Assembly: GCA_903842235.1 (NCBI GenBank)
Contig: CAIMLG010000059.1
Coordinates: forward strand, 14,125-78,124
Reading direction: 5' to 3'
Length of the DNA: 64,000 nucleotides
Origin: an uncultured Verrucomicrobia subdivision 3 bacterium
Lineage (GTDB): Bacteria; Verrucomicrobiota; Verrucomicrobiia; Limisphaerales; UBA11358
Both the position numbers and the translations under genes were made by a program. This document shows positions 1-64,000 of the stretch, one piece after another (positions within the stretch are counted from its first letter, which is position 1; each line of letters starts with the position of its first letter). A model generated the notes under the pieces. It saw only the letters and a program-made list of their open reading frames with translations. It was not told the origin of the DNA and did no database searches.

Positions 1-96
1 ACGGCCTGTCGAAATGAAAAGCGGCTTCGCGATTTTAATAGTGGGAAAATCCTGACCCTAGTTGACAAGGCCCTGCAACAAATCGGCGAAAAATAG
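1..96 (+). CDS. 3' end of an unidentified CDS entering from upstream (partial)
   Basis: Frame +1 is open from base 1 to TAG 94-96 (...RNEKRLRDFNSGKILTLVDKALQQIGEK*); too short to name. Confidence 0.3.
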   Translation, partial: TACRNEKRLRDFNSGKILTLVDKALQQIGEK

Positions 97-108
97 GAAT
101 CCGCGCAG

Positions 109-117
109 CCCCCCCCC
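109..117. repeat. C9 homopolymer tract, intergenic
   Basis: cagCCCCCCCCCact read directly. Confidence 0.8.
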
Positions 118-246
118 ACTTGGGAGACCGCAGGGGTGAGCGGACTTGCCCTTGGCGCAGGTCGGGGCCAACTCACGGCCTAACGTAGATGCGCCACCTA
201 GGGCGACGAAAACCCGGACGATCACGCAGCGGAAGCTGCGGGGGTT

Positions 247-768
247 TTAGGCCCTCGCCGAGGGGTATATTTTTCCCACCCGATTCGGAACAACCCCGAT
301 TGCCGGCTTCTGCATGATCTGCTGGGTGATCTGATCGCGCAGATGACTAAAGATTTCGTGCGGCGATTGGTTCCGCAGGATGGTTTCGTCCCTGACCCAG
401 TTCAAGATGGACCAGAGGCGTAAGCGGGGCATGGCCTCTGAACTGACCACCAGCGTGTCGCCACAGGGGCAGTTGGCAAAAGCCATGGTTCCGATCGGGT
501 CAGCCGGGTTCCAATCTCCCAGTTCGGCATCGTAGGAGACGACTGGGCCCAGCGGTTTGGTGGTCAGCAGGAACTCGCGGATAGTGGCAAAGGTCCGACG
601 ACAAAAGGGACAGACCTTGGGGAATTGTCCCTCCACGTTTTCGCGGATCTCCCGGATAACTTCAATTTCAGTCATGATGCGAAGGGGTTCCTCATGGGAA
701 TCACGGTTTTGAGTTAGAGCACGCGTCAGATTACTGGATAAAAACGGAATGTCTATGCCGGCGGACAT
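247..768 (-). CDS. hypothetical protein with CxxC...CxC cysteine motifs
   Basis: 173-codon ORF with ATG at 768 (alternative ATG at 675, MTEIEVIREI...). Cys pairs CPFC and CPCG suggest a small zinc-binding fold. No family recognised. Confidence 0.5.
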   Translation of the reverse strand: MSAGIDIPFLSSNLTRALTQNRDSHEEPLRIMTEIEVIREIRENVEGQFPKVCPFCRRTFATIREFLLTTKPLGPVVSYDAELGDWNPADPIGTMAFANCPCGDTLVVSSEAMPRLRLWSILNWVRDETILRNQSPHEIFSHLRDQITQQIMQKPAIGVVPNRVGKIYPSARA

Positions 769-990
769 GAGCTTGGAGAACGGGGGCTTCGCAGGACCAG
801 ACGAGGCCCGGATGGAGCCAGTGAATGTGTTTCATGGTGTGGAGTTGAGCCCGCCGGTAATCCTGCACCAGCGCCCGGAGTTGACGGCGGGAGAGGCAGC
901 CCAAACTGTCGGGTTTCGTTGCACCCGTGCCAGGGGGGGCGGCGGGTTTTGATTGTCGGCCGGCGGGAAATATTCCACAGTGGCGGGAAC

Positions 991-1188
991 ATGAATGAAA
1001 CGATCCAGTGGCCCAGCGGAGAATTTACCCTTCAAGCGGCCGGGCAGCTTAACGCCGGGGTGCCGGAGGCTTTGATCCGAAAGAAACTTTCCGCCGCGCT
1101 GGCCGCCAAGACCCTGGTGCAAACCAAGAAAGGCGATAAAAAGGCCAAAGGCACCTTTCAAGTCGTGGCCAGCGGTCTGGCCGCCTAA
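991..1188 (+). CDS. small hypothetical protein (65 aa)
   Basis: ATG 991 inside track ORF 919..1188 (MNETIQWPSGEFTLQ...). Lys/Ala-rich C-terminal half. A strong hairpin terminator follows 26 nt downstream. Confidence 0.4.
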   Translation: MNETIQWPSGEFTLQAAGQLNAGVPEALIRKKLSAALAAKTLVQTKKGDKKAKGTFQVVASGLAA

Positions 1189-1213
1189 ACCGATTCGACC
1201 AAGCCAAATGAAT

Positions 1214-1247
1214 AACGCGCCGGAGTGACTCCGGCGCGTTGCTTTGT
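1214..1247. terminator. bidirectional rho-independent-type hairpin
   Basis: Perfect 12-bp stem AACGCGCCGGAG/CTCCGGCGCGTT with a 3-nt loop, then GCTTTGT. Lies between convergent ORFs 991..1188(+) and 1272..1574(-). Confidence 0.65.
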
Positions 1248-1271
1248 CTGCGAGATCAAACCGGGCGGGGG

Positions 1272-1574
1272 CTACGCCACCGCTTCGTGTTCCTCGACGG
1301 CTTCCTGCTTGAGTTCGTCCAGCGCGCGGAAACGGCTGGCGGCAAACCCAGCCTCCACGCCGAGATTATTCGTGGGATTGTAAAGGCCCACGAGCAGCAG
1401 CGACGATTCCAGCACGCGGCGCAGGTCCATGATGAGTTCGTCCGCCCGCACGCCAACGCGCACGGCGCGGACGACGTAGATCGTCTCCAGCACCGGCAGT
1501 TGCAGGTAAAGCTGTTTAACCGTTTCCGGCCACTTATCATCCACTAAAACGACTTTTTGTCCGATGCTGAACAT
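1272..1574 (-). CDS. hypothetical protein (100 aa)
   Basis: Its ATG (1574) lies 1 nt after the TGA (1576-1578) of the upstream fusion gene, so it is probably the same operon. No family recognised. Confidence 0.5.
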   Translation of the reverse strand: MFSIGQKVVLVDDKWPETVKQLYLQLPVLETIYVVRAVRVGVRADELIMDLRRVLESSLLLVGLYNPTNNLGVEAGFAASRFRALDELKQEAVEEHEAVA

Positions 1575-1575
1575 G

Positions 1576-3753
1576 TCAGTATGGCAGCGGGAATTTCGCG
1601 GTCAAGGCACGGACGCGTTCCCGCACCTGGTGGGCGGCTTCGACATTTTTGATGTCCATGAGCACTTCCGAGATCATGTCGGCAATGGCGGCCATCTCGG
1701 CTTCCTTCATACCGCGCGTAGTGCAGGCCGGGGTGCCGAGGCGGATGCCGCTGGCTTGGAACGGCGAGCGGGTTTCGTTTGGAATGGTGTTTTTATTGAC
1801 CGTGATGCCCGCTTCGTCGAGCGCGATCTGGGCATCTTTGCCGGTGACGTCTTTGGCCCCGACATCCACCAGCATCAGATGGTTGTCCGTGCCGCCGCTG
1901 ATGAGGCGGTAACCGTTGCGTTTCATGCCTTCGGCGAGCGCGGCGGCATTGGTGACGATTTGCCGCTGGTAAGCCTGGAAGCTGGGCTGCAGGGCTTCGT
2001 GGAAGCAAACGGCCTTGCCGGCGATGACGTGTTCCAGCGGGCCGCCCTGGATGCCGGGGAACACCTGGGAATCAATGATTTTGGCGTATTTCTCGGGGCA
2101 GAGAATCAAGCCGCCGCGCGGGCCGCGCAGGGTCTTGTGCGTGGTGGTGGTGACGAAATCCGCGTGGCCGATCGGGCTGGGATGGATGCCCGCCGCGACG
2201 AGCCCGGCAATGTGCGCGATGTCGGCGAGCAGCAGGGCGCCAACTTCGCGGGCGATCTCGCCCATGCGCTGGAAATCAATGATGCGCGGATAGGCGCTGG
2301 CCCCCACGGTGATCATCTTGGGCTTATGTTCGCAGGCCATGGCGGCGAGTTGATCGTAATCAATCAGCTCGGTTTGCAGGTTCACGCCGTAGTGAACGAT
2401 CTCGAAAAACTTGCCGGAGAAATTGGCTTTGTTGCCGTGGGTTAGATGGCCGCCGTGGCTCAAGTCCATCGTCAGCATCTTGTCGCCGGGCTTGAGCAGG
2501 GCGAAATAGACGGCCATGTTCGCGCCGGAACCGGAATGCGGCTGGACGTTGGCATGATCCGCCCCGAACAGCTTTTTCGCCCGGTCAATCGCCAGTTGCT
2601 CGATGGTGTCAATGTATTCACAGCCGCCATACCAACGCTTCTTGGGATAACCTTCGGCGTATTTGTTCGTGAGCACGGAGCCTTGCGCTTCCATGACGGC
2701 CGGGCTGGTGAAGTTTTCCGACGCGATCAGCTCGATGTTTTCCTGCTGCCGCTGGCGTTCTTGGTCAATCGCCGTGGCGATTTCGGGGTCCACATTGGCC
2801 AGGCGCAGGTTGGCCGGGGCAAACTGGGTGTCCAGCTTCCGCACGCGGCGCTCGTGGCGGCCGCCCTCGGGCTTGGCCGCGAGGAAGGCGGCGAGAATCT
2901 TTTTTCCCAGCTCCGCCGAAGTTTTTTTGCCGCTCAAGCACAGGACGTTGGCGTCATTGTGCTGGCGGGAGCGCGCGGCGCCTTCCTCGTCGTCCACGAG
3001 GGCGGCGCGCACGCCGGCCACCTTGTTGGCCGCGATGCTCATGCCCACGCCGCTGGTGCAGACGAGCAGGCCGAATTCGGCCTGGCCCGCCGCCACCGCC
3101 CGGGCGGCCGCCCGGGCGAAATCCGGATAATCATCCGCCGGTTCCTTGGTGGTCGCGCCGCAATCGGTGACCGTCAGGCCGCGCTCGCGCAGGAACGCCT
3201 TGAGCGATTCCTTGAGTTCATAGCCGCCGTGGTCCGCGCCCAGCGCAAAGTTGACGAGGGCCGGGGCGGAGGGATTCGGATTTTTCGACAGGAAGTGGTG
3301 TTGTTCCATAAATTTTATCAGCGTGACGATGCCTTGCTCAATTTGGTCGCGGCAATCCTCATAGACCCGATACGAGCCGCCGATGGGATCACTTATGTCC
3401 TTTTCGTAAGGCTCCAGGGTTTCGTCAAATTCGCGCAGCAAAAAAGTTTTCTCGGCCGCCGCCGGATACAGCAACGCCACGGTGTCGGTGTGGCTGTGGG
3501 TCATGCCAAAAATAAAGTCGGCCTGTTTCACCATTTCCGTCGTGAGCGCGCGGCTGCGCTGCCGGGAGATATCCAGACCGATCTCCTGCATCGCCTGCAC
3601 AGAATGGTTCGTGGGCGGATGCCCATCCTCCGCCCCCAGCCCCGCCGAAAGGACGCGAAACTCGCCGCGCCCCCTGACCGCCTGCCGGAAAAGCCCCTCA
3701 GCCATCGGGCTGCGACAAATATTGCCGGTGCAAAGAAAAAGAATCGTTTTCAT
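1576..3753 (-). CDS. glyA: tri-domain fusion: LMW protein phosphatase + ribose-5-phosphate isomerase B + serine hydroxymethyltransferase
   Basis: No stop between 3792 and 1576; first ATG at 3753. [20 protein letters not shown] is the CX5R(S) P-loop of LMW phosphatases. [13 protein letters not shown]...[15 protein letters not shown]...[11 protein letters not shown] is RpiB/LacAB. The last ~414 aa ([31 protein letters not shown]...) are SHMT. Approximate domain limits: 3753-3300 / 3258-2827 / 2826-1576. Confidence 0.9.
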
Positions 3754-3895
3754 CAAAAACGCAAGGGGGAAAGGGTGGTTGGCCGAAGCCAAATCGTCAA
3801 TCCGAAAGGAAGGCGCGCGGCATCTTAATCGGCCGCCTAATTTTTGTCCGGCCGTGGATGATTAGACTTAAGGCGGCGGCAATCCCCGCGCGAAT

Positions 3896-4597
3896 TCAGC
3901 CGTGCGCCGGGTGGAGCAACGCCAGCGCCTTGATTAAATCCACCGCCCGCGCCAAGGCCGGATCGCGGATCACCGGCTGGGCGGGAACGGGCCGGGGCAT
4001 GGCGATGGTTTTTTCGCCGTCCTCACCGTCTTTCATCCGGCGCCGCACCAGCTCGGCCTCGCTCAGGTGATCGACGAGGACCAGCAAATCATTCGTGGCG
4101 GCGGGGGGATTGGTGCTGGCCAGCGCGGGCGTGGCGTAGGGATTATTGATCAGGGCGCGTTCGTCCGCCAAGCCGACTTTGACCGCGAGATCCGGCTGAA
4201 CGGGCCCGTCGCGGGTGGTTCCGCTGGTCGCACTGCCAAAAATCAAACCGGCGTGGGTTTTCTGCAAAAGCGCGGCCAGCGCCACCGCTGCGCCGCGCGT
4301 TTCACCGTTCACCAAAATGGCCAGCGGCGTTTTATTTATGGCAAACCAATTTGCCGCCGCCGGCACCGTCGTGCTGTCGTCGCCCGTGGCGAAACGCAGA
4401 TCCAACACGGTGCCGGCGATTGAGTTGGTGGCGGATAAAACCTTTTGGCCCGCATTGAGTTCATTCGCGAACGAGCCGTCGAGGTGGCTAACCCGAATGG
4501 CGCAAACATTCGCTTCCAACAAGGAAACTTTCAGCGCCGGCTCCGCCGCCCAGGCGGACCAAGCCGTGGCCAAGAATACTATGAAAAAGCGATTCAT
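3896..4597 (-). CDS. secreted protein with degenerate peptidase-S41-like core (function uncertain)
   Basis: Signal peptide MNRFFIVFLATAWSAWA. PLAILVNGETRGAAVALAALLQKTHAGLIFGSATSG resembles the S41 core, but the nucleophile-Ser position reads GETRGAAV in a by-eye alignment. Confidence 0.55.
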   Translation of the reverse strand: MNRFFIVFLATAWSAWAAEPALKVSLLEANVCAIRVSHLDGSFANELNAGQKVLSATNSIAGTVLDLRFATGDDSTTVPAAANWFAINKTPLAILVNGETRGAAVALAALLQKTHAGLIFGSATSGTTRDGPVQPDLAVKVGLADERALINNPYATPALASTNPPAATNDLLVLVDHLSEAELVRRRMKDGEDGEKTIAMPRPVPAQPVIRDPALARAVDLIKALALLHPAHG

Positions 4598-4684
4598 CCG
4601 GCGGAAAATGCGCCACGAAGCCTGGAAAGTAAAGCGGCTTGCGTCGGCTCGGCGCCGATTTTAAGATTTTGGTCGAATTCCGGC

Positions 4685-4694
4685 GGGGGGGGGG
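4685..4694. repeat. G10 homopolymer tract, about 90 nt upstream of the 3896..4597 start
   Basis: cggcGGGGGGGGGGcggc; position checked against track ORF 4639..4875 codons. Confidence 0.85.
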
Positions 4695-4886
4695 CGGCGA
4701 TAGGCTTGTGACACTGACCGCGCTCGACCTTGATGGGCACCGGCAATTTGCCCGCGACCATTCACTGGGCGCCTTCACTGAGCTGGTGCAGCGCCATGGG
4801 GATCCCGTCCATTCTGCCCGCTTGGTGGAGGCAATCGGCTGCACCAGCGGGAGTTGGCAAGGTGAAAATAGGTGACGGAGTTCAAC

Positions 4887-4909
4887 GTCCCCAGTCCAAG
4901 GTCCAAAGT
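4887..4909. repeat. short YCCAAAG-type heptad remnant
   Basis: gtccccagtccaaggtccaaagt; same unit as at 57470, 63852 and inside the 84-bp repeats. Confidence 0.55.
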
Positions 4910-5012
4910 TGAGACAGTTTGGTGGCGGGAAGCTGCGGCGCAGCTGGTTTATATTCACCGGCCAGATCCGCGTCAAGGACGGGACTGCCCCCTGGCCGAT
5001 TCCACCCCTGAA

Positions 5013-5056
5013 CCTAAAACCGCAGTTCAACCACGGATGGATCAACACGGATAACC
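5013..5056. repeat. REP-like intergenic element (AACCGCAG / ATCCGTG type)
   Basis: cctaaaaccgcagttcaaccacggatggatcaacacggataacc. The first ~29 nt are nearly identical to 18844-18872. Confidence 0.6.
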
Positions 5057-5194
5057 AGCCCTGACAAACCTTCGCCGGTTCACCCGGAAGGGGAAGGCTG
5101 GCAACGGCTGGAACGGCCAAGCCAGCTTTTAAGAAAAGAAAGGCGGGCTGACAGAATGCTATTTGGGCGATTGACCGCTCACACTCAGGGGTGA

Positions 5195-7540
<2,346 letters not shown>

Positions 7541-7545
7541 CCGCC

Positions 7546-7564
7546 GGGCGGCCGCGGGCCGCCC
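7546..7564 (+). terminator. GC hairpin after katG (weak terminator candidate)
   Basis: gggcggcc-gcg-ggccgccc 6 nt after the katG stop; no T-tract follows. Confidence 0.3.
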
Positions 7565-7662
7565 ATTCAAGGAACCGGCGGCCAGCGGCTTGCTTCGGAA
7601 AGCTGCGGCGACGGATTTTTTGAATTGCCAATCCCCGTCGCCAGTCGGCACTCTGAGCGCAC

Positions 7663-8259
7663 ATGAATTTGCCCAACAAACTCACCGCCTCGCGGTTTGT
7701 GCTGACGGTGGTTTTTCTCTGGGCCATGTTTTCCCAGTTTGCCTACAACGACACGCTGGCGCTGATTTTCTTCTGCCTCGCCGGCGTGACGGATTTTCTG
7801 GATGGGCGGATCGCCCGCGCCCGGAAGCTCATCACCAATTTCGGCAAATTGATGGATCCGCTCGCGGACAAGATCATGACCTGCTCCGCCTTCATCGCGT
7901 TTGTGGAAAGCACGCATCGGAATCCCGAGGCGCCGGTGAAAGTGGGGGCGTGGATGGTGGTGATCATTGTCGGGCGCGAACTGGCCATCACCGGGCTGCG
8001 GCTGCTGGCGGCCTCCAAGAACATCGTGCTCTCGGCGGAGCGCTTTGGCAAACACAAGACCATTTCGCAGATCGTCGCCATCATCGCGCTGCTGGTGGTG
8101 GATGCCCGGGGCGAATGGCCCGCGGCCCTGCAAACCGTCTTTGGCGCCTGGGTGCCGGTCTTTGCCGAGATCATGCTATGGATGACGGTGGCGCTGACGG
8201 TGGCTTCCGGCGTGATTTACCTCCGGCGCAACCGGGCGCTGTATCTGACCGACATGTGA
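7663..8259 (+). CDS. pgsA: CDP-diacylglycerol--glycerol-3-phosphate 3-phosphatidyltransferase
   Basis: CDP-alcohol phosphatidyltransferase motif DFLDGRIARARKLITNFGKLMDPLADK; multiple TM helices; ~198 aa. Confidence 0.9.
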   Translation: MNLPNKLTASRFVLTVVFLWAMFSQFAYNDTLALIFFCLAGVTDFLDGRIARARKLITNFGKLMDPLADKIMTCSAFIAFVESTHRNPEAPVKVGAWMVVIIVGRELAITGLRLLAASKNIVLSAERFGKHKTISQIVAIIALLVVDARGEWPAALQTVFGAWVPVFAEIMLWMTVALTVASGVIYLRRNRALYLTDM

Positions 8260-8507
8260 GCCGAAGCCCGGCCGCAAAAATGCGGCGGAGCGGCGGCGCC
8301 GCCCCACCACCGGGGCCGCCCAATTGGTTCGGATATTCCAGACCATTAGTTTTTTGTCCGCCCTCCCCCTCAACCTCGGGAGAGTGCGTTACCCGCTCCG
8401 CATGAGTTGGTTTTTCCCCAACTTCCCTCAACCGCCCTGCGTCCACGCTCTAAGCCCTCCCCCACCCCAGCGATGGTTCTTCCAAAACAAAAAATGCTTT
8501 TCAGGAT

Positions 8508-9551
8508 TTATTTTTGGGAAAAGGCGGCGTCAAAGGCCGCCTGATTCGCGGGGAAATCCAGGTGGCGGACGAAGGCGCACGCCTCGGTCGCGCCGTGGAT
8601 CCGATCCATGCGGCCATCCTCCCATTCCACCGAGAGCGGGCCGCGATACCCGACGTCGTTCAGCGCCACGATGATTTCCTCAAATTTGATGTCGCCGTGA
8701 CCGAGCGAGCGGAAATCCCAGAAGCGCCGGGCGTCCGTGAAATCCACATGGCCGCCAAACACGCCCACGGTGCCGTCGCCATGGCCCCACCACACATCCT
8801 TCAGGTGCGCATGGAAAAGGCGCGCGCCGAAGGCGCGGATGAATTGGACGTAATCCACGCCCTGATAGCCGAGGTGCGACGGATCGTAGTTAAAGCCAAA
8901 GCGCGGATGGTTTTTGACCGCGGCCAGTGCCCGGCGGGCCGAGGCGATATCGAAGGCGATTTCGGTGGGATGCACTTCGAGGGCAAAATTGACGTTGTTC
9001 TGTTCAAAGACGTCCAGAATGGGCAGCCAGCGCTTGGCAAAATCGGCGTAACCGCGATTGAGAAATTCCTGGCTCGTGGGCGGAAAGGCGTAAAGCGCGT
9101 GCCAGATGCTGGAGCCGGTAAAGCCATTAACCACGGCGGGGCCGGGCGGACGGCCGCCATTTTTTCCCGACGGTTTTGCGTCAAAGAATCTGCGGGCGGC
9201 CACGGCGGTGGCTTTCATCCGTTCCGCCGCGCGCTGGCGGACGCCTTCGGGCCGGCCATCGCCCCAGACCGCGGCGGGCAAGATGGCCTGATGGCGCTCA
9301 TCAATCAGATCGCACACCGCCTGGCCCACGAGATGGGCGGACAGCGCGTGGCAAGTGAGGCCATTTTTCTTGAGCAGCGCCCATTGCTTGGCGCAGTAAT
9401 CTTTTTCGGCCAGCGCGCGCGCCACGTCGAAATGATCGCCCCAGCAGGCCAGTTCCACGCCGTCGTAGCCCATTTTTTTGACCAGCGGCAGTAATTTGGC
9501 GAGCGGGAGATCGGCCCACTGGCCGGTAAACAAGGTGACAGGACGTGACAT
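8508..9551 (-). CDS. sugar phosphate isomerase/epimerase (xylose-isomerase-like TIM barrel)
   Basis: [17 protein letters not shown]...[16 protein letters not shown]... family pattern; ATG 9551 (track start 9569). Confidence 0.8.
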
Positions 9552-9689
9552 AATAATGATATGATTCAAAAAATAAATTGTAACCCTGCGGGGATAAAGT
9601 CAATCTGAACCCACTAGAAAACAACCCGCCCGCGCGCCACGCAGGGCGCGGCAGTTTGCAACGCCCAATACAACCACAACAAAGCAACC

Positions 9690-11102
9690 ATGCAAAAACA
9701 ACCCTCCACGGCACGCCCGCTGGGTTGGCTGAACCGCCGGCATTTCTTAAAAGCCGCCGGGGCCGCCTTGGTGCTGCCGGCCATCCTACCGGGTTGCACC
9801 ATGAGCGCCCCCCGCCGTCCCCGGGCCGCCAACCGCATCACCTTGGGCGTGATTGGCTGGGGCATGCAGGGGCCGGGCAACACAAGGAATTTCCTAAATG
9901 AAGCGGATTGTCAGGTAATCGCCGCCTGCGATTTAGATGCCAACCGACTGGCCAAAGCCGTCAGCACCGTCAACGAGCACTACAATAACCGGGATTGCAA
10001 GGCTTACCATGATTTCCGCGAGATGTTTGAGCGCGAAGACCTCGACGCCGTGATGATCGCCGTGCCGGATCACTGGCATGGAATCGTCGCCACCGAGGCC
10101 GCCCGCCACAAACTGGACATCTACGGCGAGAAACCGCTGGCCAAAACCATCGCGGAACAGCAGGCCATCGTCCGCGCCGTGGAGAAAAATAACGTCATCT
10201 GGCAGACCGGTTCGTGGCAGCGCTCGCAGGCGCTCTTCCGCAAGGCGGCGGAAATTGTGCGCAACGGATTGATCGGCGAGGTCACCCACGTCGAGGTCGG
10301 CCTGCCCGCCGGACATCACGATTTTCCCAGCACCACCCCCGAACTGCTGGCCAAACTGAAGCCGCTGGGCATCACCAGCCTCGCCGACGTCGTCCCCGGC
10401 ACCGAGGCGTGGAACCTCGCCGTCAGCGAACCCCCGACCGGCTTGGACTACAATTTCTGGATCGGCCCGTCCAAGATGGAGCCCTACATCGCACAACGCG
10501 TTTATCAAAACTGGCGCTGGAACTTCAACACCGGCGGCGGCCAGTTGCTCGACTGGGTCGGGCATCATTGCGACATTGCGCACTGGGGGATGGACTGCGA
10601 CCGTTCCGGCCCGGATGAAGTCGAAGGGCACGGCGATTTCCCGCCGGCCAACGCCGTGTGGAACACCGCCACCAAATACCGGATTGAACTGAAGTATCCA
10701 CACGACATCATCATGACCATCGCGGGCGGCTATCCCGACATCCGCAGCGGCACCAAGTGGATCGGCACGGACGGCTGGGTCTGGGTGGATCGCGGCGGGT
10801 TTGACTGTTCCAATCCGGAATTGAAAAAAGGCAAATCGCTGCCGGAGGCGCTCCGCAAAGTGAAGCTTTACGAATCTCCCGGCCATCAGCGGAATTTTCT
10901 CGACTGCGTCAAATCCCGGAAACCCACGATCACGCCGGTGGAAACGGCGCATCATTCCACGATTCCCGGCCATCTGGGTCTAATCTCCATGCTGGTGGGT
11001 CGCAAGTTGCATTGGGACGCCAAATCTGAGAAAATCCACAACGACAGCGAGGCCAGTCAACTGCTGACCCGGCCCTACCGGGCGCCGTGGCACCTGGCGT
11101 GA
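9690..11102 (+). CDS. Gfo/Idh/MocA family oxidoreductase with twin-arginine signal
   Basis: NRRHFLKAAGAALVLPA TAT-type signal, Rossmann LGVIGWGMQG, YGEKPLA motif. Confidence 0.9.
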   Translation: MQKQPSTARPLGWLNRRHFLKAAGAALVLPAILPGCTMSAPRRPRAANRITLGVIGWGMQGPGNTRNFLNEADCQVIAACDLDANRLAKAVSTVNEHYNNRDCKAYHDFREMFEREDLDAVMIAVPDHWHGIVATEAARHKLDIYGEKPLAKTIAEQQAIVRAVEKNNVIWQTGSWQRSQALFRKAAEIVRNGLIGEVTHVEVGLPAGHHDFPSTTPELLAKLKPLGITSLADVVPGTEAWNLAVSEPPTGLDYNFWIGPSKMEPYIAQRVYQNWRWNFNTGGGQLLDWVGHHCDIAHWGMDCDRSGPDEVEGHGDFPPANAVWNTATKYRIELKYPHDIIMTIAGGYPDIRSGTKWIGTDGWVWVDRGGFDCSNPELKKGKSLPEALRKVKLYESPGHQRNFLDCVKSRKPTITPVETAHHSTIPGHLGLISMLVGRKLHWDAKSEKIHNDSEASQLLTRPYRAPWHLA

Positions 11103-11120
11103 CCCCGATTTTAATTAACC

Positions 11121-11675
11121 ATGAACGACGCGACTGACAAAAAACAAACGGACTCCAACGGCAGTTCCGGCTGCTGCAACTGTGACTATTCGCTGGCGTT
11201 TCTGCTGCTGCGCGGCTGGCTCGGCATGCGCGCCCTGGTCACCGGCCTGGAAAAATTCGGCGCCTACAAGACGGTGCAGCAACAGCTGCTGGATCCGGCC
11301 ACGGGACAGCCGGACGCCAGCGGGGCGCTGGTGGAACTCAAGGTAAAATATTATGCGATGGCGAATTACTCGGGCATCCCGGCAGGCTTGAAAGGCAAGT
11401 TCGCCAACGAAGCCTTGCTGCCACATTTTGCCCTGACCGCGTTTAACGCGCTGCTCGGCCCCGCGCTCCTCGCGACGGGCCTCATGCTGTTGCTCGGCTT
11501 GGGCACGCGGCTCTCCCTGTTCCTGCAAGGCGTGATCTACATCCTGCTGACCGTCGGCCTGATTCTGATCCATCAAGACGACGGCATCTCCTGGCTGGGC
11601 GTCCACCTGGCGCTCATCACGCTGGCCTTGATGCTGGCCAAACACAACAAACTTGCCCTGCTCAAAAAATGGTAA
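11121..11675 (+). CDS. membrane protein, DoxX-like (tentative)
   Basis: Three or four hydrophobic helices (LAFLLLRGWLGMRALV..., LLGPALLATGLMLLLGLG...). Overlaps the next gene by 7 nt. Confidence 0.55.
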   Translation: MNDATDKKQTDSNGSSGCCNCDYSLAFLLLRGWLGMRALVTGLEKFGAYKTVQQQLLDPATGQPDASGALVELKVKYYAMANYSGIPAGLKGKFANEALLPHFALTAFNALLGPALLATGLMLLLGLGTRLSLFLQGVIYILLTVGLILIHQDDGISWLGVHLALITLALMLAKHNKLALLKKW

Positions 11676-13009
11676 AGCCCAATTTCACCCGGCGCGAATT
11701 CCTCGGCACCACCGCCGTGGCCGGCGCCGGCCTGCTGCTGGCCTCCTGCAGTCCGAACCAGCCCAAAGCCCCCGGCGCCAAGAGCACCCTGAGCCAGCTC
11801 AACATCGCCCTCATCGGCTGCGGCGCGGAAGGCCAGGTGCTGCTCGAATCCCTGCTGGTGATCGAGGGCATCCGCCTCGTGGCCATCGTGGACATCTGGG
11901 ATTACAACCGCGACAGCAATGTCCGCCGGCTCAAGAGCCAGGGCATCGAGGTGAAGAGCTACGAGAACTACGAGGATTTGTTGGCGCACGAAAAAGATCT
12001 GCAAGCCGTGATCGTCGCCACGCCGGATTTCTGGCACGCGCCCATCACCAATGCCTGCCTCCAGGCCGGCCTCCATGTGTATTGCGAGAAGATGATGAGC
12101 AATACCATCGAAGGCGCCCGCTCCATGGTGCAAACCATGCGGGCCACCGGCAAGCTGCTGCAAATCGGCCACCAGCGCCGCAGCAACCCGCGCTACATGT
12201 TTGCACTCAACCGGCTGGTGAATGACGCCAAAATCTGCGGCCGGCTCACCGCCGCCAACGGGCAGTGGAACCGCGCCGTGTCCGAAGATTTCGGCTGGCC
12301 GAAGAAATTCGCCCTGTCGGCGGAAATGCTCGCCAAATACGGCTACAAGGACATGCATCAATTCCGCAACTGGCGCTGGTTCAAGGCGCTTGGCGGCGGG
12401 CCCCTGTCCGATCTGGGCGCCCATCAGATTGATATTTTCAACTGGTGGTTCGGCATGGCCCCCACTTCGGTGATGGCCAGCGGCGGCGTGGATTACTACA
12501 AGAACCACGAATGGTATGACCACGCCATGGTCATTTACGAATACCCGCTGCCCACCGGCACCGTGCGGGCCTTCTACGAAGTGCTCACCACCACCAGCGC
12601 CGGCGGCGGCTATTCCGAGATGTTCATGGGCGACGAGGGCACCATCAAGATGTCCGAGAACCCCAGCATCACCAAGCTTTACCGCGAAGACCGCGCCCCG
12701 GCCTGGGATGAACTCGTGGCCAAGAACTATCTCCGCGCCAGCGCCGTGGCCGCCGCCAGCACGGAGGCCGACAAGGTGGATGTCCGGGAAACCGCTCCCC
12801 TGCTCCAGTATGACATTCCGGTGTCCTTCGCCAAAAAGATTCACCAGCCGCACCTGGAGAATTTCTTTAACGCCATTCGCGACCAGAAAGTAAAATTGAA
12901 CTGCCCCGCCGACGAGGCCTTCGCCAGCGAATACGTCATTCACAAGGCCAACGAAGCCATTGCCGCCCGCAAAACCATTGAAATCACCGCCGCCGAAACC
13001 AAAGCCTGA
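11669..13009 (+). CDS. Gfo/Idh/MocA family oxidoreductase with twin-arginine signal
   Basis: TRREFLGTTAVAGAGLLLASC signal, Rossmann IALIGCGAEGQ, VYCEKMMS motif. Confidence 0.9.
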   Translation: MVKPNFTRREFLGTTAVAGAGLLLASCSPNQPKAPGAKSTLSQLNIALIGCGAEGQVLLESLLVIEGIRLVAIVDIWDYNRDSNVRRLKSQGIEVKSYENYEDLLAHEKDLQAVIVATPDFWHAPITNACLQAGLHVYCEKMMSNTIEGARSMVQTMRATGKLLQIGHQRRSNPRYMFALNRLVNDAKICGRLTAANGQWNRAVSEDFGWPKKFALSAEMLAKYGYKDMHQFRNWRWFKALGGGPLSDLGAHQIDIFNWWFGMAPTSVMASGGVDYYKNHEWYDHAMVIYEYPLPTGTVRAFYEVLTTTSAGGGYSEMFMGDEGTIKMSENPSITKLYREDRAPAWDELVAKNYLRASAVAAASTEADKVDVRETAPLLQYDIPVSFAKKIHQPHLENFFNAIRDQKVKLNCPADEAFASEYVIHKANEAIAARKTIEITAAETKA

Positions 13010-13039
13010 CCGTTTCCGTCTTACCCCCCAGACACGCCT

Positions 13040-13699
13040 ATGAATACATTCCTCCCCAAACTCACCGTGGCCCTCCTGCTCACCACCGCTGTGGCGCTGG
13101 CCGAAGACAAGGTGCCGCTGAAGATTGAACTCCCCAAGCCGCTCAAAGTCGGCACCCCGGTGCCCATCAAGATTCCCAACCTGGAGCCGACCCTCAAAGG
13201 CGCCCGCCCCGCCTTCCTCGTGCCTGTGGGCACCACCAACCTGGCCGCCGGCAAAACCGTCACCGCCAGCGATGACACCATCATGGGCACGCTGGACCTC
13301 CTCACCGACGGCGACAAGGCCGGCGACGAAGGTTCCTGGATCGAATTGCCCCCCGGCAAACAGTGGGTGCAAATTGACCTCGCCAAGGAATCGGACCTCT
13401 GCGGCGTGCTCGTCTGGCATTACCACTCGCAAGAGCGGGCCTATTATGACGTCGTAGTGCAAGTTGCCAACGACCCCAAGTTTGAAAAGGACGTCACCAC
13501 CATCTTCAATGCCGATGCCAACAACGAACTCGGCCTCGGCGCGGGCAAAGACCTGCCCTACATTGAAACCTATCAGGGCAAACTGATTGATACCGGCAGC
13601 GTGAAAGCCCGCTACATCCGGCTCTACAGCAAGGGCAACACCACCACCAGGATGAACCACTACATCGAAGTGGAAGTCTTCGGCAAACCCGCCGCCTAA
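13040..13699 (+). CDS. secreted F5/8 type C (discoidin) domain protein
   Basis: Signal peptide MNTFLPKLTVALLLTTAVALA. The C-terminal half (...WVQIDLAKESDLCGVLVWHYH...ARYIRLYSKGNTTTRMNHYIEVEVFGK) fits the discoidin pattern. Confidence 0.7.
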   Translation: MNTFLPKLTVALLLTTAVALAEDKVPLKIELPKPLKVGTPVPIKIPNLEPTLKGARPAFLVPVGTTNLAAGKTVTASDDTIMGTLDLLTDGDKAGDEGSWIELPPGKQWVQIDLAKESDLCGVLVWHYHSQERAYYDVVVQVANDPKFEKDVTTIFNADANNELGLGAGKDLPYIETYQGKLIDTGSVKARYIRLYSKGNTTTRMNHYIEVEVFGKPAA

Positions 13700-13718
13700 G
13701 TCCCCAGTCCGCATTTCA

Positions 13719-13753
13719 CCCCCTGCCCCTCACCGGGAGCAGGGGGTTTTTGT
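13719..13753 (+). terminator. rho-independent terminator
   Basis: 8-bp stem ccccctgc/gcaggggg with a 12-nt loop, followed by tttttgtt; starts 20 nt after the stop at 13699. Confidence 0.85.
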
Positions 13754-13948
13754 TCCTCGGCCTGGGAATGACGGCGAAAACCCAACCACCGGAAAGCTGG
13801 CGCGAGCCTGGCCGGGTGTGTTATTAAAAACAAAAGCGAGACCACCATTACAACGCCCCGGACATCACCATTCCTGCGCTGGACCATCTTCCTGGCCCTG
13901 GCCCTGCTCGCCCTGGCGGTTCGCCTGCCGCACCTGGCGGATCGGCCC

Positions 13949-15367
13949 ATGCACACGGACGAAGCCGTCAATGCCGACATCCTCGGCGAACTGCTGGCGG
14001 GAGGAACATATCACTACGACCCGCAAGACCGCCACGGGCCGGTTTTATATCTGCTCGCCAAACCCATCGCCCAACTCGGCGGGGCCAAAAAACTGGCCGA
14101 CTTGACCGAAACCGAGCTCCGGCTCACGCCGGCGCTCGTCGGCAGCGCCACAATTCTGTTATTTGGCGCGGCGGTGGAACTGTTTGGGTTCCTGCCATGC
14201 CTGATCGCCGCCCTGCTCTTCGTCGTCGGTCCCCTGCCCGTCTATTACAGCCGTTATTTCATCCATGAAACCCTGTTTGTCGCGGCCACCTTCGGGCTGA
14301 TTCTGTCCGGGGCACAGGCGCTCCAAACCCAATCCGGCCGCTGGGCCGCCCTGGCCGGATTCTGCGCGGCCCTGATGCTGGGCTGCAAAGAAACGGCGGT
14401 TCTCCATTTCGGGGCGCTGGCCGCAACCGGGCTCATCGGCGGCCGCTGGCGATGCCGAACCACGGAACCGCCGGCCTCCGCCGGCCCGGAACTCCCGCCG
14501 GTGGAACCCGCGCGCGGCGCGCCGATGGGAAAAATCAGCTTCATCGCGGGCGCGGTCTTTCTGTTGACGACCCTGTTGCTCTTCACCGGGTTCGGCCAAA
14601 ATTGGCAGGGGCTGGCCGACCTGGGGCACGCCCTCCCGCGCTTCCTGGCCCGGGCAGGGGGCGAAGGACACGAAAAGCCGTTCGGCTACTATTTCCCCCT
14701 GCTCGATCCGCTGTTTATTTTTTCCATCGTCGCGCTGGCCGGAATTTACGCGGCCATTACGGACGCGGTGACGGGCGCGCGCAAGGCGGGATTGTTACTG
14801 ACGGTTTATGGGCTGCTGATTTTGCTGATCTATTCGGCCGTTCCCTACAAGACCCCCTGGCTGGCGCTGAATCTCTGGCTGCCGCTGGCCCTGCTCTGCG
14901 GCCTGGGCGCGGGCGCCATCTGGGAACAGATCAAAACCCCGACGGGCCGCTGGATCGCCGGCCTTGCCATCGGGGCCTTGATCGTCGTGGCGGGCCAGCA
15001 GACCAAGACATTGGCGTTTGATGATCCGGCGGCTGAAAAAAACCCGCTGGCCTACGCCCACACCGGCGAAGATCTCGCGCGCCTGCCCCTGCGCCTGACG
15101 CAGTTGGTGAAGGAAAAACAATTAGCCGAACCGACCATTGCCGTCGTGGCGGCTGATCCGTGGCCGCTGCCGTGGTATTTGCGGAAATTTGCCCGGGTGG
15201 GCTACTGGCAGCCGGGCCAGGAACCGGGCGCGGCGGATTTTTTTATCACGTCCACGGACCCGGCCGAAGCGCTGGCCCAACGATTGAAAGATTATCGCCC
15301 GGAATTTTTCGGCGTCCGCCCAAATGTTTTAGTCATCCTCTGGACGCCCCCGCCCGCCCAGCCATGA
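13949..15367 (+). CDS. GT-C / PMT_2-type membrane glycosyltransferase-like protein (TIGR03663-like)
   Basis: RPMHTDEAV...YHYDPQDRHGP motif region and many TM helices. The first ATG is 13949, but in-frame TM-helix codons continue upstream to 13772 without a canonical start (see finding). Confidence 0.75.
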   Translation: MHTDEAVNADILGELLAGGTYHYDPQDRHGPVLYLLAKPIAQLGGAKKLADLTETELRLTPALVGSATILLFGAAVELFGFLPCLIAALLFVVGPLPVYYSRYFIHETLFVAATFGLILSGAQALQTQSGRWAALAGFCAALMLGCKETAVLHFGALAATGLIGGRWRCRTTEPPASAGPELPPVEPARGAPMGKISFIAGAVFLLTTLLLFTGFGQNWQGLADLGHALPRFLARAGGEGHEKPFGYYFPLLDPLFIFSIVALAGIYAAITDAVTGARKAGLLLTVYGLLILLIYSAVPYKTPWLALNLWLPLALLCGLGAGAIWEQIKTPTGRWIAGLAIGALIVVAGQQTKTLAFDDPAAEKNPLAYAHTGEDLARLPLRLTQLVKEKQLAEPTIAVVAADPWPLPWYLRKFARVGYWQPGQEPGAADFFITSTDPAEALAQRLKDYRPEFFGVRPNVLVILWTPPPAQP

Positions 15368-16194
15368 GCGAGATCCACGTTTTCCATCACCGGGCCATGG
15401 CCACGCAGTTTCAGGTGCGCATTGCCGGCCAAGACCAGCCCTACGCCGCGCAGACGGCGCAAGCGGCCTTTGCCCTGACCGACCAACTGGAGTCGCTCCT
15501 GAGCCGCTTCCGCGCCAACAGCGACATCAGCCAGATTGCCAAGCTGGGGCCACAGGAAAAGCTGCGGCTGAGCGAACCCGTGTTTGCCTGCCTCCGCGTC
15601 GCCCGCCGGATGGAAGCCGCCACGCGCGGCGCGTTTTCCGTCACCGCCGCCGCCCTGCAAACGCAGCCCACGCGGCCCTTATGGTCGCTGCTGGAAAAGG
15701 AATTTTCGCTGCGCTGCGACAGCGGCCGGGTGGAACTGGATTTAGGCGCCATCGGCAAGGGCTTTGCCCTGGACCGCATGGCAGAGATTTTGCGCGAGTG
15801 GGATTGCCCGGCCTTTCTGCTCGTGGCGGGCGGGAGCAGCGTGCTCGCGGGCGAAGCGCCGGCGAGGACGGCGGGCTGGTCCTGCGGGCTGGGCGACGAT
15901 CATTCGCCGCACCGCTACTGGCTGAAAAACGGCTCGCTGAGCGGGTCTGGTCTGGCGGTTAAAGGAAAGCACATCATTGACACGCGCACCGGCATCCCCA
16001 CCGCCCGGCGAAATCGCGTCTGGGCTTTGGCGGACACCGCCGCCGAGTCGGACGCGCTCTCGACGGCGGGGATGATATTGACGGAAGCGGAAATCAGCGA
16101 CGTGCTGGCGAACGAGCCCGGCTGGCTGATGTTCCTCCAGGAAAAAGAAAACTGGCGGCACCTGGGCTTGCGCCCCGTGCCGCCAGCGATGTGA
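15364..16194 (+). CDS. apbE: FAD:protein FMN transferase
   Basis: MATQFQVRI..., LGAIGKGFALDRMAEIL, ...IIDTRTGIP. ATG 15364 overlaps the upstream TGA (ATGA). Confidence 0.85.
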   Translation: MSEIHVFHHRAMATQFQVRIAGQDQPYAAQTAQAAFALTDQLESLLSRFRANSDISQIAKLGPQEKLRLSEPVFACLRVARRMEAATRGAFSVTAAALQTQPTRPLWSLLEKEFSLRCDSGRVELDLGAIGKGFALDRMAEILREWDCPAFLLVAGGSSVLAGEAPARTAGWSCGLGDDHSPHRYWLKNGSLSGSGLAVKGKHIIDTRTGIPTARRNRVWALADTAAESDALSTAGMILTEAEISDVLANEPGWLMFLQEKENWRHLGLRPVPPAM

Positions 16195-16206
16195 TCCCGA
16201 AATTAT

Positions 16207-17076
16207 TTATTTTGCGCCGAACCCGCGCACGAAGCCGATGCATTGCGCCACATCGGTGACGTTGTTTTTCCAGTTGTATTCGTATTCGATGGAGATGTTG
16301 CCCGCAAACTTCTGCCGCTTCAATTCCTTGAGCATGGCGGGCACGTCGGCGATCCCGGTGCCATACGGCACGTCATGGGCGTTGCCGGATTTCTCGTTGA
16401 GATCCTTCAGGTGGATGCTGACGAGGTGGCCTTCCAGAATTTTCAAGCAGTCCACCGGAACCAGTCCCGAGCGAATCCAGTGGCCGGTATCCGCCGCCGA
16501 GCCAATCCGCGCATCGCGATCTTTGACAATGCTCAGGATGTAGTTCGGATCCCAGACCTGGTAGTTGGGATTGTTCGCTTGGCGGGGATGATTGTGGAAG
16601 CCGACGCGGATGTCGTATTCCTTGACCAGCTTTTCAATCGTGTCCAAGGCATCCACCGATTCGGTGGTAATGGCATACAGGCCGAGTTTCTTGGCCAATT
16701 CAAAAACCTTCCGCGCTTCCGCCTCGTTTTTGGGAATGCCCACCACGCCGTAGTTCACGGCCCGCACCCCGCGCTTTTCCAACCGCGCCTGGACGGCGGC
16801 AACGGTTTCCGCCGAGGCGTTGTGATCAAATTTCACATCCGGCTGTTCCGGACTCAGCTTCTGGCCGGGGAAAAATTCGATAACCTTGCCGCCGGCATCG
16901 GCGGTTTTATCAATGGCCTCCAGCACGGAATAATTATTGAAGGTCCAAGCCTGGCAGCCAATGGCCACGCCGCCGGTCTGGCAGGCCTCGGGAATGGGCG
17001 TGGCCGAGGTCAGGGTTGCGCCAGCCAGCCAAAGCCCGCCCGCCAAGGTGAGAAAAGGAAGTATCGAATGTTTCAT
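16207..17076 (-). CDS. secreted sugar phosphate isomerase/epimerase (xylose-isomerase-like TIM barrel)
   Basis: Signal peptide MKHSILPFLTLAGGLWLAGATLTSA; ...RVGFHNHP...VSIHLKDL... family pattern. Confidence 0.8.
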   Translation of the reverse strand: MKHSILPFLTLAGGLWLAGATLTSATPIPEACQTGGVAIGCQAWTFNNYSVLEAIDKTADAGGKVIEFFPGQKLSPEQPDVKFDHNASAETVAAVQARLEKRGVRAVNYGVVGIPKNEAEARKVFELAKKLGLYAITTESVDALDTIEKLVKEYDIRVGFHNHPRQANNPNYQVWDPNYILSIVKDRDARIGSAADTGHWIRSGLVPVDCLKILEGHLVSIHLKDLNEKSGNAHDVPYGTGIADVPAMLKELKRQKFAGNISIEYEYNWKNNVTDVAQCIGFVRGFGAK

Positions 17077-17174
17077 GATATAAAATATTTTTTGGTGACG
17101 GCGAATTATTCCACACTGAAATGAATTTGCAAGTAACCCTTGAACCCCTTATTCCGTCTCGACGTTCATGAACC

Positions 17175-17207
17175 GGCACTCTGGCCCATCTTTTGGCACT
17201 CTGGCCC
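17175..17207. promoter_or_regulatory. two direct copies of GGCACTCTGGCCC spaced 20 bp apart, in a divergent promoter region
   Basis: Copies at 17175-17187 and 17195-17207, between divergent genes 16207..17076(-) and 17296..18750(+). Confidence 0.3.
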
Positions 17208-17295
17208 CGCAAAGGCGGCGACAACGCGCAAAAAATCTTTATCCGCCCACCGTTTTTTCTTTAACTCTCCGGTAATTTAACCCTTAATTTCCCCC

Positions 17296-18750
17296 ATGAA
17301 AGCACCCACTTCTCGCACCTCGCTACGCTGGAACCGTCGCGACTTCCTCAAGGCCTCCACGCTGGCCGCCGGGGCCGCCTTCTTCGGCGTCCCGACGCTG
17401 CTGCGCGGCCAGAACCTCAACAGCAAGCTGAACATTGCGTGCATCGGCATCACCGGCAAAGGCGGCACCGACACGGAGCACTGCGCCGGCGAAAACATCG
17501 TGGGCTTGTGCGACGTGGATGCCGCCCGCGCCGCCGACCAAATCGCCAAGTATCCCGGCGCCAAATTCTATCGCGATTACCGCAAGCTGCTCGACGAACT
17601 CGGCAAGGGGATTGACGCGGTCACCATTTCCACGCCGGATCATTTTCATGCCATCGCCGCCGCCGCCGCCATGCGGACGGGCAAACACGTCTATTGCCAA
17701 AAGCCGCTGGTGCAGACCATTTACGAGGCGCGCTACCTGCGCAACCTCGCCAAGGAATCCGGCGTGGTCACCCAAATGGGCAATCAGGGCAGTGCGGCCG
17801 ACGGGCTGCGCCGCGCGGTGGAATGCGTTCAGGGCGGCATCATCGGCCAGGTGCGCGAGGTGCATGTCTGGAGCAACCGCCCGGTCTGGCCGCAAGGCAT
17901 GGGCCGCCCCGACGGTTCCGATCCTGTGCCCGAAACGCTCGACTGGGACATCTGGCTCGGCCCGGCCCCGGTGCGGCCGTATAAGAAAGATGTTTATACG
18001 CCGTTCAAATGGCGCGGCTGGCTGGATTTCGGCACCGGCGCGCTCGGCGACATGGCGTGCCACACGGTCAACATGCCGTTCCGTGCGCTCCAGCTCGGTT
18101 ACCCGACGGAAATTGAAGCGGCGGTGATCGGGGCCATGAACCAGGAAACGTATCCGTCCGGCTCGAAAATCCGTTTTCAATTCCCTGAGCGCAGCCTGGG
18201 CAAACAGGCGCTGGCCCCCGCCACGTTCACTTGGTATGACGGCGGCCAGCCCAATCAAGGCAAGCGATTTGGGCACGATTACAGCAACAAACCGCCGCAG
18301 GAATTGCTCACCGACATTGAGGCGCTGCAGGGGGAAGTGCCCACCAGCGCCTGCCTGATGATCGGCGACAAGGGCCAGATCTTCTCCCCGGACGATTACG
18401 GCGAACAGTTTTTCGTGAAACAGGACGGCGATAAAAAATTCGTCCATTACAGCAAACATCCCGCCGTGGCCACGATCGGCCAGAGCGTGCCGCGTAATAT
18501 GTTCAAGGGCGACAACGACTCGCGCCATCATCAGGAATGGATTGCCGCCATCAAGGCCGGCAAACCGCAGGATTGCTACTCGCGCTTCGAGATCGGCGCG
18601 CAGCTCACGGAAATCATGCTGCTCGGCTGCGTGGCCATGCGCGTGGGCAAGAAGCTGGAATGGGACGGGCCGAACATGCGGGCCACGAACTGCCCCGAGG
18701 CGGCGCCCTTCATCAAACGCGAGAACCGCGCCGGCTGGGCGATGGCCTAA
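17296..18750 (+). CDS. Gfo/Idh/MocA family oxidoreductase with twin-arginine signal
   Basis: NRRDFLKASTLAAGAAFF signal, Rossmann IACIGITGKGG, VYCQKPLV motif. Confidence 0.9.
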   Translation: MKAPTSRTSLRWNRRDFLKASTLAAGAAFFGVPTLLRGQNLNSKLNIACIGITGKGGTDTEHCAGENIVGLCDVDAARAADQIAKYPGAKFYRDYRKLLDELGKGIDAVTISTPDHFHAIAAAAAMRTGKHVYCQKPLVQTIYEARYLRNLAKESGVVTQMGNQGSAADGLRRAVECVQGGIIGQVREVHVWSNRPVWPQGMGRPDGSDPVPETLDWDIWLGPAPVRPYKKDVYTPFKWRGWLDFGTGALGDMACHTVNMPFRALQLGYPTEIEAAVIGAMNQETYPSGSKIRFQFPERSLGKQALAPATFTWYDGGQPNQGKRFGHDYSNKPPQELLTDIEALQGEVPTSACLMIGDKGQIFSPDDYGEQFFVKQDGDKKFVHYSKHPAVATIGQSVPRNMFKGDNDSRHHQEWIAAIKAGKPQDCYSRFEIGAQLTEIMLLGCVAMRVGKKLEWDGPNMRATNCPEAAPFIKRENRAGWAMA

Positions 18751-18771
18751 GTCGTTGCCGATAAAACAAAA

Positions 18772-18806
18772 AGCCGGGGCACCGCAGCGGTGCCCCGGCT
18801 TTTATA
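18772..18806 (+). terminator. rho-independent terminator
   Basis: Perfect 13-bp stem agccggggcaccg/cggtgccccggct with a 3-nt loop, then tttataatttt. Confidence 0.9.
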
Positions 18807-18843
18807 ATTTTCACCGCCGAGCCCATCAGAGTATTTCCATTAA

Positions 18844-18884
18844 CCTAAACCGCGGTTCAACCACGGAGGGACAGGATATCCGCG
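18844..18884. repeat. REP-like intergenic element (second copy of the 5013 type)
   Basis: cctaaaccgcggttcaaccacggagggacaggatatccgcg. Confidence 0.6.
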
Positions 18885-18916
18885 CCAGCCGGATGAGCAA
18901 TCGCGCCTGATTATAA

Positions 18917-19792
18917 CTACGGTTTTGCCAGCTTGGCCGCCGCGCGAATCGCCGCGGCCAGCTGCGCGGGCGGCCACGCATTGCCGTCGAATTGCTGGAA
19001 GATTCTCCCCTGCCCGTCCAGCACCACGGTGCGCAGATTATGCGAGAGCGTGCCGTTCTCCCGCCAGACATTCAAATCCACTTTCGGGGCGAGGCCAGCC
19101 AGCGTATTGGTGGATGCGGCGGCGAACAACCAACGGTCCGGATTCAACCCCCGATAAACGCCGGCATAACGAGCCAGCACTTCGGGGCGATCCACGCCGG
19201 GATCGAAGGAAAGCGACAGCAACTGCCAGTTCGCCGGCGCGTTGGTGTCCGCCAACAGGAGCCGGCGCGCTTCGGCAAAGTTCTGGCTCATCCGCGGGCA
19301 ATATTCCGGCAGCGGACAGCTCGTGAAGAAAAAAGTGAACGCCACGGCCCGCCCGCGGTAATCCGAGAACCGGATGGAACGCCCCGACTCGCTGGTGAAC
19401 TCGGCATCCGGCAGCAGGTCGCCCACCGACAGTTCGGGCTCGGCGAGGTGCCAGCCGGGCGGCCCGGACACCGTGGCTTGGGCGACGCGCCGCAGGTGCT
19501 CAATCCAGTCGTCATCCGCCGTCACCACGAGGGTAAAGGTGATTTCATCGCCGGGCGCCACGCCGGCCAGCACATTGGTATCGCGCACGGAAAAATCCAT
19601 GGTCATGGCCGCCATGTAGCCGGGAATCGGCTCATGCTTGATGGTGGCGTGGCGGCGGTCGGCCGGAATGGCCTGCACCACGCCGCGCACGGCATAAGTC
19701 TGGCGGGTCGCCGGAGCAGACGCGGGTGACGATGCCGGCTGGCAGCCCGCCAGCAGGGTCAGGGCGAGGGCGAGGAGGAGGACAGGGTGCAT
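18917..19792 (-). CDS. SCO-family copper chaperone lipoprotein with N-terminal His/Met copper-binding domain
   Basis: Lipobox MHPVLLLALALTLLAGC. HATIKHEPIPGYMAAMTMDFSV is CusF-like. Thioredoxin-fold core FFFTSCPLPEYCP. First ATG 19792 (track TTG 19801). Confidence 0.85.
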   Translation of the reverse strand: MHPVLLLALALTLLAGCQPASSPASAPATRQTYAVRGVVQAIPADRRHATIKHEPIPGYMAAMTMDFSVRDTNVLAGVAPGDEITFTLVVTADDDWIEHLRRVAQATVSGPPGWHLAEPELSVGDLLPDAEFTSESGRSIRFSDYRGRAVAFTFFFTSCPLPEYCPRMSQNFAEARRLLLADTNAPANWQLLSLSFDPGVDRPEVLARYAGVYRGLNPDRWLFAAASTNTLAGLAPKVDLNVWRENGTLSHNLRTVVLDGQGRIFQQFDGNAWPPAQLAAAIRAAAKLAKP

Positions 19793-19797
19793 GAGAT

Positions 19798-20463
19798 TCA
19801 AGGTTCGGCGCGCAACCGCGCGATTTCCGCCACCACGGCGGCCGGCGTCTCGGCCCGCAGGCCATCGAAATAGCGCCGGGTGCGCCCGTGCCGGTCCACC
19901 ACGGCGATCCGCTCGGTGCCCGTGAAATGGCCGGGCATGGAGTTAAACGGGTTGCCGTCATCCGGCGCGAGAAAACTTTGGGCGATGAGGCCATGGAGCA
20001 CGGTTTTGCTGCCGGTGAGAAAATACCAGCGGTTTGTGTCCGCCCCGAAGCGCGCGCCCCATTGGGCCAGCACCGGCGGGGTATCCGAGCGCGGATCCAC
20101 GGTGAGCGACAGCAGCCGCACGTCGGCATGGGTGGCGGTCAACCGCTGGATTTCCGCCATGTGCCGGGTGACTTCCGGGCACGTCAGGGAACAACTGGTA
20201 AAGAGAAAGCTGACCACGAGAATTTTCCCGGCCAGTTCCGCCCGCGTCACCGGGCGCCCGCTGGCCCCAGTCAAAGCAAAATCAACAAGCCAGCGCTCCT
20301 TTTCCAGCGGCTGGCCGGAGAGATGGGAGGGAGAGGAAAAATGGGTGGCCACGAACCAGCCACCCAAGCCGGCCAGCAAGGCCAGCACCATGATGCTGAT
20401 GAGAAACAGTCGTTCCTCCCGACGCGGGCGGAGCGCAATCCGTTGATCCGGTTCCGTTGGCAT
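19798..20463 (-). CDS. SCO-family protein, membrane anchored
   Basis: N-terminal TM helix; core VVSFLFTSCSLTCPEV; ATG 20463 (track TTG 20469). Confidence 0.85.
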   Translation of the reverse strand: MPTEPDQRIALRPRREERLFLISIMVLALLAGLGGWFVATHFSSPSHLSGQPLEKERWLVDFALTGASGRPVTRAELAGKILVVSFLFTSCSLTCPEVTRHMAEIQRLTATHADVRLLSLTVDPRSDTPPVLAQWGARFGADTNRWYFLTGSKTVLHGLIAQSFLAPDDGNPFNSMPGHFTGTERIAVVDRHGRTRRYFDGLRAETPAAVVAEIARLRAEP

Positions 20464-20465
20464 CG

Positions 20466-21383
20466 TCAAAAGGTATAGCTGGCGCTCAACTTGAACAACA
20501 CCGGAGCGACCAATTGATTGCCGGCGACGTTTTGATAGACCGGGATTTCCACGTCCGCGTAAATGCTCACTGGCCGGAGATTAAATTCAATTCCCGGCGC
20601 GAGCAGCACGCGCTGGTATCCGGAGTCGGCAGGCGCGGCGGCAGCGCCATTGTCGCGCCCCCGCCAGACGCTGATCACCTGCGCGACGGGCGAAATTGCC
20701 ACGCGGCCGAGCGACAGGCCGTCGTAGTAAATGCCCGTCGCGGCATCGGCTTCCATTCCGGGCCGGAAATCGCCCTGCTGGGCCACGGGCAAAGCCATTT
20801 GCGCCTGCGCGAACCAATTCCACCGCAGGCTGCCGGCGAGGCTGGCGCGGTGAAATCCACCAAACAGCAGATCCGTGCTGCCGGAGCCGATCTGCGTGTC
20901 CCGGTCAAGGTCGCCCAGCGCCTCGGTGTGCGAGTGGCTGGCCGTGGGCAGCTTCACGCCGAAGGTCAGACCGCTGGACCAATCGTCCGAAAAGCCGGTG
21001 TAAATGCCGCGCAGCCGGAGGTCGCCCACGCCGGTCCAGTTTAGCGAACCGGCATTTTCAGCCGAATCGAACGTGCGGTTGACCAGCGGCAGCTCAATCT
21101 TCGCGCCCCAACTGCGATTGAACATATATTGCAGGCCGAGGGTGACGGTGTGCGTCTCAATTTTCTGGTCATTATTGTCCGCGCCGGGCGCGGACGAGGT
21201 GCCGCTCCAGTTTTCGTTCTGATTTTGGAAATCATAGTTCAGAAACGCGGTGCCGCCCTCGCGTTCCGGCATCAGCGAACTGGTGGCCACGTCAAAGATG
21301 CCACAGCCGCAGGCGCAGGCCTGGACCGCGCCTGGGGCCAAAACGACCGCCAATAGGTTGAGTTGAATAATTTGTTTCTTCAT
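20466..21383 (-). CDS. outer-membrane beta-barrel protein, putative metal channel
   Basis: Signal peptide MKKQIIQLNLLAVVLAPGAVQA is followed by CACGCG. Alternating-strand pattern, ending ...KLSASYTF. First gene of the SCO operon. Confidence 0.7.
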   Translation of the reverse strand: MKKQIIQLNLLAVVLAPGAVQACACGCGIFDVATSSLMPEREGGTAFLNYDFQNQNENWSGTSSAPGADNNDQKIETHTVTLGLQYMFNRSWGAKIELPLVNRTFDSAENAGSLNWTGVGDLRLRGIYTGFSDDWSSGLTFGVKLPTASHSHTEALGDLDRDTQIGSGSTDLLFGGFHRASLAGSLRWNWFAQAQMALPVAQQGDFRPGMEADAATGIYYDGLSLGRVAISPVAQVISVWRGRDNGAAAAPADSGYQRVLLAPGIEFNLRPVSIYADVEIPVYQNVAGNQLVAPVLFKLSASYTF

Positions 21384-21894
21384 TTTGGTTTTTGAATTTG
21401 GCTGGATGGTTGTCAGAAAATCCATTTTTCACTGTGCCAGCAAAGGGTATCACAAGTCGAGCGACGACGATGAATAGGTTGTGGTGTCCACGAGGAGCGG
21501 CACGGGGTTGGTCATCATCACATGAAGCGGGCGGGCGGCAGCATGATGCGAAACGACTGGAATGACCATGGTGCCCGGCATCGGAACATGCGTCAGGACA
21601 GCGGAGGAAATGCCAGACCCGCCCGGTGCGGTAAAAACCGCGGTTGGATCAGGCGAAGAAACGGCGGGGCGGCGGCACCGGGGACCGGTTAGAAACGGTT
21701 TCGGCAAAGGAATCCGGGCGCAAATTGTTTACCAGCATCGTCGTCCAAGCGACCGACTGGAGCACGGCCCAGTGTGCGCCGGCCCATGACCTCCAGCACG
21801 GAGATGACAATTATTTTGACCAGCAAACCGACACACCAGCAGTTTATGAAATGATAAGCAGTGGTCACGCTGGTTTGCGGTCGGGCCGGGAAAG

Positions 21895-22827
21895 TTAGGG
21901 AAGGACGATCGGTGAAGACCCATACAGGCGGAAAAATTGGACCGGGCCCGCCGGGGCCACGAGGTTGGTATGCCAATGATCATCCCCAAGAATAGTGAGG
22001 CTATTACCTTCCGAATCAAGCACGGCGGACCAATTGGCATCCGCGCCCAGCGAGGCGGATTGCTCAAGGTTGTATTGCATGAAATAATAGCCGTCCGCCT
22101 GAAGGAAACCACTGGGGGCAACAAACGTGAGCTGCGTGCCATCGCTTTGCTGGGTGACCCCGGCAAGGGTGCAGTCCGCTTGATAATTAAGCTCAAACGG
22201 CTCGGAAGGCAGGCATTGCGGCCCCCCCTCTGGACCATTGGTGGAGGTGTCCACCAATTGCCACGTCAGCTGGTAAAGGCCGGGCTTCGTAAAACCAAAA
22301 ACCCGGTTCTGGATCAAGCCATAAGGATCATTGGTGGGCGTGTTGGAGGCTTGGGTGATCTGGATCAGGTTGGTGTCACCGCTGAACGGAACCGGCACGC
22401 TCCAAGTCAGATTGGTGCCGAAGGAACCGTCCTCGTTCCCTTCCCAAAAGGCAAAACGGGCGCCCGCCGGACCGGTGATGTTCAGTAATTTTAATTGAAT
22501 TACCGTGCCCAGCGCCGCCGCCCCGTCAGCCGGGCCGCCGTTGTCGCTGGTGGCGGGAAGGGCGTTGAAAACCTGAACGGCGTTATAATAGTAGCCGACG
22601 TAGGGATACGAATAGGAATTTCGATCCGCACCCACGGTGTAATCGAAACACGCCCCGGAAACGGTGGAGAAACAATAACCGCTGGCAGCAAGGTAATTGC
22701 CGGCGGTTTCAAAGACGAGTGCGGCTCCGGGAAGATTCGCGGTGGCGCCAAACACCAGTTGTTGCTGATCCTGGGCCGGCAGCTGGTTCCCCAGCACCAA
22801 AGCCATCAAAACAAATATTCTTTTCAT
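21895..22827 (-). CDS. secreted hypothetical protein
   Basis: ATG 22827 gives signal peptide MKRIFVLMALVLGNQLPAQ. No family recognised. C-terminus is ...GPVQFFRLYGSSPIVLP. Confidence 0.7.
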   Translation of the reverse strand: MKRIFVLMALVLGNQLPAQDQQQLVFGATANLPGAALVFETAGNYLAASGYCFSTVSGACFDYTVGADRNSYSYPYVGYYYNAVQVFNALPATSDNGGPADGAAALGTVIQLKLLNITGPAGARFAFWEGNEDGSFGTNLTWSVPVPFSGDTNLIQITQASNTPTNDPYGLIQNRVFGFTKPGLYQLTWQLVDTSTNGPEGGPQCLPSEPFELNYQADCTLAGVTQQSDGTQLTFVAPSGFLQADGYYFMQYNLEQSASLGADANWSAVLDSEGNSLTILGDDHWHTNLVAPAGPVQFFRLYGSSPIVLP

Positions 22828-22882
22828 GGTTATTCCAGCGGTTGATACATTTTGAACCTTGCCGGTATTGTTCTCCCCGATT

Positions 22883-22899
22883 AGCCGTAAAAATGCCAG
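22883..22899 (-). promoter_or_regulatory. weak sigma-54-like -24/-12 element
   Basis: The minus strand reads cTGGCAtttttacgGCt (GG-N10-GC spacing correct), about 55 nt upstream of ATG 22827. Confidence 0.2.
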
Positions 22900-22997
22900 C
22901 CTAAATTTAGGCCCCAAACCCTGGGATGGGAGACGCGGGTGTCCCCAAAAAGTCCAGAACCCGTTTGAATGGGACATTCCGACGGGCTTTTCCCCGC

Positions 22998-23609
22998 TCA
23001 TTCGGATGAAATCCAGACCAGCGTGCCGGCGGGCAGCCGATCAAACAGCCAAACCAGGTCTGCGTCCGCCAGATGAATGCACCCATGCGACGCCGGTTCG
23101 CCGATGGATTCCTGAGTGGCGGTGCCGTGAATATAAATATAGCGGCGATGGGAATCCACCGGGCCGTCGCGGTTGAAGCCCGGCTCCAGCCCTTCCAGCC
23201 ATAGAATGCGCGTGGTGATCTTGGCCGCCGCATGCTCCGGCTGCGAGGTGTGGCCGATCACCTGGCGCGATTGGAACACGGTGCCGGGCGGCTCGCCGCC
23301 GCCGATTTTTTCCGCGATGCGGTGCAGGCCCAGCGGCGTGCTATTGGAGCCCGCGATCTGCCCGATGCCAAAGCGCGAGGTGGAACAGGGAAAGGCTTTC
23401 ACCGACTGGCCGTGCTGAAACAAAGTGACCGTCTGCCGAGAAACCCTCACGACCAATAGGAATTCCGTGGGCGCCACCTGCAGGCGTTCACAGGTGGCCC
23501 GACACGCTTCCGGCAATGGAGAATCAAGGTTCATACAATGCGGTCCCGCACATCCGGGAGCCAGCCAGACGCCCGCGCTCATGATCGCCATGAGAACGCT
23601 GCGGCGCAT
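22998..23609 (-). CDS. L,D-transpeptidase (YkuD domain) lipoprotein
   Basis: ...YIYIHGTATQESIGEPASHGCIHLADADL catalytic His/Cys motif; N-terminal VWLAPGC lipobox-like. Confidence 0.85.
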   Translation of the reverse strand: MRRSVLMAIMSAGVWLAPGCAGPHCMNLDSPLPEACRATCERLQVAPTEFLLVVRVSRQTVTLFQHGQSVKAFPCSTSRFGIGQIAGSNSTPLGLHRIAEKIGGGEPPGTVFQSRQVIGHTSQPEHAAAKITTRILWLEGLEPGFNRDGPVDSHRRYIYIHGTATQESIGEPASHGCIHLADADLVWLFDRLPAGTLVWISSE

Positions 23610-23613
23610 GGAG

Positions 23614-24900
23614 TCAGGGCTTGGTCAGTTTTTTCACCAGCACTTTGGAGTTGCGGCCGCTGGCGTCGTATTTCTCGCGACGGCCGGGAGGCAGATCGTC
23701 CGGCGTGCCTTCGCTGAAGCCGCCCTTGGACTGGAAATAGGTGAACGCCTGCGTCGAAAGCGTCAGCAATTCGCTCAGGCCCATTTCACGCGCCTTGTTT
23801 TCCACAAACTGGATCAGCTTCTTGCCGATGCCGTGGTTTTCATGGGCCGGGTTGACGTAGAGGCAGGCGAGCTCGCCTTGCTTCTGTTCGGGATACACGT
23901 GCAGCGCCACGCAGGCGACCGGGTTTTTATCAATTTCAAAAATGAAATAGTCGCCGAGATTCTTTTCGATCATCGGCCGCGTCCGCTTAACCAGCTCCTC
24001 AGACTCGACGGCCGCCTTGGTCAGCAACTGGATCGCCCGCACGTCCTTTTTCAGGGCCCGCCGGATCTGCTGATATTCGTTGGCGTAAATGAGCGTGCCG
24101 ATGCCGTCGTTGGAAAACACCTCCGCCAGCAGGCCCTCATCCACCCGCCCGTTGATGACGTGCACCCGCGGAATGCCGGCCTTGCAGGCGGCCACGGTGT
24201 GCAGTGCCTTGGATTGCTGCTCGGGCGTGATGTCGTTTTTTTGCAGCGCCAGCACGGATTCAAAATCCGCCAGGAGCATCTGCCGGATGAGCCGGCCCTG
24301 CACCAGAATGCCGTCCTGCGGGCTGATGAACATGAGCTTGACCGCCTTGAGCGCCTCGGCCACGGCCACGGCCACGCTGTCGGAGTTCACCCGATACGTC
24401 TTGCCATCGCCGTCGAACCCGAGCGGCGGGATGATGGGCACGATGCCCTGCGCGAGCAGCGTCTGAAGCAACTCCACATCCACCCGCTCCACCTTGCCGG
24501 TGAAGAGATGGTCCACGCCCTGAAGAATGCCGAGCGGATGCGCGATGATGGCGTTGGGGCAGACGGCGCGGAGGTCGTTGGCGGACAGGCCTTCGAGAAT
24601 CTCGTGGGTGAGCCGGTTGGCTGCGTCCATGGCGAGCTGCAACGTCGGCGCGTCGGTGATGCCGGTCCCGTCGCAATTGGACGGCTTGAGCCCGTGCTTT
24701 TCCGCGAGCGCCCGGATCTGGGCCGAGGCGCCGTGGACGAGCACCACGCGGATGTTCAAGGACCGCAGCACGGCCACGTCCAGCAGGAGGGTGGCGAAGT
24801 TTTCGTCCGTGACGATGGCGCCATCCAGCGCGAGGACAAAGGTCCGCTCGCGGAATTGCGGAATGTATTGCAGGATGCCCCGCAGATCGGTTGGTTTCAT
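23614..24900 (-). CDS. argA: amino-acid N-acetyltransferase (N-acetylglutamate synthase)
   Basis: N-terminal amino-acid-kinase fold (RTFVLALDGAIV...RVVLVHGA) plus C-terminal GNAT (HENHGIGKKLIQFVENKA); 428 aa. Confidence 0.9.
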   Translation of the reverse strand: MKPTDLRGILQYIPQFRERTFVLALDGAIVTDENFATLLLDVAVLRSLNIRVVLVHGASAQIRALAEKHGLKPSNCDGTGITDAPTLQLAMDAANRLTHEILEGLSANDLRAVCPNAIIAHPLGILQGVDHLFTGKVERVDVELLQTLLAQGIVPIIPPLGFDGDGKTYRVNSDSVAVAVAEALKAVKLMFISPQDGILVQGRLIRQMLLADFESVLALQKNDITPEQQSKALHTVAACKAGIPRVHVINGRVDEGLLAEVFSNDGIGTLIYANEYQQIRRALKKDVRAIQLLTKAAVESEELVKRTRPMIEKNLGDYFIFEIDKNPVACVALHVYPEQKQGELACLYVNPAHENHGIGKKLIQFVENKAREMGLSELLTLSTQAFTYFQSKGGFSEGTPDDLPPGRREKYDASGRNSKVLVKKLTKP

Positions 24901-25158
24901 TTCAGCGAGGAATAACTAACCGGTTTTGGCCGCGATTCAACAACTAATTTCACCCCCGCCTAATCCAAGAGAGGCCGGCGGCCAACTCACGCATGAAGCG
25001 GGTTGCGGTGGCGCTTAATTCCACAAAATCCTGCCGGGCCAACGCCGTTTCCAAAACGGTCAGGTTGGCGGTAAGGAGGCGCGCCGCAAACCGTTTCCCA
25101 GACGGAATGGTTCCACGTCCGCCCTCATCCCGAGCCTGCTCCCCAGGGAGAAGGAGAA

Positions 25159-25197
25159 ACGGGCGCCCGGCCAAAGCGCCAGAGGGCGGGCGCCCGT
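25159..25197 (-). terminator. GC-rich hairpin downstream of the hydrolase gene (candidate terminator)
   Basis: 11-bp stem acgggcgcccg/cgggcgcccgt with a 17-nt loop. On the minus strand it is followed by gtttctccttctcc. Confidence 0.35.
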
Positions 25198-25287
25198 CAG
25201 GACGCGGCGCGCGGTTCCGAGGCCAGCGCGCCAGCGTCTGGAAGGGCGGATGGTCCGCCCGGCGGTTTTTCCAGCCGCGTAACCAGG

Positions 25288-26976
25288 TCAGGGCACCAGC
25301 CAAGCGCGATAAAATTGGCGGCCGGAGCTGATCGGCACCGGATTGGTGTAGAGCCAACTACTCGCGGTCAACGTATTCGTGGCCAGCGGCAGCCAGGTCT
25401 GCAAGTCCGCCGAAGTTTGCAGCACGATCGTTTGCCCGGAAACGCCATTCACGCCAAGGCGGAATTGGGTGCTGCTCAATTTGGCCGCCCCTAAAACCGG
25501 CGGCTGAGAACTGGCAGCGACGGTCAGCAGTTCGGGCGTGTAAAGATAGCGCACGTGTTGGCCATCGCTGATGCGGGCATAAACGGCGTAGGTGCCCGGC
25601 GCCATATTCGTCGTGGGCAAGCCCAGGTTGGCATAATAGTTCACCGCCGCCGTGCCCGAAGCGGGGGGCGACAAGGTCAGCACGGCGACGCTGTTGGAAT
25701 TGCAGGGATTGAAGTCCCGGTCGAAATAGATTTGGGCCGTTAAATTGGAGGCGCCGCCGTATTGATAATACAAAGTGGCGCCGACCGAATTGCCCGGCAC
25801 CACCGGATTGGTCCCATTGAGGTTGAACCGGAGGAGGTTCGGCCAGGTGCCGTTGTTGACGGGCAAGGCCGTGCGATTCGGCGTGGAACTGCCGGCGCCC
25901 AAATCCCAATATTGATTGTAGCCGTCGCGAAGAGCCGGGTAGCCGCCCCCTTCGGGCTGGAGCGTATTGGTGCGATTGCCGTGACCGATCAGGCTGTAAA
26001 GAAAGCCCGTGTTCGTCCCGGCAGCCTCATAGGCCGTCCACCAAGCTGAGCGCTCCGTACCGGTGAGGGAAGGATTCGAGGGATCGCCATCACTCGTGGG
26101 AACGGCAAAATCCAGCGTGCCGTGATACCAGAGGTGCACATTCGAATGTTTGGGCGAAACCGAGCTGGTATTGCCGTAACCCCCCGAAAGCGTGTGCAAC
26201 TGCCGATTGTAGGCGCCATTGACCCACTCGCCATCGGGATCCAAAAACACCCCGAGATTCTGCCAATAATTATCGTGGTAGAGCACATTGGCGTAGGTGT
26301 TCGCGGCGGAGGCATCGGTCGGCATGAACAATTCAGAATTCCCATCATTGTTTAAGGGATGCGGATCCAGCGTGGTCAAATGATCCACCCAAACCCCATT
26401 CGTGCCTAGGAGCCGGCTGATTTCATTGATAAGCGAACCGCCGCGACTGTGGCCGATCAGGTGCAGGGGAAACTCCACCAGCGCGTGGCCGCCCAAGTCG
26501 GCAATCGTGTTGGTCTGCAGAAGGAGCGTGCTGGCTGCCGCCGCCACTTTGTAGGTGCTGATATTATACGCGGCGCCCCCGCCGGCCATCTGGCTCCAGT
26601 CCAGTTTGACAATGATTTCCCCGGAATCCGTATTGGTGGGACTGGTTCCGGCGACGCGCGACCACTGGTAAAAAATACTGGTGCCGTCGGTGGTCAGCGT
26701 CAATTTGTAGGTGGTGGAATTGGTGCCCGGAAACCCCGGATAATTGGTGAGGCGACTGGCCAGGCCCGAAATCCAGCCATCGACATTCCCACCGAAGCCG
26801 TGAGTGATAATGGTCACGCCGGCGGCTTTGGCAGCCGGGGAGATAAAAATGCTGAGAACCAGCAGCGCCACCCAACATAACTTTTTTCGGGCCCGCCCAA
26901 GGGAAGCCGGACGGGCGGGGACGGGACAGCGCGGGCGTCCAACCCGAAGGGCTTTTGTTGGCATGGTCGGCATCAT
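25288..26976 (-). CDS. secreted alpha/beta-hydrolase (lipase-like) with C-terminal W...FYR module
   Basis: TM/signal [21 protein letters not shown]; ITHGFGGN; nucleophile elbow LIGHSRGG; ends ...[11 protein letters not shown]...[10 protein letters not shown]. First ATG 26976 (track TTG 27015). Confidence 0.8.
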
Positions 26977-27063
26977 TCCCGGTATCTCTTTACCACGAGA
27001 TCCGCGAATGAGCAAATGCCGGCCCCTGCTTTAAGGGCGGCGGGCGAAAAGTTTGGGGGACGA

Positions 27064-28164
27064 CTACTTTCCCGAGCCGGCCAGCGCACCGGTCAAGGCC
27101 GCCAGGCACCGCGCATTTTCCGCCGGGGTGCCGACGGAAATGCGAATCCACTCCGGCAATTGATAGCCGCCCATCGGCCGCGGGATGACGCCCTGCCGCT
27201 GCATGGCGCCAAACACTTTCTCGCCGTCGCCCACGCGCACGAGGATGAAATTGGCGAAGGAGGGAACATATTCCAGCTTCAGCTGGCGGAACGCCTGAGC
27301 GAAAAATTCCAGCCCAGCAAAATTATTCTGCCGGGTCCTGCGGACGTGCGCGTCGTCATCCAGCGCGGCGAGCGCGGCGGTCTGGGCCAGCAGGTTGGCG
27401 TTGAAGGGCTGGCGGATTTTTTCGAGGGCGGAAGCCAGCTCCGGCGCGGCGATGCCGTAGCCGATCCGCAGGCCGGCCAGGCCGTAAATCTTGGAGAACG
27501 TCCGCAGCAGGATCAGATTTTTCCGCGCGCCGAGGCGAAGGAGCGGAATCAAATCCACCGGATCCGACAAGAATTCTAGATACGCCTCGTCCATCGCCAG
27601 CAGGACGTGATCGGGCACCTCGTTGACGAACCGGATGAGGTCCGCCCGCGCCGCGAGCGTGCCTGTGGGGTTGTTGGGATTCGCCACAAAGACGATCCGC
27701 GTGCGCGGCGTGATGGCCCGGAGCAGGGCGGGCAGATCGTGGCCGTAGGCTTTGGCGGGCACGGTGACGACATCCGCGCCGAACATTTTCGCGACGATGG
27801 GATAAATCGCGAAACAGTATTGGGACACGACGATATCCGTGCCCGGCCCGAGCAGCGCGTGGCCGATGAATTCGATGATCTCGTTGGAGCCGTTCCCGAG
27901 AACGAGGTGCGCGGTCTCGACGCCGAGCTTGGCGGCAAGTTTTTGCTTGAGGTAAAACGCATTGCCATCGGGGTAAAGGTTCACGCCGGGCAGGGCTTTT
28001 TGCAACGCCGCCAAGGCAAGCGGCGACGGCCCGAAAGGGTTTTCGTTGGACGCGACCTTGATGATGGAAGCGGCGGGCAGGCCGAGTTCACGGGCGACTT
28101 CTTCAATCGGGCGGCCCGGCTGGTAGGTGGGAAGGGATTTGAGGAAGGAGGCGAGGGGGAGCAT
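27064..28164 (-). CDS. hisC: histidinol-phosphate aminotransferase
   Basis: VASNENPFGPSP, FSKIYGLAGLRIGY (PLP-Lys region); 366 aa. Confidence 0.9.
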   Translation of the reverse strand: MLPLASFLKSLPTYQPGRPIEEVARELGLPAASIIKVASNENPFGPSPLALAALQKALPGVNLYPDGNAFYLKQKLAAKLGVETAHLVLGNGSNEIIEFIGHALLGPGTDIVVSQYCFAIYPIVAKMFGADVVTVPAKAYGHDLPALLRAITPRTRIVFVANPNNPTGTLAARADLIRFVNEVPDHVLLAMDEAYLEFLSDPVDLIPLLRLGARKNLILLRTFSKIYGLAGLRIGYGIAAPELASALEKIRQPFNANLLAQTAALAALDDDAHVRRTRQNNFAGLEFFAQAFRQLKLEYVPSFANFILVRVGDGEKVFGAMQRQGVIPRPMGGYQLPEWIRISVGTPAENARCLAALTGALAGSGK

Positions 28165-28172
28165 AAATTTTT

Positions 28173-29228
28173 CTAGTCGCCCGGCAGTTGGGCGTCCGCG
28201 CCGGGATACAGCTTCTGATAATCGGTGGCTTGCACGCCGATGATGGCCGCGACGCCGAGAATGTCGTGCGCGCTGGAACCGCGGGAAACGTCGGCGGCCG
28301 GGCGGTTGAAGCCGAGCAGCAGCTGGCCATAGGAATTGGCCCGGCCCACGAGCGCCACCATTTTGCTGGCGATGTTGCCGGCATTCATATCGGGAAAAAT
28401 CAACACGCTGGCGCGGCCGGCCACCTGGCTCTCGTGCAGTTTGCGCTGGGCGATTTCCGGCACCAAGGCGGCATCCACCTGGAGTTCGCCGTCAAAATCC
28501 GCCTCAATATTCAGCAGCGCCGCCTTGCGCCGCGCCTGGGCGGTGGCCGCCTGCATTTTGCCAATGGAGGGATGCGCGCCGCCGCTGCCTTTGGTGGAGA
28601 ACGAAAGCATCGCCACGCGCGGCCGCACGCCCAGCATGTGCCGGGCCAGCCGGGCAATGGAGACGGCGATGTCCGTCACCTGATCCACGGTCGGGTCGGG
28701 AATCACCCCGCAATCGCCCATGAACAGCACGCCGTCCTGACCGATGCGCGTATCCTCCACTTCCAGGACGGTGCAACCGGAAACCGCGCCGATGTCCGGC
28801 GCCGGCTTGATGATCTGGAACAACGGCCGCAACACGCTGCCGGTGATATGCGCCGCGCCGGAAACCATCCCGTCCGCCTGATGCATGGCCAGCATCATGG
28901 CGCCATAAAAATTGGGCTGCAGCAGCGCTTCCCGCGCCTCGGCCGGCTGGAGCCCTTTTTCCCGGCGCAGCCGGTAAAGGCGCTGGGCGAAATTCTCCGT
29001 ATCCTCGCTGGTGGCCGGATTGATGATGCGCAGGCCCTCGAGCGAGATTTTCAAACCCTCGGCAATTTCGTCCACCTCGGCCCGATCGCCCAGCAGAATG
29101 GGCACCCCCAGCCGCAAGGCGTAAAACTGCCGGGCCGCCTGCAAGATCCGGGGATCCGTTCCTTCCGGAAACACCACCCGCTTGGGATGCCGCTGCAATT
29201 TTTCAATGACGTTGCCGATAAAACGCAT
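28173..29228 (-). CDS. pta: phosphate acetyl/butyryl-transferase
   Basis: RVVFPEGTDPRILQAA, MVSGAAHIT, FMGDCGVIPDPT family blocks; 351 aa. Confidence 0.75.
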   Translation of the reverse strand: MRFIGNVIEKLQRHPKRVVFPEGTDPRILQAARQFYALRLGVPILLGDRAEVDEIAEGLKISLEGLRIINPATSEDTENFAQRLYRLRREKGLQPAEAREALLQPNFYGAMMLAMHQADGMVSGAAHITGSVLRPLFQIIKPAPDIGAVSGCTVLEVEDTRIGQDGVLFMGDCGVIPDPTVDQVTDIAVSIARLARHMLGVRPRVAMLSFSTKGSGGAHPSIGKMQAATAQARRKAALLNIEADFDGELQVDAALVPEIAQRKLHESQVAGRASVLIFPDMNAGNIASKMVALVGRANSYGQLLLGFNRPAADVSRGSSAHDILGVAAIIGVQATDYQKLYPGADAQLPGD

Positions 29229-29234
29229 GCCGGC

Positions 29235-29269
29235 AGTTTCGAGTTTCGAGTTTCAAGTTTCAAGTTTTG
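29235..29269. repeat. five tandem 7-bp units AGTTTCG/AGTTTCA
   Basis: agtttcg agtttcg agtttca agtttca agttttg, starting 7 nt upstream of the pta start codon. Position checked against track ORF 29051..29317. Confidence 0.9.
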
Positions 29270-29355
29270 TTTCCACGGAAAACCGGCGCCGGAAGACCGC
29301 TTCCCTTCACCTTTCATTGACTTGAAATCAAACGACCGGTAGTTTTATCCGCACA

Positions 29356-30084
29356 ATGCAGGAAATCATCGAGCAGCTGCTTATTTTGCAGGACCGCGAC
29401 CGGAAATTATTCCGCGTCACCCAGGAACTCGCCCACATCAGCCCCGAACGCGAATCGCTCAAAGCCAAGGCCGCCAGCACCCAAGGCTCGCTCGACGCCG
29501 CGAAACTCCGCGGAAAGCAGATCGAGACCGAGCGCAAACAACACGACCTGGAAATCGAGGCCAAGAAGGCCCAGATCGAAAAATACCTGAACCAGCAGTT
29601 GCTCACGCGCAAGAACGAGGAATACAAGGCGCTCACGCACGAAATCGAAATGGCCAAAGAAGTGATTTTCAAGATCGAGGACGCGCAAATCGTTTTGATG
29701 GAACGGGCCGAAGCCGTGCAAAAGGAAGTGGCCCGCGCCACCACCGAAGCCGCCGCCGCCAAAAAACTCGTGGACGACCAGATTGGCCGGCTGAACGAGC
29801 GCGAGGAGAATTTCAAGCGGGACCTCGCCGAGCTGACCAGCAGCCGCAGCCAACTGGCGGCGGTGGTGGACGAACCCACGCGCAACCGCTATGAACGCAT
29901 CTTCAAGAGCAAGGGCGAAAACGTGGTGGTGAGCGTGGAACACAGCGCCTGCGGCGGGTGCCACATGAAACTGCCGCCGCAAGTCGTGACCAGCTGCCGG
30001 GCCCAGTCGGAAATCATCACCTGCCCGAACTGCGGCCGGATCTTGTATTTCACCCGCGACATGATCCTGACGGCGGCGGACTAA
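29356..30084 (+). CDS. coiled-coil protein with C4 zinc ribbon (COG1579/DUF164-like)
   Basis: Long heptad-rich N-terminal region; C-terminal CGGCHMKLPPQ...CPNCGRILY. Confidence 0.85.
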   Translation: MQEIIEQLLILQDRDRKLFRVTQELAHISPERESLKAKAASTQGSLDAAKLRGKQIETERKQHDLEIEAKKAQIEKYLNQQLLTRKNEEYKALTHEIEMAKEVIFKIEDAQIVLMERAEAVQKEVARATTEAAAAKKLVDDQIGRLNEREENFKRDLAELTSSRSQLAAVVDEPTRNRYERIFKSKGENVVVSVEHSACGGCHMKLPPQVVTSCRAQSEIITCPNCGRILYFTRDMILTAAD

Positions 30085-30089
30085 ACCCA

Positions 30090-30140
30090 AACCGCAGTTG
30101 TATCCACAGATTTCGCGGATGTCGCAGATTTTGAGCGGTT
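30090..30140. repeat. REP-like hairpin element (AACCGCAG...GCGGTT with internal CAGATTT units)
   Basis: aaccgcagttgtatccacagatttcgcggatgtcgcagattttgagcggtt, directly after the stop at 30084. Confidence 0.6.
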
Positions 30141-30404
30141 TTGTAAAAGAAAGACGCCGCACATGACCAACTGGCAAATCTCGGAAGCCACCCACCGCGG
30201 CTTGGAGCAAAACTAAAAACCATTGCAACGGCAACCCGCATCATAAACGTCGGAGCAGAATACGTCTCTCACTTACGAAGTCACTACGGTTGCTCTGTCA
30301 AGAAGGACTCTGGCGTGACGATTACGCTCATCCCGCTCAAAATCCAATGATGGGCGAGTGACCCGTCCAAGACGGTTTAACTGTTCACCGGAAAGGGGGT
30401 GGAT

Positions 30405-30488
30405 TCTTGCGCCAAGACGGTCAGGGGCTTGTTTTCCGTCTCCAAAGAGGTCTGAATCCACCCAAACGCCAAAACCCAAGCCAGACGG
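30405..30488 (+). repeat. 84-bp direct repeat, copy A
   Basis: tcttgcgccaagacggtcaggggcttgttttccgtctccaaagaggtctgaatccacccaaacgccaaaacccaagccagacgg. It differs from copy B by 4 substitutions and 2 single-base indels. Confidence 0.9.
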
Positions 30489-30491
30489 TCA

Positions 30492-31700
30492 TCATTCGCT
30501 GATAATTTGTGGTCCTATCCGTCTGCGCCAGCAGGTGATGATAATAAACATCAACGCAAGAGGCACCGCTAAGAAATAAATCCAATTGCGGCGCGGCGAA
30601 GGTAGATTGTCGTCAAAACTTTTGTAAACGCGAATCCCGTCATCCTGATTGGCAACGTAAGCGTATCCACCCGAAACCGTGAGCCGTTTGGAGAATCCGC
30701 CGTAATTTGTGCTGGTGTGTCCAACGGAGATGGGATTGGTGGGGCATGAAATATCATAGGCCCACACCCCATCTTGGAAATTTGCGATATATGCATGATG
30801 GCCAGAAACTGCCACCCCGTATGCGGAGCCGTCAATATGAGGATTTTTACCTTTGATTTGTGAATGAGCCTCGGCAAAAGTTTCGCGTGGGGAACTATTG
30901 TTAATGTGGCCGATGCCGGCGGGTTTTGTTGGGTTAGAAACATCGAATATACTGAAGCCGTAAAAATTGTTTGCGACATAGGCATATTTTCCAGCGACGA
31001 CCACCCCCCGCGGATAACCTGTATCTTTTAAATGGCCGACTTTGGTTGGATTGGCTGGATTGGAAATGTCATATATCCGTAGCCCGTCGTAATCATTAGC
31101 CAAATAAACATAGTTTTCGGAGACCGTTGCATTGAGCGCTGTGCCGCCGTCGTTCAAATGGGCAACACGTTTAGGTTTGGCCGGATTGGAAACATCGTAG
31201 ATTCGTAAACCGTCATTGTAGTTGGCTAGAAACGCATATTGCGCTCCCGTTTTACGTTTTCCAAAAAGCTTATCACTTGGAATTTTTGCAGTGCCGGAAA
31301 CCGCAATTCCAAAAGAAGCGGCCATCGCGATTTCAGGTGCGTGCCCAACGCACACAGGTCGGGTTGGATCGGAGACATCGTAAATCCTCATCCCATCATT
31401 ACTGTTGGCGACATAGGCATAATCACCACAATTAGCAACGCCCATCGCGCCGCCTCCATTTTCAGAATTATTGGTGTGTCCGACGGAGACGAGATTGGTC
31501 GGATTTGTAATGTCAAATATGCGGAGCCCATCACTGCCGTTGGCGGCAAAAAGATAATGTCCAGCCACGACCACATCGCAGACATGTTTGGAAGCATCAC
31601 CGTAGAAACCGGCGCATTCCATATTGGTCTGGGCAGGTAGAAGGTGAGGAGCTATCAGCAATCCCAAGCCGAGACTCACTACAAACGAAAATCTTTTCAT
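30492..31700 (-). CDS. LVIVD-repeat beta-propeller protein, signal peptide plus C-terminal TM anchor
   Basis: ATG 31700 gives MKRFSFVVSLGLGLLIAPHLLPAQ. At least 7 repeats of Y(A/V)(Y/F)(V/L)AN..DG(L/M)RI(Y/F)D(I/V)S(N/D)P. C-terminal IYFLAVPLALMFIIITCW followed by RRR. Confidence 0.8.
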   Translation of the reverse strand: MKRFSFVVSLGLGLLIAPHLLPAQTNMECAGFYGDASKHVCDVVVAGHYLFAANGSDGLRIFDITNPTNLVSVGHTNNSENGGGAMGVANCGDYAYVANSNDGMRIYDVSDPTRPVCVGHAPEIAMAASFGIAVSGTAKIPSDKLFGKRKTGAQYAFLANYNDGLRIYDVSNPAKPKRVAHLNDGGTALNATVSENYVYLANDYDGLRIYDISNPANPTKVGHLKDTGYPRGVVVAGKYAYVANNFYGFSIFDVSNPTKPAGIGHINNSSPRETFAEAHSQIKGKNPHIDGSAYGVAVSGHHAYIANFQDGVWAYDISCPTNPISVGHTSTNYGGFSKRLTVSGGYAYVANQDDGIRVYKSFDDNLPSPRRNWIYFLAVPLALMFIIITCWRRRIGPQIISE

Positions 31701-31785
31701 CCGCAATTGATTTTGCTGTGAAACGGGTGCATTGCCACTCAAAAATGAAGTTTTCCAAATCGGCCCTGGCAAATATGATGGGCGA

Positions 31786-32874
31786 GTGAACTTCACTTGC
31801 CGTCAAAAGATATTTCAGGCGTTCCTCATTGGAACCATTTTGTTGAGTGGAGATTTTTTGGCCAAAGCCGATAATCAAATTGTCGCGTGGGGCCAAAATG
31901 CAGGGTTTGGAGAAGTTTCTGTTCCCGCCGGTCTCACGAACATCGTCGCCATTGTGGCGGGATTGCGCCATAACATGGCATTAAAAAATGATGGAACAGT
32001 CACTACGTGGGGGGCTTGTCTTCAAGGGAATGGCATATTTAACGTCGCGACACCAGAAGGTTTGTCAAATGTAACAGCCATCGCTGCCGGTGTATGGCAT
32101 AGCCTCGCCCTGCGCGCAGACGGAACAGTTGCGGCATGGGGCTATAATGGTGACGGCGAAACTGATGTGCCGCCTGACGCGACTAATATCGTCGCCATTG
32201 CTTGCGGAAGTTCTCACAGTCTAGCGCTCAAATCAGACGGGAAAATTTTATGTTGGGGAGCGGAAGGCGCCAGCCACGACAAAATTGTTTCTGTGCCTAG
32301 CGACCTGTCGAACATTGTTAAAATTGCGGCTGGCGGTGGGTATAGCGTAGCCATGAGGTCGAATGGCACGGTGAGAATTTGGGGTGACGCCCCAAATTGG
32401 CTGACGAATGTGCCGTCGGACGCAACCAATATCGTTGAGATAACGGCAGGAGGCCAATACTGTTTGGCGTTAAAATCTGATGGTCGGGCTGTAGGCTGGG
32501 GGGCGGATGTGAATGGAAGCTCGGTTGCACCTCCAAAGGATTTAGCCAACGTCATCGCAATCGGAGCGGGAGAACAACACCGTCTCGCTCTTAAATCTGA
32601 TGGAACCGTGGTCGCTTGGGGGCGCGGTTGGGGCGGAACGACCGTGATGCCCAATGGTCTGACAAATGTAATTGCAATCGCAGTAGGCGGCTATCACAGC
32701 CTAGCTTTGAAAGGCCAAAAAGAAATACTCCACCATGCGAAAGCGTGGCCTGTTTCACCGACGCCTCACAACCGCGTAAGTCTGCTGTTTTGGTTGTCGC
32801 TTGTGGTTTGTCTGTTCATTTTTGGGTGGATGATTTCACGTTTATTCCGGCAAAGGGGAAAGCCAGTTTGTTAA
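31786..32874 (+). CDS. RCC1-repeat protein, signal peptide plus C-terminal TM anchor
   Basis: About 7 repeats of ..AIAAG..HSLALKSDGTV..WG. GTG 31786 gives signal peptide MNFTCRQKIFQAFLIGTILLSGDFLAKA (track TTG 31732 is also possible; there is no in-frame ATG). C-terminal LLFWLSLVVCLFIFGWMI followed by RLFRQRGK. Confidence 0.8.
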   Translation: MNFTCRQKIFQAFLIGTILLSGDFLAKADNQIVAWGQNAGFGEVSVPAGLTNIVAIVAGLRHNMALKNDGTVTTWGACLQGNGIFNVATPEGLSNVTAIAAGVWHSLALRADGTVAAWGYNGDGETDVPPDATNIVAIACGSSHSLALKSDGKILCWGAEGASHDKIVSVPSDLSNIVKIAAGGGYSVAMRSNGTVRIWGDAPNWLTNVPSDATNIVEITAGGQYCLALKSDGRAVGWGADVNGSSVAPPKDLANVIAIGAGEQHRLALKSDGTVVAWGRGWGGTTVMPNGLTNVIAIAVGGYHSLALKGQKEILHHAKAWPVSPTPHNRVSLLFWLSLVVCLFIFGWMISRLFRQRGKPVC

Positions 32875-32882
32875 GACCATTT

Positions 32883-32966
32883 TCTTGCGCCAGACGACCA
32901 GGGGCGTGTTTTCCGTCCCCAAAGAGGTCTGAATCCACCCAAAACGCCAAAACCCAAGCCAGACGG
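32883..32966 (+). repeat. 84-bp direct repeat, copy B
   Basis: tcttgcgccagacgaccaggggcgtgttttccgtccccaaagaggtctgaatccacccaaaacgccaaaacccaagccagacgg; begins 9 nt after the RCC1 stop. Confidence 0.9.
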
Positions 32967-33134
32967 CCTGTAATCCCGTTTCCCTAATTCAGGCCGGTTG
33001 TCCTGGTTTCTGTTCTGGTTTTGATGGTGATTCCATCCATTTTTAGACGCAATCCTCAACCGAGTGGAAAAGGCGGATTCACCTTGAACAATTGATTCCA
33101 TTAATGATTCACACCAGAAAGAAGAAGTTTAAGA

Positions 33135-33211
33135 TGGTGCGCGCGACGGGAGTTGAACCCATAACCTTCGGCTTCGGAGACCGACGCTCTATCCAGTTGA
33201 GCTACGCGCGC
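33135..33211 (-). tRNA. tRNA-Arg (anticodon CCG)
   Basis: 77 nt including encoded CCA, folded by hand. Acceptor GCGCGCG/CGCGCGC. D-arm GCTC-AACTGGATA-GAGC. Anticodon arm TCGGT-CTCCGAA-GCCGA. T-arm ATGGG-TTCAACT-CCCGT. Confidence 0.9.
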
Positions 33212-33310
33212 AGCGGCAACACTGTAGCCGGCCCCCGCGGTTTGCTCAATGGTAATTTCAAAAACTCAACGGGCGCATTCCTCCCCCTGCCCCCCGCCCG
33301 CGGAAAATAT

Positions 33311-33340
33311 AAATAAAAAAGGGACGGCTGACGCCGTCCC
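33311..33340 (-). terminator. rho-independent terminator of the LTXXQ gene
   Basis: The minus strand reads gggacggc-gtca-gccgtccc followed by ttttttattt. Confidence 0.8.
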
Positions 33341-33371
33341 TCTGGTTTCAGAATCAAACCGTCAATCCGCC

Positions 33372-33812
33372 TTATTTCGGCGCATTGGCATCACCGGCCG
33401 CCGGGGGCGGGCCACCGGCACCCGGGCGCTGGCGCTGGCCGGGGCCCATTTTTTCCCATTTCGCCAGTTGTTCCGGCGTCAGGATTTCCTTGAGCTTCGC
33501 GGTCCCGGCATCGCGGATTTCCTTCATTTTCGTGCGCCGATCTTCCTGGGACAGGCTGGTGTCCTGACGCAGTTCCTGCATTTTCTTCGTTTGTTCTTCC
33601 AGCACCGCTTGGACTTTCGGCTTCTGGGCATCCGTCAGTTCGAGCTGCTTGGCAATCTGGTCAATGGTGGGGCGACCACGCTGGACGGGGCCACCGGCGG
33701 CCGGCTTGTCGGCGGGCGGCGGCGTGGCCGCATCCTGCGCTTGCAACGGGCTGCCGGCAAACAGGCTGCCGGAGAGGATCGCCGCGAGGGCGAGAGTCTT
33801 GTTCAGTTTCAT
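33372..33812 (-). CDS. periplasmic Spy/CpxP-like LTXXQ-motif protein
   Basis: Signal peptide MKLNKTLALAAILSGSLFAGSPLQA; LELTDAQK and LTPEQLAKW motifs; Pro/Gly-rich ends. Confidence 0.7.
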   Translation of the reverse strand: MKLNKTLALAAILSGSLFAGSPLQAQDAATPPPADKPAAGGPVQRGRPTIDQIAKQLELTDAQKPKVQAVLEEQTKKMQELRQDTSLSQEDRRTKMKEIRDAGTAKLKEILTPEQLAKWEKMGPGQRQRPGAGGPPPAAGDANAPK

Positions 33813-33891
33813 AATAACTTGGTTTCGAGTGTGAACCGCCTTGGTTTTGGTTGCGGCGGATACTATTTGAGACGATGGCCAGCCGGGAAGG

Positions 33892-35220
33892 TTACAGGGT
33901 GCGCAACACTTTGGCCGCGGCGCTCACAGTCTTTTCAATGTCCGCCGCCGTGTGCGCGGTGGACAGGAACCCGGCTTCGAACTGCGACGGAGCCAGATAC
34001 ACCCCCGCCGCCAGCATCCCATGGAAAAATTTCTTAAACTTCTCCCGGTCGCTGCGCATTGCCTCCGCCACGTTATGCACCGGCTGATCCGTGAAATACC
34101 CGCAAAACATCGAGCCGCACTGATTAAACTGCATCGGCACGCCGGCCGACTTGGCTGCGTCTCTCATGCCGGCGGCCAGTTGCGCGCCGCGTGCTTCCAA
34201 AAGTTCGTAGACGTCGTAGCCGCGTTCGTGAGAACGCGGATTTTCCGCGCTTTCACAAGCGCGGCTACAAAGCTCCTGCAAATTCGCCAGCCCCGCCGCC
34301 ATCGCCAGCGGATTGCCGCTCAACGTGCCGGCCTGATACACCGGGCCCAGCGGCGCGAGATAATCCATGATCTCCGCCCGCCCGCCGAACGCGCCCACCG
34401 GCAGCCCGCCGCCGATGACCTTGCCGAAGCAGCTCAAGTCCGGCGTGATGTGAAACCGCTCCTGCGCGCCGCCCCTGGCCAGCCGGAACCCCGTCATCAC
34501 CTCGTCAAAAATCAGCAGCGCGCCGTGCGCCGCCGTGATCTCGCGCAAAAATTCCAAATACCCAGGCTTGGGCAGATACAAACCCGCGTTGCCCGGCACC
34601 GGTTCCACGATGATGCCGGCAATCTGATCCTTGTTCGCCGTGAACACCGCCGTCACCGCCTCAAAATCATTATACGGCATCACGATGGTATGCGACGTGA
34701 AGGCCGCCGGCACCCCCGCGCTGTCCGGCTGCCCGAACGTCAACGCCCCGCTGCCGGCGCGCACCAGCAACGAATCCGCATGGCCGTGATAGCAGCCATC
34801 GAACTTGATGATCTTGTCGCGCCGGGTGAAGCCGCGGGCCAGCCGGATGGCGCTCATGCACGCCTCCGTGCCGCTGCTCGTCATGCGCACCTTCTGCACG
34901 CTCGGCACCAGCTCGCAGATGAGCTTGGCCATCGTGACCTCCAGCGGATTGGGGATGCCGAAGCTCGTGCCCAACTCGGCGGCGGCCTTGACGGCGGCAA
35001 TAATTTTGGGATGCGCGTGGCCGAGGATGGCCGGACCCCATGTGAGGACATAATCAATCAACTCATTGCCATCCACGTCCCAGACCTTGGAACCGCTGGC
35101 CCGGTTGACGAAGAAGGGGTTGCCGCCCACCGCGCGAAAGGCGCGCACCGGCGAATTAACGCCGCCGGGAATATATTTCAACGCCTCGGCAAACAGCCGG
35201 TCGGATTCAGTGCGATTCAT
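33892..35220 (-). CDS. hemL: glutamate-1-semialdehyde 2,1-aminomutase
   Basis: Class-III aminotransferase blocks [37 protein letters not shown]; 442 aa. Confidence 0.95.
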
Positions 35221-35287
35221 GGGGATAAATTAACAACGAAGGAACGAAGAAACAAAGCAGAATGAAAAACGCTATTACGCCGTGCGG

Positions 35288-35869
35288 TCATAACGGCAAC
35301 GCGCACCCTTCCCACCCATACATTCCTCCCAGACTTCCAAAAAGAAATCTGTATGAAACCAAGTATCCGGCCAGCGTGGCGAATAGGATGCATAGCGACG
35401 TTCGAATCAACCGCATCCAAACAGCAGCCAACCCCACGGCAAGAACCCAACCAACATCCAGTGCGTAGTCCCATGAAGGATACGGCGGATGTTGCATGTG
35501 GCCACCCATGCAGACGTGATGGTGAAAGCACCATGCCGAACCAATAGCGCCAATGACCCAAAGAAATCCAGCGCCTGATGTTCCTAGCATCGCCCGCAAA
35601 TCGGAGCGGAAACAATCTCTCTCGACCCGCCAGTAAAGCAACGCCACAAGCCCTGCGAGAAAAGGAAAGAAGACAAATGGCACCACCCGCCACGGCAGCC
35701 ACCCAAAAAAATGTTTGTTGAAAACTGGTGAAATCAAACCAACGGCTACTGCCAAAAAGAATGCCTCGCCAACAGACCAATGTCTGCGAAAAAACGCAAT
35801 AACTCTCGGAACGACGGAAAACAATAGCCAGTGCGGAACTTGCGTCCAAAAATATGTTCCTGACTTCAT
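35288..35869 (-). CDS. integral membrane protein, unknown function
   Basis: ATG 35869 (MKSGTYFWTQVPHWLLFSVV...) with about 5 hydrophobic helices. Lower-GC stretch. The track start 36007 runs into a repeat element. Confidence 0.5.
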   Translation of the reverse strand: MKSGTYFWTQVPHWLLFSVVPRVIAFFRRHWSVGEAFFLAVAVGLISPVFNKHFFGWLPWRVVPFVFFPFLAGLVALLYWRVERDCFRSDLRAMLGTSGAGFLWVIGAIGSAWCFHHHVCMGGHMQHPPYPSWDYALDVGWVLAVGLAAVWMRLIRTSLCILFATLAGYLVSYRFLFGSLGGMYGWEGCALPL

Positions 35870-35986
35870 AAGCGTGTAATCTGGCACAACATCAAATCCG
35901 GCCAAATGGTTTGTTCGCCGGTCCGGTTCACATCCGCCACGGTATTCGGGCGGGGAAACCCTGTCCACCGCATTTTCGCCGCGGCT

Positions 35987-36134
35987 GAAAATAGCCCAGC
36001 CATTCATGGCTGGGATTCGTGGCCCGTAATCCTTCCAAGTCCCGTCCGGGACGGCAGCGCTTGCTTTCGTCCCATGCGGGACTCGTCATTTTGTGGTGAC
36101 GCTTTACCCAGTCATGAATGGCTGGGCTATTTTC
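35987..36134. mobile_element. 148-bp MITE-like element with 28-bp terminal inverted repeats
   Basis: Left end gaaaatagcccagccattcatggctggg; right end is its reverse complement with 1 mismatch (27/28). The core holds small palindromes ccgtcc-g-ggacgg and gtccc-atgc-gggac. Confidence 0.6.
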
Positions 36135-36351
36135 AAAGATTCAATCGGCTCACGCATTTCAAACAAGCCCACATGGCTCAAGAAGCTCGTCTGGGCAAAT
36201 TGGTTTGTGGCCTATTTGGTTCATGGGAAGGTAGGCGGGCGGGGAAACCCCGGCCAACGCAGGATCGCCATGCCGCGCCAACAGTTTTTTCGATGCCGCC
36301 CGCCATTTTATCAATATACGCCCGCCAGAGGACTGGGCGTAAACTCGCCCC

Positions 36352-37449
36352 ATGAAGAAATTTTCCATTCCCGCCCGCCGCCGCAAAATCCTGCTCATCG
36401 TCGCGCTCCCCGGCCTCGGCCTTTGGGCGCTGTTGCCGGCGCGGCCGTTCCGCCCGGTGGAGCCGATTCCCGCCGGCATCGTGGACCTGCATTGCCATAT
36501 TGCCGGCCTCGGCGCGGGCGGGAGCGGCTGTTTTGTTTCGCCGAAGCTGCGGGACAACTGGCGCTTCAAGATTTATCTCCGCGCGTTCGGCGTGACGAAA
36601 AAGGAAGTGCTGGAACAAGGCGACGCGCTCATCGCCGATAAAATTTCCGCGTCCCTCGCACAGAGCCAATTCGTCAAACAGGCGGTGGTGCTGGCGCTGG
36701 ATGGCGTGGTGGACGCGGACGGCCAACTGGATACCAATCGCACGGAGGTTTATGTGCCGAATGAATTCGTGGCGGCCCAGTGCGTGCGGCACCCCAACCT
36801 GCTCTTCGGCGCCTCGGTCAATCCGTATCGCACGGATGCGCTGGCGCGGCTGGAATGGGCCAAGGCGCACGGCGCGGTGCTGGTAAAGTGGATTCCGCCG
36901 GTGATGGACATTGGTCCCGCCGACTCGAAGCTGATTCCATTTTACCAGAAGCTGGCCGAGCTGAACCTGCCGCTGCTCTCGCACACGGGCCGGGAGAAAT
37001 CGTTTTCCCACGCGGACGAGACGTTGAGCGACCCGGAAAAACTGCGGCTGCCGCTGAGCCTGGGAGTGAAGATCATTGCCCCGCATATCGCATCGGCCGC
37101 CAAATATCACGGCGAGCGCGGCCCCGACCGGCTGGCGCGACTGATGCGGGAGTATCCGAATCTGTTCGCCGACATCTCCGCGCTGACGAACGTCAACAAG
37201 CCGGGCAGCTTGAAAGAGGCGCTCACCCAGCCGGAATTCGCCGGACGGCTGCTCTACGGCACGGATTTCCCGCTCATCACCACCGCGCTGGCATCGCCGT
37301 GGTATTCGCTGCACCTGTCGCTGCAGCAGAAGTGGGAGATCGCGCGAGCCAAAAACCCCTGGGATCGCGACGTGCTGACCAAGCATTACCTGGGCACGCC
37401 GACGGAAACCTTGACGCGCCCGGCCCGGCTGTTTGGAAACGCGAATTGA
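36352..37449 (+). CDS. amidohydrolase-family (Amidohydro_2-like) protein with N-terminal anchor
   Basis: GIVDLHCHIAGLG metal-binding start, ...LLYGTDFPL end motif; N-terminal hydrophobic segment. Confidence 0.75.
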   Translation: MKKFSIPARRRKILLIVALPGLGLWALLPARPFRPVEPIPAGIVDLHCHIAGLGAGGSGCFVSPKLRDNWRFKIYLRAFGVTKKEVLEQGDALIADKISASLAQSQFVKQAVVLALDGVVDADGQLDTNRTEVYVPNEFVAAQCVRHPNLLFGASVNPYRTDALARLEWAKAHGAVLVKWIPPVMDIGPADSKLIPFYQKLAELNLPLLSHTGREKSFSHADETLSDPEKLRLPLSLGVKIIAPHIASAAKYHGERGPDRLARLMREYPNLFADISALTNVNKPGSLKEALTQPEFAGRLLYGTDFPLITTALASPWYSLHLSLQQKWEIARAKNPWDRDVLTKHYLGTPTETLTRPARLFGNAN

Positions 37450-38832
<1,383 letters not shown>

Positions 38833-38861
38833 ACCGCTGATTACGCGGATAAAGCAGGGCC

Positions 38862-38892
38862 AAGCGACTTATGCCAAACAAGTCGCTTTTTC
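38862..38892 (+). terminator. rho-independent terminator of purA
   Basis: Perfect 9-bp stem aagcgactt/aagtcgctt with a 9-nt loop, running into ttttt. Confidence 0.85.
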
Positions 38893-38933
38893 ATTGCGTC
38901 AGAGTATCAGGTCGATGCTTGGGTATAAATCAA

Positions 38934-38990
38934 GGCCGCAGTTGGTTTTTGTTGTTTTGAAATCTGCGTAATCTGCGTAATCTGCGGTTA
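38934..38990. repeat. REP-like element with three tandem AATCTGCG(T/G) 9-mers
   Basis: ggccgcagttggtttttgttgttttga aatctgcgt aatctgcgt aatctgcgg tta. The 9-mers span 38961-38987 and end 7 nt before the uppS ATG. Confidence 0.85.
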
Positions 38991-38994
38991 CATA

Positions 38995-39732
38995 ATGAGC
39001 ACCGCCGCCACCAGTTTGAGTGCCGAAGCCCAAGCCAACCTGCCGCGCCACGTGGCCGTCATCATGGACGGCAACGGCCGCTGGGCCAAGTCACGCCACC
39101 TGCCGCGCATCGAGGGGCATCGGCGTGGGGCGGATTCCGCGCGCGAGATCATCCGCTCGGCGGGCGAACTCGGCATCAAATATCTTACGCTCTACGCCTT
39201 TTCCGCCGAGAACTGGAACCGGCCCAAGGACGAGGTGGACGCGCTGATGAAGTATCTCGTCCATTATCTCAAGTCCGAGACCAAGGACCTGAACAAAAAT
39301 AATGTCCGGCTGGAAGTCATCGGCCAGATTCACCGCCTGCCGGACAACGTGCAGGAGCACCTGCAAAAATCCATCGCCACGCTGGCCAAGAACAACGGCC
39401 TGACACTGGTCATGGCGCTGAGCTACGGCAGCCGCATAGAAATTGTGGATGCCGCCCGGCAAATCGCGGAGAAGGTGAAATCGGGCAAGCTGGACCCTGC
39501 GGATATCACAGAGGAAGTTATTTCCAATCATCTCTGGACGCGGAACGTGCCCGATCCTGATCTGCTCATCCGCACCAGCGGCGAGATGCGCGTCAGCAAT
39601 TTTCTCCTCTGGCAGATATCCTACGCCGAACTCGTCATCACCCCGACGCTCTGGCCGGATTTCAAGAAGCCGCAGTTCATCGCCGCGTTGGAGGAATACG
39701 CCAAGCGCCATCGGCGGTTCGGCGGCGTCTGA
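38995..39732 (+). CDS. uppS: isoprenyl transferase (undecaprenyl-diphosphate synthase)
   Basis: HVAVIMDGNGRWA, LTLYAFSAENWNRP, LIRTSGEMRVSNFLLWQ. Confidence 0.95.
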   Translation: MSTAATSLSAEAQANLPRHVAVIMDGNGRWAKSRHLPRIEGHRRGADSAREIIRSAGELGIKYLTLYAFSAENWNRPKDEVDALMKYLVHYLKSETKDLNKNNVRLEVIGQIHRLPDNVQEHLQKSIATLAKNNGLTLVMALSYGSRIEIVDAARQIAEKVKSGKLDPADITEEVISNHLWTRNVPDPDLLIRTSGEMRVSNFLLWQISYAELVITPTLWPDFKKPQFIAALEEYAKRHRRFGGV

Positions 39733-39786
39733 CGCCGGGGCGCGCTTTGGCTGGACAAAAATTTCAAGCCGTCGCACAGTCGGGTG

Positions 39787-40029
39787 ATGACACCACGTCT
39801 TACCCCTCGGAGGACCGCCGCACTGACGCGGGTGGAGGTGCTGGTGGTGATTGCCACCCTTGCGGTGCTTGCAACGCTTGCCTTGCTCGCACTGTCAGCC
39901 GCCAAAAAGAAGGCGCATTTAGTTCAACTCAGGGAGTTCTTCCTTCGTCAAAGGCGTCATATTGGGAGTCATATTGGATCGCAAAATGCACTTGTTTGGT
40001 GGAAGGCCCATGCGAAAGCATGGGCCTAA
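39787..40029 (+). pseudogene. stranded prepilin-type N-terminal helix ORF (probable 5' fragment of a disrupted gene)
   Basis: LTRVEVLVVIATLAVLATLALLALSAAKKKA resembles the type II secretion/pilin-like N-terminal segment. The remaining ~45 codons are lower-GC, have no homology by eye, and end in the hairpin at 40005-40026. Confidence 0.4.
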
Positions 40030-40045
40030 AGAAAGGCAAAAGCAT

Positions 40046-40879
40046 ATGAAGCGATGGGATGGAATGATGGACGGATATCTCAAACAATGTGAGACGTGCG
40101 GGCTGAGTGAGGCCACCGTGATCGGCCGGCGGCACGAGTTGGAACGGTGGGGCTGCTGGCTGAAGCGCCGTCGACCGAAGCCCAACCTCGAGGCGGTGGA
40201 TGGGCTGATGGTCATCGAATACCTCCGCAGCCGGACAAGGTTTCACGCGAAGACCACCGTGGCCGGCGTGAGCAGCAAACTGAGGCTGATGGGGGAGTAT
40301 CTGTTGCAGGAAGGGGTGTGGATCAAAAATCCGCTGCGCTGGATTCGCGGACCGCGGCTGGATTCCCGCGGGCGAATGCCCCGGCGGATTGGAGCGGAAC
40401 ATCTGAAAAAGCTCTGGGACGCTTCGAGCCAGAACCCTAATGATTACCAGCAACATTTATCCATCGCGGTGCTGGCGTTGCTTTACGGCACCGGCTTGCG
40501 GCGGGGCGAGTTGGAGCGGTTGGATCTGGCGCACTGGAAGCGGGAGGCAGGGATTCTCCAGATTGATGGCCGCAAGACCGGACAGGAACGAAGCGTGCCC
40601 GTGTCCGAAGGCATCTGGCGCTGCTTGGAAGCGTATCTACCCCTGCGGCAAAACCTGTTGGAGCGGCGGGGCGTCTGTCGTGAACCCGCCTTGTTCTTGA
40701 ACCGGGCGGGGGTGCGGATGAGTTCCCAAAGTCTGGGTTTGATGGTGCATCGGCTGGCCCGGCGGGCGGCGGTGCCGCTGGTCAGTCTGCATCAATTTCG
40801 CCACACCTGCGCCTCGGATTTGCTGGAGAGCGGCGTGAGTCTGCCGGAAGTTCAGCAGCTGCTCGGCCACGCCACCGCC
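40046..40879 (+). mobile_element. tyrosine recombinase/integrase gene lacking the catalytic-Tyr C-terminal segment
   Basis: SAM-like N-domain (MDGYLKQCETCGLSEATV...), GTGLRRGEL (Arg), HQFRHTCAS (HxxR), LLGHAT. No Tyr occurs in the following 40+ codons. The frame continues into the next feature without a stop. Confidence 0.7.
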
Positions 40880-43035
40880 GCCCGCGTCTGCCTGGATTCC
40901 CAAAACCGCCTCTGGGCCACCGAAGCGGGCTTGAACATCTGTGCGGCCACGGCCCAGACGCCCCAGCTCATTCACCCCATCGTGGTGGACGAACTCTGGC
41001 CCAGCAGCAACGCCACCAACCGCCTGCCCGTCTCCCTGATTGAGGACAGTCGCGGAAGAATCTGGTTCTGGTCGAGCTGCCGGCTGGGCGATGATTCGCG
41101 CGGTGCAGTGCGCGGCGTTTTGCTTGAGGAAAACGGAGCCGTCACCCATCACCCGACCCTCGACGGCGTAACGGACGGACGGATTTCGGTCATCGCGCCC
41201 CTCGGCAAAACCAATCTCTGGCTCGCCGTGCGGGAGGCGGGAATTTTTGCCGTGAACCTGGAAACCCTGCACGGTTCGCCGGTGACCGAGCCGGAGCCCG
41301 GCGCGCTGGGCGGGGTGCATTCCATATTTCAGGACGGCGAAGATATTTACGTCATTGCCGGCCGGCCGGGGACCTTTGATGAGCAAGGCCGGCAAAACAC
41401 GCTCTGGCGCCAACGGGCGGGCACCTGGAAAAAAATCATCAGCGGCCTCGACAGCGCCGGCACGGCGGAACAATTCGCGGAGCGCCATTGGTGCTTCACG
41501 GCGGACGGCCTGTGGCTCGGCGCCTTCGGCACCGGCGGCTGGTTCGTGCCGCGCCCCGACGGCGAGCCCCGCCAGCTTGCGTGGCAAGCCGGTTCGCCGT
41601 TCGACACCCTCCACCGCTGGTTTCAGCTCAAGAACGGCCAGATGCTGGCCCTGCAATTTGGCCGCGGCGGGCTGCTGGCAGATGCCGCGCTACTGACGGC
41701 CCAACCGACCCAAGCCACGGCAACCATTCTCCAACTGGACCGGCCCCTGATCCAAACGACGGACGGAAAAATCTTTGCCATCCGGCGCGGAAACCAAGCC
41801 GCCTTGAGCGAATGGGATGGCCAACAGTGGCAGCCGCATCCTTTCCCCAACCCCCTTGGCTTGTGGGGCAACAGCCGCATCATCACCGACGCAAAAAACC
41901 GCGTCTGGCTGATTGACGCCAACTACAATCCGGATCCGACTTTGGCGCCGACTTGGATTTTTGACCCGGGGCCGGGGAAATTCCAAATTTTCTCCAATTT
42001 CCGCTCCGCGCTTCAAGCCCAGGTGAGCCAGCTCGCCGGCACGCCGCTGGGCAACCCGGTCGCGCCCAGCGCCGTTTTGGCGGGCGACGGTCGCATCAGC
42101 TACACGGAGCAGAACGCCCGGCTGCATTATTTCAACGGCCACGAATGGCGGGCGTGGAATTACTATCAAATCGCGAACAATGGCATGTGGGGCACCGGCG
42201 ACCGCGTGCCATTCTTCGGCCGGGACGGGAAGCTCGCCATCGAATTCAATGGCGTCGTCTGGCAATTTGACGAACTGGAGGGCTGGAAAAAATCCACCCA
42301 GTCAGCCCCCAAAAACGCCGCCCCCACCACGGCCACCGCCGCCACGCCCAACGTGCCGGAGGCCAGTTCCCTGGTGGCGGACCCGCGCGGGATTTATTGG
42401 GCCGTGGCGCGCCAGCAACTTTACCGGGCCGGCTACGGATTGCGCGCCGCCGTGTTCCCGCCCAGCGAACCGCAGCCGTTTGCCGACGGCCGCAAGCTGA
42501 CCGGCGTGATGGTGGATCATTTCGGCAACGCCTTTCTGCAAACCAGCCTGGCTGGCCGGGAAGAGACCGTTTTCGTTCCCGCCCGGGCGCCGCTGCCAAA
42601 AACCCAAATCCAAAGACCCGCCCCGAGCCGGGACGACACCACCCTGGAACTATCGGCTCCGCTGGTGGCGCAGCCGCGCTTTGTCTGGCGCACGGACGGC
42701 GGCCCCTGGAGTGACGCCACCACAAATGCGGTGCTGCAGCTCGATGATTTGGAGGCCGCCCAGCACCGGGTGGAGGTGTTGACCTTGAACGAACAGCTGC
42801 AAACCGATCCCGCGCCCGCCACGTTCACCCTCGAGGTCCGCCAAAATCCTGCCCAGCGCTTCAGCAGTTCATCGCCCAGCTCGGAGAGGCGGATTACAAC
42901 CGCCGCGAGGCGGCCATCGTCTGGCTGGCCCGCCATCGCGAACTGGCTTTGCCACAGTTGCAAACGCAGCTGGCGCGGGAAACCAATGCCGATCGCCGCT
43001 GGTGGCTGCAGGCAGCCCTTCAGCAGTGCCAGTGA
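40880..43035 (+). pseudogene. beta-propeller (two-component-regulator-propeller-like) plus Y_Y_Y/Ig-like protein body, fused 5' to the integrase remnant and frameshifted near 42857
   Basis: Blade-like repeats SLIEDSRGRIWFWS, TNLWLAVREAGIFAV, DGLWLGAFGTGGWF, DAKNRVWLID, plus FVWRTDGGPWSD...HRVEVLTL. The plausible C-terminus continues in frame +1 to TGA 43033-43035. Confidence 0.6.
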
Positions 43036-43091
43036 CCGGCGAAGTTTTCCGGAGCATTTTTCGCGGGACGCCGTCCAATGAATCGGCTATT

Positions 43092-43097
43092 TATAAT
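43092..43097 (+). promoter_or_regulatory. TATAAT -10-like hexamer upstream of the DUF4139-like gene
   Basis: Exact tataat in an AT-rich stretch 23 nt before ATG 43120; no good -35 seen. Confidence 0.2.
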
Positions 43098-43119
43098 ATC
43101 CAGCCAACCGAATTATATT

Positions 43120-44565
43120 ATGAAAACACTCACCACCCTCCTCACGCTCGGCGCGGCGGCCACCTGCACGGGGCTTGCTGAACCGGCGCTCACGATCTAC
43201 AACCAAAACTTTGCCGTGGTGCGCGACACCGTGGCGCTGGACCTGAAAGCCGGGCCAAACGAAGTTCGCTATGCCGGGGCCACCGCACAGGTGGAGCCGG
43301 ATTCCGTCATCCTGCGCGATCCGGCGGGCAAACGGTCGCTCCAGATTCTGGAACAAAATTACCGCAACGATCCCGTTTCCCAGGAAATGCTGCTCTCGTA
43401 TTTTGAAGGCAAGACGATTGATTTTCAAAATATTCGCACCAAGGACAACACCCAGATCCGGGAATTGATTCCCGGCAAAGTTATCCGCAGCGGCTTTGTG
43501 CCCGGCGGGGAGATCCAGCAGCCGGTCATCGAAGTGGCGGGCAAATTGCAGTTCTCGCTCCCCGGCCAGCCGCTCTTTCCCGACCTCGGCGACGATACGA
43601 TTCTGAAACCGGCGTTCAACTGGGTGCTCCAGCCGGACAAGGCCGGCAAGGTGGACGCCGAAGTCGGCTATGTCACCGCCGGCTTCGATTGGAGCGCCAG
43701 CTACAATCTCATCTCGCCGGAGAAAGGCGATTATGTGGATGTGGTCGGCTGGATCACCATGAATAACACCAGCGGCAAGACGTTTGAGAAGGCCAAAATC
43801 CAGCTCATGGCCGGCGACGTGAATAAAATCCAGCCCGCGCCCGCCCGCCCCATGTTCAAAGCCCGGGCCGTGGGCATGGCGATGGCCATGGCGGAAGACG
43901 GCCAGGCCGTCTCCGAAAAAGCGTTTGACGAATTCCACCTCTACTCGATTGCCCGCCCGACCACACTGCACGATCACGAGACCAAGCAGGTGGAATTTGT
44001 CCACGCCGAGAAAATGTATGCGCCGACGATCTATGTTTATGACGGCGCGGAAGGCTATCGGTTTTACGGTTTGAACGCCGACCGCGGCTACGGCCAGACC
44101 GGCAACAAGAAAGTCACCGTGATGCGCGAGTTTGTGAACGCAGAGACGAATCACCTGGGCGTAGCGCTGCCCAAGGGCAAGCTGCGCTTCTATCGCCGCG
44201 ATGCCGACAGCCAGCTGCAGTTTGTGGGCGAGAATCAGATTGACCACACGCCACGCAATGAGACGGTGCGCGTGACGACGGGCAATGCGTTTGACCTGGT
44301 GGGCGAGCGCAAGCAGACCAATTTCAAGACGGACAATGCGGAAAAATGGATCAATGAAACCTTTGAGATCAAGCTCCGCAACCGCAAGAAAGACACGGCG
44401 GTGGAATTCCGCGTGGTGGAACATCTCTACCGCTGGAGCAACTGGAGCCTCACCGCGCAATCGGATCCCTTCACCAAGAAAGACGCGCAGACCATCGAAT
44501 TCCGCGTCCCAGTCCAGCCCGACGAGGAAAAGGTCGTGACCTACACGGTGCATTATTCCTGGTAA
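43120..44565 (+). CDS. secreted DUF4139/MuiA-like protein
   Basis: Signal peptide MKTLTTLLTLGAAATCTG; ...LTIYNQNFAVVRDTVALDLKAGPNEV... The family assignment is from memory of the DUF4139 N-terminal pattern. Confidence 0.7.
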   Translation: MKTLTTLLTLGAAATCTGLAEPALTIYNQNFAVVRDTVALDLKAGPNEVRYAGATAQVEPDSVILRDPAGKRSLQILEQNYRNDPVSQEMLLSYFEGKTIDFQNIRTKDNTQIRELIPGKVIRSGFVPGGEIQQPVIEVAGKLQFSLPGQPLFPDLGDDTILKPAFNWVLQPDKAGKVDAEVGYVTAGFDWSASYNLISPEKGDYVDVVGWITMNNTSGKTFEKAKIQLMAGDVNKIQPAPARPMFKARAVGMAMAMAEDGQAVSEKAFDEFHLYSIARPTTLHDHETKQVEFVHAEKMYAPTIYVYDGAEGYRFYGLNADRGYGQTGNKKVTVMREFVNAETNHLGVALPKGKLRFYRRDADSQLQFVGENQIDHTPRNETVRVTTGNAFDLVGERKQTNFKTDNAEKWINETFEIKLRNRKKDTAVEFRVVEHLYRWSNWSLTAQSDPFTKKDAQTIEFRVPVQPDEEKVVTYTVHYSW

Positions 44566-44590
44566 GCAGGCCAGACCAAGGGGCACCGAG

Positions 44591-46180
44591 ATGCAATTAT
44601 TCATGGGCAGATACTGGGTTGTAATCCTACTGATGTTGTCGGTATTCCGTCCGTCGGCACGGGCGGACGGAAAAGTATTTGCGCAACCAATCGCCACGTC
44701 TGTGACCACGCCCGACCAGCGGGCCATGCTGTATTACTCCAATGGCGTGGAGCGGTTGGTGATTGAAACCTCTTTTGTGGGCGCGGGAACAAATTTCGCT
44801 TGGGTCGTTCCCCTGCCCGCTCCGCCCAGGATCGAAGCCGTCGCCACCAACTTCTTCAGTTGTCTGAATCTGGCATATCAACCGCATCTGATCCGCGAGG
44901 CCGACCCGTGGTGGTTATTGTTTCTGCTCGTGGGATACGCTGTGGGCACGGGCATTTGGGCGTATCGGCGAAAACATTTAGAGCGGTGGTTTTGGTATAA
45001 CTTGTTGATATTTGTTTTATTGCTCCTTCTGCTGCCCATGTTTGCCACAGCGGGTCTTAGCGCCAGATCGGCAGCGAGCACTTCATCTATCAACGGCATC
45101 AACGTGCTTGAACGGCAGAGCGTCGGCATATACAACACGGTCACGCTTTCGGGGACAAACGGCACGGCCCTGCTGGATTGGCTGAATGCTAATGGTTTTG
45201 CCACCCCTAAATCGGCGTTGCCCGCCATCACCAGCTATGCGGCGCAGGGCTGGGTCTTTGTCGCCGCCACGGTCAACCGCGAGGTGTCGGCGGGCACCAG
45301 CAGCCGGCCACACCCGCTTTGTTTCACATTCAAAACTGATAAAGCAGTATATCCGCTAAAGCTTACGGGCGTGGAAAATCCACAATGCACGATTGAACTG
45401 TTCGTCTTCGGGCCGGAACGGGCCGAGGCTCCCGGGTTTCGGGTGGAATACTGCGGAATTCCAGCCGCCAGCCAGCCAGCCGCCAAAGACGAATGGTTTC
45501 AACAGCGGGAACTATTTGGCGCCGCCCGCCCGGGCGATTTCAAGTTTGGCAACCCGGAAGTTCTTCGGCTCGCCTTCCCCGCGACGGTCACCACCCGGCT
45601 GGTGGGCACATTAACCGCCGAACAAATGCAGTCGGATGCCTGGATCAGCTGGTCACCATTTCAGCCGGTTGTGCCGACTTATCACACCCGGTCAGCCGCT
45701 CTCGGCGCGACCTGCAACTGGCTAACAGGGATTTGGGTGCCGGGCCTGCTATTGCTAAAGATTTTTTCACCGCACCTCCAGCGAAAACCCATTATTCGCG
45801 CATGTTTGATTATCCTCCTGCTAGGAGCGGCTTGTGGATTCATCCGCTACCATAGCATTAAAACTATCGAGGTTACCTATATCCGCGGTGGGTGGTTTCG
45901 TGCTGTGAACAATGTTAAAGAACTCAACCTTGCCATTGAACTATTTACCAAGGAACGAACCAACTCAGCCCCGCTTACGGAAGATTCATTTCTGTCCGAA
46001 TTCCAAAAAGGCGATGATTACGTTAGGGTGAAAAACGCCTTTACGAGCCAACCCCTGCGCTGCGAACCAACCCCAGGCAACATCACACTCCAAGCCTCCA
46101 AAATCACCAACGGCTTGGATGTGTTCTGGTATGACATTCATGGCGCACCGCACAAATTGGCATCTTTCCCGGCGAAATAA
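44591..46180 (+). CDS. DUF2330-like secreted/membrane protein with C-terminal extension
   Basis: Signal peptide; ...RAMLYYSNGVERLVIETSF...WVVPLPAPP...; YNTVTLSGTNGTALLDWLNANGFATP...AAQGWVFVAATV; internal TM helices. Confidence 0.65.
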   Translation: MQLFMGRYWVVILLMLSVFRPSARADGKVFAQPIATSVTTPDQRAMLYYSNGVERLVIETSFVGAGTNFAWVVPLPAPPRIEAVATNFFSCLNLAYQPHLIREADPWWLLFLLVGYAVGTGIWAYRRKHLERWFWYNLLIFVLLLLLLPMFATAGLSARSAASTSSINGINVLERQSVGIYNTVTLSGTNGTALLDWLNANGFATPKSALPAITSYAAQGWVFVAATVNREVSAGTSSRPHPLCFTFKTDKAVYPLKLTGVENPQCTIELFVFGPERAEAPGFRVEYCGIPAASQPAAKDEWFQQRELFGAARPGDFKFGNPEVLRLAFPATVTTRLVGTLTAEQMQSDAWISWSPFQPVVPTYHTRSAALGATCNWLTGIWVPGLLLLKIFSPHLQRKPIIRACLIILLLGAACGFIRYHSIKTIEVTYIRGGWFRAVNNVKELNLAIELFTKERTNSAPLTEDSFLSEFQKGDDYVRVKNAFTSQPLRCEPTPGNITLQASKITNGLDVFWYDIHGAPHKLASFPAK

Positions 46181-46285
46181 GGCCGCCCCCGCAAATCAGA
46201 TGGACAATTTTTCGCCACGATTTAAGCTCGGGCTCCTATCACCGCGGTCTGAACCAACGGGCGATAGCCATTACACATATTGACC

Positions 46286-47629
46286 ATGAAAAACCTCCGA
46301 CTGAATGCCCTGTTCACTGCCAGCCTCGTCGCAGCCAGCCTCGTCCTGAATTTTTCCGGCGCGGGGCGGGCGGCGGATTACGAAGCGAAGCCGAACGATC
46401 CCTATTTCTCCAAGTTTAATCCGCGCAAAGCCCCGACCCCCGGCCCGCTGTTGCTAAAGCAAGGCGACCGCCTCGCCATCATCGGCGATTCCATCACCGA
46501 GCAGCGGATGTATTCGCGCATCATCGAGACTTACCTGACGGCCTGCGTGCCGGAACTCCAGATCACCGCGCGGCAATACGGCTGGAGCGGCGAGACGGCG
46601 GAAGGTTTTCTGGGCCGCCTGACCAACGATTGCCTGCGCTTCAAGCCGACCGTTGCCACCACCAGCTACGGGATGAACGATCATAAGTATCGGCCATTCG
46701 ATGTCGAGAATGCCGATTGGTATCTCAAAAAGTATACCGCCGTGGTGCGCGGACTGGAAGGAGCCGGCGCCCGCGTGGTGGTCGGCCCGGCGGGCAGCAT
46801 CGGCCAAATGCCGCCGTGGGTGAAAAACCGGACGATCACAGTGGATGAAATGAACATCAGCCTGTGCGCCTTCCGGGACCTGGACATTGCCATGGCCAAA
46901 CAACTGAACGCCCGGTTTGCCGACGTGTTCTGGACCATGTTCAAGGCCGCTTACGAGGGCCAGAAGCGCTACGGCACGACGGATGCGCCTTACATCCTGG
47001 CCGGCAAAAAAGACGGGGTGCATCCGGACTGGGCGGGCCACCTCGTCATGGCCTACACCTACCTACGGGCGCTGGGCTTGGACGGCAACCTCGGCACGCT
47101 CACCTTGGATCTGGGCGCGCAAACCGCCACGGCCACGGCCGGGCACACGGTGGAAAGCTTCAAAAACAACGAATTGACCGTCGTGAGCACTAAATATCCT
47201 TTCTGCGCCGGCGGGGAAACGAACCGCTCCAGCGCCATCCGTTCCGGCACCACGCTGGTGCCCTTCTTCCAAGAATTAAGCCGGTTCCAGCTCGTGGTGA
47301 AAAACGCCCCGGCGGCGCAATATCAAATCGTCTGGGGCAGCAGCACCAATGTTTACCCCGCCGCCCAGCTCGCCGCCGGCATCAACCTCGCGGCCGACTT
47401 CGTGGACAATCCGTTCTGCGCCGCCTTCCAGAAGGTGGATGAAGCCGTCGCCGCCAAACAGGCTTACGAAACGCATCAAATCAAAGGCGTTTTCCACGGC
47501 GAGGAAGGCAAAGCCGACATGGCCAAAGCCGTCGAGCGCACCGAAGCCGAACGCGCCCCGCTCGCGGCCGCCATCGCCGCCGCGCGGGTGCCGGTGCGGC
47601 ACACCCTCACGATCCAGGCCGTTCAATAG
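46286..47629 (+). CDS. secreted SGNH/GDSL hydrolase family protein
   Basis: Signal peptide MKNLRLNALFTASLVAASLVLN; block I RLAIIGDSITEQ; block V KKDGVHPD. Confidence 0.8.
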   Translation: MKNLRLNALFTASLVAASLVLNFSGAGRAADYEAKPNDPYFSKFNPRKAPTPGPLLLKQGDRLAIIGDSITEQRMYSRIIETYLTACVPELQITARQYGWSGETAEGFLGRLTNDCLRFKPTVATTSYGMNDHKYRPFDVENADWYLKKYTAVVRGLEGAGARVVVGPAGSIGQMPPWVKNRTITVDEMNISLCAFRDLDIAMAKQLNARFADVFWTMFKAAYEGQKRYGTTDAPYILAGKKDGVHPDWAGHLVMAYTYLRALGLDGNLGTLTLDLGAQTATATAGHTVESFKNNELTVVSTKYPFCAGGETNRSSAIRSGTTLVPFFQELSRFQLVVKNAPAAQYQIVWGSSTNVYPAAQLAAGINLAADFVDNPFCAAFQKVDEAVAAKQAYETHQIKGVFHGEEGKADMAKAVERTEAERAPLAAAIAAARVPVRHTLTIQAVQ

Positions 47630-47650
47630 GCCCCTCCGGATTCAATAACG

Positions 47651-47690
47651 AACGCGCCGGGCAATTCATTGCCCGGCGCGTTTGGTTTGA
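47651..47690. terminator. bidirectional rho-independent-type terminator
   Basis: Perfect 14-bp stem aacgcgccgggcaa/ttgcccggcgcgtt with a 4-nt loop, then tggttt; between convergent genes ending at 47629(+) and 47706(-). Confidence 0.85.
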
Positions 47691-47705
47691 TCAAGCGAAT
47701 TCAGA

Positions 47706-50700
47706 CTACGCGGCCATGGGCTCAGCCAGCGCCGGCAACGGCGGCGTTTCTTCCGCCTGGTGGAACTTCACGCTGACGATCTTGCTGATGCCGTGCTCCT
47801 GCATCGTCACCCCGTAAAGCACATCCGCCATGCCAATGGTGCGCTTGTTGTGCGTGATGATGACAAACTGCGAATGGGCCAGGAACCGCTGCAGAATCTT
47901 CACGAAGCGGATGACGTTGGATTCGTCCAGCGGCGCGTCCAACTCGTCCAGCACGCAGAACGGGCTGGGCTTGACCTGATAGATCGAGAACAGCAGAGAC
48001 ACGGCCACCATCGTCTGCTCGCCGCCGGACAGCAGCGAGATGCTCTGCAACTGCTTGCCGGGCGGCCGGGCAACGATCTCAATGCCGCTTTCCAGCACGT
48101 CATTTTCGTCGGAAAGAATGAGGTCGGCCTTGCCGCCGCCGAACACGTCCACAAACATCGCCCGGAAATTGTCGCGGATCTTCTCAAAGGTCTCGAGGAA
48201 CATCTGCCGGGTCTGCGTGTTGATGCGGTTGATGATCTCCAGCAACTGCGTCTTGGCCTTCACCAAGTCATCATACTGCTGCGAGAGAAATTGGTGCCGC
48301 TGCTCGGTCTCCTCGTATTCCTCAATGGCCACGAGATTGACCGGCCCCATTTCATCAATTCGGGTCTGCAACACCTGCACTTGTTCACCGATGACACGCC
48401 AATCCGTGCCCACGCCACTGGCGGCCATTTCCTCGGGGGAAAGCGTTTCGACCTTCGGCTGACCCTCGTCCGCGTGCGTGATGGTGATGCATTCGCTGCG
48501 GATGTCTTCGAGGTTGAGATGATACTTCTGCTGCACTTTCTCGCGCAGGTTCGCAACGCTCATGTTTTTTTGCGCCAGTTCCACGTCTAAAGTGCCGCGC
48601 TGATTCTGAAGGTCGGTCAGGCGGCTGCGCTGCGAACGCAACGTTTCGTCGCGCCCGAAAATTTCCCCTTCCTGCGTATTTTTGAGGGCGATGGTCTCGG
48701 CCGTTTGGGCACTGACCTGTTCGCGCTCGTGCTGCAACGTTTCAATTTTCGCCTGGGAATCGAGAATCTCGGATTCCGCCTGCTCTTGGCGGGAGACAAA
48801 CGAGGAGCATTCCTGGCGGCGCACTTCCACCAACTGGCTCAATTCGCCCAAGCGATGGCCCAGGGCGGTTTTCTGCTGGCGGAACGACGAGGCCAACTGC
48901 TCATCCGTAGCCAGGGCAATCTTGCTCTCGGACAAAGCGGCCAGCGCAGCATCGCGCGCGGCGCGGAGATTTTCCAACTCGGTGGTCAGGGCCGCTACCT
49001 GCCCCTGCGCGGTTTGCTCACGCGCCTCGAGTTCATTCAAGCGCACCGCGAGCGCCTCCCGTTTCTGGAAACCTTCCTGATCCTGGGCGGCGAGGCTGTC
49101 CACCTCGAACATCACGGTCTCAATCTTCTGATTCAGCAGGCGGTTGGAATGGGTCAGGGCGTTGAATTCGCCTGCGCGCGTGGCGATGGCGACTTCCTGC
49201 TGGCGCAATTCCGTCTGCGCCTGCTGCAGGCTGGCCTGTAATTCCGTCTGCTCGCTCAACAGCGCCCCGCGCTTGCGGCTGGCGGCTTCCACGAGCAACT
49301 GCAGGCCGGCCAGTTCATTCTGCAGTTCGGTTATCTGGTTTTTGCGGCCCAGGATGGACGACGGCGCCCGGCCGTTATGGCCTTGGTTCAAATAGCCACC
49401 CGTATAGATGCCATGGCGGTTCAGCAGGTCGCCGCCGAGCGTCACAAAATCACAACCGGCATGGCCGTTTTGGATTTGCGCCGTGGCCGTGCCCAGATCG
49501 GCCGCGATGAACGTGCGGCCCAGCAAGGATTTCAACAGCGGCTCCACCGAGGGCTCGGCTTGGATCACGCTCATGGCGTGCACCACCTGCCCGCTCGGCA
49601 GCTCGTTCACCGGGCCGGACGCCGGCGCCATATCGCCCTCAAAGAACAGCTGCTTCTCATCCTTGTATTGCTGGATGGCCAGCGCGGCGATGCTGGCCCG
49701 CCCGGACTTATTGGCATTCAGCTCCGCCAGAATTTCCTGGGCGCTGGCGGGCTGTTCGGTGAGAATCAGCTGCAGGTTGTGACCCAGCACGTTTTCGACC
49801 GCGGTCACGAAATGATCCGGCACGCGAATGCGATCCGCGAGCGAACCGAGGACGGAACGCGACTGGCGCAACGCGGCCACCGCCCCGGCGTCGAAGCCCT
49901 CGTGCGAGCCTTCCAGCTGTTCCAAAACATGCAAGCGGGAGCGCTTTTCCGCCTGCTGCTGCAAAAACCCATCCTGCTCCTGCGACGAGGTGTGCAGTTC
50001 GCCCAGCAATTCGTGCAACCGGCTCTGGCGCTGCTCGACGGAGCCGCGCGTGGTGGCAACGTTCAGTTTTTCCAGCTCCACACTGGCGGTAAATTCCAGC
50101 AGGCGGGATTCGAGGCGCACCCGCTCCGCTTCGAGCTGAACCTTCTCGGCGGAAAGCTTTTCCAAGCGGATGAGATGGCCCTGCTTGGCGAGGTCAAGCG
50201 CGGCCAGTTCGTTGCGGACGCGGGACAAATCCTGCGCGGCGCCAAAGGCGGCGGACTGCGCCTGACGCAAGGTTTCCGACTGCTGCCGGAGGCGGTCCTC
50301 CACCTCCCGCAACGAATTCTGTTTGGCTTGCAGGGCTTCGCGATGCTGGCCCAGCGCGGCTTCGGCGGCAGCCAGCTTCCCGGTGATGACCGCGACTTCC
50401 TCCTGCGCGGCGCGGTGGCGCTCCTCGGCTTGGGCGATCTCTTCCAGCGCCCTCAGGTTCTGCGATTCAACCTCGTGGATGCGCTCCTGATTGAAATGAA
50501 TGCGGCTTTCATGGCGCTCGGCTTCGCCCTTGAGCTCCAGCCCCCGCTGCTGCTGCGCCGCGACCTGATGTTCCAGCTCCGAAAGCAATTCGCGCAACTT
50601 TGAGATTTCATTTTCAAACCGGAGAATGTCGTTGGAGCCGGTTTCAATTTCGCTGCGGAGATTTTCGACCGCCGCCTGACGCTCATTGAGCTCGCCCTGC

Positions 50701-51428
50701 AGCACGTCGAATTGATGCCGCGCGAGCTGGGTTTCAAGATGCTGAAGCTCCTGGGAAATTTGTTGGTAGCGCCGCGCTTTGCCAGCCTGGCGCTGCAGGG
50801 AACCGATCTGGCGCTTGACTTCCTTGATCGTGTCGGCGATGCGCAGGAGATTCTGCTCGGTGTATTCCAGCTTGCGGAGCGATTCTTTCTTCTGCGATTT
50901 GAATTTCGTGATGCCGGCCGCTTCCTCAAAAATCATCCGGCGATCCTCCGGCTTGCTGGAAAGAATCTGCGTGATGTGGCCCTGCGCCAGAATGCTGTAG
51001 CTGGTGCGGCCAATGCCGGTGCCCATGAACAACTGCTGAATGTCCTTGAGCCGGCAGGGCGTGCGGTTCAGAAAATATTCACTGCCGCCGTCCCGGAAGA
51101 TCCGGCGCGTGAGCGTGACTTCATCGTAGCTGACAGCCACGCCGGCCGCCTTGAGGCTGTCCTCCCCGACCCCACCGAGCGTCAGCGATACTTCCGCCAT
51201 GCCCACCGGTTTGCGGCCGTCGGTGCCATTAAAAATCACATCGGCCATTTCACCGCCGCGCAACGCCTTGGCGGACTGTTCGCCGAGCACCCAACGGATG
51301 GCGTCCGAGACGTTGGATTTACCACAACCGTTCGGCCCGACAATGGCCGTCACCCCGGGCTGAAAATTCAGCGCCGTCTTGTCGGCAAAGGACTTGAAGC
51401 CGAAAACTGTGAGATTTTTCAGATACAT
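47706..51428 (-). CDS. smc: chromosome segregation protein SMC
   Basis: [14 protein letters not shown], Walker [11 protein letters not shown], long coiled coils and hinge, signature [15 protein letters not shown], Walker [13 protein letters not shown]. First ATG 51428 (track TTG 51449). Confidence 0.95.
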
Positions 51429-51647
51429 AAGCTTACGGGGTCTAGCCAATCAAAGCTGGCGGTTCGTGTAAAGCGGAAAACACAATATGTTGTACACAAT
51501 CCGGCTAGTGGCGCAACTAATGGTGAGGAACCGTGGTTAGGGTTGCGCTAAAATCCGGTGTTATTACCGTTAATTCCACTCTAATTTCGCCTGAAATTGA
51601 GATTGGTCAAATTATATTCTGCCCCCTCCAATGCGAGGTGAAGAAGC

Positions 51648-51657
51648 GGGGGGGGGG
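51648..51657. repeat. G10 homopolymer tract in the smc/epimerase intergenic region
   Basis: aagcGGGGGGGGGGagg; position checked against track ORF 51631..51849. Confidence 0.85.
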
Positions 51658-51892
51658 AGGCCAATTTTTCGGGGGCCGTTCCCCCGGACACATCCTCACT
51701 CGGGAAATCTCAAACTCGGAGCGGGTTTTGAACTGCAAACCGTTTTCTTACAAACCGAGCCGACCCGGCGGCCGCTGCACATATCCATTGAAGCCCGGAC
51801 GCGTCTCCAGTATCGTGACCGGCACCGCGATTGGAACGCCGATCCATGATCCGGCTACAAGCCAACGCGATAAACGAATCACTAGACAATTT

Positions 51893-52942
51893 ATGGAACA
51901 CGCAAAACGTATCGTAGAAAAGGACGCCCCGCTAAAGAAGAGCGATTTGATCGTCATCACCGGCGCGGGCGGTTTCATCGGCGGCAACCTTGCCTTGCAC
52001 TTCAAGAAAAAGGGTTTCACCAATATCCGCGCGGTGGACAAGAAGCCGCTGTATGAATGGTATCTGCACGTGCCCGGCGCGGAAAATCTCTGCCTCGACG
52101 TGAGCCGGGAGGCAAATTGCCAGCGCGTTTGCGAAGGCGCGGTGGAAGTTTACAACCTCGCCGCCGACATGGGCGGGATGGGTTTCATCGAGCGGTTCCG
52201 CGTGGAATGCCTGCGCTCAATTCTCATCAACACGCACATGGTCGAAGCCGCCTACCAGGCCGGCACGCGCCGCTATTTTTATTCCAGCTCCGCCTGCGCC
52301 TACAACACGCTCCTGCAAAAGGATCCCAAGGTGCGCGCGCTGAAAGAATCCGACGCGTATCCCGCGATGGCGGAGCGCGGCTACGGCTGGGAGAAGCTGG
52401 TATCCGAAATGTTCTGCCAGGAATACTGGCACGAGCGCGGCATGAAGACCTTCATCGCCCGGTTCCACAATGTATACGGCCCAAACGGCACCTGGGACGG
52501 CGGGCGCGAGAAAGCGCCGGCGGCGATTTGCCGGAAGACCATCGAGGCCATGGATAAAAAGGATTTGAGCATCAACATCTGGGGCGACGGCACCCAGACG
52601 CGCAGCTTCATGTATATTGACGACTGCGTGAAGGGCATCGACATGATCACGCACTGCGATGAACTGATTGCGACGCCGATCAACCTCGGCTCCAGCGAGC
52701 TCGTTTCCATCAACGAACTCGTCAGCAAGATCGAGAGGATCGCCGGAGTGAAGCTGAAGCGTTCCTACAAGCTGGATGCGCCCAAGGGGGTGGCCGGTCG
52801 CAACTCGGACAACACCTTTATCCAGCAAGTCCTCGGCTGGGAGCCCGGCACCACACTCGATAAGGGGCTCGCCGCCACTTACAAATGGATCCAGGGACAA
52901 TACAACCACCGCAAAGCCGGCAAGCGCGTGGGCATCGGCTAG
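51893..52942 (+). CDS. NAD-dependent sugar-nucleotide epimerase (GDP-mannose 3,5-epimerase-like SDR)
   Basis: Rossmann ITGAGGFIGGNLA; YNLAADMGGMGFI and YSSSACAYN blocks. ATG 51893; the 120 upstream codons of track ORF 51533 look non-coding. Confidence 0.8.
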   Translation: MEHAKRIVEKDAPLKKSDLIVITGAGGFIGGNLALHFKKKGFTNIRAVDKKPLYEWYLHVPGAENLCLDVSREANCQRVCEGAVEVYNLAADMGGMGFIERFRVECLRSILINTHMVEAAYQAGTRRYFYSSSACAYNTLLQKDPKVRALKESDAYPAMAERGYGWEKLVSEMFCQEYWHERGMKTFIARFHNVYGPNGTWDGGREKAPAAICRKTIEAMDKKDLSINIWGDGTQTRSFMYIDDCVKGIDMITHCDELIATPINLGSSELVSINELVSKIERIAGVKLKRSYKLDAPKGVAGRNSDNTFIQQVLGWEPGTTLDKGLAATYKWIQGQYNHRKAGKRVGIG

Positions 52943-52994
52943 ACAGAGAAATCACCCCCCGGAACCGAGCGGCGCACCAAAGCGCGCCCGGTTT

Positions 52995-54134
52995 TTATTG
53001 AACTTTTTCGACGTGGATTTTCGCCGAATCGGCGATGCCCAACTGAAGCAGGCTGGCTTGGGCGTAGATTTCCGAGTTGGTTTTAAGCGCGGGCACGCCG
53101 GCGGCGGCGCGCTCCCGGGCTAGTTCCTGCAAGGCCAGCACATCCAGCGCCACCGGATCGCGACTGAGCCAGAGCTCCTGCAACGGCGCGGCATACTGCA
53201 GATAGTTTGCCGGCCCGCCCTGATACTGTCCCAGCAAGGCGTCGGTAACGTAAAGCACCGTCCGATCGCCCACGGCGGGCAAGGCGAGGATTTCCGGCAA
53301 GGCGACGGATAACCGGTCGAGATCGCCCTCAAACCGCCGGGTATTATCCACACTGCCCAGGGCCAGGCTGAAGAAATGGCCGCACAAGCCGGCAGCGTTT
53401 TCATTCAGCAGCGGGGCCACGGAAATGATTTTGGTCAGGCGCTGGCTGACGAGCCGGGAAACAAAAGATTGCTTGCCGGCGCCCCGGTTGGTCCTGCCAA
53501 ATTCCACGTCGCCCCAAACGAGCGCGCCGATCACGGGCGAATCCGGCAGGTAATACGTGTTCGGATCAAACCCGCTGTCCGCCGCGCCGACGACCCGCAC
53601 GCCGAGCGCAGCGCCCAGTTGGAAAAACCCCGCCGCGCGCAGATCCCCCGCCTGTTTATCCCAGATGATAATTTGCGGGGCCGGCACCCCCGCCGCCAGC
53701 AGGCCACGCACCAACGCCGCCACCACGGCCAGCCGGGTGCCCATCACCGGGCCGGGCGCGGAGAACACCTTAAGGCCGACCGTGTCGTTGGTCGAAAGGA
53801 GGCTGTGCCAGGCGGCCGCCACGCTGGCGGTGCGGGTCAATTGCAGCAGGGCGCGGTTGAACAGGGGGTCCACCCGCGCTTCGTCGGGCTGGAAGGCATG
53901 GAGCAGATTTTCACCTTGAGCGATGACCACGCGGCCCAGGGCGTTAGGGTCGGGCAAGGCAGCGACCTCCGGCGCGCGGGCAGGAAAAACCGCCAGCGCC
54001 AACCCCAGCGCGAGGGCGGCCCCCCGCCGCAGAAGCCGGAGCGTAAGCCAAGGCTTAATCGTCCGAGGCGGCGGATTAAGATCCCGATTCGGACTCGGAT
54101 GACGAACCCCATAGGTTTGCGCGTTTCTTGACAC
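52995..54134 (-). CDS. DUF362-like exported protein
   Basis: TAT-like LRLLRRGAALALGLALAV; TVGLKVFSAPG...GTRLAVVAALVRGL...IIIWD pattern recalled from DUF362. GTG start at 54134; no nearby ATG. Confidence 0.6.
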   Translation of the reverse strand: MSRNAQTYGVRHPSPNRDLNPPPRTIKPWLTLRLLRRGAALALGLALAVFPARAPEVAALPDPNALGRVVIAQGENLLHAFQPDEARVDPLFNRALLQLTRTASVAAAWHSLLSTNDTVGLKVFSAPGPVMGTRLAVVAALVRGLLAAGVPAPQIIIWDKQAGDLRAAGFFQLGAALGVRVVGAADSGFDPNTYYLPDSPVIGALVWGDVEFGRTNRGAGKQSFVSRLVSQRLTKIISVAPLLNENAAGLCGHFFSLALGSVDNTRRFEGDLDRLSVALPEILALPAVGDRTVLYVTDALLGQYQGGPANYLQYAAPLQELWLSRDPVALDVLALQELARERAAAGVPALKTNSEIYAQASLLQLGIADSAKIHVEKVQ

Positions 54135-54146
54135 TTCCAGTCGCCA

Positions 54147-55886
54147 ATGCTACCACCACGGCGGATGTCTGCAAAAATATTTTCGGTTCGGAGCGCAATT
54201 TTATGGATTGCGCTGGTTTCGTTCATTTCCGGCTGCACGCCCGCCGGCCCGCGCGCTTTGCTCAAAGGCAAAAAAGCGCTTGCGCGGGGGGAGCTCACGG
54301 CGGCCGTGGCGCAACTGGAAACCGCCACCCGGATCCTGGCCACCAACGCCGCCGCCTGGAACTACTACGGCGTGGCGCTGCAACGCGCCGGCCAGCCCGC
54401 AGCGGCGGCGGACGCGTATGCGACAGCGCTGCGGCTCGATCGCGATCTCGCAGAGGCCCACTTCAACCTCGGCTGTCTGCGGCTGGAGCAAAACCAGCCG
54501 GACGCGGCCAAGTCCGAGTTCACCATTTTCACCCAGCTGCGCCCCAAAGAAGGGGACGGCTGGCTCAAGCTGGGTTCCGCGCAGATCAAGCTGAACGACG
54601 CGGCCGCCGCGGAAAAAAGTTTCAGCACCGCGTATCACCTGGACACAAATAATCCGGCCGCCCTGAACGGTTATGGCCTGACCCGCATCCTGCGCGGCAA
54701 ACCGCGGGAAGCGGCGCAATATTTCACCTCCATCATCAAGACGCAGCCAGGCTTTGCCCCCGCCCTCTTGAATCTGGCCACCGTGAACCAGCAATATTTG
54801 CACGACTCCAAAGCCGCGCTGGAAAATTACCGTGCTTACCTGGCGATTTCGCCCCGGGCCGCCAATTGGGATGAGGTTAACGCCCTCGCCACCAGCTTGG
54901 AACAATCGCCCGCCGCGGCGCCGGCGCCGGCGCCCGGCGCCAAAGCCAATCTGGCCACACCCGCGCCGGAACTCAAACCCCTGCCGAAAAATTCCAATGC
55001 GACTGTTGCGGCGCGGCCGCCAACCGCCGCGCCCTCAGAACCACTGGTGAAAGTGACCCCCCCGCGCCAAGCGCCGGAGCCGGCCAAACCCACACCGATC
55101 CCGGTGAAAGTGGTCGCGGTGGCCACGCCACCGCCCATTGTGGTCGCCCCCACGGCTGATCCGGGGGCGGCGGCCACCCCACCCGCGACCCCAGCGGAGC
55201 CGGAAACGGAGCCGGCCCCGGAAAAAAAACCCGGATTCTGGCAACGCCTGCTGGGTTCCGGAAAAGCCACCAACACGTCCACCTCAACCTATGTGGAAAA
55301 AGGCGTCACGCCCCTGCCCGCCAGCAGTGAATTGGCGGCCCGCCAGGCGGCGGCGGCCGCGCCCGTAAATTTTGCGCGCTACAATTATTCCGCCCCCGCC
55401 AAACCGGCCACCGGCGACCCGACTGCGGCCCACGGCGCCTTCACCAAGGCGCAGGTGTTGGAACAGGGCGAGAAATGGGTGGAGGCAGAGCAGTGGTATC
55501 AGCGGGCGGCGACTTTTGATCCGGCGTGGTTTGAAGCCCAGTTCAACACCGCCGTGCTGGCGCACCGGCTGCGGAATTATCCCCTGGCGCTGGCGCACTA
55601 CGAACAGGCGCTGGCAATCCGGCCGGAGGCCCTGGAGGCGCGCTACAATTTTGCCCTGGCCCTGCAGGCAGCGGGCTATGTGCCGGATGCCGCCAATGAG
55701 TTGAACAAAGTGCTCGCGGCCAACCCCGGCGAAGTGCGAGCGCAGCTGGCCTTGGGGAATTTATACGCCCAGTCTCTGCGCAACCCATCCCAAGCCCGAC
55801 GGCATTACTTGAAAGTGCTGGAACTGGACCCCACGAACCTGCGCGCCTCCGACATCCGCTTCTGGCTCGCGGCCAATCCAAATTGA
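54147..55886 (+). CDS. TPR-repeat lipoprotein with central Pro/Ala-rich linker
   Basis: Lipobox LVSFISGCTP. TPR-like helices in the N- and C-terminal thirds (AAWNYYGVALQRAGQPAAAADAYATALRLD; ARYNFALALQAAGYVPDAANELNKVLAANP). Confidence 0.8.
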   Translation: MLPPRRMSAKIFSVRSAILWIALVSFISGCTPAGPRALLKGKKALARGELTAAVAQLETATRILATNAAAWNYYGVALQRAGQPAAAADAYATALRLDRDLAEAHFNLGCLRLEQNQPDAAKSEFTIFTQLRPKEGDGWLKLGSAQIKLNDAAAAEKSFSTAYHLDTNNPAALNGYGLTRILRGKPREAAQYFTSIIKTQPGFAPALLNLATVNQQYLHDSKAALENYRAYLAISPRAANWDEVNALATSLEQSPAAAPAPAPGAKANLATPAPELKPLPKNSNATVAARPPTAAPSEPLVKVTPPRQAPEPAKPTPIPVKVVAVATPPPIVVAPTADPGAAATPPATPAEPETEPAPEKKPGFWQRLLGSGKATNTSTSTYVEKGVTPLPASSELAARQAAAAAPVNFARYNYSAPAKPATGDPTAAHGAFTKAQVLEQGEKWVEAEQWYQRAATFDPAWFEAQFNTAVLAHRLRNYPLALAHYEQALAIRPEALEARYNFALALQAAGYVPDAANELNKVLAANPGEVRAQLALGNLYAQSLRNPSQARRHYLKVLELDPTNLRASDIRFWLAANPN

Positions 55887-55968
55887 ACCGGGCGGAGCGG
55901 CTCCCCGGCAAAAGGCCGCCAGTTACCGGCTCTTAATTTGCGGCGCCGGGCCGAGCCAGCGCGGCACC

Positions 55969-56388
55969 CTAGCCCACCGGAGCCCGTTGCGATGGCCGCG
56001 CGGCTTTGGCGAAAAACACAATCCCCGACCCGCCCAGCAAGCATGCCGAGACATCGCCGCAGAAGGGAAACGGGCCCAGGCCCAACCGCAAGCCGTGGAC
56101 CAGCAGAATGACACCTTCCGCGATCATCAGCCAGCCGAACCACGGAATGGCCACGGTGAATTTTTGGGGCCAGAGGGCCAGCATCAGATACCAGCCGCCG
56201 ATGAGCGCATATGCCCCGGCCATCATGCGCAGCCAGTAATCCACCATCGGGTCGTAGGCGATGGGTTGGGCGCCCAAGCCTTGCGCAAGGTCATTGACCT
56301 GCGGCCACGAGGCGAACACGCCCGCCACGGAAACGCCCCAGGCGAACGCGGAGAACCCGAGGAACAGTCGGAGGAGGCGGAGAGGCAT
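55969..56388 (-). CDS. small integral membrane protein
   Basis: ATG 56388 (MPLRLLRLFLGF...); 4 hydrophobic helices; no family recognised. Confidence 0.5.
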   Translation of the reverse strand: MPLRLLRLFLGFSAFAWGVSVAGVFASWPQVNDLAQGLGAQPIAYDPMVDYWLRMMAGAYALIGGWYLMLALWPQKFTVAIPWFGWLMIAEGVILLVHGLRLGLGPFPFCGDVSACLLGGSGIVFFAKAARPSQRAPVG

Positions 56389-56580
56389 GGCCAAACACTA
56401 GCTCAGGGCGATTCAATCTGCCAGCCCAGCCTCGCAGCTCCCCGGCAGAAAGCCGCGATTGCCCTTCCATTCCGACTCGGGCGGGCGCGCGGAACCAGTC
56501 GGGGTGGTTCCCGGGGAACGAGGTTGGCGCCGGCCAAAATTGATTCGCCAGTTTGACGGTTATTCGGCATAGTCGTGCCA

Positions 56581-57462
56581 ATGAAATCAATGACGGGATA
56601 TGGTCGCGGCGAATGTGCCCAGGACGGCTTCAAAATCACGGCGGAGCTGAGCTCGGTGAACCGCAAGCAGGCGGAGGTCGCCGTCACGCTGCCCCGCGAG
56701 GCGGAAATGCTGGAGGCGCAGATCCGGGATACGATTCACCGCAGCGTGGCGCGCGGGCGGGTCAACGCGCGCGTCTCGCTCCATACCGCGGAGGGCAAAC
56801 TTTCCGCGCGCAAGCACATCAACGCCACGCTGGCCAAGGATTACGCCGCAGAGTTCGCCCGCTTGGGCAAGCAGTTAAAGCTGACCGGGGAGGTGACGCT
56901 GGATCAGGTACTGCGCGCGCCGGGCGTTTTCCAGACGGACGAGGAACTGGCGGGCACGGAAGATTTGTGGCCGGCGGTGGAAAAGGCATTGAATCAGGCG
57001 CTCGCCGCGCTGCTGAAAATGCGCGAACGCGAGGGCGCGCATCTGGCCAAGGATTTAACGGCGCGCATCGGCAGCCTGCACGCGGCGGTGGATAAAATTC
57101 AAAAGCAGGCGCCGATGACGGCGGAAAACTACCGCCGGAACCTGCTCGAACGCATCCAAGCGGCGGGCTTGAAGAACATTGCGCCGGAGGACGACCGGCT
57201 GCTGAAGGAGATTGTGCTCTTTGCCGACCGCTCGGATATTTCAGAGGAATTGACGCGGCTGCAAAGTCATTTCCAGCAGTTTGAGGATTGCCGGAAGGCC
57301 AAGGAGCCGGTCGGCCGCACGCTGGATTTCCTGGCGCAGGAAATAAACCGCGAAATCAACACCATCGGCGCCAAGGCGAATGACGCGATCATCGCGCGCG
57401 AGGTGGTGACGCTCAAGGCGGAGCTGGAGAAATTCCGCGAGCAGGCGATGAATGTCGAATGA
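56581..57462 (+). CDS. yicC: YicC-family stress-induced protein
   Basis: MKSMTGYGRGE start and C-terminal LAQEINREINTIGAKAND block. Confidence 0.85.
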   Translation: MKSMTGYGRGECAQDGFKITAELSSVNRKQAEVAVTLPREAEMLEAQIRDTIHRSVARGRVNARVSLHTAEGKLSARKHINATLAKDYAAEFARLGKQLKLTGEVTLDQVLRAPGVFQTDEELAGTEDLWPAVEKALNQALAALLKMREREGAHLAKDLTARIGSLHAAVDKIQKQAPMTAENYRRNLLERIQAAGLKNIAPEDDRLLKEIVLFADRSDISEELTRLQSHFQQFEDCRKAKEPVGRTLDFLAQEINREINTIGAKANDAIIAREVVTLKAELEKFREQAMNVE

Positions 57463-58109
57463 TGAAAAGTCCAAAGCCCAAAGCCCAAAACCCAAAGCCC
57501 GCGCCGCCGCTGCTGATGCTCATCTCCGCGCCGTCCGGCGGGGGCAAGACGACGCTATGTCAGATGCTGCTGGAGGCGCAACCGGACATGACGCGCGCCA
57601 TCACCTGCACCACGCGCCCGCCGCGCCCCGGCGAACAGGACGGGGTGGATTATCATTTTTTCGACGCGACGGAATTTCTCAAGCGGCTGCAGGCGGGGAA
57701 TTTTCTGGAGCATGCCACGGTCTATGGCAACAGCTACGGCATCTTGAAATCGGAACTGCTCGGCAAGCTGCGCGAGGGCAAGGATGTGCTGCTGAACGTG
57801 GATGTGCAGGGCGCGGCAACGATCCGCGAACAGGCGAAAACGGAGCCGGAACTGCACCGGGCGCTGGTGACGATCTTCCTGACGCCGCCGTCGGTGGCGG
57901 TGCTGGAGCAGCGGTTACGCAAGCGCGGGGCCGATGCGGAAGCGGTCATCCAAAAGCGGCTGGCGGTGGCGCGGCAGGAGATTTCGCAGTGGAAGAACTT
58001 TGATTACCTGCTGATCAGCGGCGACCGGAACGAAGATTTGCGACAGGCACGGGCGATTCTGGAGGCGGAAAAATTGCGCTCGGCGCGCTCGGCCGCGCCG
58101 GAGATATGA
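57459..58109 (+). CDS. gmk: guanylate kinase
   Basis: P-loop ISAPSGGGKTTL and TTRPPRPGEQDGVDYHF. ATG 57459 overlaps the yicC TGA (ATGA). An alternative ATG at 57516 would exclude the heptad repeat. Confidence 0.9.
   Translation: MMKSPKPKAQNPKPAPPLLMLISAPSGGGKTTLCQMLLEAQPDMTRAITCTTRPPRPGEQDGVDYHFFDATEFLKRLQAGNFLEHATVYGNSYGILKSELLGKLREGKDVLLNVDVQGAATIREQAKTEPELHRALVTIFLTPPSVAVLEQRLRKRGADAEAVIQKRLAVARQEISQWKNFDYLLISGDRNEDLRQARAILEAEKLRSARSAAPEI
57470..57500 (+). repeat. four tandem 7-bp YCCAAAR units at the gmk 5' end
   Basis: tccaaag cccaaag cccaaaa cccaaag ccc, translated as SPKPKAQNPKP in the gmk frame. Confidence 0.9.
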
Positions 58110-58277
58110 CCGCTCCTAATCCGAATCGTGAGCCTGATCTCAATCCGCCAGGTTTGATCACGAAAAAAATCACGGGGGGATCGGGAAGCCTTGGCGTCGC
58201 CGCAGCGGATCGGCTGCAGGAAACCTCGGTTTTTTATGGCACAAAGGTGAAATCAGATTAGGATCAGGATTACGATC

Positions 58278-58808
58278 ATGAAAATCATTCTGGGGGTCAC
58301 CGGCTCCATTGCGGCGCATAAGGCGGCGGATCTCGCATCGCTGTTGACGAAAGCCCAGTGCGAGGTGCGCGTGGTGATGACGGCGGATGCCCAGCGCTTC
58401 ATCACGCCGCTGCCGTTCAAGACGCTCACGCGCCATCCGGTCGTGACGGATCTTTACGACGAGGAGGAGGGCTGGAAGCCCACGCACATCGAGCTGGCGG
58501 ACGCGGCGGATTTGCTGCTCATCGCGCCGGCCACGGCCAATGTCATGGCCAAGCTGGCGCACGGTCAGGCGGACGACGCGCTGACATGCATGGCTCTGGC
58601 GCTGAATCCCAAGGCGAAGATCCTGATCGCGCCGGCCATGAATGGCAAGATGTGGCGGCATCCGGCGACACAGGCAAATGTGGCGACTTTGAAACAGCGC
58701 GGCGCGGAATTCATCGGGCCGGCCGAAGGCTTGCTTGCGTGCGGTTACGAAGGCATTGGCCGGTTGTGGCCGGTGGAGCAAATCGCGGAACGCGCATTGC
58801 AGGGGTGA
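58278..58808 (+). CDS. coaC: phosphopantothenoylcysteine decarboxylase flavoprotein (stand-alone CoaC domain)
   Basis: ILGVTGSIAAHKAADL and IAPATANVMAKLAHGQADDAL; 176 aa with no CoaB domain. Confidence 0.8.
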   Translation: MKIILGVTGSIAAHKAADLASLLTKAQCEVRVVMTADAQRFITPLPFKTLTRHPVVTDLYDEEEGWKPTHIELADAADLLLIAPATANVMAKLAHGQADDALTCMALALNPKAKILIAPAMNGKMWRHPATQANVATLKQRGAEFIGPAEGLLACGYEGIGRLWPVEQIAERALQG

Positions 58809-58818
58809 GATTGGCGAG

Positions 58819-58836
58819 CCGCGCCGGCCGGCGCGG
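58819..58836 (+). terminator. perfect 18-nt GC palindrome after coaC (terminator candidate)
   Basis: ccgcgccggccggcgcgg followed by ttaatttcc. Confidence 0.45.
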
Positions 58837-58853
58837 TTAATTTCCTAGAGCCC

Positions 58854-60344
58854 ATGAAACACATTGATTGGGATCGCCTCAAAGGCATGCCGCGGCTGCT
58901 GGTGACGGATCGGCCGGAACCAACGGAGCAGGCGGCGCGCATTGTCGCGATGCAGCGGGATGTGGTGATGCCATCGAAGGCGGGCGTGATCCTGGTGGTG
59001 CTCTATTACCTGTTTTATTCGGACTGGGATTTTGCGCCCACGACGCGGTCGGTGGTCCAGGAGTTGCTGAAAAATTATTTTCAGATCTACGCCCTCTGCA
59101 ATTTGGTGGGGATTCTTTTCTTTTTGAACTGGCGCCGGCTGCCCGCCGGCTTGTTTCAATGGCTGGCGTTCACGATGGGGCTGCTGGACGGCTTGTTTGT
59201 GGCCGGGCTGGCGATTGTCACCGGCGGTTTTGACAGCATCGTGTTCTGGGTCTTTCCCGGGCTGATTGTATTGAATGCCCTGAGCATCCCGCTCGCCATG
59301 CCGCAAATTGTCCTCAACCTGATGTTGAGCGGGTTTTACCTGATCGTGTGCATCGCCACGCCCCTTCTCAGCCGGGACGAGACGGCCATCGTCGGGACGC
59401 CCGGACACAGCGTGGCGGGCCTGCGCGCCACCAACCCGGTGGTCCGCGAATACCCCGACTCCGCCCCCAAACCGCGCAAGCCGATTTGGTCGGATGATTT
59501 CAACGAAGACGGCCAACCGGAGGAGATTACGCCGGAAAACTTTTTTCTGCGCGCTTCCTTGCTGTGGATGCTCACGCTTTGTTGCTACGGCACCCAGGTG
59601 CTGCTGGAAAGGCAGCGCCGGGCGGTGATGGAAGCGGGTGAATTTGCCGCGCGCGAGAGCCAGTTGCACGCGGCGGGCCGGCTCGCGGCGGAATTCGCCC
59701 ACCAGATCAAAAACCCCCTGGCGGTGATCAACAATGCGGCCTTCTCGCTGCAGCGGTCGTTGCGGGAAAACCAGCCTCCGGCCAGCCAGCAGATTGAAAT
59801 CATTCAGGAAGAAGTGGCCCGCGCCGACCGGGTCATCACGCAAATCATGGGCTACGCCCAATTGAGCGAGGGCCATGTGGAAAAGCTGGACGTGGTGGAT
59901 GAGATCAATACGGCCATTGAGCAGATATTCCCCGCAGCCGTGCCCATGGAGATTACGCTGCAGCGCCAGTTCGCCACCTATTTTCCCCCGCTGCTGATGC
60001 AGCGCGGGCATCTTTTGGAAATCTTGATGAACCTCCTGCAAAATGCCCGCGAGGGGCTGGCTGACCGAGGGAGTATTCTCGTCACGGCCAGCTGCCGGCG
60101 GGATAACGCGGTGGAAATTTCCGTGGCCGATGACGGCCCCGGGATCCCGCCCGACCGGCGGGAACGGATCTTCGAGGCCTATTTCACCACCAAGGAAAAA
60201 GGCAGCGGCCTGGGGCTGGCCATCGTAAAGCACAACGTCGAACTCTACGGGGGCACCGTCGCCGTTGATTCGGAGCTTGGTAAAGGCGCAATTTTCACGG
60301 TAACCTTGCCCGCGCAAGTGCTGCCCAAACCTTTCAGCCATTGA
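58854..60344 (+). CDS. membrane sensor histidine kinase
   Basis: Multi-TM N-terminal region; H-box EFAHQIKNPLAVINN; NLLQNAREG, DDGPGIP and GSGLGLAIV boxes. Confidence 0.85.
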   Translation: MKHIDWDRLKGMPRLLVTDRPEPTEQAARIVAMQRDVVMPSKAGVILVVLYYLFYSDWDFAPTTRSVVQELLKNYFQIYALCNLVGILFFLNWRRLPAGLFQWLAFTMGLLDGLFVAGLAIVTGGFDSIVFWVFPGLIVLNALSIPLAMPQIVLNLMLSGFYLIVCIATPLLSRDETAIVGTPGHSVAGLRATNPVVREYPDSAPKPRKPIWSDDFNEDGQPEEITPENFFLRASLLWMLTLCCYGTQVLLERQRRAVMEAGEFAARESQLHAAGRLAAEFAHQIKNPLAVINNAAFSLQRSLRENQPPASQQIEIIQEEVARADRVITQIMGYAQLSEGHVEKLDVVDEINTAIEQIFPAAVPMEITLQRQFATYFPPLLMQRGHLLEILMNLLQNAREGLADRGSILVTASCRRDNAVEISVADDGPGIPPDRRERIFEAYFTTKEKGSGLGLAIVKHNVELYGGTVAVDSELGKGAIFTVTLPAQVLPKPFSH

Positions 60345-60345
60345 A

Positions 60346-61761
60346 ATGAACCTGCCGCTGTCACCCGTGCTGGTCGTGGACGACGAACTCAACATGCGCC
60401 GTTCGCTCCAAACCATGTTAAGCGACGAGGGCTACGGCGTGCGCCCCGCGGAATCGGCCGAGGCGGCGCTCCGACTGCTGGCGCAGGAGGAATATATGAT
60501 GGTGATCACCGATGCCCGGCTCGGCGGCATGAACGGCTACGATTTTCTCCGTAAAATCCGCAGTCAATGGCCGGATTTGCCGTCGCTGATGATTACCGCG
60601 TACGCCACGCCCAAGCTCGCGGTCGCGGCCATCAAGGCGGGGGCCATGGACTATCTGGCCAAGCCGTTTGCGCCGGAGGAGTTGCTGCATGCCGTCGCGC
60701 GCTGCGCGGAACGCCATCGTCTGCTGCGGGAAAATGCCACCTTGCGGTCCCGCAACCGGGAGGGGTTCGGCCTGGAAAAAATCATCGGGGAATCAACCAA
60801 AATGCGCGACCTGCGCCAGCTTATCCAAACCGTGGCCGCCACGGATGCCCGCGTTTTGGTTCTGGGAGAAAGCGGCACGGGCAAAGAGCTGGTCGCCGGC
60901 GCCATCCACGCCTTGAGCGGCCGGCGGGCGGAAAATTATGTCCGCATCAATTGCGCGGCCATTCCCGAAACGCTGCTGGAGAGCGAACTGTTCGGCCACG
61001 AAAAAGGCGCTTTCACCGGGGCGGTGAAACAAAAGCTCGGCCGCGTGGAAGAAGCGGATGGCGGCACGATTTTTCTCGACGAGATCGCGGATATGGGCAA
61101 GCCGCTCCAGGCGAAACTGCTGCGCTTTCTGGAAGACGGTTCGTTCACCCGCGTCGGCGGCACCGAGGAGCTGCGGGTGAATGTCCGCCTCATAGCCGCG
61201 ACCAACCGCAACATCGTGCAGGCCATTGCCGCGGGGGAATTTCGCGAAGACCTGTTCCACCGGCTGAACGTCGTGCAGTTCAACCTGCCGCCGCTCCGGG
61301 AGCGGGGCGACGACATTCTGTTGCTGGCGGGCCATTTCCTGACGCTATTCCGCGCCAAGATGAATAAAAATGCCACCGGCTTCACGCCCGCCGCCGGCCA
61401 GAAACTCCTCACCCACCGCTGGCCCGGCAATGTCCGCGAACTGCGCAATGTGGTGGAACGGGCGCTGATTCTCGAAACCGGCCGGGAAATCCAGCCGGCC
61501 AGCCTGCCGGATTTCCTGGTGGAATCGCGCCTGTCGGTGACGACCGCGCTCGGCTTGGCGGCGGACGAATCGCTGGACGCTGCGCTCCAGCGCCTGGAAC
61601 GAGAGATGATCCAGAGCGCCTTAAATCAGAATGATTTCAGCCTGACACGCGCCGCCGAACTGCTTAAGCTGACCCGGCATTCGCTGCGCTACCGGATGCA
61701 AAGATTGAACATGAAAATCACCGCCGCCGAAGGTGGGGAACCCCCTGCCCCTACTGACTGA
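60346..61761 (+). CDS. sigma-54-dependent response regulator (NtrC family)
   Basis: REC domain (VLVVDDE...), AAA+ GESGTGKELVAGAIH / GAFTGA, C-terminal Fis-type HTH. Confidence 0.9.
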   Translation: MNLPLSPVLVVDDELNMRRSLQTMLSDEGYGVRPAESAEAALRLLAQEEYMMVITDARLGGMNGYDFLRKIRSQWPDLPSLMITAYATPKLAVAAIKAGAMDYLAKPFAPEELLHAVARCAERHRLLRENATLRSRNREGFGLEKIIGESTKMRDLRQLIQTVAATDARVLVLGESGTGKELVAGAIHALSGRRAENYVRINCAAIPETLLESELFGHEKGAFTGAVKQKLGRVEEADGGTIFLDEIADMGKPLQAKLLRFLEDGSFTRVGGTEELRVNVRLIAATNRNIVQAIAAGEFREDLFHRLNVVQFNLPPLRERGDDILLLAGHFLTLFRAKMNKNATGFTPAAGQKLLTHRWPGNVRELRNVVERALILETGREIQPASLPDFLVESRLSVTTALGLAADESLDAALQRLEREMIQSALNQNDFSLTRAAELLKLTRHSLRYRMQRLNMKITAAEGGEPPAPTD

Positions 61762-62003
61762 TGAATATTTTGCTGGGCATATTGGAAGCCGACACCACGC
61801 CGGACGGGGTGGTATTTTGGGCCATCTTGATTCCAGTTACCCTGGGGCTGGGCGGGCTGATCGTTTGGGTGGTCTATCGTAAAAAAAACAACCCGCACCA
61901 CCGCAAGCGGCGGCATCACCATCGCCAGCTCAATCCCACGCTCGCCCAGACGGGCGGCCTGCCGCCCCGGCGCAGTCCGGGCCAACCGCCGCCCGGCCCT
62001 TGA
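61761..62003 (+). CDS. small single-TM protein with His/Arg-rich tail
   Basis: VVFWAILIPVTLGLGGLIVWVVY followed by RKKNNPHHRKRRHHHRQ. Its ATG overlaps the regulator's TGA by 1 nt, and its stop overlaps the next ORF. Confidence 0.45.
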   Translation: MNILLGILEADTTPDGVVFWAILIPVTLGLGGLIVWVVYRKKNNPHHRKRRHHHRQLNPTLAQTGGLPPRRSPGQPPPGP

Positions 62004-62005
62004 CC

Positions 62006-62875
62006 ATGCAGCACTGCCGCGCCCTCACTCGAAAGAGTGCCTCCAATCTCGCCCTTGCCTTTATCCTCCTGCCCCGCGAGAAACGCGATGCCATGTCCGC
62101 GCTTTACGCCTTCTGCCGCGCCGTGGATGACGTGGCCGATGAGGAGGCGGTGCCGGCGGAACAACGCCGGGCGCAACTCGCCGCCTGGCGCGCCGACATC
62201 CGCCGGGCCGGCGATGGCGGCGCGCCCGAGTTCGTGCTCAATCAGGAATTCCAGCCCGTCATCCAAAAATACCGGCTGCCGTTCGCGCTGCTGGATGAAT
62301 TAATCAAGGGCTGCGAGATGGATCTGGACCAACTGCGCTACGAAAATTACGAATCATTGGAACTCTACTGCCACCGGGTAGCCTCGGTGGTGGGCTTGCT
62401 GAGCCTTGAAATTTTTGGTTATCAGAACCCGGCCTGCCGCGACTATGCCGTTTACCTCGGCAAGGCGCTCCAACTCACCAATATTCTGCGCGATGTGAAG
62501 AACGACGCCGCCCGCGGCCGGATTTACCTGCCGCAAAGCGAACTGGCGCTCTTCAACGTCAGCGAGGCGGAGATTCTGGGCGGACAATACTCGGACCGCT
62601 ATTTTGCGCTGGCGGGCAGCGTGGCGGTCCGGGCCCGCGAATTCTACCAACTGGCGCGGAAAACCCTCCCGCCGGAAGACCGCCGCAACATGGTCGCCGC
62701 CGAGCTGATGGGATCGGTTTACTGGCGGCTGCTCCGGAAATTGGAAAATGAAGCTTTCAACGTCTTTGGCCCGCAGCCGGTCAAATTGCGCAAAAGCCGC
62801 AAGCTGCTCCTCATTGTGCGTTCCTGGCTGCGCTTCGCCGCCGGCGCCACGGGTTCGGACTACGGCGGCGCGTGA
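62006..62875 (+). CDS. squalene/phytoene synthase family protein (HpnD/HpnC/CrtB-like)
   Basis: YAFCRAVDDVADEE and LTNILRDVKNDAARGRIYLP Asp-rich motifs; ATG 62006 (track TTG 62000). Confidence 0.85.
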   Translation: MQHCRALTRKSASNLALAFILLPREKRDAMSALYAFCRAVDDVADEEAVPAEQRRAQLAAWRADIRRAGDGGAPEFVLNQEFQPVIQKYRLPFALLDELIKGCEMDLDQLRYENYESLELYCHRVASVVGLLSLEIFGYQNPACRDYAVYLGKALQLTNILRDVKNDAARGRIYLPQSELALFNVSEAEILGGQYSDRYFALAGSVAVRAREFYQLARKTLPPEDRRNMVAAELMGSVYWRLLRKLENEAFNVFGPQPVKLRKSRKLLLIVRSWLRFAAGATGSDYGGA

Positions 62876-62890
62876 TCGACCGGTTTTTAT

Positions 62891-63316
62891 ATGCTTAAAC
62901 TCCTTGTAATCCTGCTCACCGGCCTCGTCTGCGAATCCGCCGGCGTCGTGCTGCTGAAAAAAGGCATCATGCAGATCGGCGATGTGAACGGCTACACCGC
63001 CGCCGAGATTTGCCGCGTCGTCAAAGCCGGCCTGACCAGCCAGACCCTCTGGCTTGGCATCTTTTTCGAGGCGCTGTTTTTCATTGGCCTGCTCGTCCTG
63101 CTCGCCAAGAGCGACATCAGTTTTCTCTGGCCGCTGACCGGCCTGAGCTTTGTCTTCGCCACCGTTTCCGCAATGTGGTTTCTGGGCGAGCACGTTTCGC
63201 CCCTGCGCTGGGTGGGCGTGGCCCTGATCGTTTTTGGCGCGGGCTTCATCAGCTACAGCGAGCACGCCAAACCGCCCGCGCCGGTCCCCAGCCAGACCGA
63301 AGCGGCTGGCAAATGA
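62891..63316 (+). CDS. small DMT/EamA-like 4-TM membrane protein
   Basis: Four hydrophobic helices; ...WPLTGLSFVFATVSAMWFLGEHVSPLRWVGVALIVFG... Confidence 0.65.
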   Translation: MLKLLVILLTGLVCESAGVVLLKKGIMQIGDVNGYTAAEICRVVKAGLTSQTLWLGIFFEALFFIGLLVLLAKSDISFLWPLTGLSFVFATVSAMWFLGEHVSPLRWVGVALIVFGAGFISYSEHAKPPAPVPSQTEAAGK

Positions 63317-63317
63317 C

Positions 63318-63356
63318 GGCGGCGAAAAAACCGCCGCCTGCCATTTCCCTTTTCTG
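63318..63356 (+). terminator. hairpin plus T-rich tract after the DMT gene
   Basis: ggcggcg-aaaaaac-cgccgcc, then tgccatttcccttttctg. Confidence 0.45.
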
Positions 63357-63384
63357 CGCGGGCGGTTTGTTCTAACTTGCCCGC

Positions 63385-64000
63385 ATGTTCACCGTTGCCG
63401 ACCTCTTTGACCTGACGCAAACCGAACACGCCGCGCTCTTTGACGGCTGCACCCACGCTTGGGAGGCGCTGAAGAAAATCGAGCCTTACCTCGCCGCCAC
63501 AGTTGCCAAACAGAATCCGGCGCCGCGCTTTCCCGGCGCGACCATTGGCGACCGCGTGATCCTTGGCGCGGGCACCGTGGTGGAACCCGGCGCCCTGATC
63601 AAAGGTCCGGCCATCATTGGGAAAAACTGCCAGATCCGGCACAACGCCTACCTCCGCGAGAATGTCATCATCGGCGACGGCTGCGTGGTCGGCAATTCGA
63701 GCGAGCTGAAAAATGCGCTGCTGTTCAACGGCGCGCAGGTGCCGCATTACAATTATGTGGGCGACTCCATCCTTGGCCACAAGGCGCACCTCGGCGCGGG
63801 CGTGATTTGCTCCAACCTCAAGTCGCTACCCGGGAATGTCGCGATTACCGTTCCAAGTCCAAAGTCCGAGGTCCAAAGTCCAAAGTCTGAAAACCCAACG
63901 GCGGGCGCCGCCAGACTTGCGCCTTTGGCCCTTGGACTTTGGTCTATTTTAGACACGGGCCTGCGCAAGTTTGGCGCCCTCATTGGCGACGGCGCGGAAG
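63385..64000 (+). CDS. left-handed beta-helix (hexapeptide-repeat) transferase-like protein, 5' partial (runs off the window)
   Basis: I translated frame +1 from ATG 63385: MFTVADLFDLTQTEHAALFDG...IGDRVILGAGTVVEPGALIKGPAIIGKNCQIRHNAYLRENVIIGDGCVVGNSSELKNALLFNGAQVPHYNYVGDSILGHKAHLGAGVICSNLK...DTGLRKFGALIGDGAE. There is no stop before 64000, which is why it is absent from the track. Confidence 0.8.
   Translation, partial: MFTVADLFDLTQTEHAALFDGCTHAWEALKKIEPYLAATVAKQNPAPRFPGATIGDRVILGAGTVVEPGALIKGPAIIGKNCQIRHNAYLRENVIIGDGCVVGNSSELKNALLFNGAQVPHYNYVGDSILGHKAHLGAGVICSNLKSLPGNVAITVPSPKSEVQSPKSENPTAGAARLAPLALGLWSILDTGLRKFGALIGDGAE
63852..63944 (+). repeat. imperfect palindromic heptad-repeat element lying in frame inside the transferase CDS
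   Basis: Left arm tccaag tccaaag tccgagg tccaaag tccaaag tctg; 22-nt loop; right arm cagacttgcgcctttggcccttggactttggt. About 26 of 32 arm positions pair. Confidence 0.8.

Follow-up and report, generated by a model that had tools for sequence, protein, structure and literature searches.

A conserved phosphatase-RpiB-serine hydroxymethyltransferase fusion gene in a verrucomicrobial genome

The window, by which we mean the whole 64,000-nucleotide stretch of DNA analysed here, carries on its minus strand a long open reading frame (ORF) that a preliminary description had read as one gene joining a low-molecular-weight phosphatase (LMW-PTP), the ribose-5-phosphate isomerase RpiB and serine hydroxymethyltransferase (SHMT). 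That description reported no stop codon between 3792 and 1576, and the ORF listing agrees, giving a stop-free minus-strand ORF at 1576..3792 that encodes 738 amino acids from a TTG. Counted from the ATG at 3753, the gene occupies 1576..3753 on the minus strand and encodes 725 amino acids. The alignments place the start at this ATG and not at the TTG at 3792, because the alignment of orthologues begins at MK(T)ILF and conservation is absent ahead of the ATG. A protein 100% identical to the 725-residue product (P0001) is present in public collections. The features of the locus are listed below.

3896..4597, minus strand: upstream gene of 233 amino acids with a weak Peptidase_S41 match (Pfam)
1576..3753, minus strand: complete tri-domain gene, LMW-PTP plus RpiB plus SHMT, 725 amino acids plus stop (ORF listing, Pfam, NCBIfam)
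3319..3744, minus strand: LMW-PTP domain, residues 4-145 (PF01451, 113.4 bits, cutoff 23.2, covering profile positions 1-143 of 144)
3709..3732, minus strand: phosphatase P-loop CTGNICRS, Cys8 to Ser15, with Ile at position 5 (read from the sequence)
3253..3306, minus strand: linker 1, approximately residues 150-167, differing among homologues in both sequence and length and predicted to be disordered (homologue alignment, AlphaFold)
2833..3246, minus strand: RpiB domain, residues 170-307 (PF02502, 169 bits; TIGR01120, 149.4 against a cutoff of 138.65)
2800..2832, minus strand: linker 2, approximately residues 308-318, short, predicted helical, no conserved Met (alignment, AlphaFold)
1579..2799, minus strand: SHMT domain, residues 319-725, with the codon of the PLP-binding Lys540 at 2136-2134 (PF00464, 557 bits; NF000586, 646 against 335)
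1272..1574, minus strand: ORF of 100 amino acids with no Pfam match, starting 1 nt after the tri-domain stop
1213..1241, no strand assigned: hairpin with a 13-pair stem

Two close relatives, L081 and L082, have a counterpart of the 100-residue ORF in the corresponding place (E about 1e-57). This ORF is probably co-transcribed with the tri-domain gene, and the transcription unit probably ends at the hairpin at 1213..1241, read as a terminator. On the other side, the closest relatives also keep the 233-residue gene upstream of the fusion. A second weak "PTP" match in the window, at 7127-7681 on the minus strand, was rejected as noise; it lies antisense to a peroxidase-family ORF at 5231-7540 on the plus strand.

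Each of the three domains named in the preliminary description was recovered by profile searches. In the 738-residue numbering, from which 13 is subtracted to count from the ATG, the Pfam matches are LMWPc at 17-158 (113 bits), LacAB_rpiB at 183-320 (169 bits) and SHMT at 332-707 (557 bits). The phosphatase starting at ATG 3753 was said to carry a CX5R(S) P-loop; PF01451 matches it at full length, and the motif set of the family is present, comprising the C-X5-R-(S/T) P-loop CTGNICRS (residues 8-15) and the general acid D122-P123. Cys8, Cys13, Arg14 and Ser15 are conserved in 93 of 94 homologues, the remaining row being gapped, and Asp122 is invariant in all 94. Arsenate reductase (ArsC), which shares the LMW-PTP fold, was considered and rejected on model scores (NF010053 reaches 63 of the 215 bits required, TIGR02691 59 of 174).

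The middle domain is a complete RpiB, as claimed: the equivalog model TIGR01120 passes its cutoff, while the LacA/LacB and actinobacterial RPI models score under their own cutoffs (NCBIfam). Asp174, His175, Cys232 (codon 3060-3058), His265, Arg299 and Arg303 are invariant in 94 of 94 homologues, as is His300. Drawing on E. coli RpiB, we take Asp174/His175 (DHGG), Cys232, HN(D/N)AN and GGRHxxR to be the catalytic and phosphate-binding residues. The final domain had been called a full-length SHMT, and NF000586 indeed covers it over profile positions 1-403 of 404; PDB SHMT chains match the whole domain with up to 561 bits, and the PLP-lysine motif TTTTHK540 is present, Lys540 being invariant in 94 of 94 homologues. 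Judged by these motifs, the catalytic residues of all three domains are intact. No PDB chain covering two of the three domains was found.

We examined the domain boundaries for alternative starts. The claim that neither junction holds a stop or an ATG, and that the only possible start before SHMT is a GTG at NVDPEI, agrees with a start-codon scan of residues 140-345, in which the only in-frame ATG, GTG or TTG codons outside the RpiB core are Met149 (ATG), which sits inside the last PTP helix, and Val321 (GTG, window position 2793, NVDPEI), the sole alternative start near linker 2. No Shine-Dalgarno-like sequence was found upstream of Met149 or Val321. The translation product expected from this reading of the sequence is a single chain of ~79 kDa, because no conserved start codon lies at either domain boundary in the window's clade.

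The predicted structure is that of separate modules on one chain. The single-chain AlphaFold model has a mean pLDDT of 88, with values below 50 only at linker residues 158-165 and in one SHMT loop; its pTM of 0.67 defines no fixed inter-domain arrangement. The spacer between PTP and RpiB ranges from 29 to 45 residues across homologues, and both linkers differ in length and sequence among homologues yet stay in frame. Such variability is the expected behaviour of tethers.

Consistent with a genuine gene, the architecture is widely conserved. In the searches of domain architecture and of the whole ORF proposed in the preliminary description, the tri-domain form proved widespread: it is found in 120 of the 120 best clusters retrieved with the window protein (83-100% identity) and in 118 of the 120 best obtained when a relative with 45% identity served as the query, a set that includes entries named Lentisphaerae and Verrucomicrobia. 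Hundreds of database clusters hold all three Pfam domains, and thirteen GTDB species representatives (Pedosphaera, Limisphaera, Chthoniobacterales, Spartobacteria and others) carry the three domains in a single stop-free ORF. From these comparisons the fusion can be regarded as a real multi-enzyme gene that is conserved in Verrucomicrobiota and Lentisphaerota. An assembly or sequencing error merging three separate genes is vanishingly unlikely: a related locus, L064, has its PTP part in another frame than RpiB-SHMT, which shows that reading-frame errors or true fissions happen, but the artefact reading is refuted because the architecture is conserved in independent assemblies, with hundreds of homologues from NCBI, ENA, JGI and Logan uninterrupted down to 45% identity, an uninterrupted ORF in the thirteen GTDB species, and linkers in frame despite their unequal lengths.

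Database names for the fused protein reflect one domain only, either "ribose 5-phosphate isomerase B" or "glycine hydroxymethyltransferase". Among the matches listed, about one in ten close relatives is annotated 16 codons short, losing the phosphatase P-loop. We rejected the idea that the 709-residue database forms are variants without a P-loop: the DNA of L081 has an in-frame upstream ATG and encodes CTGNVCRS, and such forms are thus start-codon miscalls.

The novelty implied in the preliminary description does not hold, since the architecture is common and already in print. A tri-domain protein was first described in 2008 as Minf_1669 of Methylacidiphilum infernorum V4 (Hou et al., Biol Direct 3:26, PMC2474590), where it was remarked on only; that organism, an acidophilic methanotroph, belongs to the same phylum as the window but to another order, and the likeness is drawn from the published description. 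More recently, the ribose-5-phosphate isomerases of Limisphaera, whose members are carbohydrate users, were noted to carry an SHMT domain, as do such enzymes in other verrucomicrobia (Life 2026, PMC13608581). The Limisphaera paper names the RpiB and SHMT parts, omits the phosphatase domain and reports no biochemistry. The Limisphaera MAG SKYG106, named there, is our locus L006 and has a full PTP-RpiB-SHMT ORF whose product is 69% identical to the window protein. In the literature on Minf_1669, on ywlE/rpiB/glyA and on LMW-PTP with RpiB, we found no work characterising the fused protein, whether by biochemistry or by structure. The fusion is therefore ordinary for the phylum and already known; abundant, in databases and remarked on in print, it adds nothing categorically new.

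We next considered where the fusion came from. The suggestion that it is a Rosetta-stone-like joining of genes that are separate neighbours elsewhere fits the comparative data: ptp, rpiB and glyA are separate and adjacent in loci of Bacillota, Planctomycetota and Desulfovibrio, and separate genes in the same order are seen in Bacillus, Marinococcus, Macrococcus, Desulfitobacterium and others. The Bacillus subtilis type of arrangement, ywlC(tsaC)-ywlE-ywlF(rpiB)-...-glyA, has the same three families in the same order as separate genes, whereas they are fused in the window. Other lineages show alternative fusions, namely Sua5-PTP, PTP-RpiB and RpiB-SHMT. The PTP-RpiB fusions of Bacillota and Halanaerobiales (L015, L024, L035, L038) are independent of the window's; their LMW-PTP is N-terminal to RpiB as in the window, but their chain contains no SHMT and their P-loop has Thr. 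Two-domain RpiB-SHMT proteins (Akkermansia muciniphila, Akkermansiaceae, Roseibacillus, Lentisphaerae and others) share the window's junction and, in a crude neighbour-joining tree that is indicative only, all RpiB-SHMT fusions fall in one PVC clade with it. Unlike in the window, the phosphatase in these two-domain lineages is encoded by its own gene upstream, has joined Sua5 or is missing from the neighbourhood; RpiB-SHMT without an adjacent phosphatase occurs in Akkermansia and several other lineages (L041, L043, L045, L046, L048). Many rpiB/glyA pairs are parted by one in-frame stop, in a tblastn ranking that favours same-frame neighbours. The tri-domain gene most probably arose from an old string, (tsaC/sua5)-ywlE-like ptp-rpiB-glyA, by loss of the intervening stop and start signals.

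The phosphatase is closest to the YwlE family. Against solved LMW-PTPs, the window domain scores ~88 bits with YwlE (4kk3, 1zgg), ~56 with Wzb and ~44 with PtpA and YfkJ. The best structural match is 4egs, with YwlE 4kk3 also among the closest; 4egs has an LMW-PTP fold and is deposited as 'Ribose 5-phosphate isomerase RpiB', and from the deposited name alone it may come from a natural PTP-RpiB fusion gene. The window differs from YwlE at P-loop position 5, where YwlE (CTGNTCRS) has Thr and the window (CTGNICRS) has Ile at residue 12; the Thr expected of the YwlE type is thus absent. This Thr is a published determinant of phospho-arginine specificity in YwlE, and published mutants in which Ile replaces it are no longer active on phospho-arginine and become active on phospho-tyrosine or pNPP. 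By that precedent, we infer that the window phosphatase would dephosphorylate something other than phospho-arginine, the simplest candidate being phospho-tyrosine. Of 13 tri-domain loci, 12 have Ile or Val at position 5, and of 20 unfused loci, 18 have Thr there; the unfused L012, L040 and L042 also have Ile or Val, and the pattern tracks lineage as much as fusion state. Ile or Val in place of the YwlE Thr in the fused phosphatase is one small new point.

Collectively, these data make it very probable that the locus holds a genuine, conserved fusion of an old gene string, predicted to yield one ~79-kDa chain with three catalytically intact modules. In this model, translation from ATG 3753 would give a single chain of three independently folded modules: a YwlE-family low-molecular-weight phosphatase on a flexible tether of ~16 residues; RpiB, which would interconvert ribose-5-phosphate and ribulose-5-phosphate and is joined by a short helical connector to the third module; and SHMT, which would interconvert serine plus tetrahydrofolate with glycine plus 5,10-methylene-tetrahydrofolate. 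All three activities would thus reside in one polypeptide. RpiB and SHMT are obligate dimers in solved homologues, and their dimerisation may drive assembly of a homo-oligomer. Ribose-5-phosphate leads to PRPP, and glycine and one-carbon units lead to purines and thymidylate; the benefit of the fusion may lie in making two housekeeping enzymes, each a supplier of nucleotide synthesis, in a constant 1:1 ratio.

The fusion may also reflect a functional link between phosphatase, pentose-phosphate pathway and one-carbon metabolism. A specific mechanism, in which the PTP regulates RpiB or SHMT in cis, acts on a sugar phosphate or small phospho-metabolite, or intermediates are channelled, is unlikely. 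In Bacillota, Planctomycetota and the PVC group alike, a catalytically intact phosphatase lies beside rpiB or is fused to it; PTP-RpiB fusions arose independently in Bacillota and Halanaerobiales; an LMW-PTP fold was deposited under the RpiB name; and the Thr-to-Ile/Val switch suggests an altered substrate. However, RpiB and SHMT have no common metabolite, which leaves no evident intermediate for channelling, the phosphatase is elsewhere fused to another neighbour, Sua5/TsaC, as in neighbour fusion without a specific partner, and the RpiB-SHMT proteins of Akkermansia and the other lineages do without an adjacent phosphatase. That the same string is fused at every junction across lineages fits opportunistic fusion of packed, co-expressed neighbours at least equally well. 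It is more doubtful still that a specificity-shifted (Thr to Ile/Val) phosphatase acts in cis, its target being either a phospho-metabolite or a phospho-residue on one of the two partner enzymes, within a regulated oligomer of the three-enzyme chain that would match the supply of ribose-5-phosphate to that of one-carbon units and glycine in nucleotide synthesis.

We also asked whether the continuous ORF might yield separate or two-domain proteins, through internal initiation or linker cleavage, the fusion then being genetic and not physical. A Met-Lys at the ancestral RpiB start is retained in 72 of 94 diverse homologues, and in some lineages initiation within the gene might therefore add a two-domain product; linker 1, predicted to be disordered, would be open to proteases; and the stretch 3341-3312, shortly before Met149, resembles a sigma-70 promoter. 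The window's clade, however, lacks the RpiB start Met (VNFALG in the window; T, K, I or P in relatives), and the only boundary start codons, Met149 and Val321, are unconserved as well as lacking SD-like sequences. The -10 element of the sigma-70-like match ends 2 nt before the Met149 ATG, too near for the mRNA to include that ATG, and chance alone would produce ~0.8 such matches over the region scanned. We rejected the site as an RpiB-SHMT promoter, given its position 2 nt from an unconserved Met with no usable start downstream. Separate products from the window's gene are accordingly improbable. Far less probable is that the fusion serves methylotrophy by linking the serine cycle with pentose-phosphate/ribulose pathways, as Hou et al. 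proposed for M. infernorum in 2008: a reviewer of that paper doubted that the serine cycle operates there (PMC2474590), and the architecture is widespread outside known methanotrophs, in Pedosphaera, Limisphaera, Chthoniobacterales and Lentisphaerae.

The preferred model remains that of a conserved fusion encoding a single three-module chain. Its practical lesson is one of annotation, given the one-domain names and the short gene calls that drop the phosphatase P-loop. If the three activities do reside in one chain, the protein would be a natural "Rosetta-stone" case and would support a functional association of YwlE-like phosphatases with the housekeeping genes rpiB and glyA that is also visible as gene order in several phyla. 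It would also be a convenient single protein in which to probe the role of YwlE-like phosphatases beyond Gram-positive bacteria.

The minus strand holds a single frame open from 3792 (TTG) to 1576, 738 aa in the ORF listing, and this listing, Pfam, NCBIfam and a start-codon scan all bore out the preliminary description of it as one gene joining a low-molecular-weight phosphatase (PTP), RpiB and serine hydroxymethyltransferase (SHMT). Alignment among orthologues begins at MK(T)ILF, and their sequences differ before it; we therefore place the translation start at the ATG at 3753, not at the TTG at 3792, for a protein of 725 aa. Pfam detects each domain at full length: LMWPc (113 bits) first, then LacAB_rpiB (169 bits), then SHMT (557 bits). 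NCBIfam scores pass the cutoffs for SHMT (646 bits; cutoff, 335) and for the rpiB equivalog TIGR01120 (149.4; cutoff, 138.65); arsenate-reductase and Lac isomerase identities were rejected, as their NCBIfam models score below their cutoffs. The 64-kb window holds no second copy of PTP, RpiB or SHMT. The gene and its surroundings are as follows.

1213-1241, both strands: hairpin with a 13-pair stem (TAACGCGCCGGAG-TGA-CTCCGGCGCGTTG), downstream of the 100-aa ORF
1272-1574, minus strand: 100-aa ORF, starting 1 nt past the tri-domain stop (TGAcATG)
1576-3753, minus strand: tri-domain gene
3896-4597, minus strand: 233-aa ORF preceding the tri-domain gene and matching Peptidase_S41 weakly and only in part (residues 88-128)
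5231-7540, plus strand: KatG-type (catalase-peroxidase) ORF of 769 aa with two peroxidase-family stretches

The S41-like ORF is conserved as the upstream neighbour at the related loci L001, L003-L005 and L008 and in the close relatives L081 and L082. The 100-aa ORF, which has no Pfam match, recurs at the equivalent site in L081 and L082 with strong conservation (E about 1e-57) and is absent from more distant tri-domain loci. The hairpin is probably the terminator of a transcription unit made up of the S41-like, tri-domain and 100-aa ORFs. The KatG-type ORF, ~1.5 kb upstream, is divergent from the tri-domain gene. In L081, the tri-domain gene is followed ~3 kb downstream by a Cas9-like gene (10013-12130; HNH_4 and RuvC_III, >1000 aa).

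Domain-architecture and protein searches found the tri-domain form to be widespread. The best 120 clusters in a 5.8-billion-protein collection, drawn from NCBI, ENA and JGI assemblies, are 709-726 aa long and 83-100% identical to the window protein (one of them 100%), and all 120 carry the three Pfam domains. A second search, seeded with the cluster representative P0123, gave three domains in 118 of the best 120 clusters, with entries named Lentisphaerae and Verrucomicrobia among its matches. A 50%-identity representative library contains tri-domain clusters at 60%, 45% and 39% identity (P0121, P0123 and P0186), as well as several RpiB-SHMT two-domain clusters. Judged by these sequences, the tri-domain ORF is not an artefact, and PTP-RpiB-SHMT is a typical and abundant architecture of Verrucomicrobiota and Lentisphaerota. 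P0186 (683 aa) has the SHMT motif GGTGATMRGPG in place of TTTHKxLRGPRGG and appears to lack the PLP lysine together with several further conserved SHMT residues; it may be a divergent tri-domain protein with a degenerate SHMT domain. A contig labelled 'uncultured Bifidobacteriaceae bacterium' (L002, CAZCZP010000001.1) bears a tri-domain gene with 78% identity to that of the window and is probably a mis-binned verrucomicrobial contig.

Many database entries start at the Met of SPMAEG and thereby lose the first 16 residues, including the catalytic Cys-X5-Arg loop. We read the 709-aa forms as start-codon miscalls, since an upstream ATG and the P-loop lie in frame in the DNA of L081 (ATG AAA ACT ATT ... 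TGC ACC GGC AAC GTT TGC CGC).

4953-5003, DNA of L081: upstream ATG and P-loop region

The fusion had initially been taken to predict a physical link not known to have been characterised, but its newness did not hold up, as the form is abundant in both phyla and has been in print since 2008. The tri-domain protein Minf_1669 of M. infernorum was described by Hou et al. (2008, PMC2474590), who proposed that it connects the serine pathway with the pentose-phosphate pathway, and Limisphaera ribose-5-phosphate isomerases with an extra SHMT domain have been described, with such RpiB-SHMT enzymes also in other verrucomicrobia, including M. infernorum (2026, PMC13608581). The MAG SKYG106 cited in the latter is our tri-domain locus L006. 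Database names cover one domain only ("ribose 5-phosphate isomerase B", "glycine hydroxymethyltransferase" or "RpiB/LacA/LacB family sugar-phosphate isomerase"), and a literature search turned up no work on the biochemistry, structure or genetics of the fusion protein.

The catalytic residues are retained both in the orthologues from 13 species and across an alignment of 94 sequences (52-87% identity). Phosphatase residues Cys8, Cys13, Arg14 and Ser15 are kept in 93 of 94 sequences (the remaining row is gapped) and Asp122 in all 94; RpiB Asp174, His175, Cys232, His265, Arg299 and Arg303 and SHMT His539 and Lys540 are likewise invariant (94/94). Both linkers differ among homologues in sequence and length; the stretch separating Ile138 from Asp174 has 29-45 residues and that separating Lys306 from Asp322 has 12-23. 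An AlphaFold2 model built on the same alignment (mean pLDDT 88.2, pTM 0.67) has low confidence only at 158-165, in the PTP-RpiB linker, and in a single loop of SHMT, and it predicts a helix for the RpiB-SHMT connector. No solved structure spanning two of the domains was found in the PDB. Together, the conserved catalytic residues, variable linkers and model fit three active modules that fold independently, with the first flexibly tethered.

The best solved-structure matches of the phosphatase domain are 4egs (LMW-PTP fold) and B. subtilis YwlE, both with CTGNTCRS, and by descent the domain is a member of the YwlE subfamily. As 4egs was deposited as "Ribose 5-phosphate isomerase RpiB", its source gene is probably a naturally occurring PTP-RpiB fusion that was named for the other domain. 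Published work on YwlE, PtpB of S. aureus and DARP of Drosophila shows that specificity for phospho-arginine is promoted by the Thr at P-loop position 5; replacing this Thr with Ile weakens activity on phospho-arginine and strengthens that on phospho-tyrosine or pNPP. The window phosphatase has Ile at this position, in contrast to the Thr of YwlE and 4egs, and so lacks the sole sequence mark of arginine-phosphatase specificity. Val or Ile occupies position 5 at 12 of 13 tri-domain loci and Thr in 18 of 20 unfused relatives, while forms with a separate phosphatase and RpiB-SHMT are mixed; the 94-sequence set has Val 44, Ile 27, Thr 13 and Ser 5. The switch from Thr to Ile/Val follows lineage as much as it does fusion state.

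We also considered whether the window gene yields one product or several. Outside the RpiB core, the in-frame ATG, GTG and TTG codons of residues 140-345 are the ATG of Met149, in the last phosphatase helix, and the GTG of Val321 (NVDPEI), neither preceded by a Shine-Dalgarno-like sequence. A sigma-70-like match (3312-3341, minus strand; TTGAGC-18-TAAAAT with TG) inside the phosphatase C-terminal helix stops 2 nt short of the Met149 ATG (3309); it was judged to be chance because Met149 is unconserved, and a useful transcript from it is impossible. Elsewhere, an internal RpiB start could be a relic or a working start: 72 of the 94 homologues, though fused, still have Met-Lys (MKIAIGADHGG) there, so internal initiation may occur in the wider family. 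This Met-Lys is lost in the window's clade, where the ancestral RpiB start position is Val, Thr, Lys, Ile or Pro, never Met, and no Met or Val is conserved at the SHMT boundary. We infer that the expected product of the window gene is the full-length chain.

To place the fusion, a profile of the PTP-RpiB-junction region was scanned against one genome per GTDB species, and 80 loci were classed by the position of the three domains within stop-to-stop ORFs. All three share one stop-free ORF at 13 loci (L001-L011, L013 and L014), from Verrucomicrobiae, Pedosphaera, Limisphaera, Chthoniobacterales and Spartobacteria. A separate phosphatase precedes fused RpiB-SHMT at 10, for example in Akkermansiaceae, Roseibacillus and Lentisphaerae; RpiB-SHMT lacks an adjacent phosphatase at five, including Akkermansia muciniphila; and PTP-RpiB is fused without SHMT in the same chain at four, in Bacillota and Halanaerobiales. 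The ptp, rpiB and glyA genes are separate but adjacent in Bacillota, Planctomycetota and Desulfovibrio, as are rpiB and glyA in Acidobacteriota, Alphaproteobacteria and Sericytochromatia. Four ORFs were tested, and in three of them, found in MAGs of an unclassified 'bacterium', of Pirellulales and of Verrucomicrobiota, a Sua5/YciO/YrdC (TsaC) domain is N-terminal to the phosphatase in place of the RpiB fusion.

L017, 3260-4453: Sua5/YciO/YrdC-PTP fusion
L025, 3233-4468: Sua5/YciO/YrdC-PTP fusion
L047, 3374-4465: Sua5/YciO/YrdC-PTP fusion

The phosphatase therefore fuses with either neighbour, TsaC or RpiB, depending on lineage. With the same genes separate and adjacent or otherwise fused elsewhere, the proposal of a "Rosetta-stone" fusion of a conserved neighbourhood gains support, and these unfused and differently fused loci indicate that the B. 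subtilis-like tsaC-ptp-rpiB-glyA string is old and has been fused at every junction in some lineage. In a crude neighbour-joining tree of the RpiB and SHMT region, drawn without support values, every RpiB-SHMT fusion falls in one clade, and the tri-domain form occupies three sub-clades interspersed with unfused-phosphatase forms. This pattern suggests that RpiB and SHMT fused once, and that the phosphatase fusion has been gained or lost repeatedly.

Follow-up and report, generated by a model that had tools for sequence, protein, structure and literature searches.

Two kinds of repeat protein are the closest described counterparts of the genes presented here. LVIVD-repeat proteins are known from the cell surface of archaea, where they are large and multi-domain (Adindla et al. 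2004, PMC2447325). BLIP-II, the beta-lactamase inhibitory protein II of Streptomyces exfoliatus, is an exported seven-blade propeller that blocks beta-lactamases. Small accessory segments have counterparts of their own: islands at the 3′ end of tRNA genes, which classically carry an integrase and are bounded by tRNA-derived direct repeats; integron gene cassettes, promoterless single ORFs marked by an attC-type imperfect palindrome; and the remains of tandem duplications, or of Campbell-type insertions followed by deletion. The locus studied here joins an LVIVD propeller gene and an RCC1-type, BLIP-II-like propeller gene, arranged divergently in a 2.4-kb segment between two 84-nt direct repeats (Table 1). 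The literature searched contains no paper linking LVIVD and RCC1 pairs, and relative to it the combination of an LVIVD and a BLIP-II-like protein has not been described. Our preferred reading, to which we give a probability of roughly 60%, is that positions 30489-32966 represent a horizontally circulating accessory two-gene module of Verrucomicrobiota, while the repeats would be the relic of a duplication of the RCC1-type gene end.

Table 1. Coordinates and properties of the features of the islet and its surroundings
Feature	Position	Strand	Properties
Left intergenic region	30085-30404		Putative remnants of a second RCC1-type gene copy; close-relative synteny ends at the left edge
Left direct repeat, DR-L	30405-30488	+	84 nt; direct alignment score 138 vs. 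shuffle maximum of 24
LVIVD-repeat beta-propeller gene	30492-31700	-	402 aa; signal peptide, propeller, C-terminal TM helix, WRRR tail
Divergent promoter region (putative)	31701-31785		85 nt, conserved in 7 loci
RCC1_2-repeat, BLIP-II-like seven-blade propeller gene	31786-32874	+	362 aa, GTG start, C-terminal TM helix, basic tail
Right direct repeat, DR-R	32883-32966	+	84 nt; orthologous copies in L081 and L092
Spacer from DR-R to tRNA	32967-33134		Alignable with L081 and L092
tRNA-Arg(CCG)	33135-33211	-	Found by ARAGORN and Rfam; 3′ end faces the islet

Within the window, i.e., the whole 64-kb stretch of DNA that was analysed, the islet stands apart in composition. Its G+C content is 49.5%, compared to a window mean of 60.6% (sd 3.4% for segments of 1.2 kb); the minimum of the window, 47.4%, falls inside it, and so does the greatest tetranucleotide deviation. 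GC3 is 0.467 in the LVIVD gene and 0.488 in the RCC1-type gene, whereas pta, Zn-ribbon, LTXXQ and hemL range from 0.74 to 0.82. The lower G+C reported in a preliminary description of this DNA thus corresponds to a real shift, and most of the anatomy given there was borne out as well. The two repeats have the same orientation and are 93% identical, with 4 substitutions and 2 single-base indels between them; they lie just outside both stop codons, DR-L ending 3 nt ahead of that of the LVIVD gene (30492-30494) and DR-R starting 8 nt past that of the RCC1-type gene (32874). The tRNA, placed there about 170 nt to the right, is 169 nt from DR-R. The RCC1-type gene has no ATG start, and its GTG at 31786 is invariant across 7 orthologous loci. 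The layout attributed to both proteins, with a leader, a propeller, a C-terminal TM helix and a basic tail, agrees with Pfam, alignment and hydropathy, and the absence of a recombinase inside the islet extends to the whole interval between 30085 and 33134 and to the neighbouring genes.

The LVIVD protein contains seven repeats recognized by Pfam LVIVD (PF08309; 9.5e-51, 169 bits vs. a cut-off of 20.2), while its score of 52 bits for the choice-of-anchor B family (TIGR04312) is below the NCBIfam cut-off of 100. Its AlphaFold model has a pLDDT of 78, and a structure search of the PDB with this model matched only generic WD40-like or designed propellers. Family alignment and hydropathy reveal an N-terminal hydrophobic leader and one C-terminal hydrophobic stretch, followed by the basic tail. 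With the archaeal LVIVD-repeat surface proteins it shares the significant repeats and a predicted beta-propeller on an exported protein; unlike them, it is short, single-domain and provided with a C-terminal TM anchor.

The RCC1-type protein shows six repeats with Pfam RCC1_2 (2.5e-49) and, in its hydropathy profile, an N-terminal hydrophobic leader, a single C-terminal hydrophobic stretch and a basic tail. It aligns end-to-end with BLIP-II in the PDB (9t9p/3qhy/1jtd; E = 1.5e-39 over residues 31-317), so that the whole seven-blade propeller is covered; the repeated blade consensus accounts for a large part of this resemblance. Like BLIP-II, the protein is predicted to be exported; it differs from BLIP-II by the added C-terminal TM anchor and basic tail, by its origin from another phylum and by its pairing with an LVIVD propeller. 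A -35-like TTTCCA and a -10-like TATGAT, the latter immediately ahead of the GTG, are found in the 85-nt region between the two genes, from which both would be transcribed divergently. An integron gene cassette would hold a promoterless single ORF, unlike the divergent arrangement of two genes around a conserved promoter region seen here, and the attC-type imperfect palindrome is absent from the repeat. Since both proteins combine a signal peptide with a C-terminal TM helix, by which they would be tethered, the two propellers may be exposed on the cell envelope or within the periplasm, probably as protein- or ligand-binding scaffolds.

The preliminary description had raised the question of whether LVIVD and RCC1 genes co-occur; the pair does recur as a unit in other Verrucomicrobiota contigs, and the metagenomes of this phylum show it in no fewer than five or six different genomic surroundings. 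The two genes are adjacent and divergent in L081, L082-84, L085-87/89, L090, L091 and L092, with LVIVD/RCC1 identities, in the same order, of 75/71.5, 71/64, 62/62, 65/62, 61/60 and 71/67%; the two values fall together. The G+C content of the pair is 46-51% in every locus, against 58-60% in the host flanks. The window shares the tRNA-Arg context with L081 and L092. In the kdp context kdpC is interrupted in its 3′ end by the pair, which is accompanied by a displaced kdpC relic and bracketed by a short duplication (~35 nt) of this target. Other contexts include a TrwC relaxase with Mrr and a CRISPR array, TPR/ankyrin genes and a tmRNA 3′ fragment. The closest LVIVD relative (80% at the nucleotide level) is found in L088, not at a DR-L-type junction; an ORF beside a tRNA-like fragment in that locus was considered as an integrase, with no support from Pfam. 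The sequences of these loci point to an accessory module that has changed its chromosomal location. A search of known plasmids and phages with the LVIVD protein found no close relatives of this protein.

Relatives confirm the 3′ end of tRNA-Arg(CCG) as a true hot spot of integration. At the same tRNA, L117 carries a 4.6-kb island with Phage_integrase and HTH_17 genes, bounded by an exact 26-nt att repeat derived from the tRNA, and the 3′ end of the tRNA is also where the homology of both L117 and L081 to the window breaks off. The pair is missing from relatives syntenic with the hemL side of the window: in L117/118 the integrase island is found at the tRNA, and in L119-122 the tRNA is missing as well. 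In contrast, the pair, the right repeat, the spacer and the tRNA-Arg are orthologous elements in the window, L081 and L092. Two features of tRNA-targeted islands, deviant composition and presence/absence polymorphism at a tRNA, are found here: an accessory segment of foreign composition lies directly 3′ of the tRNA, and what follows the tRNA varies among relatives up to the classical integrase/excisionase island of L117. The islet differs in that an integrase and a tRNA-derived direct repeat are absent, the cargo is limited to two genes and the repeats appear to come from the 3′ end of a cargo gene and not from the target. Distal to the pair, neither the window nor L081 has a significant copy of the tRNA, the scores being within the shuffle range.

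On the opposite side, homology to L113-L116 stops at 30085. Close relatives, with 85-87% identity in the Zn-ribbon gene, lose synteny exactly at the stop codon of this gene, and for this reason the left side offers no true empty site of the kind that the preliminary description had proposed to look for; hemL relatives in GTDB show no synteny with the window. Relatives with the same genes at the same site and a native composition, a further case considered there, were found in part: L081 and L092 do have the genes at this site, but their composition is equally foreign.

The length of 84 bp initially given to the repeats holds for the two copies, but the similarity runs ~30-35 nt further to the left of DR-L. 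In this region, 30370-30398 aligns to 32828-32858, the 3′ end of the RCC1-type gene, with a score of 25 (shuffle mean 13.9, maximum 23; none of 500 shuffles reached it). Also upstream of DR-L, the exact 15-mer ATGATGGGCGAGTGA at 30347-30361 corresponds to the -10/start region of the same gene (31775-31789), and the 9-mer CTGGCAAAT at 30171-30179 may be a further relic of a second RCC1-type copy. The relic alignment is short and has alternative registers, and the 9-mer may be due to chance; the remaining left intergenic sequence has no significant similarity to the module. The relic is present in the left flank of L081 too, where the homologue of the left repeat is only ~35 nt long and, instead of marking the border of the low-GC sequence, is internal to a larger stretch of it. 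The orthologous DR-R copies are about 70% identical to each other, as estimated by eye from the alignments.

Because a relic of the RCC1 gene end lies to the left of DR-L, with a copy of the gene start upstream, the sequence similarities indicate that the repeats most likely originated as the tails of a partial or tandem duplication of old date and were homogenised afterwards. The 84-bp repeats would be the best-preserved part of a longer duplication, comprising the RCC1-type 3′ end and the sequence downstream, and the left one would belong to a second, internally deleted gene copy; the latter may be what remains of an earlier tandem duplication, or of a second module inserted in tandem (Campbell-type) by homologous recombination. 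As expected for either event followed by deletion, the direct repeats here consist of a gene 3′ end plus downstream sequence and a fragment of the RCC1 start is found beside the left copy, although little of the relic is left and its reading is in part ambiguous. The 93% identity of the tails is too high for an event predating the split from L081, so that gene conversion or a second event, such as a recent re-duplication, must be assumed to have kept them similar.

The preliminary description had interpreted the segment as an integrated or REP-mediated acquired cassette. That the 84-mer is a dispersed REP- or MITE-like repeat, two copies of which flank the pair by chance, is very unlikely: it is intergenic and beside stop codons, like many REPs, but the 22-nt core occurs exactly twice in the 64 kb (0 expected from shuffles), neither strand forms a stable or significant hairpin (fold vs. 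shuffles, z from -0.6 to +1.2), the Rfam scan returned nothing besides the tRNA, searches of 185,579 GTDB representative genomes and of IMG/VR gave no exact match to the core 20-mer, and the only homologues of the 84-mer that were found occupy the orthologous positions of L081 and L092. With no Rfam family, no significant fold and no terminator-like site in the repeats, an RNA element was rejected; a coding sequence was discarded because indels between the copies and between orthologues disrupt all frames. It is unlikely, too, that the repeats are the attL and attR of a small cassette, devoid of its own recombinase, inserted beside tRNA-Arg by a site-specific recombinase encoded elsewhere and excisable as a circle. 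Such a cassette would account for the repeats bracketing the low-GC cargo almost exactly at both stop codons, for a site adjoining a tRNA that is an integration hot spot, for the comparable bracketing at kdpC and for the high identity of DR-L and DR-R, which fits a fairly recent recombination. However, the repeat has no similarity to tRNA-Arg, which excludes a tRNA-derived origin, and no tRNA fragment follows the pair, while the local integrase island uses the 26-nt tRNA core instead; the similarity does not stop at DR-L but goes on into RCC1-like coding sequence, and the start of the RCC1-type gene is copied there as well; the left copy of L081 is reduced and internal; flanking repeats, seen in the window, L081 and the kdp loci, are missing in L082/83, L090 and L091; and no recombinase is present within ~10 kb. 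The flanking duplications of the tRNA-Arg and kdp contexts have no convincing common core either, as the best candidate (TTGCGCCAA..GGTCA-like) was discarded because matches with up to 5 errors are common and the kdp match is oppositely oriented. Of the cassette interpretation, the acquired cargo stands, being foreign in composition, relocating and missing from syntenic relatives, whereas the repeats as REPs or as integration scars lack support.

A native, vertically inherited pair, with low G+C imposed by gene-specific constraint and repeats arising from an incidental local duplication unrelated to acquisition, also appears improbable. The orthology of the tRNA-Arg locus in the window, L081 and L092 fits this possibility, as does the protein identity of 71-75%, close to that of hemL (76%); moreover, relatives also conserve the low-GC ORF at 35288-36007, and low G+C alone is therefore no proof of transfer. 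Against vertical inheritance, unrelated loci also carry the pair, including the kdp operon and a site beside a relaxase, syntenic relatives lack it, the closest LVIVD relative is in another context and the low G+C persists in all hosts; between the window and L081, third-codon identity is 0.53 and 0.51 for the pair, above the 0.43 of hemL, the latter calculated from only 110 codons. Very doubtful is the proposal that the pair could be a self-contained, recombinase-less translocatable unit, spreading among Verrucomicrobiota via circular intermediates formed by recombination between flanking repeats, and could encode a two-propeller periplasmic inhibitor/immunity device that acts on enzymes or toxins entering the cell much as BLIP-II does on beta-lactamases; such a unit would explain the duplications that bracket the pair at both tRNA-Arg and kdpC.

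If the preferred reading of a circulating module is correct, in this lineage the two genes would occupy the variable region 3′ of tRNA-Arg(CCG) with no recombinase of their own, and the islet would be a small accessory one of the ordinary kind found at tRNA hot spots. Direct repeats at the flanks of such a segment would then not necessarily be integration scars, and here they would be remnants of a cargo gene. Two membrane-anchored propellers, of which one is BLIP-II-like, would circulate in uncultured Verrucomicrobiota as a conserved pair that diverges in concert and retains a foreign composition, and may be a defined candidate for work on putative envelope-displayed binding or inhibitor proteins in this phylum. 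The tRNA-Arg site is occupied by the pair in three lineages differing by ~25% in protein sequence; therefore, part of its history at this site was vertical.

The low-GC islet of the window holds a divergent pair of genes, coding for an LVIVD-repeat protein and an RCC1-type protein (listed in the table), which is an accessory, relocating and compositionally foreign module lying in a variable region beside a tRNA gene; the islet adds one more case to a familiar class of genomic islets. The preliminary description had proposed a cassette acquired next to a tRNA, and this part of the proposal broadly stands, while its reading of the bordering 84-nt repeats as integration or REP sites most likely does not.

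Coordinates of the gene pair, the 84-nt repeats and the adjoining tRNA gene in the window
Feature	Position	Strand or orientation	Remark
LVIVD-repeat protein gene	30492-31700	minus	Pfam 9.5e-51
RCC1_2-repeat protein gene	31786-32874	plus	Pfam 2.5e-49
Left repeat (DR-L)	30405-30488	direct	4 substitutions and 2 single-base indels relative to DR-R
Right repeat (DR-R)	32883-32966	direct	
tRNA-Arg(CCG)	33135-33211	minus	3' end toward islet

The compositional shift noticed earlier is real: G+C content is 49.5% in the islet versus 60.6% in the window, whose G+C minimum and greatest tetranucleotide deviation both fall in the islet, and GC3 is 0.47-0.49 in the pair versus about 0.8 in pta, the Zn-ribbon gene and hemL. 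A second low-GC ORF of the window (35288-36007, minus strand, 239 aa, GC3 0.52), located upstream of hemL, gave no match in an NCBIfam search; over 79 nt it shows 81% identity with the region upstream of hemL in two relatives' loci, L119 and L120, so low GC by itself is no proof of recent acquisition. The left flank contains housekeeping genes (N-acetylglutamate synthase-like, hisC, pta and a CT398-type Zn-ribbon gene), and the right one the tRNA-Arg, whose position next to the islet was confirmed, a DUF4890/LTXXQ (Spy/CpxP-like) protein, hemL, purA and uppS; the nearest hemL relatives are found in Verrucomicrobiota/Pedosphaera-like MAGs, with 72-77% identity. The islet contains no recombinase, as had been stated, and none is present among the flank genes of the window either. 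ARAGORN also reported a 98-nt "tRNA-???" with a two-base anticodon at 25796-25893 (plus), inside a long minus-strand ORF; it scores under the threshold of the Rfam tRNA model and is probably a false positive.

The LVIVD protein has close homologues (54-77% identity) that are nearly all metagenomic, and no close relative was found in known plasmids and phages. Wherever the upstream region is present, the RCC1-type gene lies divergently beside the LVIVD gene, with L093 as the sole exception. The pair-bearing loci are L081, L082-84, L085-87/89, L090, L091 and L092, with LVIVD/RCC1 identities, in falling order, of 75/71.5, 71/67, 71/64, 65/62, 62/62 and 61/60%, the two proteins diverging in step; G+C content of the pair is 46-51% in every locus, compared with 58-60% in the host flanks. 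Contexts are diverse. In L081 and L092 the pair adjoins tRNA-Arg(CCG) as in the window, and the right repeat and spacer are alignable too. In L085/86/87/89 it lies between kdpD and kdpC, inserted within the last ~11 codons of kdpC (L085 8679-8760 and 11450-11500; also L086 and L089): the displaced kdpC end (...FNFALDQLPQK-stop) is found 12 nt before the GTG start of kdpD, and the intact kdpC bears a replacement end (...LNFALDSLAGK-stop), which indicates a target duplication of ~35 nt. The pair is located among TPR and ankyrin genes in L091, beside a putative response-regulator receiver-like ORF, identified from the flank translation, in L090, and between a DUF6714 gene and a CRISPR-like array in L082/83, on a contig also containing a TrwC relaxase and an Mrr-type nuclease. 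This array (L083 3499-3898; L082 11299-11395) starts ~35 nt past the LVIVD stop and comprises at least 6 units of a 36-nt repeat ending TTGCCGCAGTCGCGGCGACTGCGGC, with a period of 70-72 nt. The closest LVIVD gene, that of L088 (80% nt identity), lacks a left-repeat homologue; ~110 nt past its stop, a tmRNA 3'-end fragment (T-arm and acceptor; 1122-1199; 18.6 bits, E = 3e-4) may represent an ssrA-type att remnant. In L081, a further low-GC gene past the LVIVD gene (5900-6589, 43% G+C) gave no match in a Pfam search and shows, by eye, GloVer-like repeats with FYGTT motifs.

On the left of the islet, the gene order YkuD-argA-hisC-pta-ZnRib is conserved in relatives having an 85-87% identical Zn-ribbon protein, and all their similarity to the window stops exactly at the Zn-ribbon stop (30085), followed by rpoD or dus/argS; this junction is therefore a lineage-specific breakpoint, and none of these relatives offers a true empty site. 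On the right, hemL, DUF4890 and tRNA-Arg are common to L081 and the window, and L117/118 share with L081 the whole array of hemL, DUF4890, LTXXQ, ECF sigma factor, two small ORFs and tRNA-Arg, at 68% nt identity. Directly after tRNA-Arg(CCG), L117 (10323-15009), as well as L118, carries a 4.6-kb integrative element coding for a tyrosine integrase, an HTH_17 gene and three ORFs, whose terminal 26 nt (14984-15009) replicate the tRNA 3' end exactly. Homology among the right-side loci breaks off at most a few bases from the 3' end of the tRNA, and in L119-122 different genes come after hemL and DUF4890, both the tRNA and the pair being absent. These alternative contents identify the 3' side of tRNA-Arg(CCG) as a variable hot spot, of which the pair is one alternative occupant. 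In L092 (1-90) the tRNA-Arg sequence beside the pair covers only the 3' half, as far as the anticodon loop, with unrelated sequence in place of the 5' half; this could derive from another element inserted in the tRNA (an att-type partial tRNA) or from an assembly artefact, the break being 42 nt from the contig end. Between the window and L081, identity at third codon positions is 0.53 for LVIVD and 0.51 for RCC1, versus 0.43 for hemL (110 codons, a small sample), and chance expectation is lower in the AT-richer pair genes than in hemL; this is only suggestive of a later common ancestor for the pair alleles than for the flanking chromosome.

The two near-identical direct repeats border the divergent stop codons as claimed, DR-L lying 3 nt outside the LVIVD stop and DR-R 8 nt outside the RCC1-type stop, and the 64-kb window contains exactly two copies of their 22-nt core, versus 0 expected from shuffles. 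A structured RNA, a REP or an attC-like element is very unlikely, and with it the REP-mediated origin suggested earlier, since neither strand folds better than shuffles, an Rfam search gave no match, no terminator-like site was found in the repeats, and the core 20-mer has no exact match among 185,579 representative genomes or in IMG/VR. Nor are they likely to be integration scars: derivation from the tRNA was rejected, a tRNA fragment is absent beyond the pair, and an RCC1-like relic lies beside DR-L. A core common to the repeats and the kdp duplication was another candidate, which failed on testing.

The similarity between the repeats extends to the left of DR-L, where 30370-30398 aligns with 32828-32858, the final codons of the RCC1-type gene, with a ~20-nt deletion across the stop-codon region; the score of 25 is reached in 0 of 500 shuffles (mean 13.9, maximum 23), for an alignment that is short and for which MAFFT offers another register. 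An exact 15-mer located 8 nt further left, ATGATGGGCGAGTGA (30347-30361), is identical to the -10/GTG-start region of the same gene (31775-31789), and the preceding 9 nt of the real gene, CTGGCAAAT, are also present in the left intergenic region. The left flank of L081 has the proximal part of the relic and the first ~35 nt of the repeat in common with the window, so the structure would be older than the split of the two lineages; this support appears weak outside the core, and in L081 the stretch lies inside a larger low-GC region running on into the 43%-G+C gene. Because of the 3'-end similarity, the start-region 15-mer and the relic shared with L081, the left flank would represent a second copy of the RCC1-type gene, with ~1 kb lost internally, left over from a tandem duplication of the module or from a second copy that entered by homologous recombination as a Campbell-type insertion. 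The 84-nt repeats are thus most likely duplication relics; DR-L and DR-R are 93% identical versus ~70% for the orthologous right repeats (judged by eye from alignments), which requires gene conversion or a later event.

Both proteins have the common layout previously described, with an N-terminal hydrophobic leader, repeats, one C-terminal hydrophobic segment and a basic tail; likely, each is an exported propeller anchored by its C-terminal helix, with the tail in the cytoplasm. The searched literature contained nothing on the LVIVD/RCC1 pair. No PDB entry is related in sequence to the LVIVD protein, which scores under the choice-of-anchor B cut-off; its AlphaFold model (pLDDT 78) forms a propeller with about eight blades, and the structural matches of this model are limited to generic WD40-like or designed propellers. 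For the RCC1-type protein, the alignment to beta-lactamase inhibitory protein II (BLIP-II; PDB 9t9p, 3qhy, 1jtd; E = 1.5e-39) spans the seven-blade propeller from end to end. As a hypothesis, the two may be envelope-displayed binding or inhibitor proteins, and the conserved propeller pair, with this putative function, is a modestly interesting object. Across all 7 loci the 85-nt divergent promoter region is alignable, and the reported lack of an ATG start is borne out, the GTG start of the RCC1-type gene being invariant in the 7 orthologous loci. Conserved -35-like (TTTCCA) and -10-like (TATGAT) hexamers, within 31752-31789, end 6-7 nt before this GTG, which suggests a leaderless transcript. 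At the tRNA-Arg-type loci a mini-ORF of 3-4 codons (ATG..TGA) overlaps the GTG.

Follow-up and report, generated by a model that had tools for sequence, protein, structure and literature searches.

The window analysed here, a 64,000-nucleotide stretch of DNA from an uncultured Verrucomicrobia subdivision 3 bacterium, holds a long open reading frame in which the front of a tyrosine recombinase gene runs into the remainder of a beta-propeller gene, and which the earlier note rightly described as a chimera. It is preceded by the 5' fragment of a small prepilin-like gene just downstream of uppS and by the left end of a mobile element of the recombinase-in-trio (RIT) kind (Table 1). The GC skew is strongly positive across 39918..40877 and negative on either side, switching at both boundaries. 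A promoter and terminator scan of 39600-41000 returned no sites. The chimera is on record on one MAG contig only (85.4 kb).

Table 1. Features of the locus in window coordinates.
Feature	Coordinates	Strand	Basis or remark
5' fragment (start codon + 44 codons, MMTPRLTPRRTAALTRVEVLVVIATLAVLATLALLALSAAKKKA) of a small prepilin/pseudopilin-like gene	39784..39917	+	Probably cut by RIT insertion after codon 44
Left 960 bp of a RIT element: terminal inverted repeat, leader, truncated ritA	39918..40877	+	blastn to complete elements
Left terminal imperfect inverted repeat, starting TTTAGTTCAAC	39918..39975	+	Identical terminus in 9 copies, unrelated sequence leftward in each
Chimeric ORF, 1039 codons	39962..43081	+	ORF list; publicly annotated start ATG 40010 (1023 aa)
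Hairpin GGCCCATGC-GAAA-GCATGGGCC in ritA leader	40005..40026	+	20 nt upstream of the family start codon
Tyrosine recombinase gene in ritA position, 277/316 codons	40046..40876	+	Arg, HxxR, LLGH kept; last 39 codons with catalytic Tyr missing
Proposed deletion junction, RIT DNA / propeller gene	40877..40878	.	RIT similarity ends at 40877
5'-truncated double-propeller/Ig-like/helical-tail gene, family codons ~130-858	40878..43035	+	Orthologues 50-55% identical; true stop 43033-43035

A recombinase without its nucleophile

The front of the chimera matches the Pfam family Phage_integrase (PF00589) over amino acids 143-306 with an E-value of 1.7e-24 (87 bits against a cut-off of 27.1). The match breaks off at profile position 159 of 172, and those to the XerC and XerD models end at 267 of 295 and 264 of 290, respectively. 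The full-length relatives (316 aa, 89% identity) place the truncation after LLGHAT, at nucleotide 40876. There the relatives continue with VVTTTRYLQIADPERA... and the family reads VVTTTRYLQIAD; the 39 residues that include the Tyr are missing here. The family Tyr (VVTTTRY) stands seven codons past the junction, and the complete catalytic set with its nucleophile is absent; the translated ORF has no Tyr for 60 or more residues downstream of the recombinase part. The earlier view of an integrase lacking its catalytic-Tyr tail is thus borne out both by the profile ends and by the full-length relatives. What remains of RitA deviates at only 1 of the 114 columns with at least 95% family conservation and therefore shows no decay.

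The left end of a RIT element

The recombinase sequence is part of a longer conserved block. In blastn, 39918-40877 is 86.25% identical, without gaps, to positions 2225-3184 of L014 and ~80% identical to L001 and L002, and similarity to complete RIT elements is limited to this interval. Each of these three relatives carries three Phage_integrase genes (316, 302 and 323 aa) with 4-bp overlaps. The four complete copies are 3186-3191 bp long (~3.19 kb), with imperfectly inverted ends reading TTTAGTTCAAC...GTCGAACTAAA, and hold three recombinase genes, each with its catalytic Tyr, without cargo. Position 39918 is a true element terminus, because nine copies have nine different left flanks; a terminus common to unrelated flanks (n = 9) likewise marks the element as mobile as a unit. 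The nine left flanks gave no consensus that would indicate a target-site preference, and no target duplication was seen.

The perfect 9-bp hairpin pointed out previously is present, and seven RIT copies keep an 8-bp stem at its position; one pair in it is compensatory, and several changes are G-U. The sequence at 39918-40045, taken before for degenerate lower-GC sequence, is instead where the mobile element has its conserved left end and leader. The family occurs abundantly in Verrucomicrobiota metagenomes, mostly on short contigs, and, judging by sequence similarity, the window fragment belongs to a RIT lineage common in this phylum.

The window copy does not comprise three adjacent, co-oriented, overlapping recombinase genes; it has only 277 codons of the first gene and neither ritB nor ritC, and is therefore classed as a remnant and not as an element. 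Its left inverted repeat is in place at 39918, the window has no right repeat (...GTCGAACTAAA), and a search of all 64 kb found ritB, ritC, the right end, the RitA tail and the propeller N-terminus nowhere else. The earlier idea of a lone ~1 kb of mobile DNA therefore holds insofar as this is mobile DNA with an integrase, but the piece amounts to 960 bp at the left end of a RIT element that is 3.19 kb long when complete.

Two other arrangements were considered and rejected. One has the integrase gene divided by an attachment site of its own and places the Tyr tail at the far end of a ~1-kb element; it fails because the family tail (VVTTTRYLQIADPERA...) is unmatched in the window and 39918-40045 is a conserved end and leader. 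The other, a shufflon-like or invertible pilin system in which a recombinase sits beside a constant pilin N-terminus, fails because there are no inverted segments or further recombinase sites and because the element behaves as a transposon, its copies standing in many unrelated flanks. When 39915-40045 was read in three frames for a Tyr tail, vague resemblances were seen.

The propeller gene and the junction

Thirty-seven orthologues of the propeller part were found, the best 55% identical; they are ~855-865 aa long and begin with a classical signal peptide and ~130 N-terminal residues that are absent from the window. An AlphaFold model of one orthologue (pLDDT 86) has two beta-propellers, an Ig-like domain and a C-terminal four-helix (HEAT-like) tail, and Foldseek places the periplasmic domains of BT4673, BT4663 and BT3049 closest to it (E 4e-20 to 1e-18). 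The description as a propeller with a Y_Y_Y/Ig-like module is thus supported at the level of fold (Foldseek ~1e-20), with Pfam Reg_prop reaching 17.9 bits, under its cut-off of 20.4. The model supports a predicted fold shared with Y_Y_Y-type sensors, without their signalling domains, and a sensor role is only putative.

The copy in the window is without the signal peptide and without the strands of model residues 22-133. Further, a 1-nt deletion near 42859 shifts its last ~58 codons, and through this frameshift the conserved helical C-terminus of the family is replaced; by its sequence, the gene appears to be decaying. Genes of the family are usually preceded by DUF4139, and the SMC-like gene downstream in the window matches the L003 neighbourhood. 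An intact locus was not found in any close relative; relatives close in UppS carry other genes after uppS.

The right junction does not coincide with a terminus of the element: ritA is joined to about codon 130 of a ~860-aa gene. The residues after the integrase (ARVCLDSQNRLW), once likened to the motif that follows a pilin helix, are an internal segment of the propeller family at about residue 130, and the orthologue segment LGPAALARFGMDS aligns without gaps with LGHATAARVCLDS of the window. Since a signal peptide and ~130 residues open the orthologues, and the sequence right after the junction aligns to their interior, two unrelated genes appear to have been joined by deletion. The junction may lie within a short L-G-x-A microhomology at about 40862-40882.

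The upstream prepilin-like fragment

RIT similarity begins directly after the prepilin-like fragment, at 39918. Its 44-codon helix gave no match to Pfam N_methyl (PF07963) at E <= 0.1, a weak, sub-threshold match to the GspH model (E 0.004, 17 bits against a cut-off of 80) and a further weak match to a prepilin-peptidase-dependent pilin. With phmmer, four matches to N_methyl-type N-termini were obtained (E 2e-5 to 5e-4), and the best relative, P0187, precedes an N_methyl pseudopilin gene. At the cleavage region, A/LTRVE, Glu+5 is kept and Gly-1 and Phe+1 are replaced. The prepilin-type N-terminus reported as stranded upstream therefore stands as weakly prepilin-like: the phmmer matches speak for it, but Pfam N_methyl is silent and GspH stays below its cut-off.

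Searches for an intact prepilin gene or an empty site returned nothing, whether by word-based protein search or by degenerate and exact DNA scans of metagenomes. Exact look-ups of the window UppS and of the chimera yielded zero contigs on record. Among UppS relatives, synteny stops at the uppS stop codon, with DUF2809-RluA there and no empty site.

Proposed origin and alternative explanations

Overall, ORF 39962-43081 is very probably a chimeric pseudogene that contains a recent, dead RIT remnant, which makes it commonplace genomic debris, not a novel fusion protein. We infer the order of events, the mechanism of the deletion and the size and content of the lost DNA as follows. A RIT element would have inserted into the small prepilin-like gene just downstream of uppS, with its left terminus preserved at 39918. 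A later deletion, which was presumably not site-specific and was possibly guided by a microhomology of a few bases, would have begun inside ritA seven codons before the catalytic Tyr. It would have run rightwards, taking the ritA tail along with ritB and ritC, then the right end, what remained of the prepilin-like gene and host DNA that probably included a DUF4139 gene, and it would have ended near codon 130 of a conserved gene for a secreted double propeller. The in-frame join, and with it the 1039-codon ORF, would be due to chance, and the frameshift in the propeller part would have been acquired after the deletion. Two parts of the earlier proposal agree with this account: that integrase-bearing mobile DNA landed in a gene with a prepilin-type N-terminus, and that the 3' end of the integrase gene was lost later, together with the remainder of the element, by deletion.

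From its sequence, the ORF is predicted to yield neither a working recombinase nor a working propeller protein. Recombinase function is not expected because the nucleophile and the two partner enzymes are missing, and propeller function because the signal peptide and the first beta-strands are missing and a frameshift has been acquired since.

It is unlikely, although the most serious of the alternatives, that the fusion exists in no cell and that the metagenome assembly jumped at 40877 from a multi-copy RIT element to an unrelated region. Such an error would fit the single 85.4-kb MAG contig, the short contigs on which this abundant family mostly occurs, as is typical of assembly-breaking repeats, the absence of the junction sequence from the metagenome collection, and the end of synteny with UppS-close relatives just after uppS. 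However, the break falls inside ritA and does not coincide with a repeat boundary, and what its two sides have in common is a few bases at most, far below an assembler k-mer. The left boundary is a clean and genuine insertion terminus, and the frameshift at the 3' end of the propeller gene is consistent with a gene that was already dead.

A functional fusion, in which the Tyr-less DNA-binding/core domain of RitA has been domesticated to form the N-terminal module of a propeller protein or regulates RIT transposition in a dominant-negative way, is highly improbable. The join is in frame, the RitA part retains its leader, start codon and conserved residues (1 of 114 deviant), and the ORF is long and open. 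Yet an in-frame join is expected by chance one time in three, and the architecture is a single occurrence: a search for a fusion family with the same integrase-like N-terminus found it in none of the 37 propeller orthologues and not among the integrase matches listed. Moreover, the propeller part has lost the signal peptide, the strands of model residues 22-133 and, through the frameshift, the conserved helical C-terminus. The alternative raised in the earlier note, a dead recombinase domesticated together with a sensor propeller, is left unsupported by this unique architecture, the missing signal peptide and the frameshift.

Large prepilin-anchored proteins are common in Verrucomicrobiota. 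Least probable of all is that a single prepilin-anchored propeller gene was hit by the element and that precise removal of 39918-40877 would restore it: such proteins are indeed frequent in the phylum and the flanks are mutually in frame across a GCCGCC repeat (39895-39900 and 40877-40882), but the orthologues have a signal peptide and ~130 residues before the window sequence begins, and 40877 is no element terminus, as the element should run 2.2 kb further. Excision between the GCCGCC repeats at 39895 and 40877 is ruled out by the same orthologue alignment, which, showing a signal peptide and no prepilin helix in 37 orthologues, also refutes the supposition that the interrupted gene was the propeller gene.

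Significance

The main value of the case lies in annotation. The public 1023-aa protein is best treated as a chimeric pseudogene, and it gives no evidence for an integrase-propeller architecture or for a prepilin-anchored propeller. The locus also documents a compact, apparently abundant Verrucomicrobiota RIT lineage with defined termini and length, and shows a RIT copy at a point of genome rearrangement or deletion. The RIT kind itself is already known. Since RIT movement has never been reproduced experimentally, well-delimited, recently active copies would be of some use as study material. It is a long shot that the RIT leader drives expression of a Tyr-less RitA core which, by still binding RIT ends or RitB/RitC, inhibits RIT transposition here in a trans-dominant manner, or, more broadly, that the compact 3.19-kb lineage with its conserved leader hairpin is a recently active RIT family, one in which RIT transposition could at last be demonstrated.

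Comparison with known systems

RIT elements, with the order ritA-ritB-ritC, were described in Cupriavidus metallidurans CH34 and on C. necator pHG1, which is named as a RIT-rich plasmid (Van Houdt et al., 2012; PMC3414803; see also Ricker et al., 2013, cited in PMC8138268 and PMC10214605). No laboratory has yet reproduced their transposition (PMC10214605). The relatives of the window copy resemble proteobacterial RIT in their three co-oriented recombinase genes, 4-bp overlaps, imperfect terminal inverted repeats, lack of cargo and many different flanks, and the window gene has its best match in C. necator pHG1 in the first gene of an annotated overlapping trio. In contrast, amino-acid identity is only ~28-33%. 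The correspondence of RitB is ambiguous by BLASTP, where genes 1 and 3 find genes 1 and 3 of the pHG1 trio but gene 2 matches genes 1 and 3 above gene 2. RitA has been described with two CB domains (PMC8138268), whereas the 316-aa recombinase would have room for a single core-binding region only. Of all this, the window copy retains a 960-bp stump and, on it, one truncated gene.

With the chromosome-dimer resolvases XerC and XerD the recombinase shares the 'simple' tyrosine-recombinase fold, and both NCBIfam models align over both domains. However, the scores of 132 and 122 bits are far under the equivalog cut-offs of 335 and 330, and the gene belongs to a mobile trio with variable flanks and not to a housekeeping locus. 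Public annotations label the family XerD. Tn554, GInts and the strand-biased circularizing elements (PMC10214605, PMC5385486) are likewise mobile elements with several tyrosine recombinases side by side, but in addition to cargo they have a fourth gene, TnpC, GinD or Srap, that encodes no recombinase, whereas the 3.19-kb elements have three recombinases only.

Finally, the two propellers and Ig-like domain of the orthologue model resemble the periplasmic sensor domains of the Bacteroides hybrid two-component systems BT4663, BT4673 and BT3049 (PDB 4a2l/4a2m, 3ott/3va6, 3v9f). Unlike these sensors, to which identity is ~10%, the propeller family is without a transmembrane, kinase or receiver part, has a four-helix (HEAT-like) tail, and has its genes beside DUF4139.

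The chimeric reading frame and its recombinase domain

The 1039-codon ORF is a chimeric pseudogene, and the mobile element within it is of an already known kind. The locus is very probably a young, inactive remnant of a recombinase-in-trio (RIT) element, fused through a deletion to a beta-propeller gene that is truncated at its 5' end and frameshifted. The earlier note had described the sequence itself correctly: the six-frame ORF list holds this ORF directly downstream of one of 81 codons, the integrase domain lacks its Tyr, and the claimed perfect 9-bp hairpin is present. Phage_integrase (Pfam) covers residues 143-306 (E 1.7e-24) and ends at profile position 159 of 172, while the NCBIfam XerC and XerD models span both recombinase domains and end at 267/295 and 264/290, with both scores well under the equivalog cut-offs. 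In the frame of the chimera, no Tyr occurs over more than 60 residues 3' of ...VQQLLGHAT (nt 40876). GC skew is strongly positive over the integrase segment and negative to either side, making the segment compositionally unlike its flanks.

Positions of the features discussed
Feature	Window	Comparison loci
ApbE/PMT_2/F5_F8/GFO block	11685-16167	L010 16265-20709
ARAGORN tRNA call	25796-25893	
uppS stop codon, end of synteny	39725-39732	
81-codon ORF	39784..40029	
Similarity to complete RIT elements	39918-40877	
Inverted repeat and ritA leader	39918-40045	
Positive GC skew	~39950-40850	
1039-codon ORF	39962..43081	
Leader hairpin	40005-40026	L001 5960-5981; L014 2312-2333
RitA search query	40046-40876	
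1-nt deletion, near 42859	42855-42862	
Stop of conserved propeller frame	43035	
DUF4139/DUF2330 neighbours of the propeller gene	43078-44565; 44591-46180	
Additional Phage_integrase gene		L001 2957-4108 (- strand)
RIT left-end motif, single occurrence		L016 7490-7508

Complete RIT elements and the left boundary

Searched against proteins, residues 29-305 of the ORF gave 1706 matches, the best 120 of which are 64-89% identical, almost all 316 aa long, and located mostly on short Verrucomicrobiota metagenome contigs. The relatives read on past LLGHAT as VVTTTRYLQIADPERARA..., so that ritA in the window is without 39 residues, its end falling 7 codons short of the catalytic Tyr. Wherever the contig is longer (L001, L002 and L014), the ritA homologue invariably opens a series of three tyrosine-recombinase genes in the same orientation, which overlap by 4 bp, encode 316, 302 and 323 aa, and all keep the Tyr at the expected place. 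The unit measures 3186-3191 bp, carries no cargo and is flanked by imperfect inverted repeats (left end TTTAGTTCAAC..., right end ...GTCGAACTAAA). RIT elements are defined by overlapping ritA, ritB and ritC genes, terminal inverted repeats and presumed intracellular mobility, and their transposition has yet to be reproduced in the laboratory (PMC3414803; PMC8138268; PMC10214605; PMC5737581). Judged by its sequence, the trio unit related to the window fragment fits this definition.

Nucleotide comparison sets exact limits to the similarity with complete elements (Table), with 86.25% identity to L014 over 960 gap-free nt. Nine copies (the window, L001, L002 and L013-L018) have TTTAGTTCAACTCAGGGAG in common and nine mutually unrelated sequences to its left; position 39918 is thus evidently a genuine RIT terminus. 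What had been taken for degenerate low-GC sequence is the conserved inverted repeat and ritA leader, starting at this common terminus. Seven RIT copies retain an 8-bp stem of this hairpin, ~20 nt 5' of the ritA start, the differences among them comprising several G-U changes and one compensatory pair; the hairpin may have a regulatory or recombinase-binding role in the element leader, although so small a sample is no proof.

Left of the terminus, a start codon and 44 codons encode a leader and hydrophobic helix that family models scarcely detect. An exhaustive phmmer scan gave four matches (E 2e-5 to 5e-4), all prepilin (N_methyl)-type N-termini, the best of which, at 60% identity, is a 91-aa gene preceding a 219-aa N_methyl pseudopilin gene. 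The fragment is taken to be the likely start of a small prepilin-like gene that the RIT element interrupted.

Two side observations concern other copies. On the 123-kb L001 contig, ~1.8 kb separate the complete RIT from an additional integrase gene (383 aa) upstream of it; this RIT copy therefore sits among other integrase genes. L016, from a MAG that carries the label Bacteroidetes bacterium OLB12, has one exact occurrence of the 19-nt left-end motif as well, with divergence setting in sooner after it than in the other copies; coincidence, a distant copy of the element or misbinning of the contig could each explain this.

The junction and the propeller gene

Position 40877 falls within ritA, ~2.2 kb before the expected element end, and to its right lies an orthologue of a 37-protein family (50-55% identity, members of ~855-865 aa). 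These orthologues open with a classical signal peptide and ~130 further residues that are missing here, window ARVCLDSQNRLWATEAGLNI aligning with orthologue-internal ...RVFMDAQTNIWVTEAGLNI. The AlphaFold model of one orthologue, P0001 (pLDDT 86, pTM 0.81), is all-beta to residue 790, followed by a four-helix tail, and the absent N-terminus covers the strands of its residues 22-133; its best PDB matches (E ~1e-20) are the double-propeller and Ig-like periplasmic domains of BT4673, BT4663 and BT3049. A 1-nt deletion (between cgc and ttcagcag) stands where orthologues have one more base opening an Ile/Val codon, and the conserved helical C-terminus (QQFIAQLGEADYNRREAA...WWLQAALQQCQ, then stop) runs on in another frame, the listed ORF extending past that stop.

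The RIT element entered the prepilin-like gene adjoining uppS. A subsequent deletion would have begun within ritA and reached the propeller gene near its codon 130, as suggested by the topology and by the missing pieces: the RitA tail, ritB, ritC, right repeat and propeller N-terminus occur nowhere else in the 64-kb window. At the junction, L-G-P-A of the orthologue and L-G-H-A of RitA fall in the same register, and it may be speculated that a few bases of microhomology guided an illegitimate join, which would account for the kept frame. The event looks recent: of the 114 highly conserved columns of its family, the RitA fragment deviates at just one, a count equal to the family median.

That the chimera is an artefact of metagenome assembly is improbable. 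It is known from one MAG contig, and its junction is absent from the other metagenome assemblies searched; however, the break lies away from any repeat boundary, and its two sides share no k-mer-length overlap. A functional fusion of the integrase and propeller parts is unlikely, given that the architecture occurs in no homologue of either half (37 propeller orthologues; the integrase relatives listed) and that the propeller part carries a frameshift and is without its export signal and first strands. The single prepilin-anchored propeller gene proposed in the earlier note is refuted by the orthologues, with their own signal peptide and ~130 residues.

Gene neighbourhood

In relatives, a DUF4139 gene precedes the propeller gene; in the window, as in some relatives, a DUF4139 and an SMC-like gene lie downstream, so the right side retains its ancestral gene context, and what lay upstream has been lost. 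The family is regularly flanked by at least one DUF4139 paralogue (also L005 and L007), which suggests a conserved envelope-associated cluster in Verrucomicrobiota; a DUF2330 gene also flanks the window locus. Compared with genomes carrying an 86%-identical uppS, the ApbE/PMT_2/F5_F8/GFO block is inverted, ~23 kb upstream of uppS, and synteny stops exactly at the uppS stop codon, indicating several rearrangements around the locus that are not attributable to the RIT copy. A search for a close relative or empty site of the locus found none. Elsewhere, an odd ARAGORN call of 98 nt ('tRNA-???'), whose anticodon has 2 bases, is probably false, Rfam at gathering score giving no tRNA or other family there.

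Relation to known RIT elements

The results are useful in two ways: they correct an annotation, and they define the limits of a compact RIT lineage in Verrucomicrobiota. The C. necator megaplasmid pHG1 has been named RIT-rich (PMC3414803), and the best match of the family there is gene 1 of an annotated overlapping trio. By BLASTP, the correspondence of gene 2 between the Verrucomicrobiota and pHG1 trios is ambiguous, whereas gene 1 finds gene 1 and gene 3 finds gene 3 as best matches.

Follow-up and report, generated by a model that had tools for sequence, protein, structure and literature searches.

How does a non-triplet repeat, in the form of a long hairpin of seven-nucleotide units, come to reside in frame within a protein-coding gene, and is it there a recent mobile arrival or an old resident? 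The question arises from a first-pass annotation of a 64-kb stretch of DNA (hereafter the window, the part of the genome that the analysis covered), which had described tandem heptads followed by a 22-nt loop and a reverse-complement arm inside a hexapeptide-repeat gene. That architecture was borne out, and its components are as follows.

63385 to 64000, plus strand: host gene, 5′ 205 codons; the gene runs off the window and encodes 256 aa at full length
63850 to 63889, plus strand: left arm, about five tandem GTCCAAA-type heptamers
63890 to 63911, plus strand: spacer, 22 nt, GC-rich, letters AAAACCCAACGGCGGGCGCCGC, with a 4-bp mini-hairpin of its own
63912 to 63945, plus strand: right arm, decayed complementary heptamers CAGACTT GCGCCTT TGGCCCT TGGACTT TGGTCT
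63853 to 63948, plus strand: whole element, the full extent of the nhmmer match (model positions 1-96, E 6.9e-23)

The element is a DNA quasi-palindrome of about 96 bases (63850-63945) composed of tandem heptamers, a spacer and a complementary arm. The left arm consists of the units GTTCCAA GTCCAAA GTCCGAG GTCCAAA GTCCAAA GTCTG and is translated as PSPKSEVQSPKS, the spacer as ENPTAGAA and the right arm as RLAPLALGLWS. Tandem Repeats Finder reported a period of 7 at 63855-63887 (4.7 copies, 84% matches), and the inverted repeat arms at 63856-63889 and 63912-63945 are 34 nt each, lie 22 nt apart and are complementary at 28 of 34 positions (82%); in a search with a span of up to 100 nt, this was the longest and best inverted repeat of the entire window. 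The 93 nt previously ascribed to heptads correspond to the whole element, the heptad run itself taking up about 33-40 nt of the left arm. The fold check proposed for the region 63845-63950 was also favorable: as RNA, the element reaches -49.7 kcal/mol versus -34.0 ± 3.8 kcal/mol in 200 dinucleotide shuffles, none of which equalled it (z = -4.1). The nhmmer profile was built from seven same-site GTCCAAA-type elements of orthologues, the window copy being one of the seven, and neither the profile search nor the inverted-repeat scan found a second full copy in the 64-kb window.

The host protein is a stand-alone left-handed beta-helix (hexapeptide-repeat) protein, related to DapH/DapD/GlmU and assigned to the 'NDP-sugar pyrophosphorylase family'; its translation matches Pfam Hexapep (E 1.2e-16), and its best solved relative is the LbH domain of ST0452 (2ggo/5z09, E 8e-20). 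As had been claimed, the frame is open from ATG 63385 through the element without a stop (...SNLKSLPGNVAITVPSPKSEVQSPKSENPTAGAARLAPLALGLWSILDTGLRKFGALIGDGAE). The heptamer GTCCAAA and its complement TTTGGAC contain no stop codon in any frame, and the total length of the element is a multiple of three, the host frame staying open. The peptide stretch of the insert in the host protein reads SPKSEVQSPKSENPTAGAAR. With only 49 nt of the window left after the element, a mis-assembly or a disruption of the gene farther downstream could not be dismissed on the window sequence by itself. However, a full-length protein of 256 aa is on record (P0001, from an 85.4-kb contig) that is 100% identical to the window translation and aligns with orthologues as far as their C-termini, so that the reading frame is preserved, with no downstream disruption, and the gene is intact beyond the window end. 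Moreover, insert-bearing alleles have been independently assembled repeatedly (8 contigs for P0005, 7 for P0006 and 13 for P0070). We find an artefact or a pseudogene scarcely credible and, as far as the sequence data reach, already refuted.

The proposal that the segment is an insertion relative to orthologues stood up well. Between PGN[VI] and DTGLRKFGA, the window protein has 37 residues versus 9 in about 90 orthologous loci, and the loop at this position has 8-12 residues in the Clostridia outgroup. The net gain amounts to 28 codons, with about 3 codons replaced, and these comparisons support the view that the insert is extra relative to the ancestral gene. The element occupies the D-G turn of the short PGNV-DTGLRKFGA loop of this GlmU/ST0452-like beta-helix protein, and host codons are kept on either side.

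63841 to 63852, plus strand: left host loop codons kept, AITV, matching TxxV of the ancestral 9-residue TVEVDGVPF
63946 to 63951, plus strand: right host loop codons kept, IL, ahead of the invariant DTGLRKFGA

The ancestral D-G-x(-P) turn codons are absent from the window loop, and in the PDB alignment query residues 156-188 face 5 residues of 2ggo. Two AlphaFold runs, with 32 and 113 sequences, gave models that were poor overall (mean pLDDT 56-58 in both, low confidence), in which the insert was mostly below 50 and had no secondary structure, in keeping with an insert that would be translated as a low-complexity, probably disordered loop. Two outcomes had been named beforehand as speaking against an insertion, conservation of these residues in repeat-free orthologues and a pseudogene, and neither was found.

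The implication that the insertion is private or recent did not hold, as hairpins at the same codon occur in dozens of orthologues, other species included (about 45 of the 120 closest orthologues). These same-site hairpins are of different heptamer types, namely GTCCAAA, GGTTCAG, and AGTTGCA. At the DNA level, the hairpins of 13 orthologues each fold at -33 to -49 kcal/mol, and their alignment is in register, an invariant GT recurring at intervals of 7 columns. Their arms pair in 91.8% of cells compared with 79.4% in shuffles, and both sides have changed in 39 cells compared with 13.4 in shuffles (0 of 500 shuffles reached the observed value in either case), while sliding the partner by 1-3 columns left pairing at 52.5% or less. 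Of 17 pairs, 10 showed compensatory changes, far more than in the controls, and mean arm duplex energy was -38 kcal/mol for own-type versus -22 kcal/mol for cross-type combinations. Since same-codon hairpins can be aligned and their arms change heptamer together, the element is old or recurrently renewed, not recent, and it is better described as a long resident of, or as repeatedly returning to, the PGNV-DTGLRKFGA loop.

Further heptad arrays are present in the window.

4884 to 4914, plus strand: short heptad remnant, GTCCAAG/GTCCAAA (profile E 0.047)
29233 to 29269, plus strand: AGTTTCR x4.7 array, a different heptamer, in a divergent intergenic region
57465 to 57501, plus strand: one-armed array at the gmk 5′ end, AAAGTCC/AAAGCCC x5, of the same heptamer class as the element

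A (GTCCAAA)2.4 17-mer with up to 2 mismatches gave 6 matches, at 4894, 57469 and 63850-63887, against 0.01 in shuffles. The first-pass annotation had placed such repeats in non-coding DNA; the repeats at 4894 and 57469 do exist, but the array reported at 57470 is in frame with gmk, right after the yicC-gmk ATGA stop/start overlap, and the syntenic loci L162 and L165 also bear arrays at the gmk 5′ end. No convincing open reading frame crosses the 4884-4914 remnant, and some 5 nt separate the end of the 29233-29269 array from the start codon of a pta-like gene, which is encoded on the minus strand. The blocks supposedly shared with the 84/86-bp repeats (30403-30490 and 32881-32966) proved to be at chance level: with both repeat copies and both strands covered, the local alignment scores were reached by 29/300 and 73/300 dinucleotide shuffles, and the proposed kinship of the element to these repeats was rejected.

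In 2.04 Mb of related loci, we found 69 arrays of period 7, whereas periods 5, 6, 8, 9, 10, and 11 yielded 6, 15, 0, 4, 1, and 0 arrays, respectively; no period-7 array was present in 0.39 Mb of Clostridia and other non-Verrucomicrobial loci. An inverted partner array lies within 600 nt for 30 of 67 arrays, many sites hold one-armed arrays, and 44 of 67 are deep inside long open frames (versus 78% of random positions). In miaA, priA, thiD, gmk, and a cysS-like gene, in-frame arrays of differing heptamers recur at one and the same site of the gene, and leuS carries a hairpin. The element profile matched full-length hairpins in priA of L143 (E 6e-11) and leuS of L148/L158 (E 5e-8), with two weaker full-length matches beyond these; the GC-rich loop motif GCGGACGAT occurs both in the LbH element of L161 and in the leuS element of L148. 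The same architecture is also found in unrelated genes and intergenic DNA. A dispersed repeat class, as first suspected, is therefore present as period-7 arrays and hairpins in many genes of related genomes, and the element is one instance of a class that pervades Verrucomicrobiota genomes, coding regions included. The idea that the heptamers were selected to be stop-free was rejected for lack of enrichment over random genomic 7-mers (66 of 67 arrays have one or both strands free of stops and 38 of 67 have both free, versus 95% and 68% of random 7-mers). The literature searched contained no account of such arrays or hairpins within coding regions of Verrucomicrobia, an absence that is not proof of novelty.

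A selected structure would likewise give strong covariation. It has to be considered whether the hairpin is a functional mRNA structure tuning translation, folding pauses, RNase cleavage or transcription-translation coupling, a reading that we judge quite unlikely. The stable folds in 13 of 13 orthologues and the compensatory changes are in line with it, and so is the short T-run (ATTTT) after the stem in many orthologue copies, except that this T-run is accounted for by conserved I/N-L/F-D codons. On the other hand, most orthologues, some of them 89-95% identical, have no insert and hence no hairpin at all, and the occurrence of the architecture in unrelated genes and intergenic DNA also speaks against a role in this mRNA. 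Arm mismatches comprise 12 sense-strand G.U, 37 A.C and 73 transversions; because sense-strand G.U is not enriched, arm complementarity appears to be kept at the DNA rather than the mRNA level. An Rfam search, run at the gathering threshold for the whole window and at E ≤ 1 for 63700-64000, returned only sub-threshold miRNA noise and thus no match of the hairpin to a known RNA family. The terminator scan did not call it an intrinsic terminator, the terminator-like count of the region being at shuffle level.

Selection might otherwise act on the protein, either through an adaptive 28-residue loop near the acyltransferase active site or trimer interface, or through a heptad contingency locus that switches by 7-nt slippage as in NeuO. 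Loops of LbH domains often contribute to substrate binding, the PDB alignment places the insert in the LbH loop region, heptad runs inside open reading frames are classic phase-variation devices, and NeuO, a phase-variable O-acetyltransferase, offers a precedent. Even so, we give these possibilities very little credence. The peptide differs among heptamer types (SPKSKVQS, PGSEFSVQ, SCQLPVEG) whereas nucleotide pairing is kept, and AlphaFold predicts no structure for the insert. On/off switching is implausible because the same kind of array occurs in the essential genes gmk, leuS, priA, and miaA. Every allele in the database is in frame, as is expected from a collection of protein records.

The behavior of the insert among close relatives bears on whether it moves. 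GTCCAAA-type inserts are 72-86% identical between loci, and the host gene at the same loci is 70-94% identical overall and 58-86% at third codon positions; within this type, insert and host gene show similar degrees of divergence, that is, the inserts persist vertically. The L169 allele, 'GTT CCC GGT ACG ATT', corresponds to the L087 allele with all that separates its two CCCGG removed, and is probably a footprint of insert loss. The CCCGG pair of GGTTCAG-type copies belongs to the stem itself. At the same time, heptamer type can differ between hosts whose proteins share 94-96% identity outside the insert, and so can the state of the loop, with the insert in one and canonical DGxP in another; inserted and canonical alleles are interspersed in the neighbor-joining tree, both deep subfamilies have both, and the GTCCAAA type is present in both deep subfamilies with flanks that remain subfamily-specific. 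Since canonical DGxP cannot be restored by vertical descent with loss, this pattern requires that the insert was gained repeatedly, that alleles were exchanged or that the tree is poorly resolved. For reconstructing gains and losses, the tree was set aside as indecisive: its tips differ by only about 10-15 residues, and for this reason it cannot separate recurrent gain from allele exchange.

This variation among near-identical hosts and the spread of the GTCCAAA type over both subfamilies could be explained by a mobile, non-autonomous REPIN/MITE-like hairpin that a hairpin-recognizing transposase (e.g., Y1/HUH) inserts seamlessly and repeatedly at a preferred target, the orthologue copies being independent insertions from each genome's own family. 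The full-length profile matches in other genes of other genomes (priA, leuS) and the shared GC-rich loop motifs fit this picture as well. It is nevertheless undermined by the junctions, at which inspection revealed no flanking target-site duplication, host codons being replaced and not duplicated; the inserted alleles lack the DGxP codons and are not merely interrupted. Nor did direct reading of the element ends, GTTCCAAGTCC... and ...GGACTTTGGTCT, reveal a GTAG/CTAC or CGTC/GACG tag. Because both the target duplication and the tag are missing, the REP/MITE-like membership originally proposed is unsupported. The element is an intragenic copy, unlike the predominantly extragenic location of REPs and REPINs. 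Moreover, a hairpin transposon leaves the many one-armed arrays unexplained, inserts of one type are no less diverged than the host, with which they keep pace, and the 64-kb window holds no second full copy. We consider a mobile hairpin doubtful.

What we regard as probable, if only by a little, is that the element is a heptanucleotide-repeat quasi-palindrome which has resided here for a long time, its arms kept complementary by processes acting on the DNA and its peptide tolerated as a disordered loop. We infer that the repeat evolves at the DNA level. Slippage in the 7-nt register would homogenize units within an arm, and intrastrand pairing with template switching (quasi-palindrome correction) or arm-to-arm conversion would preserve the complementarity of the arms and could also allow the palindrome to grow across flanking codons; slippage and template switching are drawn here from what is known of quasi-palindromes. 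Deletion between short direct repeats at the stem base may remove the element. Selection would act only as a filter for an open, in-frame gene with a tolerable loop, and the element would require no function of its own.

A bolder possibility, which we put forward tentatively and think rather unlikely, is that these repeats form an undescribed class of coding-compatible, self-renewing heptad hairpins actively propagated inside essential genes of Verrucomicrobiota. If true, they would be a free-living counterpart of the Rickettsia palindromic elements, remodelling protein loops repeatedly at fixed sites. The active process might be transposition with a site preference, an enzyme specific for heptads or hairpins, or correction templated by the hairpin. 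A specific molecular machine, as opposed to generic slippage, would then lie behind the shared GTYSARN unit and the strictness of the 7-nt period.

In-frame palindromic 'selfish' DNA in protein genes is mainly known from Rickettsia, and heptanucleotide repeats are mainly known as intergenic curiosities; the element unites the two in free-living soil and freshwater bacteria. It indicates that a non-triplet repeat can reside in essential genes, and that the same orthologue codon may hold hairpins of changing sequence but complementary arms. Such same-site hairpins constitute a natural record of quasi-palindrome evolution and of the creation of new protein loops. They also call for caution among annotators and RNA-structure hunters, as strong covariation in a coding sequence may reflect repeat dynamics and not a functional RNA.

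Among known systems, the poly-psi heptanucleotide repeat of NeuO in E. coli K1 is a one-armed 5′ array that serves as a phase-variation switch in a phage-borne gene. It resembles the element in that a heptanucleotide repeat is translated within a hexapeptide-repeat (LbH) acyltransferase gene, three units making 7 codons. The element differs in that it lies in the interior of a chromosomal gene, forms a hairpin and gives no evidence of switching.

Published heptanucleotide repeats, namely the cyanobacterial STRRs and the GGGAATC repeats of Xanthomonas and Nostoc (PMC4692102) and the TAACTGA repeats of Beggiatoaceae (PMC4679880), share with the Verrucomicrobial arrays their tandem 7-nt units in few to tens of copies and the over-representation of period 7. 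In both, some inverted pairs are able to form stem-loops, some arrays lie directly upstream of start codons (29233 and 57465 in the window), and the repeat sequence varies between close relatives at one locus. However, the STRR, GGGAATC, and TAACTGA repeats are reported as intergenic and under-represented in coding regions (PMC4692102; PMC4679880), whereas two thirds of the Verrucomicrobial arrays lie deep in open reading frames, in frame and in essential genes too, and the hairpin arms of the element type co-vary across species.

REPs, palindromes of 20-40 bp that carry a GTAG or CGTC tag, are linked to RAYT transposases and lie mostly outside genes, although intragenic examples are on record, among them REPs of the Verrucomicrobium Opitutus terrae and REPs within genes for replication, repair, and tRNA synthetases (PMC3733652; PMC3116915). 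The element resembles a REPIN in its two inverted units around a spacer, forming a hairpin of about 100 nt, and differs in its untagged ends, in its arms of tandem heptamers and in having no known RAYT.

The Rickettsia palindromic elements (RPEs) are in-frame palindromic repeats of about 100-150 bp in unrelated metabolic and housekeeping genes, add a fold-compatible peptide segment, and are dispersed over many genes and shared by related species (Ogata et al. 2000, 2002, via PMC10969869). They form fixed-consensus families with a conserved peptide in obligate intracellular hosts. In contrast, the element, for whose heptad build no sequence homology to RPE-1 to RPE-10 would be expected, has tandem 7-nt arms that turn over with pairing kept and an unconserved peptide, its hairpins coexist with one-armed arrays, and its hosts are free-living Verrucomicrobiota. 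Yet the two are alike in being in-frame palindromes that form a long hairpin within an intact gene at a site that is empty in most orthologues, and both belong to classes dispersed over many genes and common to related species.

We show that the hexapeptide-repeat gene running from ATG 63385 (+) carries, in frame, a palindromic element built of heptamers:

63850-63889, + strand, left arm: GTTCCAA GTCCAAA GTCCGAG GTCCAAA GTCCAAA GTCTG
Between the arms, + strand, 22-nt spacer read from the sequence: AAAACCCAACGGCGGGCGCCGC
63912-63945, + strand, right arm: CAGACTT GCGCCTT TGGCCCT TGGACTT TGGTCT

Tandem Repeats Finder reports period 7 at 63855-63887 (4.7 copies, 84% matches), and a repeat finder pairs 63856-63889 with 63912-63945 (34 nt each, 82% complementary, 22 nt apart), the first-ranking inverted repeat of the entire window. 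The 121 nt spanning the element fold as RNA at -49.7 kcal/mol (shuffles -34.0 ± 3.8; z = -4.1; 0/200 shuffles as good), and the frame stays open across it, with the translation that the first-pass annotation had given. The in-frame palindromic heptad element described there is thus borne out, but its heptads, put at 93 nt, span only the left 33-40 nt. The GTCCAAA-type heptamer (up to 2 mismatches) does recur in the window, at 4894 and 57469 (0.01 hits expected), although the latter array is in frame with gmk and not simply non-coding.

The host ORF is a stand-alone hexapeptide-repeat protein (Pfam Hexapep, 1.2e-16). A recorded 256-aa protein on an 85.4-kb contig is 100% identical across all 205 window codons and aligns with orthologues all the way to their C-termini, which rules out a pseudogene; the gene is not disrupted downstream of the window, a doubt raised at first pass. 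The spacer from PGN[VI] to DTGLRKFGA is exactly 9 residues long in ~90 orthologous Verrucomicrobial loci (e.g., TVEVDGVPF) and 8-12 residues in the Clostridia outgroup, against 37 in the window. The short loop is ancestral and the segment is an insertion relative to orthologues, as had been proposed; it takes the place of the D-G-x turn, with a net gain of 28 codons (84 nt). In the best solved relative, the left-handed beta-helix (LbH) domain of ST0452 from Sulfolobus (2ggo/5z09, E 8e-20), only 5 residues lie opposite query residues 156-188. AlphaFold places long flanking strands at 151-157 and 186-194 with the insert unstructured (pLDDT mostly <50); as both models are poor overall (mean pLDDT 56-58), they suggest only weakly that the insert may be the disordered tip of a beta-arm.

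The element is not private to this genome, since ~45 of the 120 closest proteins have 16-37 residues at this site. Moreover, in the DNA of all 13 hairpin-bearing orthologues compared, a left heptamer array, a GC-rich spacer and a complementary array fold at -33 to -49 kcal/mol.

Heptamer types at the site (L numbers, fetched loci of orthologues and relatives)
GTCCAAA type: window, L161-L165, L168
GGTTCAG/GGTTCAA type: L085, L087, L167
AGTTGCA/AGTTGAA type: L083, L117, L166
CAACCAT x5, one-armed: L001, adding 7 residues (3 units)

All 13 stand in register in a plain MAFFT alignment, with GT invariant at each seventh column. On the alignment-derived hairpin 91.8% of cells are paired, whereas shuffles give 79.4% and none of 500 is as high, and pairing falls to 20-52% when the partner is shifted by 1-3 columns. 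Changes on both sides occur in 10 of the 17 pairs, and 39 cells have two-sided changes where 13.4 are expected (0/500 shuffles). Arm duplexes reach ~-38 kcal/mol within a type and ~-22 kcal/mol between types. Therefore, the two arms changed in concert.

The peptides differ wholly between heptamer types while pairing is retained, most close orthologues lack the element, and sense-strand G.U is not in excess among arm mismatches (12, against 37 A.C and 73 transversions), all of which points to maintenance at the DNA level rather than at that of mRNA or peptide. GTCCAAA-type copies are mutually 72-86% identical, diverging about as much as their host genes (70-94% overall, 58-86% at third codon positions), which points to long residence at the site. 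The proposed in-frame palindromic repeat insertion was right in outline, but not the recent MITE-type hit that it implied. Locus L169 (TVVVPGTIM) equals the L087 allele without everything between its two CCCGG, pointing to a loss. The flanks of inserted alleles are themselves complementary (right, CCC GGA ACG; left, CGT TCC), and outward growth of the palindrome appears to have replaced the DGxP turn codons. Most likely, slippage in 7-nt register would homogenise the units, and the arms would be kept complementary by template switching or conversion during intrastrand pairing; correction of quasi-palindromes is an established process in E. coli genetics. Selection would demand no more than that the frame stay open and the loop be tolerated.

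Host proteins 94-96% identical outside the insert differ in heptamer type, or in having insert or canonical loop (P0004 vs P0037, 95.9%; P0066 vs P0092, 95.4%; P0010 vs P0051, 95.0%). Inserted and canonical alleles are interspersed in the tree, and each of the deep subfamilies KISN and ICSN contains both kinds. As a lost insert cannot regenerate DGxP, either the site is a hot spot that gained inserts repeatedly, or alleles were exchanged, or the tree, whose tips differ by only ~10-15 residues, is too poorly resolved to be interpreted. The same two observations keep alive a REPIN-like, actively mobile element; we consider this unlikely, however, since the element shows neither target duplication nor a GTAG/CGTC tag, one-armed arrays are numerous, a second full copy is absent from the 64 kb, and the divergence among copies keeps pace with that of the host gene.

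The element is one instance of a clade-wide phenomenon. With at least 4 copies at ≥85% identity required, 2.04 Mb (window plus fetched loci) contain 69 period-7 arrays, against 0-15 for periods 5, 6 and 8-11, and the distribution is class-wide; no period-7 array occurs in 0.39 Mb of loci from outside the Verrucomicrobia, Clostridia included. Merging overlaps leaves 67 arrays, 30 of which are matched by an array in inverted orientation no more than 600 nt away. Deep within long open frames lie 44/67 (random positions, 78%), and ~16 more of the 67 are no further than 30 codons from the 5' end of an ORF. From translations or gene tables, these ORFs can be recognized as housekeeping genes, and orthologues often hold different heptamers at one site.

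Arrays and hairpins in housekeeping genes
miaA, in-frame one-armed arrays, same codon position, heptamers differ: L163 3111-3147 (KSKVQSPKSK); L012 11224-11255 (KSEAGSRKPE); L146 11787-11818 (KSESRIRNPES)
priA, in-frame one-armed arrays immediately ahead of the Walker A motif, heptamers differ: L003 4622-4651; L142 4162-4198
thiD, in-frame one-armed arrays, same codon position, heptamers differ: L162 1600-1637; L165 1745-1785
gmk, N-terminus: window 57465-57501; L162 3164-3198; L165 3243-3282
cysS-like gene: L041; L046
leuS, full hairpins, in frame: L148 14847-14929; L158 13092-13174
priA, full hairpins, in frame: L143 2553-2633 and 3975-4135
thiD, full hairpin, in frame: L162 1850-1960

The genes with full hairpins in frame are essential ones. 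Searching with a profile of the seven GTCCAAA-type elements gives full-length matches in priA of L143 (E 6e-11), where the C-terminal hairpin matches end to end, and in leuS of L148 and L158 (E 5e-8). In the window, the gmk array follows immediately on the ATGA where yicC and gmk overlap and keeps the gmk frame; three syntenic genomes have an array at this spot, with units that differ slightly (AAAGTCC/AAAGCCC, or AAGTCCC in L165). By inspection, a loose GTYSARN pattern fits about half of the array heptamers (GTCCAAA, GTTGAAG, GTTGAGG, GTTCAAA, GTTGGAT and others) and, with the invariant GT of the LbH hairpins, may reflect shared ancestry or a shared preference for certain sequences. Some inverted arrays stand 300-450 nt apart and not ~20-60 nt (L087 987-1024 / 1468-1500; L148 16624-16665 / 16957-16994, both within leuS); such pairs may be the two ends of a single feature or else arrays independent of each other. 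At window 29233-29269, an AGTTTCR x4.7 array in a divergent intergenic region reaches to within ~5 nt of the start codon (ATG) of a minus-strand pta-like gene, start-codon-proximal like the heptamer arrays of Beggiatoaceae.

The blocks thought to be shared with 84-bp repeats do not connect the element to them. These direct repeats (~86 nt, ~86% identical; 30403-30490 and 32881-32966) show no relation to the heptad hairpin above chance (29/300 and 73/300 shuffles score as high). They lie just 3' of an LVIVD-repeat protein gene (-) and an RCC1-repeat protein gene (+), both in a 2.4-kb low-GC (49%) stretch, 30492-32874, beside tRNA-Arg(CCG) at 33135-33211; this stretch may be a small acquired island. 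ARAGORN's 'tRNA-???' with a two-base anticodon at 25796-25893 is probably a false call, since Rfam at gathering threshold gives no match there.

Two findings matter most here: hairpins that covary at one site, and the wide spread of heptad arrays lying in frame in housekeeping genes of Verrucomicrobia. In NeuO, an acetyltransferase with an LbH fold, a translated heptad run serves phase variation; the host gene resembles it in combining this fold with in-frame heptads. In our search of the literature, no description of such heptad-built, pairing-conserving intragenic elements was found. In-frame palindromes are the hallmark of Rickettsia RPEs (PMC10969869), whereas the element's arms are heptad-built and its peptide is not conserved. 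Intragenic REPs have been catalogued in several species, Opitutus terrae of the Verrucomicrobia among them (PMC3733652), but the element lacks the REP tag. Heptanucleotide repeats, in excess in cyanobacteria, Xanthomonas and Beggiatoaceae, share the period of 7 but are found between genes, with under-representation in coding DNA (PMC4692102, PMC4679880), whereas the element lies inside a gene. The element shares traits with all four systems and fits none; it combines heptad-built arms, an intragenic position, neither REP tag nor conserved peptide, and a turnover of sequence in which pairing is kept.
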